A stretch of DNA of 27,642 nucleotides from a virus. Taxonomy: Duplodnaviria; Caudoviricetes. A program made the position numbers and the translations under genes. This document shows, one piece after another, positions 1 to 27,642 of the stretch. Position 1 is the first letter of the stretch. The number at the start of each line of letters is the position of its first letter. Below the pieces are notes generated by a model. That model made no database searches and was not told the DNA's origin. It worked only from the letters and a program-made list of their open reading frames with translations. The DNA lies in IMG/VR virus record IMGVR_UViG_3300020045_005617, positions 1 to 27,642 of that record; one strand, written 5' to 3'.

Positions 1-99
1 AATCTAACGCTTTCAAACTCTACAATGTCTATTAAGGATTGGTCTATTCCTGCACCATCCTGAAGCACATCGTAAATACCACCACCGCCTGACGAAATT

Positions 100-637
100 A
101 AGAACTGCAAATAGTAATGGAAATTACGAAGTTAAACAAATCGACAGATCAGGATTAAATAACTTATTGGTTTTAGATTTAAATGGCGTTGCTCAGGCGG
201 GTGTTCAGGGATCAGTAAATTCAGAATTAAAAATAGTTAGTTTTGCAGCAGATCAGTCTTCTGTTTTTAACACAGATTCTTATTTTCAAATGTCTGGTTG
301 CCCAGATGGCACGTTTAATAAGAATGATATAAAATTCCCATACAGTGTGATCGAAGTAAATCGTGGTGGTGGGGCAAACTTCAATGTAGTGATTAAGGAA
401 ATAGATGGGGTGCCACATTTATCACCAGCGGGTTTTGTTATCATGTCCGCTAAATCTATATTCACTACAGAATTAGTTTTAGCAGCCGATGCTACTGCTC
501 TAGAGGGTGATATGTGGGTGGGTGATGAATATACTAACTTCGTGGGTGGTAATATTTTAGATGGTGAATTACTAGGATTTTACTTTAAAGATATGCAATT
601 CGGTAACCCAGAAAACTTTTCAGCGATACTTTATTAA
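100..637 (+). CDS. Tail-module/structural protein, C-terminal part (5' end uncertain)
   Basis: Frame is open from position 8 and protein-like from about 100 (TANSNGNYEVKQIDRSGLNNLLVLDLNGVAQAG). The TTG at 167 has no SD. The stop is followed by the AAGGAG RBS of the next gene. Confidence 0.55.
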
Positions 638-646
638 GGAGAATTT

Positions 647-1414
647 ATGAGTACATTAATTCCAGTTTATCAAAATGTAGAAGTAATAACCACAAGCGGG
701 TCTTGGGTATCACCTTCGGATTGCGTTGAAGCAATCATTATTGGTTCGGGCGGTTCAGGTGGTGGTGGTGGCGGGGCGAGTGGATCTGGTGGCGGTGGTG
801 GTGGTGGTGGTGGGGTAGCTGGTACAGCCGGGGCAGCTGGAAATAATGGATCAACGGGTGGGACTGGTGGAACATCATCAATTGTCGGTGGGACAAATAA
901 CCCGATAAATTTATCTTACGCAGGAGCTGCGGGCGGCGGCGGTGGTGGTGCGCGGGCTGGCGGTGCTGGCGGTAATTCCGCTGGAGGTAGTGGAGATTCT
1001 GGATTATCAGGAGACCCGGGTGGAAATGCATTGAGTACGCTTGGGGCAGTGGGTGGTAATTACTCTTTTTGGCGTCAAGGTAAGGGTGGATCGACTTCAA
1101 CTGCTGGTGCCTCTGGTTCTGCTGGTATTGGTAGTGGTGGAACTTTGGGTGGCGGCGGTGGTGGTGCAAGTAGTGGAAGCGGAGGTCATGGTGGGGACGC
1201 GCTAGGAAAATCTAGCTTTAATAAAATTGACCCGGGACAAACTTACACAATTACAATTGGAGCAGCTGGTGCGGCTGGCGGTGGCGGTGGGCCTTCCGTT
1301 GGCGGTACTGGTCCACTAGGCGCTGGGATAGGTGGATCTGGAGCGGCTGGCGGCTATGGCGGAGCCGGGGCATCTGGTTTTATCGTGATTATGTGGAATG
1401 GTTCGCCAACTTAA
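647..1414 (+). CDS. Glycine-rich tail-associated protein
   Basis: AAGGAG RBS. ITTSGSWVSP...IIGSGGSGGGG start, PGQTYTITIGAAGAAGGGG and GGAGASGFIVIMW end, typical of phage glycine-rich domain proteins. Confidence 0.8.
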   Translation: MSTLIPVYQNVEVITTSGSWVSPSDCVEAIIIGSGGSGGGGGGASGSGGGGGGGGGVAGTAGAAGNNGSTGGTGGTSSIVGGTNNPINLSYAGAAGGGGGGARAGGAGGNSAGGSGDSGLSGDPGGNALSTLGAVGGNYSFWRQGKGGSTSTAGASGSAGIGSGGTLGGGGGGASSGSGGHGGDALGKSSFNKIDPGQTYTITIGAAGAAGGGGGPSVGGTGPLGAGIGGSGAAGGYGGAGASGFIVIMWNGSPT

Positions 1415-1432
1415 TTTAAAAGGAGAAAAAAT

Positions 1433-1777
1433 ATGTATGCACTTTTTGTAAACGATGAGTTTAAAACGATAATGCTGAACGCAAGCCCGACAAAGGCTGA
1501 AATTGAGAGGCAAATTAAGGCTATTGACGAATCTATAAAGCCTGCTGATTGTACTGTGATTGAATACAATTCTGACTTTTCACCGGATCAAAATTTCATC
1601 TTTAACTCTAATAAAGATCTTTTAACTTGCACGATGGTTAAGGAAGAAATTGCTATCGGGGTAACAGAAGATCTTATTCCTATTGCGATTCTCTCTGAGA
1701 AAAAAGTTGCAACAGTGACAGGCACAATAGGAATTTTAAGAACCGTTTATGATAACGGTGCAATTGTAGTCGAATAA
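1433..1777 (+). CDS. Hypothetical protein (tail-associated)
   Basis: AAGGAG RBS, 114 aa, operon context. Confidence 0.7.
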   Translation: MYALFVNDEFKTIMLNASPTKAEIERQIKAIDESIKPADCTVIEYNSDFSPDQNFIFNSNKDLLTCTMVKEEIAIGVTEDLIPIAILSEKKVATVTGTIGILRTVYDNGAIVVE

Positions 1778-1790
1778 AAAGGAGAATAAT

Positions 1791-1940
1791 ATGTTGATAG
1801 TAATGTTTTTAATTGGTGCGTTTAATGGTTCAATTGTCTCAAGACAGATTTCGTATTGCGAATGTTTTCGTGATGACTTTAAGGGCGCTTACTGCGAATC
1901 CATTAAAGGAAAAGGCCTTCAAGGATCATGTCAAAAATAG
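1791..1940 (+). CDS. Small 49-aa Cys-containing protein with hydrophobic N-terminus (not in ORF track)
   Basis: AAGGAG RBS, then MLIVMFLIGAFNGSIVSRQISYCECFRDDFKGAYCESIKGKGLQGSCQK*. Fills the gap and overlaps the next start. Confidence 0.65.
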   Translation: MLIVMFLIGAFNGSIVSRQISYCECFRDDFKGAYCESIKGKGLQGSCQK

Positions 1941-2212
1941 ATATAGTTCAAATGACAGACCGTCGAAAGATGCTAATTCTTGAGTTAGCAGACGGTTATC
2001 CGCCAGCCTTTAGATACATTCATATTCTTGAGGAGCAAAAGTATCGTGAGGAAATTTATGCGTGGTTTATTTCAAATGAAATTAAAGGTCGTAAGTTTGT
2101 TGAATTCTGGAATGAAAGAAATAATTCAAAGCTTCAAGTGGTTCGTGATTCTTTATCTAAGGTGATGAAAAAGAGATTAAGTGCAATGGACATTCTTGGT
2201 TTGAGGCGATGA
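1928..2212 (+). CDS. Hypothetical protein
   Basis: 94 aa, ATGA overlap with the next gene. Confidence 0.65.
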   Translation: MSKIDIVQMTDRRKMLILELADGYPPAFRYIHILEEQKYREEIYAWFISNEIKGRKFVEFWNERNNSKLQVVRDSLSKVMKKRLSAMDILGLRR

Positions 2213-2619
2213 ACCGAATTAAGGATTACGCAAAGGACGAAGCGAAAGACAGGCTCATATATCTTTCACCAGCGGCGATGATGCTTCTTTGTGATGTTAT
2301 TTTATGGTGCGAACAAAAGCAGTTATCATGCCAATTCACAAGTGCGTTTAGCGATTTTACAGAAGACCAAGCGCTTAATCGTATAAGTTCGACCCACCGC
2401 GAGGGAAGGGCATTTGACCTCTCTACCAGGGGCTGGGGCAGGGAAACTATTCTAGAATGTAAGCGTATTTTTACCGCTAAATATAGGACAATTTCAGCAA
2501 TTGATGAACATAAGGAGCCCCGCCTGTGCGTGATCCATGATGCGGGAAGCGGTGAACATATTCATTTCCAAGTCCATCCGAGGTATGCGATGCTAGGTAA
2601 AATCTTCAACAAAATTTGA
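2209..2619 (+). CDS. Peptidase M15-like Zn endopeptidase (probable endolysin)
   Basis: STHREGRAFD (H-x6-D) and EHIHFQ (HxH) LAS-type motifs; precedes membrane and spanin-like genes. Confidence 0.8.
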   Translation: MNRIKDYAKDEAKDRLIYLSPAAMMLLCDVILWCEQKQLSCQFTSAFSDFTEDQALNRISSTHREGRAFDLSTRGWGRETILECKRIFTAKYRTISAIDEHKEPRLCVIHDAGSGEHIHFQVHPRYAMLGKIFNKI

Positions 2620-2663
2620 CAGTGTCAACGTTTTAGGATGAAGCTTATAAACAAGGAGAAACC

Positions 2664-3068
2664 ATGAACTCAATTTCAAAAACACAACGGACTTTTACTT
2701 TCGTTATTCTAACAACAATCGCGGCATTACTTTTTTTCACAATTAAGGCGATCGCTCAGGATAATTCTTTGCCACCATCTCAGACTGAGTGGACAGCATT
2801 TTTTGATTCGCTGAAGGGTTTGGGCGGCATGAAGGCTGCTGCAATTATTTTAGTAGCCGTTCAGGGCATTATGTTGGTTGTTCGTCAATTCATCCAAGGT
2901 AAATGGAAGCTTTTAATTGTTAGTGCGTTGACTTTTGTCGCTGCAATTATCGGTGGTTTCGCTTCTGGACAACCTATCATGTCGGCCTTGTTATCGGGTG
3001 GGGCATTATTGAGTTTACAAGTATTCATTAGCCAGATTGTTTTACAATTTCAGAAGAAAGAAGTCTAA
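2664..3068 (+). CDS. Multi-pass membrane protein, holin-like
   Basis: AAGGAG RBS, 3-4 hydrophobic segments, basic C-terminus, adjacent to the endolysin. Confidence 0.6.
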   Translation: MNSISKTQRTFTFVILTTIAALLFFTIKAIAQDNSLPPSQTEWTAFFDSLKGLGGMKAAAIILVAVQGIMLVVRQFIQGKWKLLIVSALTFVAAIIGGFASGQPIMSALLSGGALLSLQVFISQIVLQFQKKEV

Positions 3069-3287
3069 ATGACTGTCGCTGCTTTTTTTACAGGTCTATT
3101 TGCAATCTTTGAAGCTGTCCCGATTATTCGGGATGGCTTCAGGGCAGCGCTTGCGAGTTATTATCAAAAAAAGGTTGATGCCGCCGTGATTCTTCGGAGT
3201 CATGGGGTAGAGGAGTTACAAAATGCAAAGACACCAATTGAAGTTCAGCAAGCTCTTGGCAATATTGTTCGTGGTCGCGCTTTGTAG
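3069..3287 (+). CDS. Membrane-anchored protein, i-spanin-like
   Basis: N-terminal hydrophobic segment then a helical region; overlaps the lipoprotein gene. Confidence 0.45.
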   Translation: MTVAAFFTGLFAIFEAVPIIRDGFRAALASYYQKKVDAAVILRSHGVEELQNAKTPIEVQQALGNIVRGRAL

Positions 3288-3597
3288 TTGCGCTATTCCT
3301 AAACGGCCTCGCGGTGAGGTTTGTGCTATCGTAGCAACCACTCAAGAATGCGCTTGCGTAGACTCCGAGACTGGCGATGCGACGACAATTAGGCCGATCG
3401 ATCAATCAGCAGAATCGTGCGGAGGTTACATCGCAGTTTCTCCGCAATACTATCTAGCTATGGAAGCGTGGATTCAAGAATTGATTACAAGAATTAGAAG
3501 CCTTCCCATTAGAAAGCAAATCGCGTTGGGTGTAAAAAAAACCCATGACATCGTAGAGGCCGCAAAAACGAACGCGACGGCCAATGAAATACGCTAA
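3223..3597 (+). CDS. Lipoprotein, o-spanin-like
   Basis: AGAGGAG RBS inside the previous gene; signal peptide with lipobox (VVALCSC); 65-bp out-of-frame overlap as in overlapped spanins. Confidence 0.55.
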   Translation: MQRHQLKFSKLLAILFVVALCSCAIPKRPRGEVCAIVATTQECACVDSETGDATTIRPIDQSAESCGGYIAVSPQYYLAMEAWIQELITRIRSLPIRKQIALGVKKTHDIVEAAKTNATANEIR

Positions 3598-4063
3598 TCG
3601 TAAACGTGGGAAACTCGCAAAGAGCCGTGGAGACATATTCGAGACTGAGATTAATCTTTCTTGCTATATAAATGGCGCTTCACCAATTCAAATTCCTTCT
3701 GGCTGTAAATGGCGAAAGACACCAACAGGCGTTCGAGCTGTTCCAGAAAAAACGCCTTTTGATTTTGTGATTGCCCTTCATGGTAAATGCGCTTTCTTTG
3801 ACGCAAAAAGCACCGACGCAGTGGGTTTTGGATTTTCTCTTATTAAGCCCCACCAAGTGGCGAAACTTTTAGAACTAGAAAGACAGGGATTTAATAGTGG
3901 ATACTTAATCAAGTTCACAAAGTTTGACAGCCAGATAGCATTTTTTACATCATCGCAATTGATAAAACTTAAACCTCGTGAGAGCCTTAAATTAGAAGAT
4001 GGCGCGATTCATTTCGGGACAGATCTAAAAAGTTCATTATTACGCATCTTCGTGAAAGGCTAA
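3584..4063 (+). CDS. RecU-like Holliday junction resolvase (PD-(D/E)xK)
   Basis: RGDIFETEI...PFDF...FFDAKST...IKPHQ matches the RecU motif series. Confidence 0.75.
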   Translation: MKYANRKRGKLAKSRGDIFETEINLSCYINGASPIQIPSGCKWRKTPTGVRAVPEKTPFDFVIALHGKCAFFDAKSTDAVGFGFSLIKPHQVAKLLELERQGFNSGYLIKFTKFDSQIAFFTSSQLIKLKPRESLKLEDGAIHFGTDLKSSLLRIFVKG

Positions 4064-4067
4064 ACCC

Positions 4068-4343
4068 TTGAGCACTGAAAAAAAACCTGCTAATTTTGAG
4101 AAGCAGCATCCCAATTTCTCGTTATTTTTCGATAAGGTCGCTTGGGGAGCAATAACTTTAATCTCTCTTTATGCCTCACGTCAGTTAGAAAATATGAATT
4201 CTAGCATTAATCGTCTGAATGAAAACGTGGCAGTAGTGATAAATAAAATTCAAGTGCTAGATCAGCGTTCCGGTGAGTTTAGCGCGCGTTTAGACAAGCA
4301 AAGCGATCGAATCGAGCAATTAGAAAAGCGGTCGGGGCGGTAG
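4068..4343 (+). CDS. Single-TM coiled-coil protein
   Basis: TM segment VAWGAITLISLYA followed by a heptad coil ending RIEQLEK. Confidence 0.6.
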   Translation: MSTEKKPANFEKQHPNFSLFFDKVAWGAITLISLYASRQLENMNSSINRLNENVAVVINKIQVLDQRSGEFSARLDKQSDRIEQLEKRSGR

Positions 4344-4360
4344 CGAACCGCCCATTCTCT
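4335..4360 (+). terminator. GC-rich hairpin at end of lysis operon (possible terminator)
   Basis: GGGCGGT-agcga-ACCGCCC (4335-4353); weak U tail (ATTCTCT). Confidence 0.45.
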
Positions 4361-4466
4361 CCCTCCACATTGGATAGAACTTTCGACCTAAACTAAGTGT
4401 CCCTTATTTGACAGCTATTCTCAATTAAAAATCCGGTTTATCCTTTTATCAAAGGGGAATCCTAAA

Positions 4467-4814
4467 ATGCCTAATCCAAATAGAATGAAACCATTATTCA
4501 ACGGCGGATCACAAAGTGCGAGCGGAGACTTTTCGTCTGACCCGATCGACACAAGTGGTCTTGATAGACTTTTTATTGCATTAAGGACTGCTGATGCGAT
4601 GACTGGTGTTTTAAAAATCCAAGCATCTCTTACGCCACTGGATCTTACCTCTTGGGGTGATCTTGAAGACGTTGATCAATCGGTCGATGGTGTGAAAACT
4701 ATTTACAATTGGAACCTCGCCGAACTTGGTATGAGATTTATAAGAATAAATTTTACTCATTCGGGTGGCACTGGTGTCTTTGCTGGTGACTACAACGAAG
4801 TTGATGACCGATAA
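4467..4814 (+). CDS. Small beta-rich structural protein heading the fibre cluster
   Basis: AAGGGG RBS; alternating beta patterns (GVLKIQAS, RFIRINFTH). Confidence 0.6.
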   Translation: MPNPNRMKPLFNGGSQSASGDFSSDPIDTSGLDRLFIALRTADAMTGVLKIQASLTPLDLTSWGDLEDVDQSVDGVKTIYNWNLAELGMRFIRINFTHSGGTGVFAGDYNEVDDR

Positions 4815-4826
4815 AAAGGAACTTGA

Positions 4827-7694
4827 ATGTCAGGCATAACTAAATTTTGGCCTGTTAGAAATGTTGTTGGCGGTGGTGGAACCGCGACAGCAATTCAAGT
4901 TGGTTTCACTCAGGTGCTCGGCGGAAATCCCGACGAGATAGTTTACATCGGTCCAACAGGATTAGTGCAAACTGACTCTTTGGCGGTTCGTTCTGGATTA
5001 ACAACAGATACTTTCATACAAAAAGTTAACGGCATTTCAAATCAAGATTATACTCTTCATCTTGGTGACTATTCTGGCTCAATTGGTTTCGATGTTGCTG
5101 CTCTAATCTTTTTCGATAATAATACAATCGCTGACGGCTCAATTGGTGTAACGGATGCTTCATCCATTGGTGGCACACCGGGAGTTGGTGGCTCCATTAT
5201 ATCGACCACGGATGGCGTTAATAGAGATGCAACCATGCTTTCTATTGGTGACACTGGTTTCAATTTCGGCGTAAATGATGCGGCTACATTAGAATCCGCA
5301 GGATTATTATTATCGTTAGGTATTGGTTCAGCGCTTTCGTATACAGATGGAATTTTTGGTAGCAGAGGATTTATCTCTTCGGCATTCGGGGTTTCATGGG
5401 GTGAATTTTCAGTTGGTACTTTTGAATTACCACTAACTCTTCCTGCTGTTGGCGATGTTCTTGGTGCTCCAGTTGCTGGTGGTTATGGTCAATGCGTTTG
5501 GGTACCAGGTAGTGGAAGTGGTGTAACTATTGGTGGAGCGGTAAGTGGCGGGACTGCTGATGAAGTGCTCTATACAAATTCATTGGTTCAAACAGATTCA
5601 GATCCAGAATTTTTAAGATCAGACGTTGACCATTCTTTTTTAATTTCATCCACACTTCTTAGTCCTGGTTTTGTTACCGCAATCGCATCGGGTTCCTATG
5701 CAACTGGACTCGATTTAATTTTAGCTAATTTCGACCAGCCTAATAATACAGGTTCCTTCAATAGGTTAGAGGTGAACAGACAGCTTATTTCTGTCACCGC
5801 ATTAAACTCTCCAAACAATATTGGTGCATTTATTGATTTAGATTTAAGCGTACCGAACAAAGCAATGATCGGATATGTTGATGCGGCGGCAAACGTAACA
5901 AGTTTTTCCCAATTTAATACTACGAGTGCAAACTTAACACATAGATATAATATAAATACTTCATCAGATAATTCTGTAATCGTTGAAGCGTCCGGCGTAT
6001 CGATGAAGTCAGACATTCCAATTGGTGCCGACTCTGTAGGATTCCAAATTGATTGGATCGCACAGACTTACGGTATGGGCGACCTTTCTAATGATGTGAA
6101 TGGTTGGGGTCACCTAACTAGTGTCACGACTAGGTCTTTTCTTGGGGGCGACATTGGCGGCCAAACCTCGGGATACGCATTTGGCGTATTTGATATTACG
6201 CAAATCGCAGCCATTGGTGATGTCCCCGGTAATTCAAGCGGTAACGTTCTTTATATGGACGGTATTCAGAGACTTGCAACGCATTTCTCAAAGCACATGG
6301 TCGTCGTTACTGGTGAGACATTTATTGGTGGTGGTTTAGACGATGCTACTTACGGCGGAGATTATGTTGGTCAGACCGCAAAAACTTACACAGTGACGAT
6401 TGACTCAACGGGTACGCCAGACACTTTTCAATGGGATGACGGTGGTGCTCCAACTACTTTAGTTCCTATTACTGGCGCAGCCCAGACACTATCCGACGGG
6501 GTTACAATTCAATTTGGCGCGACAACGGGTCATACGCTAACTGATTCATGGACAATCACTTTAGATAATCCGCAAGGCGCTGGGTTACTTTTAGATTATT
6601 CTCTCAATGCTTTCGGATTGGGCGACATGCTCGACTCTTGGAAAAAAACAAAGCTAGTCTGTGATGACGAAAATAGAACGGTCTTTGCTTACGGTGATGA
6701 TGGAACAAATAATGCATTAATGCTCGGAGTGAATGCTGATGCTGATATCAACTTAATGAAAACTTTCATTGGTTGGGGTGCTCTTACTAATGAAACAACT
6801 GGGCAAAGAAACGTGTCTGGTGGACCAGGCAGTTCAACTGCAATTTCAGACGGAGACGATAATACTTTTTGGGGATTCGCTTCTGGTGGTGCCGGAATTC
6901 AAACCGGAGTATCTAGAAATACAGGTATCGGTAAAGAAGCCGGGTATAATCTAGGGCAAGATTCAACCGATAACACCATGCTCGGTTTTAAAGCAAAGGT
7001 TAATGGGACTGGAAAAACTGGATCGATTGCCGTAGGTTCGGAAAGTTTTTGTAACGATTCAGGTCAGTTCGTATCGGGTTCGAACGCATTCCCAATAGAA
7101 AATTATTATTTCGGTGGAGGCATCATCGATTCTGGTGCTGGTGGATACCAAGTAAATTTAAGGTTCTCAAATTCTGGGTCAGGGGTAGATCAACAATCAA
7201 GCCAAATAGGTATTTTGTCCGGGGACACCACAGGGATTCGTGACGGGGTTTTAGTTGTTTACATGGCTAAAAGCGGCGTTACTGGAAGCACTGTAAACTC
7301 AGCCGCTGCTAACGAAAAACTGAGAATTAATGGGGACTCAATAAATATCAATGGCGGATTGGTGATGGCTCAAAATAGCCCAAGCAGCTCACCAAGTTTT
7401 GCGTATGGGTCTACGTTCACTACCAAGCGAGATGTTTGGCATTATTGGTCTGATGGCACCGGTAGCGGCGCAACTACGATAAATCTTTCAGCAACGTCCG
7501 GACAAGTTTTTGTGATAAGTGACTCGGGCGGGAATTCTTCTACACATGCAATTACGATTGATTCTGGTTCGGGGAATTTAATTTACGTTAACGGCGCTAC
7601 TCCAGCACAAACCTATGTGTTAAATCAAGATTACGGTTCGGTAACATTGCATTTCTTTGGTGGCCCAGGCGCCAATGATTGGATGGTGATCTAA
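4827..7694 (+). CDS. Large fibre/adhesin-like virion protein 1 (955 aa)
   Basis: G/S/T/D-rich and beta-rich; autotransporter-head-like repeats (NTFWGFASG, NTGIGKEAG, NTMLGFKA); C-terminal AITID...TYVLNQDYGSVTL module. Confidence 0.7.
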   Translation: MSGITKFWPVRNVVGGGGTATAIQVGFTQVLGGNPDEIVYIGPTGLVQTDSLAVRSGLTTDTFIQKVNGISNQDYTLHLGDYSGSIGFDVAALIFFDNNTIADGSIGVTDASSIGGTPGVGGSIISTTDGVNRDATMLSIGDTGFNFGVNDAATLESAGLLLSLGIGSALSYTDGIFGSRGFISSAFGVSWGEFSVGTFELPLTLPAVGDVLGAPVAGGYGQCVWVPGSGSGVTIGGAVSGGTADEVLYTNSLVQTDSDPEFLRSDVDHSFLISSTLLSPGFVTAIASGSYATGLDLILANFDQPNNTGSFNRLEVNRQLISVTALNSPNNIGAFIDLDLSVPNKAMIGYVDAAANVTSFSQFNTTSANLTHRYNINTSSDNSVIVEASGVSMKSDIPIGADSVGFQIDWIAQTYGMGDLSNDVNGWGHLTSVTTRSFLGGDIGGQTSGYAFGVFDITQIAAIGDVPGNSSGNVLYMDGIQRLATHFSKHMVVVTGETFIGGGLDDATYGGDYVGQTAKTYTVTIDSTGTPDTFQWDDGGAPTTLVPITGAAQTLSDGVTIQFGATTGHTLTDSWTITLDNPQGAGLLLDYSLNAFGLGDMLDSWKKTKLVCDDENRTVFAYGDDGTNNALMLGVNADADINLMKTFIGWGALTNETTGQRNVSGGPGSSTAISDGDDNTFWGFASGGAGIQTGVSRNTGIGKEAGYNLGQDSTDNTMLGFKAKVNGTGKTGSIAVGSESFCNDSGQFVSGSNAFPIENYYFGGGIIDSGAGGYQVNLRFSNSGSGVDQQSSQIGILSGDTTGIRDGVLVVYMAKSGVTGSTVNSAAANEKLRINGDSININGGLVMAQNSPSSSPSFAYGSTFTTKRDVWHYWSDGTGSGATTINLSATSGQVFVISDSGGNSSTHAITIDSGSGNLIYVNGATPAQTYVLNQDYGSVTLHFFGGPGANDWMVI

Positions 7695-8182
7695 TGAGTG
7701 CTTTAAATTTTAGACAACCTTACGCATACATTTCATCTAATGTAACTCAAGCAATCGACGACACTACCCTTGCACAAGCGGTGACATTTGAAATTAATAA
7801 TGCTTTAAATAAATTCACCCACTCTACGAGCGTTAATCCAGAACGCCTTTACGCCGATGATGATGGAACATATTTATTTACCGTTACGGGTCAATTAGAT
7901 TTATCCGCTGGCGCATCCCAAACATTAGATATGTGGTGGAGAGTTAATGGAACTGATGTTGCATATTCTAATAATAGTTCGTTCGTAACTAATCCGGGTG
8001 ATTTAAGAGTTTTAACAAAGGCAGAGTTACTAGTAGATTTAAACCGTGGGGATTATGTTGAGTGCGTGATGTCTGGAAGTTCAATTAGTTTAAGACTGCT
8101 AACCGTGGCAGCTGGGGTTACTCCGACAAGACCAGCGATTCCTTCAGTAGAAATAGTGGCTGTAAGAGTATCGGTAACATAG
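7694..8182 (+). CDS. C1q/BclA-C-terminal-like beta-sandwich protein
   Basis: Likely start is ATG 7694 overlapping the upstream TAA; DDGTYLFTVTGQL...MWWRVNGTDV...DLNRGDYVE pattern. Confidence 0.6.
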   Translation: MSALNFRQPYAYISSNVTQAIDDTTLAQAVTFEINNALNKFTHSTSVNPERLYADDDGTYLFTVTGQLDLSAGASQTLDMWWRVNGTDVAYSNNSSFVTNPGDLRVLTKAELLVDLNRGDYVECVMSGSSISLRLLTVAAGVTPTRPAIPSVEIVAVRVSVT

Positions 8183-8190
8183 AGAATAAT

Positions 8191-8619
8191 ATGAGTGATA
8201 AAATAAGGTTTCTTAAAACATTAAAAGAGCGAGCAGAAAAAAAAGAGGGTCAATTCAAACCTATTGATTTCCATTTTCTTAATCCAATTAAGCAATCGTC
8301 GTCTGACTCAGAAATTCTTTCTATTAAACCATCCTCTAAAAAAGAAGACAGTCAACCCGTGGAGCGAATTAAGGCCGAGAAAATATTTAATCCAGACCTA
8401 TTGCCAGACCATAAATTGTTAAAGAAACAAAGAGTAAATAAGATACGAGTTAACAAATTAGAAATGAATTTAAGCTCAATTGAAAATAAATTTTCTCTTT
8501 TGAATAGTAAAATAAATAACCACAGAAACGATAATAGAGTTGCTACCAAAGATAAAGTTAGGGAGAGAAAAGTACCCGCAGATCATAAACCAGACGACAA
8601 GAAGGATAAAAAACCATGA
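8191..8619 (+). CDS. Lys-rich hypothetical protein with coiled coil
   Basis: 142 aa, ATGA overlap with the next gene. Confidence 0.55.
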   Translation: MSDKIRFLKTLKERAEKKEGQFKPIDFHFLNPIKQSSSDSEILSIKPSSKKEDSQPVERIKAEKIFNPDLLPDHKLLKKQRVNKIRVNKLEMNLSSIENKFSLLNSKINNHRNDNRVATKDKVRERKVPADHKPDDKKDKKP

Positions 8620-11159
8620 GTGGAATAACAAAATTTTGGCCAATTAGAGGCGCGGGTGGTGCAGGTAGTTTTCTTCGGTTAGATGGAACGAATGGACCAA
8701 TGACAGGACTATTCGGGTTAGCTGGGCCAGCGGTTGCAGCAAATCAACCAGTAACTCTGGCGCAATTGCAAGCGGCTGCTCTAGGAACTCCGCTCGGGTC
8801 TGTCCACGTAGTTTCAACGGTTCTCGATGGAAATATAGCTCTCACTGGTCCAGCTACGATCGATGGAGTCGTCGTTCCAAATGGCGAAAAGGTTCTTTTA
8901 GAGCATCAGACAGATCCGCTTGAAAATAGAATTTATGTTGTTAATACTGGTGGGGCTTGGACAGAAGCTGCGAGTTTGCCTGATGGATTCGATGCCCACG
9001 GTGCTTATGTTTCTGTAGTTGCTGGAGCAACTTATGCTTCTGAGTTTAGAATTTGTATTAGCGACCCTGCCATTGTCGGAACAGACGGACTGACTTGGAA
9101 CTTTCAAGCTGGTAATACTTATTTTGATGATGGTGTTACTACCATTTTAAATACAAATATATTTTCAATTCGTAACGGCGGGATCACGGACATCCACGTC
9201 AACGCTGCTGCTGCGATTGCTGGGACTAAAATTAGTCCAAACTTCGGTGCGCAGAACGTAGTCACAACCGGAGACGGAACTTTCCGTCATGTAAACATTG
9301 ATGGGACTGGAACGAATGGCTGGGTAAACCTACACGGTCAAACTAGCCCACCATCTAATGCGACAGCAATAGGTGACATTCGAATCTACGCAAACACTTC
9401 TGGATTCGGTGGATTCGGTGCGAAAACTGGAGGAGGACAGGCGGTTCAATTCAACATCGACCAAGTGAACACAGGCAATGCTGAAATTATTATTCAGGAT
9501 GAAACGTCGATCATAATGGCGAACGTCCCTGCGTCTGGGTTCGTAACTTCTGACGGTGCTACGCTTTCAAGTCAAGCATCGATAGACGCGTCACTCGATC
9601 TTTCTGGGATTGTACCTTATGGAAATGGTGGAACAAATGCTTCTACTGTTTGGACACCAGGGTCTAATATATTTGCCGGGGCAACTACATTCGCCGAAGA
9701 TAATGCAAACTGGTTTTATGACAATGCAACAAATCGAGTTGGTATCAGATCTGCCGCCGCTCCTCAATCCGCTTTAACTTTAGGAGCATTCCCTGCTTTC
9801 GGGACTCTATATCCAACTTTCGACGAGGCTGGCTTTGGTATAAGTTCATCAACGGCTGCGACTCCAACACAAATGATTATTGAAAACACAGTTGGGTTGG
9901 GATCAGCGAGGGGATCAAGCATAGCACTAGTTTCAAGAGCTGCTGCTTCGGTAACTCAAGGCGGTGATCGACTGGGGTCATTCCAATTTGGCGGTAATCC
10001 TTTGGCTGGATCATTGGTCAGAATGGGCGCAATAATTCAAGCGGATGCGGCGGCACTATGGACACCAACAAGTTGTGGAACGCATTTAAAATTTTTAACA
10101 ACGAATTTAGGAACGACAACTCCAGTCGAACACATGCGACTTTTCCCTGGTGGTAACCTGACAGTAGGTAACATAGTCACGTCTGCTTTCGGAACATTCA
10201 ACGTCTCCCCACTATCTACTAGTTCACAAGCTATGTATGTACGATCACTAGCGGGACAAACCGGAGACATGTACGTTGGCGCTGCGAGCACTGGGGTGAT
10301 GAACTTCAGAGTTTTGGCATCGGGTGAGGTCAGAGCGCCATCATTACTAATTAATGTCACGACTGGTGCTGGTTTTGTTGAATTGACAAACCAAACAGTA
10401 AACCCAGGCGGGATCATCGGTGCAAGCAGGGTATTCTCTGACACTTCTGGATTTTTAGGAATAGCTGGGTCATCTGGTTTCTCTGGTTTGTTCGATATGT
10501 CTGGATTAACCGCATCGAGAACTTATGAGTTCCAGGATGCCTCACAGATTTTAGGTAATGTTCCAACGATTCCAGGGTTCGTAAAATCATCCGGTACAAC
10601 TTTAACGTCAACATCATTTATTGATGCGGCTACAGACATTCAAGGAATTTTAGATACCACCAATGGAGGTACTGGACTATCCAGCATAATTGGTGATGCG
10701 GTGTTCTTTGCATCTTCTGGTTTCTTGTTTGCTCAAGATCCAACATTCACATATATCGATGGCACAAACACGTTATCGGCTACGAATATTACGGCTACCG
10801 CTAATTTAACCACTAACCATTTATTATCGGCTGGAACAAATCCAACGATTGTTAGAGGTGCTGGGTCTGGACCAACTTCGGTTGTTAGTGTTTCCGGTGA
10901 AGATATGGCTGGAACGGTAACGGTAGCGACTGCGGGTGGTCCATCTACCAACTCGATAATCTTTACACTTACTTTCGGAACCGCTTACGGCGCTGCACCA
11001 AAGGTTGTGTTTTCTCCTAGAAATAGAATCACGGCTGGGGTTAGCGCGAACCAAGCACCATTTGCCACGACAAGTGCGACTACTTTTACAATGACGTCAG
11101 GGTCGGTCGCTTTAACAAATAACGCTACCTTCGTTTGGGACTACCACGTTATTGGGTAA
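8616..11159 (+). CDS. Large fibre-like virion protein 2 (847 aa)
   Basis: NIALTGPATIDGV...KVLLEHQTDPLENRIYVV..GAWT fibre module; GGTN/GGTG shaft motifs; C-terminal TLTFGTAYGAAPKVVFSP tip-like domain. Confidence 0.8.
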   Translation: MSGITKFWPIRGAGGAGSFLRLDGTNGPMTGLFGLAGPAVAANQPVTLAQLQAAALGTPLGSVHVVSTVLDGNIALTGPATIDGVVVPNGEKVLLEHQTDPLENRIYVVNTGGAWTEAASLPDGFDAHGAYVSVVAGATYASEFRICISDPAIVGTDGLTWNFQAGNTYFDDGVTTILNTNIFSIRNGGITDIHVNAAAAIAGTKISPNFGAQNVVTTGDGTFRHVNIDGTGTNGWVNLHGQTSPPSNATAIGDIRIYANTSGFGGFGAKTGGGQAVQFNIDQVNTGNAEIIIQDETSIIMANVPASGFVTSDGATLSSQASIDASLDLSGIVPYGNGGTNASTVWTPGSNIFAGATTFAEDNANWFYDNATNRVGIRSAAAPQSALTLGAFPAFGTLYPTFDEAGFGISSSTAATPTQMIIENTVGLGSARGSSIALVSRAAASVTQGGDRLGSFQFGGNPLAGSLVRMGAIIQADAAALWTPTSCGTHLKFLTTNLGTTTPVEHMRLFPGGNLTVGNIVTSAFGTFNVSPLSTSSQAMYVRSLAGQTGDMYVGAASTGVMNFRVLASGEVRAPSLLINVTTGAGFVELTNQTVNPGGIIGASRVFSDTSGFLGIAGSSGFSGLFDMSGLTASRTYEFQDASQILGNVPTIPGFVKSSGTTLTSTSFIDAATDIQGILDTTNGGTGLSSIIGDAVFFASSGFLFAQDPTFTYIDGTNTLSATNITATANLTTNHLLSAGTNPTIVRGAGSGPTSVVSVSGEDMAGTVTVATAGGPSTNSIIFTLTFGTAYGAAPKVVFSPRNRITAGVSANQAPFATTSATTFTMTSGSVALTNNATFVWDYHVIG

Positions 11160-11214
11160 ACGGTTGCGAATAAATTAAAAATGGTAGAGAATCTTTTTAA
11201 GAAAAAGGAGACTT

Positions 11215-11481
11215 ATGAAAAATAAAAAACAAATCGTACCAACGTCTTATCAAATTAGTGAGCAAGAGCGAGTCGCTATTTTAAACACTCTAAATCAATT
11301 ACCTCGACAAGCTTCAAACGCATTGGCGAATTTTTTTGAAGGATTACCTCAGCGCGAACAAGCGAAGATTGCTGAAGTTAAGGTAAATCCTGAAGTAAAA
11401 AAAAATAGATCAGTAAATGGCATAGCAAAATCGTTTGCTCAAAAATCTAAAAAAGCATCGTCGGTTTCTAAAACTCAATGA
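11215..11481 (+). CDS. Hypothetical protein
   Basis: AAGGAG RBS, 88 aa, basic tail. Confidence 0.6.
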   Translation: MKNKKQIVPTSYQISEQERVAILNTLNQLPRQASNALANFFEGLPQREQAKIAEVKVNPEVKKNRSVNGIAKSFAQKSKKASSVSKTQ

Positions 11482-12092
11482 AGATTGCACGTCTGGGGTT
11501 AATCCTTTCACTGGTCGTGCTTGGCGCGGGTTTTGCTTCGAAGCGTCCCGTAGTTTATGAGCCTTCGGATGATTCGGCAACTCCTGCGCCCACTACCATT
11601 GAGGGAATTCCAGACGAGCGACATGCAATTTTTAATCCTCTCCGCTACCATACGGCTGAAGATATAAAGGCGGTCGAGAAAGCTGAGGTTTTAGTAAACG
11701 CTGCGATTAATTCAAAGTGTTTATATGACTTTCTGCTTTCTCGGCCTCTAGTTCAAACATACGGTAAAACACCTAAAGAGGTAATAGGGCATATTCGATC
11801 GACCTATGGGTTGACAACTCCTGTTGAAATGTACGCAAAATGGTACTCAACAACTATTGGTTATACTTCGCCGCCTGAATTGACGATTTATACTAATAGA
11901 AAATTTCATGCTCGCACAAATTCATGTGACCGTGCTAGTAACTTGGGTCATGAGTGGCTTCACATTTTAGGATATACGCACGACTATGCGGCAACGAGAC
12001 AGCGACAATATTCAGTGAATTATTCTTTTAATGCCGCGATGGAAAAATGCTGTAAATGTAAATCGATTTTAGATTGTAGAATGGAATTATAA
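11478..12092 (+). CDS. Secreted/membrane-anchored zinc metallopeptidase (metzincin-type motif)
   Basis: N-terminal signal sequence; HEWLHILGYTH fits HExxHxxGxxH. Confidence 0.75.
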   Translation: MKIARLGLILSLVVLGAGFASKRPVVYEPSDDSATPAPTTIEGIPDERHAIFNPLRYHTAEDIKAVEKAEVLVNAAINSKCLYDFLLSRPLVQTYGKTPKEVIGHIRSTYGLTTPVEMYAKWYSTTIGYTSPPELTIYTNRKFHARTNSCDRASNLGHEWLHILGYTHDYAATRQRQYSVNYSFNAAMEKCCKCKSILDCRMEL

Positions 12093-12093
12093 A

Positions 12094-12384
12094 ATGAGAA
12101 TAGCAAAAGGCGTTATCGGCAAGTTGTCAGATCTTCATAAGGACAAGTTTTTATATAATGAGCCGAGTATCGTTAAGAAAGTCGACTACACAAATAGTTA
12201 TCAAAACATAAAGCCGTTGACCGAGTGGGAGTTAATGAGATTCAAGGCGAGAAAGCTAGAAAAACATAATAGTAAATTCGGGAATAAAAGGCACTACTAC
12301 AGATCACAAAAACAGTGCAAAGCTATTATCGAAAAACATGAGGCTCAAAATGGGGCACAGTCATCATCAGGGATTAAATCATAA
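12094..12384 (+). CDS. Basic hypothetical protein
   Basis: 96 aa, 1 nt after the previous stop; converges on and overlaps the minus-strand operon. Confidence 0.5.
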   Translation: MRIAKGVIGKLSDLHKDKFLYNEPSIVKKVDYTNSYQNIKPLTEWELMRFKARKLEKHNSKFGNKRHYYRSQKQCKAIIEKHEAQNGAQSSSGIKS

Positions 12385-12779
12385 GGATACGGTGGAGGTT
12401 CATTTTCTGAGTAGGCTTTTGGTGCGAGCTTTATATCCGATGGGGGTATCGGTGAAAAATCTGCGTCATCTTCAAATGCTTTTGGGTCTGCTTTTAAGAC
12501 TTTGTAATCGATTCTTTTTCGTTCTATGGATTCTATCGCTGGCTCTAGCTTTGGTGGGCTTATTATCAGTGTCGACGTTAATGTTGGGCTATCTTCTTTC
12601 TTAAACTCACCCATGTAGTCAGCGTGATAATCTCGCTCATGACGGTTCATCCATAAAGAATAATTTTTATTTCGAGGCCATTCGCCAGCGGGGCATGAAC
12701 ACTTAAAGACGTAGATATATCCTGAATCCTTTTTAACCGCGACAATACCGCCCGATGATCTACAAAAGTGGCAGCTCAC
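12345..12779 (-). CDS. Zn-finger protein (CxxC...CxC) with acidic/Pro-rich tail
   Basis: SCHFCRSSG...FKCSCPAG; start overlaps the upstream stop; ends DDDCAPF. Confidence 0.6.
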   Translation of the reverse strand: MSCHFCRSSGGIVAVKKDSGYIYVFKCSCPAGEWPRNKNYSLWMNRHERDYHADYMGEFKKEDSPTLTSTLIISPPKLEPAIESIERKRIDYKVLKADPKAFEDDADFSPIPPSDIKLAPKAYSENEPPPYPYDLIPDDDCAPF

Positions 12780-13072
12780 TATTCAAAAACCTGATCGAGC
12801 GCATTTTCTATCGACGATTCGAGTTCCCAAAGTTTAGTTTGTAGACTTTCTAGCTTCCCAAATTCCGCATCAAAAAGAGAACTGAATTTGTTCGAATAAA
12901 GGTCTTTAATAAACTTCTCTTGAATTTGTTGAATATCCCACTTGATCGACTCTATCGTTTCGTGGGATAGTTTTTTTCCTAGATGTTTTTGTAAAATAGG
13001 ATTCATTTCGTAACAAAAATCGTCATGTGCTTTCGCCAATATTTTTAAAGATGATTTCTTTTTAGTTTTCAT
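12779..13072 (-). CDS. Hypothetical protein
   Basis: 97 aa, translationally coupled at both ends. Confidence 0.6.
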   Translation of the reverse strand: MKTKKKSSLKILAKAHDDFCYEMNPILQKHLGKKLSHETIESIKWDIQQIQEKFIKDLYSNKFSSLFDAEFGKLESLQTKLWELESSIENALDQVFE

Positions 13073-13287
13073 GACGCTAATCTCACAAAGATGGCCTCTA
13101 AAATTAAGGTGCGTTCGTCGTTAGTTAATTGGGTGATGCCATCAACCCATGTTGTGATGCTAACGCGGTCTGTTTCGCCAGCCATCTTTCTAAAGAACTT
13201 ATCGGTATAATATTGAACGACTTCGTTTGTGTCATGAATGAAGCTTATTGTGCTTGGGTGTAGGTTCATTTTACGCCTCGCTCCCAA
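13069..13287 (-). CDS. Hypothetical protein
   Basis: Coupled in the operon; start may be the ATG near 13269. Confidence 0.55.
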   Translation of the reverse strand: MGARRKMNLHPSTISFIHDTNEVVQYYTDKFFRKMAGETDRVSITTWVDGITQLTNDERTLILEAIFVRLAS

Positions 13288-13516
13288 CTTGATTTAAAAA
13301 ATAATCTAATTGTAGAAAGGCATCGCGGATTTGATTGCCAAGTGTTGTCGCATTGTAGTGTCCATATTGAAGATCATCTTTGTTAACTAAATGGTAAATG
13401 CCATAATCAATCATCTGAGTAAACGCGCTGCTTTTTGATAGTCGTGATGTAACATAAATGCATGATTTATTTTCTTTTAAAATTTTTATTTGTTTACTTG
13501 TGAGCTTCATTTTCAT
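13271..13516 (-). CDS. Hypothetical protein (81 aa, shorter than ORF-track call)
   Basis: AAAGGG RBS before ATG 13516 and a promoter-like sequence just upstream. Confidence 0.55.
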   Translation of the reverse strand: MKMKLTSKQIKILKENKSCIYVTSRLSKSSAFTQMIDYGIYHLVNKDDLQYGHYNATTLGNQIRDAFLQLDYFLNQVGSEA

Positions 13517-13551
13517 TGTTCCCTTTACATTTAAAAAGTATTTACTCAACC

Positions 13552-13580
13552 ATTGTAACACGATGCGTATATAAATGGAA
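13552..13580 (-). promoter_or_regulatory. Sigma70-like promoter with extended -10
   Basis: TTCCAT-N17-TACAAT with TGn extension on the minus strand. Confidence 0.45.
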
Positions 13581-13706
13581 GTTAAATAAACCCATGTTTG
13601 ACCTTCGTCTACGATGCAATTTAAGCATGCCTTCTGTTTTACTAGCATTACCTCGTGTTCCTAAAACAAATCAATCCTGGGCTAATTGTGGAAGGCGTTG
13701 GTTAAA

Positions 13707-14885
13707 TTAGATCAGTTGAGCTTTCTGCCCGGTATACTTTTCCCACCTGGCTACAATCACGTCGCAGTAGTGTGGGTCTAATTCCATTAATCTTGCGCTT
13801 CTATTTTCTGTTTCTGCGCCGATAAGCGTAGCCCCCGAGCCGCCGAAAAGGTCTAGAACAATTCCATTTTTAGGACATGAATTTCTAATTGTTCTTTTAC
13901 TTAATTCAACTGGTTTCTGTGTCGGGTGAAATTCATTTTTAGACTCCCTTTTTTCATCCCAAACGGATACTTCATTTGTTGGTCCATCCCAAAATGGAGA
14001 TTGGCCTTTCTTGTAAGCATACAAGCATGGTTCGTGTTTCTGCTTGTACTGCGCGCCAATTGCCCCAAATTGTGCCATGTTCTTATTCCAGATTAACCAA
14101 CTACGAATCTCATACCCATTATCTTGAAGCACTTGAAGCGATTTAGTTGCAGCAAACCACAAGTAAAGTGCCGCTTTAGGTTTCGAAAAATTAAACATCA
14201 TCGGTACAGAATCATTATAAATCAATGTACTATCATCATTGGCTAGTTTTTCCCTTCGGATACCTTTATCCGCATGACCGCCATCATAGCTAACGCCATA
14301 AGGCGGGTCAGTAAACACAAGGTCTGCTAATTCATAACGCATTGGCTTCTCAACGGCATCAATCGAAGTAGAGTCACCACACATCAGCCGATGATTCCCA
14401 AGTTGATAAATGTCGCCGAGCTTTGTTCTTGGCTCAACGCGCTCCGGCACATCGTCCTCGTCGCACATGGGTATGACGGTTGGCTCTAATACTAGATCAG
14501 GGATACCTAAATTCTCCAGATCGAAGTCATCTCCAAGGTTAGGGATTTCAGTATTGATCTTTGATCGATCTAGCTCGGCCTGTAGAGCAACTGCGTTATC
14601 CGCTACCACGTGGCTGTACTCCATCGCTGGGGAATCGAAGTCTTGAAAGTCTACGGCGATTGTTTCAGATCCAGCTAACTTCGCGGCCATCAATGTTCCG
14701 TGACCAGTAACTATAAACCCCGATTGATTTGAAATGATGATTGGTTTTCTTTGACCTTGGTAATTTAATATTTTAGCAAACTGCTCTAACTGCTTCGGTG
14801 AATGATCATTCGGGTTCTTTGGGTTCGGTATAATCTTTGGATCATTAATTTCTAAAAGATTGCTGTAGCTACATTTGATTTTCAT
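13707..14885 (-). CDS. ParB/Srx-like N-terminal domain fused to N6A/N4C DNA methyltransferase (beta order)
   Basis: PNPKNPNDH...IVTGHGTLMAAK ParB-like region; DPPY catalytic motif, HPTQKP and VLDLFGGSG SAM-binding motif. Confidence 0.9.
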   Translation of the reverse strand: MKIKCSYSNLLEINDPKIIPNPKNPNDHSPKQLEQFAKILNYQGQRKPIIISNQSGFIVTGHGTLMAAKLAGSETIAVDFQDFDSPAMEYSHVVADNAVALQAELDRSKINTEIPNLGDDFDLENLGIPDLVLEPTVIPMCDEDDVPERVEPRTKLGDIYQLGNHRLMCGDSTSIDAVEKPMRYELADLVFTDPPYGVSYDGGHADKGIRREKLANDDSTLIYNDSVPMMFNFSKPKAALYLWFAATKSLQVLQDNGYEIRSWLIWNKNMAQFGAIGAQYKQKHEPCLYAYKKGQSPFWDGPTNEVSVWDEKRESKNEFHPTQKPVELSKRTIRNSCPKNGIVLDLFGGSGATLIGAETENRSARLMELDPHYCDVIVARWEKYTGQKAQLI

Positions 14886-15030
14886 TTGGTCATAAGATTA
14901 TTAATTAAGAATTAAGTCAAAGAATCTTTCGGAAGTTATTATCATAACTATTTTCGGAAGAAGTAGGATTAATTAAACAAATGATAAATAGAAACTATGT
15001 AACCAGAGAGAACGGAGCGATGGCCAAGAG

Positions 15031-15460
15031 GTTTCTTATTCCCTGATTCTAAAAGTTTATAAAAATAAACTTCCCCTGTATTCGAATTAACGTTCTTACT
15101 CGTCCGAGTTTTATCAGCACTATGGCGTACTGGTTGAACTCGCTATCTCATCTTGTAACCACTTAAAAAGTGTACTATGATGATTCTCAGAGGCTTGGGT
15201 GCGATTGCGCGTTAACGCTTTCCGAGTGGAGGACGAGTTCATGTAAACCGTAATCTCCAGGCACTGCCTCTAAACTTTGTAACCGTCGGTCACATCGCTT
15301 CAGCCCATGCAATGATTAAGCCGAGTGGGTCGCCTAATCTGTGATCCAGAATCGTATTGATTCTTTTGCTTCCCGAGGAAGCCATTTCACCCGATGCCCG
15401 ATGAAACTTTCTGAGCTGCATGTCCCAGTCGAATCAGAATAGATCAAGATCGAAAGAAAC
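15031..15460 (-). ncRNA. Candidate large structured ncRNA (~430 nt), family unknown
   Basis: No ORF of 60 aa or more; 17-bp interrupted terminal helix (15031-15049 with 15431-15460) enclosing several hairpins; a G-U pair favours the minus strand. Confidence 0.6.
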
Positions 15461-15529
15461 TAAATAAAGCATTATTTTTTGAGTACATTGTCTAATAATA
15501 ACGTAATGAAACGTCGCGTCGTGGCGGGT

Positions 15530-15575
15530 AGCATCAAAATAAACGTTTACAAAGTCAAAGTTTTGTCATAGTCAT
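15530..15575. promoter_or_regulatory. Overlapping divergent promoter-like region
   Basis: Minus strand TTGACT(15558-15553)-N17-GATGCT; plus strand TTTACA at 15546 upstream of the exonuclease RBS. The -10 boxes are weak. Confidence 0.35.
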
Positions 15576-15594
15576 TCCTTATCGAAAGGAAATT

Positions 15595-16512
15595 ATGAAA
15601 AATCAAACATACAGATTAGTAGAACTAGAGCAAAATAGTCCGGCATGGCTAGAATTCAGAAAAGGCAAGATCGGGGGGTCGGACATTCCGATCATCGCTG
15701 AAGTCGATGGTGCTTATAAATCTAGGGCAGACCTCCTCCACGAAAAGATCACAGGTGAATCAAAGCCTGTTTCCGAGTTCACGCAGAAGCTCTTTCAAGA
15801 GGGTCACGACTGGGAGCCCATCATTCGCGATGAAGTGAATCATAAGTATGAGAAGCATTTTGTCCCGACCGTAGTTCAGTCAGTCGAATACCCGCACTTC
15901 TTTACATCACTAGATGGGTTCGACGAAGTCGATGGATCAATCCTAGAAGTCAAGACGACTCAGACCGATAAGATCACCGATCTAATCAAGACGGGAATAG
16001 TTCCTAAAAATTGGTACGCACAAGTTCAATGGCAGCTCTTCATCACGAATTCAACTATGGCGATGGTTGCCGCATTAGATATTAGAACAAAACATCTTCA
16101 CGATCCAATTAGGATTAATCGCGATGAAGTTTATATTGTTCTTTTGAAGGAAGCAGCTCAGAAATTCTACGAGGAAATGAGCACAGCGGTTTCCCCATAT
16201 CAACAACTTGAATCAATTGAGATGAGAACAATCGCATCGACGAAAGTTAATATAAAAGAATTCCAAAAGATGATCGATGATGCCGAAGACAAAATTAAAT
16301 TGATCGCGGAAGATCTTTTAAGGAAATATAAAGCGACAAAGATAGTAGGATGCGGAGTTCAAATTGAAACAATCAACCGTCAAGGGAATGTGGACTATTC
16401 AAAAATAGGAGTATTAAAAACGATAGATTTAGAAAAGTATCGTAAGAAAGGTTCGACTTACGTTAAAATAACCGAACTAAAACCATCGAAAGGAAAAATA
16501 GAAAATGAATAA
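15595..16512 (+). CDS. YqaJ-like viral recombinase exonuclease (lambda-Exo family)
   Basis: LEQNSPAWLEFRKGKIGGSD, GHDWEP, SLDG, ILEVKT, WYAQVQWQL motifs. Confidence 0.9.
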   Translation: MKNQTYRLVELEQNSPAWLEFRKGKIGGSDIPIIAEVDGAYKSRADLLHEKITGESKPVSEFTQKLFQEGHDWEPIIRDEVNHKYEKHFVPTVVQSVEYPHFFTSLDGFDEVDGSILEVKTTQTDKITDLIKTGIVPKNWYAQVQWQLFITNSTMAMVAALDIRTKHLHDPIRINRDEVYIVLLKEAAQKFYEEMSTAVSPYQQLESIEMRTIASTKVNIKEFQKMIDDAEDKIKLIAEDLLRKYKATKIVGCGVQIETINRQGNVDYSKIGVLKTIDLEKYRKKGSTYVKITELKPSKGKIENE

Positions 16513-17347
16513 TCAGCAGGTATCAATTATAGAACAGGTAATGATTAAGGGAGACTTATCAGTCTTAGACCCAGGGCAAAGGGTACAATATTATAATGCA
16601 GTTTGCGACTCAGTAGGATTAAATCCTTTAACGAAACCATTCGACTATATCGTACTAGGTGGAAAGTTAGTCCTTTACGCGAATAAAGGAGCTGGTGAGC
16701 AGCTTAGACAGCGACACGGTATTTCGTTAAAGATAACCGATAAACAAAAGATCGACGACGTTTATGTAGTTACCGCCGAGGCAGTAGGAAAAGATGGGCG
16801 GGTTGACTCCGCTACAGGAGCCGTATCCGTCGCAGGATTAAAGGGTGAGCAGTTAGCTAACGCTTTTATGAAAACAGAAACAAAAGCGAAACGTCGAGTC
16901 ACGCTTTCAATATGTGGATTAAATATGCTCGACGAAACTGAAGTAGAAAACATAGGAGAAAAACAGAATGAAAAAAAGCAAATCGCAAACGCAAGTACCA
17001 CCAAGCTTAGTGTCGATACACCAGGGGCTTTACAAAGCGGCCAAACAGGTGGAGCAAGACCTGAGAGTAGCAATCACGTTATCGACGAACCAGAAACAGC
17101 AGCAGATACTACTAACAACCTATCTAACGGTGACACAAATCCATGTAGCGCTGGCAGCACTATTGGTAGTTACAGAATCCCGTTTGGAAACAACAAAGGC
17201 CAAACCCTCATCGAAGCGGGTTACGAAGCGGTTTGTAGTACCTACGACTGGCTTAAAGGTGAGGAAGAAAAAGGTAAACCACTCAAGGGCGCTGGCCTAG
17301 AGTTTATCAAGCAAGCGGAACTTTGTTTTCCGCATATTAAGAATTAA
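16505..17347 (+). CDS. Single-strand annealing protein (RecT/Bet-like)
   Basis: GLNPLTKPF...ANAFMKTETKAKRRVTLSICGL; paired with YqaJ; C-terminal IPFGNNKGQTL motif. Confidence 0.75.
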   Translation: MNNQQVSIIEQVMIKGDLSVLDPGQRVQYYNAVCDSVGLNPLTKPFDYIVLGGKLVLYANKGAGEQLRQRHGISLKITDKQKIDDVYVVTAEAVGKDGRVDSATGAVSVAGLKGEQLANAFMKTETKAKRRVTLSICGLNMLDETEVENIGEKQNEKKQIANASTTKLSVDTPGALQSGQTGGARPESSNHVIDEPETAADTTNNLSNGDTNPCSAGSTIGSYRIPFGNNKGQTLIEAGYEAVCSTYDWLKGEEEKGKPLKGAGLEFIKQAELCFPHIKN

Positions 17348-17354
17348 TAAACTT

Positions 17355-17400
17355 TCGACTATTGGCATTCTATTTTATAGATTTCCTTTCGAGTAGTCGA
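17355..17400 (+). promoter_or_regulatory. Hairpin with loop antisense to the recombination-gene RBSs
   Basis: Stem TCGACTAT/GTAGTCGA; ATTTCCTTTCGA (17381-17392) is the reverse complement of 15582-15593. Confidence 0.55.
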
Positions 17401-17406
17401 TCATTG

Positions 17407-17443
17407 GGTCGGGCAATTACTCCAGTTCTTGCTCGACCTTTTT
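17407..17443 (+). terminator. Intrinsic terminator
   Basis: GGTCGGGCAA/TTGCTCGACC 10-bp stem (one G-U) followed by T5. Confidence 0.75.
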
Positions 17444-17458
17444 ATAAAGGAGAATGAA

Positions 17459-17596
17459 ATGGAAAAGTCACCGTATCAAATTGCATTGAACCATCTTGAA
17501 GATCTTTTAAATATTCTTACTGACTGTGGCTGTGAGGACTTAGACGCTGAAAAGTTTTTAATAAAAGCTCGCGAGGCGATGGAAGCTCATGGCTGA
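17459..17596 (+). CDS. Small 45-aa protein (not in ORF track)
   Basis: AAGGAG RBS; MEKSPYQIALNHLEDLLNILTDCGCEDLDAEKFLIKAREAMEAHG*. Confidence 0.65.
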   Translation: MEKSPYQIALNHLEDLLNILTDCGCEDLDAEKFLIKAREAMEAHG

Positions 17597-17705
17597 AGTA
17601 CTAGAATTATTAGGAATGGGTATGGCAATTCTAGGACTTGGGTTGCTATCTCTTTTAACTATAGGATTGACCGTGAGGTTCTTCACAGAGGATAAATGGC
17701 GATGA
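17589..17705 (+). CDS. 38-aa single-TM peptide (not in ORF track)
   Basis: MAEVLELLGMGMAILGLGLLSLLTIGLTVRFFTEDKWR*; overlaps both neighbours. Confidence 0.55.
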   Translation: MAEVLELLGMGMAILGLGLLSLLTIGLTVRFFTEDKWR

Positions 17706-17935
17706 TCCGTCAAACCAGCATCGACGCGTATCGAAAGATCGAAGCGGAAGGCCTTCTCAGTAAAAGACGATGGCAGGTCTACGATATTTTATATGAGTTC
17801 GGGCCAATGACTGGCGGGGAATGTTTCGCTAAGCTTATAGAGAAGCATAAATTTCAATTCCCAACAAATTCTAACGTGACCACACGACTCGGTGAACTTA
17901 GAGGCCTTGGGTGCGCGATGGAAAAACGTAAATAG
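17696..17935 (+). CDS. Winged-helix-like DNA-binding protein, possibly C-terminally truncated
   Basis: TSIDAY...RRWQVYDILYEFGPMTGGE...NVTTRLGELRGLG; stops inside a 26-nt repeat. Confidence 0.6.
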   Translation: MAMIRQTSIDAYRKIEAEGLLSKRRWQVYDILYEFGPMTGGECFAKLIEKHKFQFPTNSNVTTRLGELRGLGCAMEKRK

Positions 17936-17938
17936 AGA
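17913..17938 (+). repeat. 26-nt direct repeat, copy 1
   Basis: GCGCgATGGAAAAACGTAAATAGAGA; copy 2 at 18585-18610 has one mismatch. Confidence 0.9.
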
Positions 17939-17940
17939 TA

Positions 17941-18138
17941 ATGAAGATAGTCGCAGCTGCTACTGCGTCCGAATACTTCGCGAGTATGAACGGGTATGAC
18001 TACACAGGCGATCCAATCAGTAATGAGATGGCATTCTACGTTGAAGAGATGGTAGAAAAGCTAGGCAAGAAATTCGAGCAAGATACTCCGACGCAAGAGG
18101 ATTGCTTTAACTACCTTTTGAAGATTAAGAAAAAATGA
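17941..18138 (+). CDS. Hypothetical protein
   Basis: 65 aa, ATGA overlap with the next gene. Confidence 0.55.
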   Translation: MKIVAAATASEYFASMNGYDYTGDPISNEMAFYVEEMVEKLGKKFEQDTPTQEDCFNYLLKIKKK

Positions 18139-18494
18139 CCCAAGATTCAGACCAAGAAAAGATCGCGGCAATAGTTGGGGGCACAAAGCATGATGGGGAA
18201 AAAGTACGGCTTGACCTGTTATCGTCGTTATGGATTGAAGGCGTTGGTAGTGTCCTTACATTTGGGTCAAAGAAATATTCAGCTCACAATTGGAGAAAAG
18301 GCATTGTCTTATCGAGACTGCTCGGGGCTTGTTTGCGGCACGTGTTCGCATTCCTTAAAGGAGAAGACAAAGATCCTGAGACTGGGCTCTCACACCTTAG
18401 TCATGCGTCTTGCTGTCTTATGTTTGCATCGGAATTATATGAAACAAGACCTGACCTAGATGACCGTTACAAAGGAGAAACAAATGAAGCATGA
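18135..18494 (+). CDS. dATP/dGTP diphosphohydrolase-like (DUF5664) protein
   Basis: GTKHDGEKVRLDLL...VLTFGSKKYSAHNWRKG...DPETGLSHLSHA...DDR. Confidence 0.85.
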   Translation: MTQDSDQEKIAAIVGGTKHDGEKVRLDLLSSLWIEGVGSVLTFGSKKYSAHNWRKGIVLSRLLGACLRHVFAFLKGEDKDPETGLSHLSHASCCLMFASELYETRPDLDDRYKGETNEA

Positions 18495-18546
18495 ACCAAC
18501 TTGTATAATATATTTAGGTTGCACTTGCGGAGGTAAAAAGAAATGA
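18484..18546 (+). CDS. 20-aa Cys-containing mini-ORF
   Basis: AAAGGAG RBS; MKHEPTCIIYLGCTCGGKKK*; ATGA-coupled to the next gene. Confidence 0.4.
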   Translation: MKHEPTCIIYLGCTCGGKKK

Positions 18547-18815
18547 GTTATGTCGAACAGTCGCAAGAAGTAGCCATTAATGAAGCGCAATGGAAAAACG
18601 TAAATAGAGAGCTGTCAGAAGCGAGGGAAGTTATTAAATTTTATGCTGATAAAAAAAACTGGGATGAAGGTTGTTGTGGGCTTTACAAAGTAAATGCTGT
18701 TACACATGGTTCTGATATAGAAGATTTTGCTCCCGGTTATTTCGGCAATAAGTTCGGCGGAAAAATTGCAAGAGATTTTTTAAAGAAAACAATGCAAGGG
18801 GAAAATCATGAGTGA
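18543..18815 (+). CDS. Hypothetical protein
   Basis: GGAGG RBS; EVIKFYAD...GGKIARDFL pattern of small phage early proteins. Confidence 0.65.
   Translation: MSYVEQSQEVAINEAQWKNVNRELSEAREVIKFYADKKNWDEGCCGLYKVNAVTHGSDIEDFAPGYFGNKFGGKIARDFLKKTMQGENHE
18585..18610 (+). repeat. 26-nt direct repeat, copy 2
   Basis: GCGCaATGGAAAAACGTAAATAGAGA. Confidence 0.9.
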
Positions 18816-18966
18816 CTGTGCAAAGTGTGCCCACATTAAATTGCTGGACAAGCGAATGAGGATAGCGACCATAGCCTTATCAGAGATTGTCAAAACAATT
18901 GAAGATGAAGCAGCTAAAGCGATTGCAAAAAAAGCGATTGAAGAAATTAAGAAGATCAACACATGA
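18808..18966 (+). CDS. 52-aa protein (not in ORF track)
   Basis: AAGGGG RBS; MSDCAKCAHIKLLDKRMRIATIALSEI...AKKAIEEIKKINT*. Confidence 0.6.
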   Translation: MSDCAKCAHIKLLDKRMRIATIALSEIVKTIEDEAAKAIAKKAIEEIKKINT

Positions 18967-18987
18967 ATGATTATCTAGGAACAGTAT

Positions 18988-19365
18988 ATGCCTAATTATT
19001 TACCTGTTTTGCAATTTGAAGCTATCAAAGAGATTAGGGATATTCTTAAACGGATGCAAGACGTTCCACTTATACCTGAAAATAACTGTCCTGATAAGGA
19101 CAATTGCACCGCAATGCCATATGTATATGTCCCAAAAGAGACAGTTAAGATGAGGCAGTATTTATTGAGAGAAAACAGGTGGAGCACAGGTGTTAGGTAT
19201 TTTATTGATGATGACAAAATAGATGAAAATACAATTCACGTTTTCGAAATCCAAAAAGGCAGTCGTGTGGTGTCGAGGGAAGATCTTGTTAGATTTTGGA
19301 ATACTCAGATAGCGGGTTGGGACATGGAAGATTTATTAAAAGAGTTGGGGTTTGACAATGAATAA
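18988..19365 (+). CDS. Hypothetical protein
   Basis: 125 aa in the early operon. Confidence 0.6.
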   Translation: MPNYLPVLQFEAIKEIRDILKRMQDVPLIPENNCPDKDNCTAMPYVYVPKETVKMRQYLLRENRWSTGVRYFIDDDKIDENTIHVFEIQKGSRVVSREDLVRFWNTQIAGWDMEDLLKELGFDNE

Positions 19366-19615
19366 AAAAGAATTTAAAGACCTTATGGTGTCGGTAGAAT
19401 TAGTAGATGAATTTTTCTTTGAGCAGTATCCAAATGATTATAAAATATGGAAAAATAAAACAGCATTATGGTTCACAGTTAAAAATCCAATGTTAGGGGG
19501 AGCTGTGCCTATGGAACTATTTTACCGTGGTCGTGGTCATAAAGTTTTGTCATTTATTAAGGGCGCATTAAGCGAGAATAAATGTGATCTTAAAATGAAA
19601 GGCCGCGCGACCTGA
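19358..19615 (+). CDS. MbcA/ParS/Xre antitoxin C-terminal-like domain protein
   Basis: KTALWFTVKNPMLGGAVPMELFYRGRGHKV fits the WxxxxNxxLGGxxPxxL signature. Confidence 0.7.
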   Translation: MNKKEFKDLMVSVELVDEFFFEQYPNDYKIWKNKTALWFTVKNPMLGGAVPMELFYRGRGHKVLSFIKGALSENKCDLKMKGRAT

Positions 19616-19674
19616 TTCGAACAGGAACTCCACAGAGTTTCTCATGTGGCATTTTGCCATTAAACTATCGCGCG
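19601..19674 (-). ncRNA. tRNA-like cloverleaf with non-canonical anticodon arm (pseudo-tRNA)
   Basis: CGCGCGA-TA-GTTT AATGGCA AAAT-G-CCACA TGAGAAACTC TGTGG-AGTT-CCTG TTCGAAT CAGG-TCGCGCG-GCC. Confidence 0.75.
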
Positions 19675-19690
19675 CACCCGTTGTGGGGGA

Positions 19691-19786
19691 TCACTTCCTG
19701 ATGGCGATCATAAGGACTATGCAAAAAAGTGAAAGGCCAATCCACAACAAACTCCCAGCACAAACCATAATCGATAATTCGACCAT
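19691..19786 (-). CDS. 31-aa hydrophobic membrane peptide (not in ORF track)
   Basis: GGGGAGG RBS; MVELSIMVCAGSLLWIGLSLFCIVLMIAIRK*. Confidence 0.65.
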   Translation of the reverse strand: MVELSIMVCAGSLLWIGLSLFCIVLMIAIRK

Positions 19787-19870
19787 ATATGCCTCCCCAT
19801 GGTTATATAATATTTTAATATTAAATAATTGCTATTTATAAAACGTTGACTCGGGTAGAATAATAATTGA

Positions 19871-20569
19871 ATGCTTAATCCGAAATCGCCTATCCTGGTA
19901 ATTTCAGATTTACAAATTCCGTTCGAACACCGTGATGCCCTCAGCTTTTGTAAATATCTGAAGCGTCATTATAATATCAGCGATGAAAATGTTCTCTGCG
20001 TAGGGGATGAGTTAGACCAGCTCAATGCCTCTATGTATCCGAAGAACCCTAACGTTCCGCTATCAGCAGTCTCAGAAATAGCTTTAAGCCGCGATCGACT
20101 AAGGGAGTGGGCAAACGTATTCCCTCAAATGAAACTGGCCATAAGCAATCATGGAATCAGGTGGGTTAAGAAAGCTACCGCAGCCGAGATTCCAGAAACG
20201 GTTCTTCGGTCTTATCAACAGATATTTGAAACACCACCGGAATGGATTTGGAGAAATGAATGGCGGTTCACTAGTCTCAAGCATCCCTTTCGCATGGTAC
20301 ACGGCCAGGGTTACTCAGGCAAAGATGGTCATCGCAACGCCGCGCTCGACGCGAACATCAGCACAATTATCGGTCACCTCCACTCCCACGCAGCCGTAGA
20401 CTACCTGGAACTTAATGGGGGTAAACAAATGTGGGCCGTAAATACTGGCTGCATGATCGACATAGAGGCCTATGCATTTGAATATGAACGTCTCAATAGA
20501 GCGAAACCGATACTAGGCGTCACAGTTATTTTTAAAGAAGGTAAGATGCCAGTTTTTCATCCGTTGTGA
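19871..20569 (+). CDS. Calcineurin-like metallophosphoesterase
   Basis: ISDLQIP, GDELD, SNH, VHG and GHLH motifs. Confidence 0.85.
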   Translation: MLNPKSPILVISDLQIPFEHRDALSFCKYLKRHYNISDENVLCVGDELDQLNASMYPKNPNVPLSAVSEIALSRDRLREWANVFPQMKLAISNHGIRWVKKATAAEIPETVLRSYQQIFETPPEWIWRNEWRFTSLKHPFRMVHGQGYSGKDGHRNAALDANISTIIGHLHSHAAVDYLELNGGKQMWAVNTGCMIDIEAYAFEYERLNRAKPILGVTVIFKEGKMPVFHPL

Positions 20570-20580
20570 AGTCAAACGTA

Positions 20581-20650
20581 GGTCGATCTTAAATCACCTT
20601 CGCAATACCCCATTTAAGATCGACTCTCATAAGCACTAAATAGGGGGTAA
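20581..20650. other. 13-bp perfect inverted repeat/hairpin with possible pseudoknot
   Basis: GTCGATCTTAAAT (20582-20594) / ATTTAAGATCGAC (20612-20624); loop TACCCC is complementary to GGGGTA at 20644-20649. Confidence 0.65.
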
Positions 20651-20748
20651 TTTATTTTCCTAAAGTTATTGTTTGCAGTTACCGATAAGTCTAAACTGTC
20701 AAAATAACAACTGTTGATAAAAGTCAAATCTCTGCCATTGTCAAATAT

Positions 20749-21078
20749 ATGAGCAAACACAAAAATCATGCCGACCTTATCGACCCAGTACAATCTCTAG
20801 AGGAGGCAGCTCCAAGCTCGAAGAAAGCATTCCCAATAGGATGCTTCATGATTAGCTTAGACACGTTAAAGAATCTCAACATGAGTTTACCAGAAGCTAT
20901 GGAGCAACTCGAGTGCGGTCTAATCGTTGAAGCGATTGAAAAGCATCAATCTAATTTCTCACAGGCCGCTAAAACTTTAGGCATCAATCGAACCACATTC
21001 ATGATGAAGCTTCGTAAGCTCAGGAACTACGGCATCGAACCAAAAGCATATCGACAAAAGTTTTCATTTCAGAGTTAA
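20749..21078 (+). CDS. Fis-family (HTH_8) DNA-binding protein
   Basis: LECGLIVEAIEKHQSNFSQAAKTLGINRTTFMMKLRK. Confidence 0.85.
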   Translation: MSKHKNHADLIDPVQSLEEAAPSSKKAFPIGCFMISLDTLKNLNMSLPEAMEQLECGLIVEAIEKHQSNFSQAAKTLGINRTTFMMKLRKLRNYGIEPKAYRQKFSFQS

Positions 21079-21081
21079 GTT

Positions 21082-21477
21082 ATGGCCAACAAACCACGCA
21101 AAAAGATTGACCCTGCTGATGTCATCGCATTAGCTGTAAGAGATTGTTCAAACGTAGGAATTGCAGCGCACTTTGATATTTCCGTTGACACACTAATGCG
21201 TAGATTTTCTAAGGAATTACATTTAGGTCGAGAAAAGGGGAAGCTCGCGATAGGAACGGTTCTTTACGATGAAGCAGTAAACAATAGAAATACAAGGCTT
21301 ATAGAACACCTTTCTAAAACCAGATTAAAAAATGTAGAGCAAACAAATTTAGAATTAAGTGGCAATAGAGACAATCCAATCCAGCATGAAGTAAATTATA
21401 AACACCTATCAACAGACGAGTTAATTGCTCTTGAGTCGTTACTTGAGAAGGCGGCAAGCGGTGGGAAATCAGATTAA
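21082..21477 (+). CDS. terS: Terminase small subunit
   Basis: N-terminal HTH, C-terminal ELSGNRDNPI...LSTDELIAL; directly upstream of TerL. Confidence 0.75.
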   Translation: MANKPRKKIDPADVIALAVRDCSNVGIAAHFDISVDTLMRRFSKELHLGREKGKLAIGTVLYDEAVNNRNTRLIEHLSKTRLKNVEQTNLELSGNRDNPIQHEVNYKHLSTDELIALESLLEKAASGGKSD

Positions 21478-22936
21478 TCGTGAAGAACTGCAAAGAGAAC
21501 TAGCGCGCCGGTCATTCAAATACTTTGTAAAGAAAACCAAACCTGATTATCATTTTAATTGGCATCACGAAATCATGTGCCAGAAATTGCAAGACTTCGC
21601 TAGTGGTAAAATAAAACGTCTTATGCTATTCGCGCCACCCAGACATGGGAAGACCGAACTGGTTTCCAGACGCTTGCCACCATTTCTTTTCGGTCAAAAT
21701 AAAAACTGTAAAATTATTTCAACCTCGTATGGTGCTGAGTTGTCATCGACAGTGAATAGGGATGTTCAAAGGATAATTGATTCGCAATCATATATTGATA
21801 TTTTCCCAGAAGTTGCTCTCAGTAGTTCAAACGTAAGAACAGCAGCAAAGGGAAATTGGATGAGGAACAACGACGTATTTGAAATCGTAGGGACTTCAGG
21901 ATCATATCGTTGCGCTGGTGTTGGTGGGGCTATCACTGGTCTAGGCGGCGATTATCTTATTATTGATGACCCAATTAAAAACTATGAGGAAGCCAAGTCA
22001 CCCACGATTAGGCGAAAGGTTTGGGAGTGGTATACATCTACCCTTTACACTCGTCAGGAAAAGGATGCCGGTATTCTTATAATTCAAACACGGTGGAATG
22101 AGAGTGATCTATCTGGAATTCTTTTAGAGGAAATGAAAAAAGGCGGGGAGTTCGCCGATCAATGGGAAGTTATTTCATTCCCAGCATTACTTGAATATCA
22201 AAACGACTATGACCCTAGAAATGTAGGCGATGCACTATGGCCTTGGAAATATGATGAACGCTTTTTAAAAGTTACCAAAGCAACTCTAGGTTCGTTTCAA
22301 TTCAACGCCCTTTATCAGCAGAACCCAACACCGGACGAAGGCGCTTACGTTAAAACCTCTTGGTTAAAATATTATGATCAGCTACCAGCAAAGTTTGATG
22401 AGATAATCCAAAGTTGGGATATGAGTTTCGGTTCTACGAGCGAGTCAGCATCGTTCGTTGTCGGCTCTATCTATGGTCGTAATGGTGCAGAGATTTATTT
22501 AATTGACCAAGTGCGAAAGCAAATGGACTTTGTTGAAACGATTTCAGAAGTCCAAAGAATGACAGCCCGTCACCCGCTCGCCATTAGAAAATTGATTGAG
22601 AAAAAAGCCAATGGTCAAGCGGTCATTGATATTCTAGGAAAGAAGATTCAAGGCATGATACCGATAGAACCAGACTCATCGAAGGAGTCGCGTTTTGCTA
22701 GTTGTCAGCCTTTATATGAAGCTGGAAATGTTTTTTATCCTAGCCAACATTTGAAACCTTGGATCGCAGATCATGTGGATGAAATTGTAGGCTTTCCCAA
22801 TGCAAAGTTTAATGACAGAGTAGATACTGAATCACAAGCACTGAATTACTTTCGACGTTCTGGCATTGGTGAATTCACAAAAGATATGGCACAATTAAAA
22901 CCATCAGGTTTAGGGTTAGGTTCAGCGAAATGGTAA
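21461..22936 (+). CDS. terL: Terminase large subunit
   Basis: Walker A PPRHGKT, Walker B LIIDDP, QTRW, YQQNP, nuclease SWD...FPNAKFNDRVD. Likely start GTG 21461. Confidence 0.95.
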   Translation: MGNQINREELQRELARRSFKYFVKKTKPDYHFNWHHEIMCQKLQDFASGKIKRLMLFAPPRHGKTELVSRRLPPFLFGQNKNCKIISTSYGAELSSTVNRDVQRIIDSQSYIDIFPEVALSSSNVRTAAKGNWMRNNDVFEIVGTSGSYRCAGVGGAITGLGGDYLIIDDPIKNYEEAKSPTIRRKVWEWYTSTLYTRQEKDAGILIIQTRWNESDLSGILLEEMKKGGEFADQWEVISFPALLEYQNDYDPRNVGDALWPWKYDERFLKVTKATLGSFQFNALYQQNPTPDEGAYVKTSWLKYYDQLPAKFDEIIQSWDMSFGSTSESASFVVGSIYGRNGAEIYLIDQVRKQMDFVETISEVQRMTARHPLAIRKLIEKKANGQAVIDILGKKIQGMIPIEPDSSKESRFASCQPLYEAGNVFYPSQHLKPWIADHVDEIVGFPNAKFNDRVDTESQALNYFRRSGIGEFTKDMAQLKPSGLGLGSAKW

Positions 22937-22946
22937 GGGAGAAAAC

Positions 22947-25364
22947 ATGGCACTAATGGACGTCCTAAAAAGTCTACTCACCACAAGGGGTCAGTCAAAA
23001 GGCGAAAGTGTTCCAACCCCACCACCGTTTCCAAAAGTTCCTATGATAGGACCAGTCCCAGTTAAGACCGTCGAGATAGGTACTACCGGAACACAAATCT
23101 ATGCTGGTTATCTTTCAGAAGATTACTTATCAGAACTAGAGGGTCGTGATTGGGCAGAACTAGTCGATAAAATGAGACGCTCAGACCCGAATGTGAAGAT
23201 GATTCTTTCCGCGCTCAAGTCACCCATTAAATCTTCGAACTGGTATGTCAAGGTCACTGAGCAATCCGACACAGCGGAAATGCAAAAGAAGTTAATTGAG
23301 AAAGTTCTATTTGAGGACATTAATAAGTCCTTCACAAAGTTTATTGGTGAAGCTTTGACGATGGTAGACTTTGGCTATTCGTTATTTGAAATCACATATC
23401 AGGTTAATTTAGAAGATAAAGAGATAGGCACTTATAATACTCTTAAAAGTTTAGCTTGGCGTTCACAGCGAACGATAGAGAAGTGGAACGTCGAACCAGA
23501 CGGAACCCTTATGAGCGTAATGCAAATCGCTTATGGTGACCTCACTCGTTTCGTTGATCTTGATTCAAGATTCCTTTTACACTTCTCTCCTGAACAAGAA
23601 GGCGATAACTTCGCCGGTATCTCTGTTCTCCGATCTTGTTATGGTAATTGGCTTAGAAAGAATATGTATTTGAAGATGCTGGCCGCTGGTATGGAAAAGT
23701 ATGCTATACCAACTCCGATCATGCACGTGCCAGCGAACACACAATCATCAGGGGCCGAGTATACGAACGCATTGAATGCACTTCAGTGCTACGTTTCAAG
23801 CCAGAATAACTTCATGGTTCTACCGGAAGGTTGGAAGCTTGAATTCAATAATGTAAACTTTGACGCCGAGAAAATTATCACAGCAGTTGACTATGAAAAT
23901 AAAGAAATGGTGAAATCAATTCTCGCGTCATTCTTATTACTCGGACAGGGCTCATCAGGTAGTTTTGCTCTTTCATCTACCTTGTCCGATTTCTTTTCTC
24001 AGTCAGTGACATACCTTGCCGACCACATAATTGAGCAGCTAATGCGAAAGGTTGTGAAGCCGATTATTCAAATGAATATGGGCGATGTTCCAATTGAAAT
24101 TGAAATCGTATGTGACGGACTAGAGGATAAGGCTACTGGTGAGTGGGCAACGATGCTTAAAACTTTGGTAGACGCTGGCTTAATTAGTCCGGACGGAATG
24201 ATTGAGGATTTGATTAGAGAGCGAATCAAGTTTCCTGAAAAAGCTGAAGTTGAATCAGAAGCACCAATGCAAGCACCAATAGATTCACCCGCACCGCCAG
24301 CTCAGTTTGCAGAAAAAAAAAAGAGCAAAAAAGCAAAAAGCCTAGATCTAGACGAACCAATCCGTGACGGAGCTAAAGATCTTCGGTCTATATTTAAAGT
24401 GATGCTCGATTATTTGGGGCAAGATTACATTCGTCGAGTGATCAACACTAAAAACTCATTGCCTGCGAATTCGCACATCAAGGCTCCGAATCAAACTGAG
24501 CCTATCAATCTCGGAAAGTATGTTAGTATCCTTAACGGCGCTTACGCATCAATTTCGTTAGACTCTTACAATAAAGCCGATGCGATCTTTCCAAAGAAGA
24601 AAAAGAAACTATCAGAGGTTAGGATTCTAGCGACTCGTCAGCAACGGATTGATCAACTCACTAGAGAAATGAATAATCTTTTTAATCAAATGGAAACTGT
24701 AACAAAGAATACGAATGCAGCGAACTGGGATAAGGAAACGAAGTCTATCTTTGCCGAGCTGACTTCAGCCTATGCAGAGAAGTCTAAACTTTACGTTGAA
24801 CTTGTCGGGCAAGAAATCCCAGCATTGAATCGATCGCTATTAAATAACTCCGCCAGGGCAGAGACTTTGGCGAACACTCAAATCAATGATCTGGTAAAAC
24901 AGATCGACCTTCAGTATCAATCAAGTCTCACAACCACAGATAGCGACGATCAATTATTCAACGATATGTCAGAATCTTTAGACGATACTTTAGATGGGAC
25001 AATTCTATTTGGAGCCGACATTGCGGCCAATCAAGCAGCGAATGAAACGCTCCGCGATGTAGCAGACGCATTCGAAGAAGAAACGGGTGACAAGATTGTG
25101 TCGTGGACTTTCGTTGCCGTCGATGATGATAAGACTACCGAGCTTTGTCTAGAATTGGACGGAAGCACTTGGGAGGATGGTGACCCAGCAATTGATAAAT
25201 ATACCCCACCTTTGCACTTCAATTGTCGATCATACATGCAACCGAATCTCGCTTCATTCTCCGATAACCCGGATGTGAGTGGACTAGATTCTAAGAAATC
25301 GACCAAGTGGTTCGATGACAGAATCCAATTCTCGGAGCGCAAACTCAAGGGTGTCAAAAAATAA
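22947..25364 (+). CDS. Portal protein (DUF935/Mu gp29-like) fused to MuF-like minor head domain
   Basis: Follows TerL; N-terminal ~450 aa portal-like (GISVLRSCY, GSFALS); C-terminal DDKTTELC...PPLHFNCRS MuF motif. Confidence 0.85.
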   Translation: MALMDVLKSLLTTRGQSKGESVPTPPPFPKVPMIGPVPVKTVEIGTTGTQIYAGYLSEDYLSELEGRDWAELVDKMRRSDPNVKMILSALKSPIKSSNWYVKVTEQSDTAEMQKKLIEKVLFEDINKSFTKFIGEALTMVDFGYSLFEITYQVNLEDKEIGTYNTLKSLAWRSQRTIEKWNVEPDGTLMSVMQIAYGDLTRFVDLDSRFLLHFSPEQEGDNFAGISVLRSCYGNWLRKNMYLKMLAAGMEKYAIPTPIMHVPANTQSSGAEYTNALNALQCYVSSQNNFMVLPEGWKLEFNNVNFDAEKIITAVDYENKEMVKSILASFLLLGQGSSGSFALSSTLSDFFSQSVTYLADHIIEQLMRKVVKPIIQMNMGDVPIEIEIVCDGLEDKATGEWATMLKTLVDAGLISPDGMIEDLIRERIKFPEKAEVESEAPMQAPIDSPAPPAQFAEKKKSKKAKSLDLDEPIRDGAKDLRSIFKVMLDYLGQDYIRRVINTKNSLPANSHIKAPNQTEPINLGKYVSILNGAYASISLDSYNKADAIFPKKKKKLSEVRILATRQQRIDQLTREMNNLFNQMETVTKNTNAANWDKETKSIFAELTSAYAEKSKLYVELVGQEIPALNRSLLNNSARAETLANTQINDLVKQIDLQYQSSLTTTDSDDQLFNDMSESLDDTLDGTILFGADIAANQAANETLRDVADAFEEETGDKIVSWTFVAVDDDKTTELCLELDGSTWEDGDPAIDKYTPPLHFNCRSYMQPNLASFSDNPDVSGLDSKKSTKWFDDRIQFSERKLKGVKK

Positions 25365-25401
25365 GTAATTGATCCAAACGCTTTGTAGCCTCATTCTGTA
25401 A

Positions 25402-26601
25402 ATGATGCTTACCACAAGTGGCTACAAATTAAATGTCTCGAAGTATATCCTTCAAGATGGCTTCTCTACTGCTGATTCGAATAACTCTATTCGTAAAATG
25501 CAGATCATTCGCGCTGGAACCTTCACCGATCCGCGCTACGGTCAATTTGAAATCACAATAAAGATGCTTCAAGAAATGGTCACCAACTTTAAGCAAGGCG
25601 TCCGTGGAGTGATCCCAGCGCTTGATTACCAACACAATGCGGACGACATCGCCGCTGGTTGGTTTAAAGATTTATTTCTATCCGACGACGGTAAAGAACT
25701 TTGGGCGACTATTGAAATGACTCCGACAGGTTTAAATTCTTTAAACGCGAAAGAGTTTGGCTATACATCAGCAGACCTTGACGGTGACTACGTCGATAAT
25801 GAAACTCAAAAGAACTATGGTTGTGTTCTGCTTGGAGCAGCTCTTACGAATCGACCAGTGATTAAACGTATGGAGCCGGTGATTCAACTCGCAGAGAAAA
25901 AAGATCCTATCGGCGATAAAATCGCAAAACTAATTTCAGAAGGCTATGACCAAGACCAGGCTGTAGCTATAGCAAAATCAATGGAACGCGAAGGTAAACT
26001 ATCAGAAGGGGAAACTATGACTGACGAACAAAAAAAGCAAATGGAAGACATGCAGAAGCAGTGTGAAGATTATAAAAAATTGCAAGAAGATATGGGAGCT
26101 AAAGACCCAGCAGAACTAATGAAAATTATTTCTGAGCTGAAAGCAAAAATCGCCGAGCTAGAAGGCAATAAGCCCGAAGCTCCTAAACTAGAAGAGAAAC
26201 CAGAAGGAGAAGACGAAATGAGTAAGCCAGAAGATAAAGCAAAGATCGCTGACCTAGAAGGCCAGTTATCTGAAGTTAAAACCAAATTAGAACTTCAAGA
26301 AAAAACTACCGAGTTTAACGTAATGTTGAGCGAAGGTAAAGCAGTTGAAGCTCAACGCGAATCATTCGTTAAGAGTGATATGAAAGCATTTATTGCTGGC
26401 GCAGTACCGATCAAGCTTACCGAGCAAGGTCATTCTGGCGCTGGAGAAAAGATTGATCCATCGAAAGATGTTGAAGATCAAATTCTTGAGAGAGCTAAAA
26501 AACTTTCTGAAGAAAAGAAAATCGGCATGAAGGAAGCTATTTCTGAAGTGTTGAAAACAAACAAAGAACTTGCTGAGAAATACAGCAAGTTAAACGGGTA
26601 G
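25402..26601 (+). CDS. Mu-like prohead protease I with C-terminal scaffold
   Basis: LDYQH, AAGW, FGYTSA, GAALTNRP motifs; acidic coiled-coil C-terminal half. Confidence 0.85.
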   Translation: MMLTTSGYKLNVSKYILQDGFSTADSNNSIRKMQIIRAGTFTDPRYGQFEITIKMLQEMVTNFKQGVRGVIPALDYQHNADDIAAGWFKDLFLSDDGKELWATIEMTPTGLNSLNAKEFGYTSADLDGDYVDNETQKNYGCVLLGAALTNRPVIKRMEPVIQLAEKKDPIGDKIAKLISEGYDQDQAVAIAKSMEREGKLSEGETMTDEQKKQMEDMQKQCEDYKKLQEDMGAKDPAELMKIISELKAKIAELEGNKPEAPKLEEKPEGEDEMSKPEDKAKIADLEGQLSEVKTKLELQEKTTEFNVMLSEGKAVEAQRESFVKSDMKAFIAGAVPIKLTEQGHSGAGEKIDPSKDVEDQILERAKKLSEEKKIGMKEAISEVLKTNKELAEKYSKLNG

Positions 26602-26611
26602 GAGGATAATC

Positions 26612-26983
26612 ATGAGTACACCGTTTTTAGCACCAATCCAGCAAGCTTTTCTAGCTGAAGAGGATATGAGTGCAGCCCAGTATAAACTGGTTAAATGGGG
26701 AACCACCAACGATCAGGTATTGATTTGCGGAGACGCTGAAAAGCCAATGGGTGTTCTTATGAACGCTCCGGCTTCAGGCGAGCAAGCAGAAGTAGCTGTT
26801 CAAGGTGGCGCTAAAGTGAAAACTGATGCCAACGTAACTCTAGGCGCTTCATGCGCTTCGGGCGTACTTGGTGTTGGTCGTGATGCAGTTGCAGGCGAAT
26901 TTGCAATTGGAACGTTTCAAGATGCAGGTCTTGCTGGTGACATCGTCCCAGTAATTATTGATCTTCATCAATTGGATTTATAA
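26612..26983 (+). CDS. Capsid cement/decoration protein (DUF2190-like)
   Basis: Between scaffold and MCP; GVLMNAPASGEQAEVAVQGGAKV. Confidence 0.75.
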   Translation: MSTPFLAPIQQAFLAEEDMSAAQYKLVKWGTTNDQVLICGDAEKPMGVLMNAPASGEQAEVAVQGGAKVKTDANVTLGASCASGVLGVGRDAVAGEFAIGTFQDAGLAGDIVPVIIDLHQLDL

Positions 26984-26994
26984 GGAGCTAAACA

Positions 26995-27642
26995 ATGAGT
27001 CAAACTACAGCTATTGTAAATAAGTTGCTCAGTAACGTATCTAACGGGTTATTCCCAGAAGGTTACGTTGCGGAGTCTTTGTTCCCTAAAATCCAAGTGA
27101 AGCAAAAATCAGGATTGATCGGCGCGTATGGTAATAACCATCTTCGCGTTGTTGATGACTTGATTGGTGGTCAAGCTGAAGCTCGTCGAGTAACTCCAAT
27201 CACTCGGGACGCTACGAATCAGTACCTCATTCAATCACACGCACTTCAGGGTGTTGTGACCATGGATGACTATGCGAACGTCGAAGATCCGTTTTCTGCT
27301 GAGTCAGACGAGACATTGGGAATTACCAGCTTACTACTCACGAATAAAGAACGTGCGTTAGCAAGTGTGTTAATGAACGCTGCTGTCATTACTCAGAACG
27401 GTGCCCCACAAGGCGCTCAATGGGATGACTATGCCAACAGTGATCCATTGTTCGATTTCAGAACTGCTGCAAACACCACTCTTGATTCTACTGGGATCAG
27501 TGCAAATGCGGCTGTTATTAATCGTAAGGTTTATAACACTCTGAAGTATCACCCACAAATTCTTGATGTACTTGGTTTCAAGTATAATCAAATGGGTTTG
27601 TTGTCATTCGATGACATCAAGAAAGCAATGGACGTTGAGTAT
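26995..27642 (+). CDS. Major capsid protein (partial, runs off window)
   Basis: AAGGAG RBS; MSQTTAIVNKLLSNVSNGLFPEGYVAESLFPKIQV...WDDYANSDP; open to the window end. Confidence 0.85.
   Translation, partial: MSQTTAIVNKLLSNVSNGLFPEGYVAESLFPKIQVKQKSGLIGAYGNNHLRVVDDLIGGQAEARRVTPITRDATNQYLIQSHALQGVVTMDDYANVEDPFSAESDETLGITSLLLTNKERALASVLMNAAVITQNGAPQGAQWDDYANSDPLFDFRTAANTTLDSTGISANAAVINRKVYNTLKYHPQILDVLGFKYNQMGLLSFDDIKKAMDVEY

Follow-up and report, generated by a model that had tools for sequence, protein, structure and literature searches.

The largest ORF-free gap of the window (the complete virus contig of 27,642 bases analysed here, a tailed-phage fragment with a tail gene at one end and the major capsid gene at the other) is a stretch of 709 nt (14886-15594) that has an even chance of being a ColE1-like RNA-primed replication origin, with the minus strand giving rise to a folded primer RNA of about 400-450 nt. 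The stretch likely contains a real structured element, and this element is probably part of a replication origin; an origin of the RNA-primer type would allow the genome to be copied without an initiator protein of the phage's own. Such an origin is the simplest account of the data, since a conserved, structured and strand-asymmetric non-coding element takes the place of replication genes and lies, once, beside an RNase H gene. The observations behind it are the position of the element in the replication slot, the lack of a detectable initiator, loader, primase, helicase or polymerase gene, the equal size of the elements in the Rep-less phages, the RNase H neighbour in one lineage and the structure of the element in one pair of sister phages.

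The next largest gap of the window measures 348 nt, in line with the first-pass annotation of this DNA, which had described the region as the only large ORF-free gap; judged from the gene order, the part absent from the window should comprise head-tail genes only. The 709-nt gap is bounded by a minus-strand gene for a ParB-like domain fused to a DNA methyltransferase (13707-14885; PHROGs E 4e-105), which is the first gene downstream of the element, and by a plus-strand gene for a YqaJ/RecE-like exonuclease (15595-16512; PHROGs E 3e-40), which forms one border of the slot. The following plus-strand ORF (16505-17347) had no library match and probably encodes a single-strand annealing protein, a role assigned solely by its position behind the exonuclease, where the sister phages have RecT-/ERF-like genes. 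A Cys-rich, zinc-finger-like ORF on the minus strand (12345-12779) ends in an acidic C-terminal tip that we take to be SSB-like; it had no library or Atlas match except for a weak Q-like PHROG in the sister G010 (E 0.008) and occurs family-wide (e.g. L236:3007-3327 and L232:2563-2865). This ORF is the last gene of the Rep-loader operon in the sisters G004 and G009 and is retained in the Rep-less phages; its use as a marker of RNA-origin phages was rejected, as the Rep-bearing G004 and G009 also have it. A further minus-strand ORF of 125 aa (13271-13648) displays a weak winged-helix likeness (TM about 0.5, low-confidence model) and is the sole candidate for a hidden small initiator; no homologue was present in the sisters examined. 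GC skew was discarded as an origin locator (it tracks the coding strand and points to no origin). The window also carries dATP/dGTP pyrophosphohydrolase-like and metallophosphoesterase genes (18135-18494 and 19871-20569) and, between tail-fibre-like genes, a lysine-rich ORF of 142 aa without PHROGs match (8191-8619).

Exonuclease, head protease, terminase and Fis-like genes served as queries to gather the phage family, the terminases of the sister phages being 61-71% identical to that of the window. The slot, taken as the stretch next to the exonuclease, zinc-finger and Fis-like genes, lay off the fetched DNA in four (L230, L238, L253, L255) of the 15 family members included in the terminase tree (together with five outgroup sequences); the remaining 11 revealed three kinds of content. 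The slot of G004 and G009 contains a single operon made up of initiator, loader-like and zinc-finger ORFs, the G009 initiator sharing 38% identity with a protein of L138 that PHROGs calls a replication initiation protein; in G008, the slot is filled by a primase (PHROGs E 8e-52). The slot is non-coding in the other eight (window, G001, G002, G006, G007, L258, G010, L250); in G006, the non-coding DNA lies directly upstream of the zinc-finger ORF and thus replaces initiator and loader. All five large Rep-less records have gaps of similar size (709, 737, 739, 731 and 697 nt in the window, G001, G002, G006 and G010, respectively), the largest gaps of the sisters with protein modules being 355 (G004), 294 (G009) and 402 nt (G008). 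The more distant exonuclease relatives G003, G005 and L138 have initiators, and gaps of 624 and 475 nt are also found in G003 and G005. In G001/G002, the 3' end of the element coincides with the start of an RNase H gene (Pfam E 1e-26); such a gene was found in no other fetched locus, including the window. Depending on the lineage, the gene downstream of the element encodes a methyltransferase, RNase H, zinc finger, QueD or Fis-like HTH protein, and in G010 and L250 the orientation of the element is reversed relative to the neighbouring genes.

In the terminase tree, the lineages with the non-coding element were dispersed across the basal part of the family, the initiator/primase phages forming one nested clade (support 97/96); the tree topology suggests that the non-coding element is ancestral and was later replaced. 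Because the protein-module phages form a single nested clade, the module exchange rests on one or two independent events, and the terminase tree may not track the replication module. With so few swaps, the coincidence of element and slot might be fortuitous, and the element might instead resemble the large accessory RNAs GOLLD and ROOL, serving as a scaffold or decoy with no part in replication; the phages would then copy their DNA through recombination, by means of exonuclease, annealing protein and resolvase together with host enzymes. This reading is unlikely: it agrees with the size and branched fold of the element and with the presence of recombination genes in all lineages, but these genes are found in the Rep-bearing sisters too, the element sits exactly where G004 and G009 have Rep and loader, it is without Rfam match, and ARAGORN revealed no tRNA genes near it, unlike the situation in many GOLLD and ROOL RNAs.

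Initiator queries gave no match in the window, G001, G002, G006, G007 and G008, and PHROGs detected no initiator, primase, helicase, polymerase, ParA or integrase among 42 ORFs of the window, 45 of G006, 51 of G001/G002 and 15 early G010 ORFs (these scans covered the ORFs other than known head genes and some antisense ORFs that are likely spurious). No ParA gene thus adjoins the element in the window, the ParB-like domain of which is fused to the methyltransferase. Of the control genes, PHROGs recovered the L138 initiator and the G008 primase but not the G009 Rep, so that a divergent initiator might escape detection. Searches with a Rep profile of four sequences and with queries for loader, primase and helicase reached at best E 0.29 in the Rep-less records (3268 six-frame segments from 13 records searched), with Rep profile matches confined to Rep-bearing records that are, or resemble, the training sequences. 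Concerning completeness, G006 has direct terminal repeats and was rated 100% complete, and G001 (85%) and G002 (91%) overlap and jointly span the gene order; G010 (35.6 kb) shows no end overlap and may lack a piece, and G007, L258, L250 and G008 are fragments like the window.

The nine sequence segments cited in the first-pass annotation were all found where it had placed them, and the core of the element is indeed richer in GC than its surroundings (15091-15440, 47%; flanks, 27-33%; genome-wide, 42%). Within the ends originally proposed (15031-15460), the minus strand folded considerably better than its shuffled versions (z -4.78; plus strand -2.25). Folding strength was dependent on the chosen boundaries: the core gave z -2.66 on the minus and -1.06 on the plus strand, the whole gap -1.88 and -2.10, respectively, so that the z-score of -4.78 is in part inflated by ends that had been selected because they pair. 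Likewise, the composition-adjusted 430-nt frame ranked 2 of 128 with these ends and 5-18 of 128 when shifted, and 150-nt tiles at the element were unexceptional (z -1.6 to -1.8, compared with values down to -3.7 elsewhere among 151 tiles of the first 22.6 kb). Tiles with z of about -3 or below were located at 3001-3150, 4651-4800, 9151-9300 and 19801-19950.

The z-scores of about -2 with unbiased ends, the unremarkable tiles and the chance level of most of the short pairings first proposed would also fit an ordinary divergent promoter/operator region that folds by chance. We consider this quite improbable in view of the 350-nt GC-richer core within AT-rich flanks, the uniform gaps of 700-740 nt confined to the Rep-less sisters, the conserved structure in G010/L250 (see below) and the excess of perfect inverted repeats of at least 8 bp (4 observed versus 1.0 expected, p 0.013), which include the segment 15231-15241. 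The number of 6-bp inverted repeats (p 0.11) and the two 8-nt direct repeats that had been pointed out (p 0.33) did not exceed chance. Nor is there an indication of a decayed gene in the gap: blastx against 7934 ORFs and further proteins yielded nothing at E<1.

According to the predicted ensemble, the local hairpins of the minus strand are well determined (pairing probabilities 0.77-1.0). The GC-richer core (15091-15440), predicted to be the body of the primer RNA, has a 5' domain (15301-15418), in which a closing helix (15412-15418/15301-15307; 0.71) surrounds four hairpins (15384-15407, 15368-15382, 15348-15364 and 15314-15339; 0.91-1.0). Three of these hairpins had been recognised before and stand, with 15314-15339 as an additional fourth one; the CATGCA/TGCATG helix supposed to enclose them reached a probability of 0.09 and gives way to the overlapping register of the closing helix. 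The 5' domain is followed by a hairpin at 15278-15294 (0.97), a central domain (15187-15273) that is closed by 15266-15273/15187-15194 (0.77-0.92) and holds the segment 15231-15241, and two-segment hairpins at 15148-15183 (0.87-0.88) and 15105-15142 (0.97-1.0). The 5' arm of the latter can alternatively pair with 15234-15241 (8-bp inverted repeat I25), and the 8-nt segment 15098-15105 is a perfect complement of 15231-15238 (inverted repeat I24; duplex -12.4 kcal/mol) and a candidate pseudoknot or switch helix. Both complementarities of 15231-15241 to outside partners, on which the first-pass annotation had based its alternative folds, are therefore present, but the pairing with 15098-15105 is not formed in the nested ensemble. 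Other long-range details did not hold: the end helix reached a probability of 0.34 for the outer 6 bp and about 0 for its two inner segments, and the CTCAGA/TCTGAG pseudoknot 0.02, as both of its arms lie inside two better helices and represent an alternative pairing rather than an added pseudoknot. Downstream of the core hairpins, the minus strand contains the only G4 run of the core (15073-15076) and then an AT-rich hairpin; this region (15051-15076) is a candidate for the hybrid start and the switch from RNA to DNA. The proposal of a structured non-coding RNA of about 430 nt is retained as a large minus-strand element on account of folding and sister equivalents, which probably needs the whole 709-nt gap; given the similar gaps of the sisters, 14886-15594 likely corresponds to the minimal origin with its promoters. 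As to the roles suggested at first, the gene context lends real support to a replication primer and none to a ribozyme or scaffold.

Transcription signals are less evident. The TTGACT hexamer interpreted as a promoter is located on the minus strand at 15553-15558, but no -10 element behind it passed either of two scans; indeed, no minus-strand sense promoter of the window passed them, and the promoter type of the host may differ from the scanned consensus. On the plus strand, a weak promoter-like site (15289-15316; 8/12, TG before the second hexamer, match quality at chance level) would drive an antisense RNA over the four hairpins of the 5' domain, a candidate antisense-RNA target, with no terminator found behind it; a second site antisense to the core (15153-15181; 9/12) was the only one found versus 2.5 expected by chance. 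Neither a sense nor an antisense terminator was found in the window. These findings bear on the notion of a cis-acting leader (antiterminator or attenuator) of the downstream early operon: the element heads a transcription unit in every lineage and possesses a switchable segment with two partners, but with no sense terminator in the window, a different downstream gene in each lineage and the missing replication genes left unexplained, a leader function is distinctly unlikely.

The lack of a convincing promoter in the window would suit a replication origin that acts as DNA, in which extruded hairpins recruit the host initiator, primase, PriA or a small phage winged-helix protein without any primer RNA. 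An origin of this type, which we regard as improbable, shares the evidence from the slot and the Rep absence, and could draw on the weakly winged-helix-like ORF 13271-13648 as well as on the pair of roughly 25-bp inverted repeats, themselves containing short direct repeats, that flank the G006 element (L236:3331-3410 and 3991-4040) and are possible protein-binding sites. Against it, the winged-helix-like ORF is missing from the sisters, RNase H adjoins the element in G001/G002, changes to G-U pairs are kept on one strand in G006/G007 and G010/L250, and the multi-branched domains of the element exceed known priming hairpins in size. Plasmid motifs that may work as single-stranded DNA, mentioned in PMC5737381, speak in its favor.

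The RNA nature of the element is most apparent in G010 and L250, whose elements are homologous (56-58% identity, E 1e-25 to 1e-27) and fold at z -4.3 and -5.1, respectively. Their consensus structure comprises 96 pairs, 26 of which are changed on both sides (two sequences only). From the pairs predicted for G010, 43 of 73 changed pairs were kept in L250 (28.9 expected; 0 of 5000 draws); the reverse comparison was not significant (35 of 78 versus 31.2 expected, p 0.2), and the corresponding tests of the antisense strand gave p 0.03 (nominally positive) and 0.31. The conserved structured RNA of about 430 nt (L289:540-985 and L250:800-1262, both plus strand), which has no Rfam match and likely contains a pseudoknot (two crossing helices, columns 106-221 and 207-262 of alignment A10), is a better-supported new RNA class than the element of the window. 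Between G006 and G007, the strand towards the zinc-finger gene kept 5 of 5 changed pairs, compared with 1 of 9 for the opposite strand (6 of 10 and 2 of 4 in the reverse comparison; none significant); the G006 element folds better on the opposite strand (-4.34 versus -2.30), which also has a strong terminator towards which a promoter-like site is directed. G001 and G002 share 66-79% identity in the 5' 300 nt of the element and 94-100% on both sides of it; the divergent part contains nine two-sided changes, an opposite-strand terminator and, on each strand, compensated hairpins. Such local divergence is the pattern of incompatibility regions in RNA replicons (PMC3035462). Opposite-strand terminators are thus present in G001, G002 and G006 and absent in G010 and the window. 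The G002 core alone folded no better than its shuffled versions (z -0.43), and the predicted strand was G-skewed in all five cores (+0.09 to +0.24).

Homology of the window's element to those of the other lineages was not established by cross-lineage alignment, k-mer tests or the covariance model R1: local alignments gave p 0.1-0.5 in all six same-strand pairs, three of the six global same-strand alignments gave z 2.1-2.8, no more than a hint, and in the window a G010/L250 nhmmer search found no match and R1 (5' half) a best E of 0.21. GenBank phages, PLSDB and the sister loci yielded no close homologue of the element in the window, so that the covariation results pertain to the sister elements; GenBank phages contained no close relative of the phage family either. 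The first-pass assumption of a class outside Rfam was borne out, with no window match at E<=1 (best E 4.8 in a narrow scan) and no covariance-model match of the element to GOLLD, ROOL, ARRPOF, introns, RNase P or others; the sister elements had no Rfam match. Blastn of the element against PLSDB retrieved short chance matches only, without homology to the conserved RNA I region of MRB plasmids as far as PLSDB includes them, and no sequence or covariance-model similarity to ColE1-family origins was detected. A supposed resemblance to tmRNA was rejected by ARAGORN and Rfam; a scan with the tmRNA motif led to 17 loci that lacked any tRNA, tmRNA or Rfam match and were read as coding chance matches. 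A 17-nt motif common to the window and G001/G002 was treated as a chance match as well: of its 39 loci, two were G001/G002 themselves and the other 37 all overlapped an ORF of at least 80 aa. Among its carriers are five near-identical viral loci (L104, L111, L113, L115 and L128, around position 2000) with the motif in a short antisense ORF; this region could be non-coding and is, as far as checked, unrelated to the phage family.

The working of an RNA-primer origin can be modelled, in all its steps, by analogy with ColE1 biology. Transcription of the minus strand by host RNA polymerase would start in the AT-rich flank around 15460-15560, and the RNA would fold during synthesis, with the segment 15231-15241 switching its partner from 15135-15142 to 15098-15105 to reach the active fold. 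The 3' part of the RNA would remain hybridised to the template at the G run near 15075, where RNase H (host-encoded for the window, phage-encoded in G001/G002) would cut the hybrid and host DNA polymerase I would extend the primer; the host restart primosome would then load on the displaced strand, perhaps aided by the acidic tail of the zinc-finger protein. A plus-strand antisense RNA over the four-hairpin 5' domain might set the copy number or exclude related phages. Several points stand against an RNA-primer origin: the window is without close homologue, sense promoter, antisense terminator and RNase H gene, and homology across the lineages is unproven; to these add the z of -0.43 in G002, the strand preference of G006, the reverse covariation result in G010/L250, the one or two swaps and the winged-helix-like ORF.

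RNA-initiated replication has been described for ColE1, MRB plasmids (PMC3035462) and some mycobacteriophage prophages (PMC7157519). The phage elements resemble the ColE1 RNA II/RNA I system in the lack of a detectable initiator protein, the non-coding structured origin of several hundred bases, the predicted alternative folds, the RNase H link in G001/G002 and, in G001/G002 and G006, a terminator on the opposite strand close to the 5' part; they differ in having no sequence match to plasmids or Rfam and in residing in a tailed phage, with promoters, antisense RNA and priming as putative features. MRB origins consist of an ORF-free region of about 500 bp with an RNA II of about 465 nt without consensus promoter and a small antisense RNA with terminator, and plasmid compatibility is set by divergence in the RNA overlap (PMC3035462). 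The ORF-free origin and the divergence of G001/G002 at the corresponding position are in accordance with this arrangement; on the other hand, the MRB replicons are Vibrionaceae plasmids and not phages, no sequence similarity was found, and the window and G010 have no antisense terminator. In extrachromosomal mycobacteriophage prophages, an RNA-expressing region of 400-500 bp replaces repA beside parABS, and lytic growth stays normal upon deletion of the non-RepA origin (PMC7157519). Here, too, a phage group has an RNA region as an alternative to a Rep gene, but no ParA, integrase or other replication gene was detected and no GenBank phage matched. ARRPOF, GEBRO and PAGEV are structured motifs of 223-349 nt in or near plasmid replication regions, and ARRPOF is located in a gene-free region that suffices for Rep-independent replication (PMC5737381). 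A structured motif is tied to the replication region in both cases, the element of the window being longer, phage-borne and without Rfam match (the supplements of PMC5737381 could hold motifs outside Rfam). The GOLLD and ROOL RNAs, often near tRNAs (PMC5737381), are large, branched and phage-borne like the window's element, which differs from them by its position tied to the replication slot and the lack of neighbouring tRNAs and of an Rfam match. The literature searched, which included few subscription papers, contained no report of these phages, of a phage devoid of any protein module for initiation or of a phage with an RNA primer as sole route of initiation; the element would work like a known RNA-based replicon, belongs by sequence to no catalogued family and occurs in a setting not found in that literature.

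Taken further, and more tentatively than the origin itself, the data might reflect a tailed-phage family in which a folded primer RNA is the ancestral and sole start of replication, lytic replication included, using host RNase H, Pol I and primosome; the cassette would be swappable with a Rep-loader or primase module and would have diversified into several new large RNA classes, with antisense exclusion between sisters. If true, RNA and protein modules that swap in one slot would provide a natural comparison of two replication strategies, phage genomes seemingly without replication genes would be explained, and several unrelated-looking primer RNAs would bear on how often RNA-primed initiation arose. 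At least 237 protein clusters are related to the head protease (E<=1e-40), many on contigs of at least 30 kb, by which the survey of the slot is extendable about tenfold.

Some features of the sister phages deserve separate mention. Directly behind the G010 element lies a cluster of QueD, QueE, GTP cyclohydrolase, tRNA-ribosyltransferase-like and glycosyltransferase genes (L289:989-5737), which suggests 7-deazaguanine DNA modification; G010 was binned with a genome labelled Acidimicrobiaceae, perhaps erroneously. The portal gene of G006 is split into frames of 110 and 707 aa (L286:10792-13325), by either an assembly error or a frameshift. The surroundings of the G008 primase (L257:420-600 and 2850-3110) show, upstream of it, two interleaved long inverted repeats of attenuator-like appearance and, downstream of it, an AT-rich stretch with short, iteron-like repeats.

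What the first reader, a model, noticed from the sequence alone, without database searches (positions are those of the whole stretch)
17355..17443. 3' hairpin whose loop is antisense to the ribosome-binding sites of both recombination genes
Seen: both the exonuclease (15581-15592) and the annealase (16485-16496) are preceded by the same ATCGAAAGGAAA. Just after the annealase stop, a stem (TCGACTAT/GTAGTCGA) displays ATTTCCTTTCGA (17381-17392). This is a perfect 12-nt complement to the exonuclease RBS and an 11-nt complement to the annealase RBS. The loop also has TTCTATTTT, complementary to the annealase spacer AAAATAGAA. The next (terminator) hairpin loop carries another anti-SD, CTCC. Inference: a 3'UTR-derived sRNA or long-range fold-back that shuts off recombinase translation once the transcript is complete.
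Basis: partly seen in the sequence, partly recalled or inferred. Interest (0 to 1): 0.7.

Follow-up and report, generated by a model that had tools for sequence, protein, structure and literature searches.

The report
Phage anti-RBS RNA after recombination genes
Right after an exonuclease gene and a likely annealase gene, this phage carries a predicted RNA hairpin with the exact complement of both genes' ribosome-landing sites, and in related phages the two sequences change together, so it likely acts as a small RNA that turns down translation of these and other, probably early, genes.

Summary
17381-17392 is the exact complement of the exonuclease RBS (12 nt) and the annealase RBS (11 nt); these starts rank 1 and 2 of 293 ATG starts. 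Of 10 related exo-annealase contigs with an intact 3' end, 8 carry an 8-12-nt complement of their own, differently lettered RBS within 60 nt of the annealase stop. Own-versus-other pairing ranks first of 40,320 permutations, one miss included. In 3 lineages the same extended RBS also fronts opposite-strand genes, which favours a trans-acting RNA over fold-back. Best reading: an OppZ/CarZ-like 3'-end small RNA that likely represses a set of early genes sharing a private RBS. No RNA data; 5' end, host and sign of the effect are untested. Cluster K1 mycobacteriophages show the same layout for their unexplained Start-Associated Sequences, but the loop is exact in only 3 of 9 cluster K phages aligned. 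This scan has noted the same kind of element in other phage genomes.

The parts
15560..15602 (+). Predicted local hairpin that buries the exonuclease RBS and ATG in transcripts starting upstream of about 15575
   Evidence: Fold -10.3 kcal/mol. A similar hairpin in L113; none in L114, L228, L229, L225, L222, L224.
15564..15572 (+). Possible extended -10 box (TGtCATAGT), which would put the start near 15580 and leave the RBS open
   Evidence: Read from the sequence; inference only; not listed by the promoter scan.
15581..15593 (+). Target 1: extended RBS of the exonuclease gene
   Evidence: 12-nt exact complement to the seed; rank 1 of 293 ATG starts; cofold gain -8.9 kcal/mol for a leader from 15581, only -2.1 for a leader from 15560.
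15595..16512 (+). YqaJ / RecE-like 5'-3' exonuclease, 305 aa
   Evidence: PF09588 E 3e-16; phrog_434 E 3e-40.
16485..16503 (+). Target 2: extended RBS and spacer of the annealase gene, inside the last codons of the exonuclease
   Evidence: 11-nt exact complement; rank 2 of 293; cofold gain -9.8 kcal/mol.
16505..17347 (+). Likely single-strand annealing protein, 280 aa, of a family without a curated profile
   Evidence: No Pfam, PHROG, NCBIfam or PDB match. Relatives carry RecT (4 of 8 annealase-slot proteins scanned) or ERF (1 of 8) domains in the same slot with the same C-terminal domain. Weak RecT profile match (E 0.002, probability 12%). Atlas lead to a cluster with Rad52_Rad22 on 20% of members.
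17355..17400 (+). Hairpin 1, predicted to display the anti-RBS seed
17381..17392 (+). Anti-RBS seed ATTTCCTTTCGA
   Evidence: 8 of 12 bases predicted unpaired.
17406..17443 (+). Hairpin 2 with U-tract: likely terminator or 3'-end stabiliser
   Evidence: A strong second hairpin in all 10 loci folded; a U-tract in 4 of 7 lineages.
17446..17461 (+). RBS and start of the next gene (45 aa); a possible alternative partner of hairpin 1 in read-through transcripts
   Evidence: Pairs in the MFE of the longer region; 10th of 11,028 windows by duplex energy.

Best explanation
The 3' end of the exonuclease-annealase operon holds a predicted two-hairpin RNA whose first hairpin carries the exact complement of an extended ribosome-binding site shared by both genes, and it likely acts in trans as a small RNA that would block ribosome loading on these and on other, probably early, genes marked with the same site. 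Shown: the complementarity, its lineage-specific covariation, its fixed place after the annealase stop, and extra target copies on the opposite strand in relatives. Inferred: (1) the RNA is released from the operon transcript, by cleavage near the stop codon or by decay, since no conserved internal promoter is visible by eye; (2) hairpin 2 ends or protects it; (3) the seed pairs over the Shine-Dalgarno core and its flanks and stops initiation; (4) because the RNA is made from the operon it controls, it forms a delayed negative feedback that limits exonuclease/annealase output and winds down co-marked genes. The flanks beyond the AGGA core would give specificity for the phage's own messages over host messages.
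For: Window: exact 12/11-nt matches, ranks 1 and 2 of 293 starts; 0 of 1000 shuffles; fold z -5.9. Relatives (exo/annealase match length): L113 10/7, L114 9/9, L055 5/8, L228 10/9, L229 9/8, L225 8/9, L222 12/11, L224 12/11, with letters that differ between lineages. Permutation of own versus other 3' regions: 1 of 5,040 (7 lineages) and 1 of 720 without the window; 1 of 40,320 with the miss L304 included. L222, L224, L225, L228 and L229 were fetched after the pattern had been written down. The element stays while the annealase domain in front of it changes among window-type, RecT and ERF. Motif census: L224 5 sense copies, all before ATG, plus 1 antisense copy; L222 3 + 1; L228 4 + 1. Opposite-strand targets in G008/L224, G002/L225 (also G009/L226) and G003/L228. 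The + strand folds better than the - strand in 8 of 10 loci. No ATG within 25 nt after the antisense copy on the - strand in the 9 relatives folded (the cursor was misplaced for L002 and 2 nt off for L228; one search shows the same for the true copies of both over 14 nt). L230, an exonuclease not followed by an annealase, shows no such element by eye. Precedent: OppZ/CarZ (PMC7398697, passages).
Against: No transcript evidence of any kind. L304 (complete genome; 3 genes share an extended RBS) has no complement after the annealase (5/5); a search of its coding strand for three 7-nt pieces found one hit, about 10 kb away and not examined further, so a shared RBS can exist without the element. 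L002 matches exo/annealase at only 5/5 (8 nt to the RBS of an inserted HNH gene), and L055 matches the exonuclease at 5. No excess of G-U pairs between seed and targets: 2 of 28 flanking positions, so the seed-target match alone does not tell RNA from DNA. No U-tract in 3 of 7 lineages. Seeds are only partly exposed (mean P unpaired 0.51-0.87 in 9 loci). The - strand folds better in L222/L224. In the window only two targets are seen, both on the same mRNA. By raw duplex energy two coding-region sites (391, 22046) outrank the RBSs. If transcription starts upstream of about 15575 the exonuclease RBS is already buried and the gain falls to -2.1 kcal/mol.
Confidence: 0.6

Rival explanations
1. Cis fold-back only (icaR-like): the 3' hairpin of the finished mRNA pairs back onto one of its own RBSs, so each message is translated mainly while it is being made.
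For: The element always sits at the 3' end of the operon it matches; in the window both targets are on that mRNA. No conserved promoter is seen by eye. Precedent icaR (PMC3868564, abstract).
Against: One seed, two or three targets per operon; copies before opposite-strand genes in 3 lineages cannot be reached in cis.
Confidence: 0.17
2. A DNA- or RNA-level protein site (operator or stoperator-like) repeated at early genes, with one inverted copy; no RNA-RNA pairing.
For: Seed-target matches are pure Watson-Crick with no G-U excess (2 of 28). A weak - strand promoter-like site spans the hairpin (17400-17372). Motif repeats would look the same on DNA.
Against: Sense copies sit on the Shine-Dalgarno position just before ATG; the single inverted copy lies in a predicted hairpin whose stems differ between lineages and fold better on the + strand in 8 of 10 loci. 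A protein would have to change specificity in every lineage. Promoter-like sites are fewer than chance here (7 against 12.2).
Confidence: 0.1
3. The pairing is real but activates or processes rather than represses: for example it guides RNase cleavage, opens the local hairpin over the exonuclease RBS, or couples read-through to the next gene's RBS.
For: The window and L113 have a local hairpin over the exonuclease RBS; hairpin 1 can pair with the next RBS at 17446.
Against: The seed covers the Shine-Dalgarno core itself, which would compete with the 16S tail (established for antisense RNAs); the local hairpin is absent in 6 other loci.
Confidence: 0.08
4. Short inverted repeats made or used by the phage's own recombination system (cassette shuffling or inversion), with no regulatory role.
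For: The repeats bracket a recombination cassette whose annealase domain is often swapped; L002 gained an HNH gene at one repeat.
Against: The cassette has the same orientation relative to the repeats in all 10 loci with the element; no tyrosine recombinase (PF00589) in 0 of 5 records (serine recombinases not searched); hairpin 1 straddles the repeat.
Confidence: 0.03
5. Chance: two strong Shine-Dalgarno sites and a pyrimidine-rich 3' region.
For: About 7 distinct triple 11-mer families occur in the window; L304 lacks the match.
Against: Own-versus-other permutation 1 of 40,320, which controls for a generic SD/anti-SD match.
Confidence: 0.02

Closest known systems
OppZ and CarZ, autoregulatory 3'UTR-derived sRNAs of Vibrio cholerae (PMC7398697; abstract and passages read)
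   Same: RNA at the 3' end of an operon that pairs with a translation start region of the same operon; negative feedback.
   Different: Here in a phage; one seed matches 2 to 5 start sites that share a private extended RBS, some on the other strand; seed and targets covary between lineages. RNase E processing and Hfq binding are untested.
C4 antisense RNA of phages P1/P7 (PMC8198154, passages; processing and loop details recalled) and P4 CI RNA (recalled)
   Same: Phage RNA encoded in the operon it represses; short stretches pair with targets; specificity differs between related phages (recalled).
   Different: No Rfam match. C4 lies at the 5' end of an antirepressor operon of a temperate phage; this element lies at the 3' end of a recombination operon, and no PF00589 integrase was found in 5 records.
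icaR 3'UTR-SD pairing of Staphylococcus aureus (PMC3868564; abstract and outline)
   Same: An anti-SD motif in the 3' UTR pairs with the SD of the same transcript.
   Different: icaR has one target and a 7-nt motif; here the match extends beyond the SD core and reaches genes on other transcripts in relatives.
Start-Associated Sequences (SAS) of cluster K mycobacteriophages and cluster EF Microbacterium phages (PMC3203893 passages and Fig. S3 text; PMC11373665 passages; PMC7302621 passages)
   Same: Over-conserved extended RBS before many non-structural genes, role stated as unknown. Four K1 phages have one reverse copy; in Adephagia it lies in the 10-nt loop of a predicted hairpin (z -3.3) between genes 92 and 93, where late transcription appears to start.
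   Different: Different sequence and no homology shown. The loop is exact in 3 of 9 cluster K phages aligned, altered in 3 and absent or unrelated in 3. In Ekdilam and Cain the loop changed while the SAS did not. No reverse copy with 2 or fewer mismatches in 32.7 of 56.7 kb of AnnaSerena. No ESAS-like repeats were sought here.

Membership tests
Autoregulatory 3'UTR-derived sRNA (OppZ/CarZ kind) | Encoded at the 3' end of an operon, after the last stop codon | tested here: met
   Within 60 nt of the annealase stop in the window and 8 of 10 relatives.
Autoregulatory 3'UTR-derived sRNA (OppZ/CarZ kind) | Complementary to a translation start region of its own operon | tested here: met
Autoregulatory 3'UTR-derived sRNA (OppZ/CarZ kind) | Ends in an intrinsic terminator shared with the mRNA | tested here: inconclusive
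   Second hairpin in 10 of 10 loci, U-tract in 4 of 7 lineages; not listed by the terminator scan.
Autoregulatory 3'UTR-derived sRNA (OppZ/CarZ kind) | Accumulates as a discrete RNA after RNase E cleavage; binds Hfq | not testable with these tools
   Needs RNA data from an infection.
Autoregulatory 3'UTR-derived sRNA (OppZ/CarZ kind) | Represses translation; rescued by compensatory changes | not testable with these tools
   Natural compensatory changes seen; repression not measured.
C4 antisense RNA (Rfam) | Matches the C4 covariance model | tested here: not met
   0 matches at gathering score in the window; only a chance match, E 2.7, in 14800-17800.
C4 antisense RNA (Rfam) | Lies before an icd/antirepressor operon | tested here: not met
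   Lies after an exonuclease-annealase pair; the next ORFs match no antirepressor family.
icaR-type cis 5'-3' pairing | Target confined to the same transcript | tested here: inconclusive
   True of the window; not of L224, L225/L226, L228, which have opposite-strand copies.
Start-Associated Sequences (SAS) | Conserved 10-13-nt motif at the RBS position, extending beyond 16S pairing, before several non-structural genes | tested here: met
   2 copies in the window, 2-5 per relative; far fewer than the 11-19 of cluster K.
Start-Associated Sequences (SAS) | Cluster K consensus sequence and ESAS inverted repeats | tested here: not met
   The motifs differ from the cluster K consensus; ESAS not sought.
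Single-strand annealing protein (RecT/ERF/Rad52 superfamily), gene 16505-17347 | Profile or fold match to a known annealase | tested here: inconclusive
   No profile match; weak RecT match; Atlas Rad52 lead; occupies the slot of RecT/ERF in relatives; no model could be folded.

The most novel reading that the evidence does not exclude
Many phages address a whole set of early genes with a private extended RBS and carry one small RNA with its complement, made from the end of an early operon or the start of the late one. That RNA is a protein-free master off-switch (and possibly a lineage-specific superinfection block), and it is the missing partner of the Start-Associated Sequences, unexplained since 2011 and testable in Adephagia.
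Probability: 0.3. Interest if true: 0.85.

Novelty: new variant of a known kind. Interest (0 to 1): 0.68.

Why it matters
Exonuclease-annealase pairs (lambda Red and RecET kind) are potent and usually tightly timed. An RNA that closes their translation from the end of their own message would be a protein-free timer, and would be the first such control of a phage recombination module that my searches could find. The natural series of seed/RBS pairs gives ready-made compensatory tests and possibly orthogonal RBS-repressor parts. The parallel with cluster K1 mycobacteriophages turns an open question (what SAS motifs bind) into one reporter experiment in a laboratory host.

Tried and rejected
Sequencing runs: none was listed, so no reads were laid; this says nothing on expression. 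Structure prediction of the annealase could not be run, so its fold is open. Exact DNA search for the hairpin in viral contigs: 0. Single-protein locus searches found only one distant locus; GTDB gave no member of the close exonuclease clade; GenBank phages gave only distant relatives (phi1422 and a Campylobacter phage fetched and not analysed further), so the host stays unknown. Rfam: nothing. Antisense small ORF: a 23-codon - strand ORF starts at 17368, but relatives have no ATG after the antisense copy; rejected. CTCC as a second anti-SD: not conserved; rejected. G-U enrichment as RNA evidence: not found. Covariation of SAS and loop in cluster K: not found. Script faults: the L304 exonuclease rows were empty and are discarded (redone); the 3' cut for L114 was too short and the seed cursor was off for L228 and L002. 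I did not build a covariance model: the elements are too unlike to align. Literature searches with no hit; one search listed 7 papers, none on this element by title or abstract start. Most subscription papers are not in the library, and bioRxiv supplements are closed, so a prior description cannot be excluded.

Full report
Setting. The window is a 27,642-base phage record (terminase, Mu-like portal and protease; G000 is the window itself; CheckV estimate 32% complete, although close relatives are only 30-34 kb). The finding lies after a gene pair that starts a rightward block: a YqaJ/RecE-like exonuclease (15595-16512; PF09588, phrog_434) and a 280-aa gene (16505-17347) with no Pfam, PHROG, NCBIfam or PDB match. 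That gene is likely an annealase: relatives put RecT (4 of 8 proteins scanned from this slot) or ERF (1 of 8) domains there, fused to the same C-terminal domain; hhalign to a small RecT alignment is weak (E 0.002, probability 12%); the Atlas points to a cluster with Rad52_Rad22 on 20% of members. The host is unknown.

The observation. All letters and coordinates check. The 11-mer occurs three times: before each of the two genes and once, inverted, at 17382-17392. Triple 11-mers are not rare in this window, but the placement is: 0 of 1000 shuffles of the 60 nt after the stop and 0 of 632 other windows of the locus reach the summed match of 23, and the two starts rank first and second of 293 ATG starts on both strands. 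17348-17445 folds into two hairpins (z -5.9) with 8 of 12 seed bases unpaired. By duplex energy alone, without accessibility, two coding-region sites outrank the RBSs among 11,028 windows.

Relatives. Protein-seeded scans gave about 390 loci. I did not test them all. I took the close exonuclease clade (profile score 280 or more): 12 contigs besides the window. One is cut before the annealase ends (L226) and one has no annealase after the exonuclease (L230; no element by eye). Of the other 10, eight have an exact 8-12-nt complement of their own exonuclease and/or annealase RBS within 60 nt of the annealase stop: L113 10/7, L114 9/9, L055 5/8, L228 10/9, L229 9/8, L225 8/9, L222 12/11, L224 12/11. 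The letters outside the AGGA core differ between lineages (for example AGGAAACTAC, GGAAACGAC, AGGAAACCGC, GAAAGGAACCAC, GGGACGAA) and the 3' element follows them. The two misses are L002 (5/5; an HNH gene was inserted and took the matching RBS, 8 nt) and L304 (5/5; three genes share an extended RBS but no complement follows the annealase). [quoted passage not shown] Three more distant loci score 6, 7 and 6 for the annealase RBS (L019, L107, L167). With one contig per lineage, the own pairing ranks first of 5,040 permutations (7 lineages), first of 720 without the window, and first of 40,320 with L304 included. This test controls for a generic SD/anti-SD match. Five of the positive contigs were fetched after the pattern was noted.

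Cis or trans. In whole or partial records the extended RBS is a label on several genes. L224 has five sense copies, all before an ATG, two of them on the opposite strand, plus the one antisense copy; L225 has two opposite-strand copies, L226 one, L228 two (one of them weaker); L222 has three same-strand copies; L055/L002 show none on the other strand; L113 and L114 are 4-kb contigs. Opposite-strand genes cannot be on the same mRNA, so at least there the element would have to act in trans. The window shows only the two operon targets.

RNA or DNA. The element is two hairpins in all 10 loci folded; the + strand folds better in 8 of 10, and the seed is half or more exposed in 9. L228 and L229 differ by changes on both sides of the second stem. 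Against this, seed-target pairs show no excess of G-U (2 of 28 flanking positions), and a U-tract follows hairpin 2 in only 4 of 7 lineages. A protein-binding-site reading is therefore weakened, not excluded. No promoter is conserved by eye at the annealase end. No sequencing run was listed.

Mechanism. I commit to a 3'-end small RNA, released from the operon transcript, that pairs over the SD and its flanks and lowers translation of the exonuclease, the annealase and co-labelled genes: a delayed negative feedback (0.6). Predicted gains are -8.9 and -9.8 kcal/mol for the two leaders. In the window and L113 a local hairpin buries the exonuclease RBS in longer leaders; it may guard against read-through expression, and it removes most of the gain if transcription starts upstream. 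No PF00589 integrase was found in 5 records, 3 of them at least 90% complete, which fits a lytic timer better than lysogenic immunity but does not prove it. Release, timing and repression are all inferred.

What is known. It works like OppZ/CarZ (PMC7398697, abstract and passages), and resembles icaR (PMC3868564, abstract) and P1 C4 RNA (PMC8198154, passages), but matches no Rfam family. Parts 1-2 of 6 of a review of phage sRNAs (PMC12197685) list none that targets a recombination module. Searches returned nothing. The target side resembles Start-Associated Sequences, whose role is stated as unknown (PMC3203893, PMC11373665, PMC7302621; passages). PMC3203893 notes one reverse copy in four K1 phages (text and Fig. 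S3). In Adephagia that copy lies in the loop of a predicted hairpin in the gap where late transcription appears to begin. The parallel is partial: exact loop in 3 of 9 cluster K phages aligned, altered in 3, absent or unrelated in 3 (9 of 166 matching records); the SAS did not change where the loop did; and no good reverse copy in the 58% of AnnaSerena scanned.

Earlier notes of this scan. One search lists eight findings of a similar kind on other genomes, two naming SAS; none by place or by the exonuclease sequence. I reached the trans reading and the SAS link before seeing them, did not check their DNA, and do not count them as support.

Verdict. A real, covarying anti-RBS element at the end of a phage recombination operon; a new variant of 3'-end autoregulatory RNAs, with a likely multi-gene reach. 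Interest 0.68.

Noticed in passing
window 17918-17937 and 18590-18609: A direct repeat of about 20 nt (ATGGAAAAACGTAAATAGAGA) 672 bases apart, bracketing the dATP/dGTP diphosphohydrolase gene region; the longest non-simple repeat in the window; possibly a scar of a recombination event.
   Followed up: no
window 14886-15594: About 700 bases between divergent gene blocks with no long ORF; holds a near-copy of the RBS motif at 15449-15459 with no ATG after it. No Rfam match.
   Followed up: partly
L055, L002, L222, L225, L228, L229, L113, L114 (annealase slot): The same exonuclease clade and the same ~65-aa C-terminal domain are paired with at least four different N-terminal domains (window-type, RecT, ERF, and an unassigned one in L228/L107): domain swapping within one slot. 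L002 and L055 are near-identical around it yet carry different annealase domains.
   Followed up: partly
window 16505-17347 and P0002-P0120: The window's annealase-slot family is large (7,154 hits among 8,000 candidates) yet has no Pfam, PHROG or NCBIfam model; a likely uncurated annealase family.
   Followed up: partly
L002 2046-2504: An HNH endonuclease gene inserted between exonuclease and annealase takes over the annealase's RBS, and with it the match to the 3' element.
   Followed up: partly
L408 2164-2215 (Adephagia about 58,663-58,714): The single reverse SAS of Adephagia is displayed in a hairpin loop inside a longer structured intergenic stretch conserved in 166 phage records, often annotated as nothing or as a hypothetical gene; a candidate late non-coding RNA.
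   Followed up: partly
G002, G008, G009 upstream of opposite-strand target genes: TTGACA is followed 11 nt later by CAT(A/G)GG in three leaders, an odd spacing for a sigma-70 promoter.
   Followed up: no
G006 / L304: Three consecutive genes share an extended RBS but no complement follows the annealase; the partner may be lost, imperfect or elsewhere.
   Followed up: partly
window 13707-14885 (-): ParB-like domain fused to an N6/N4 DNA methyltransferase, transcribed away from the recombination genes.
   Followed up: no
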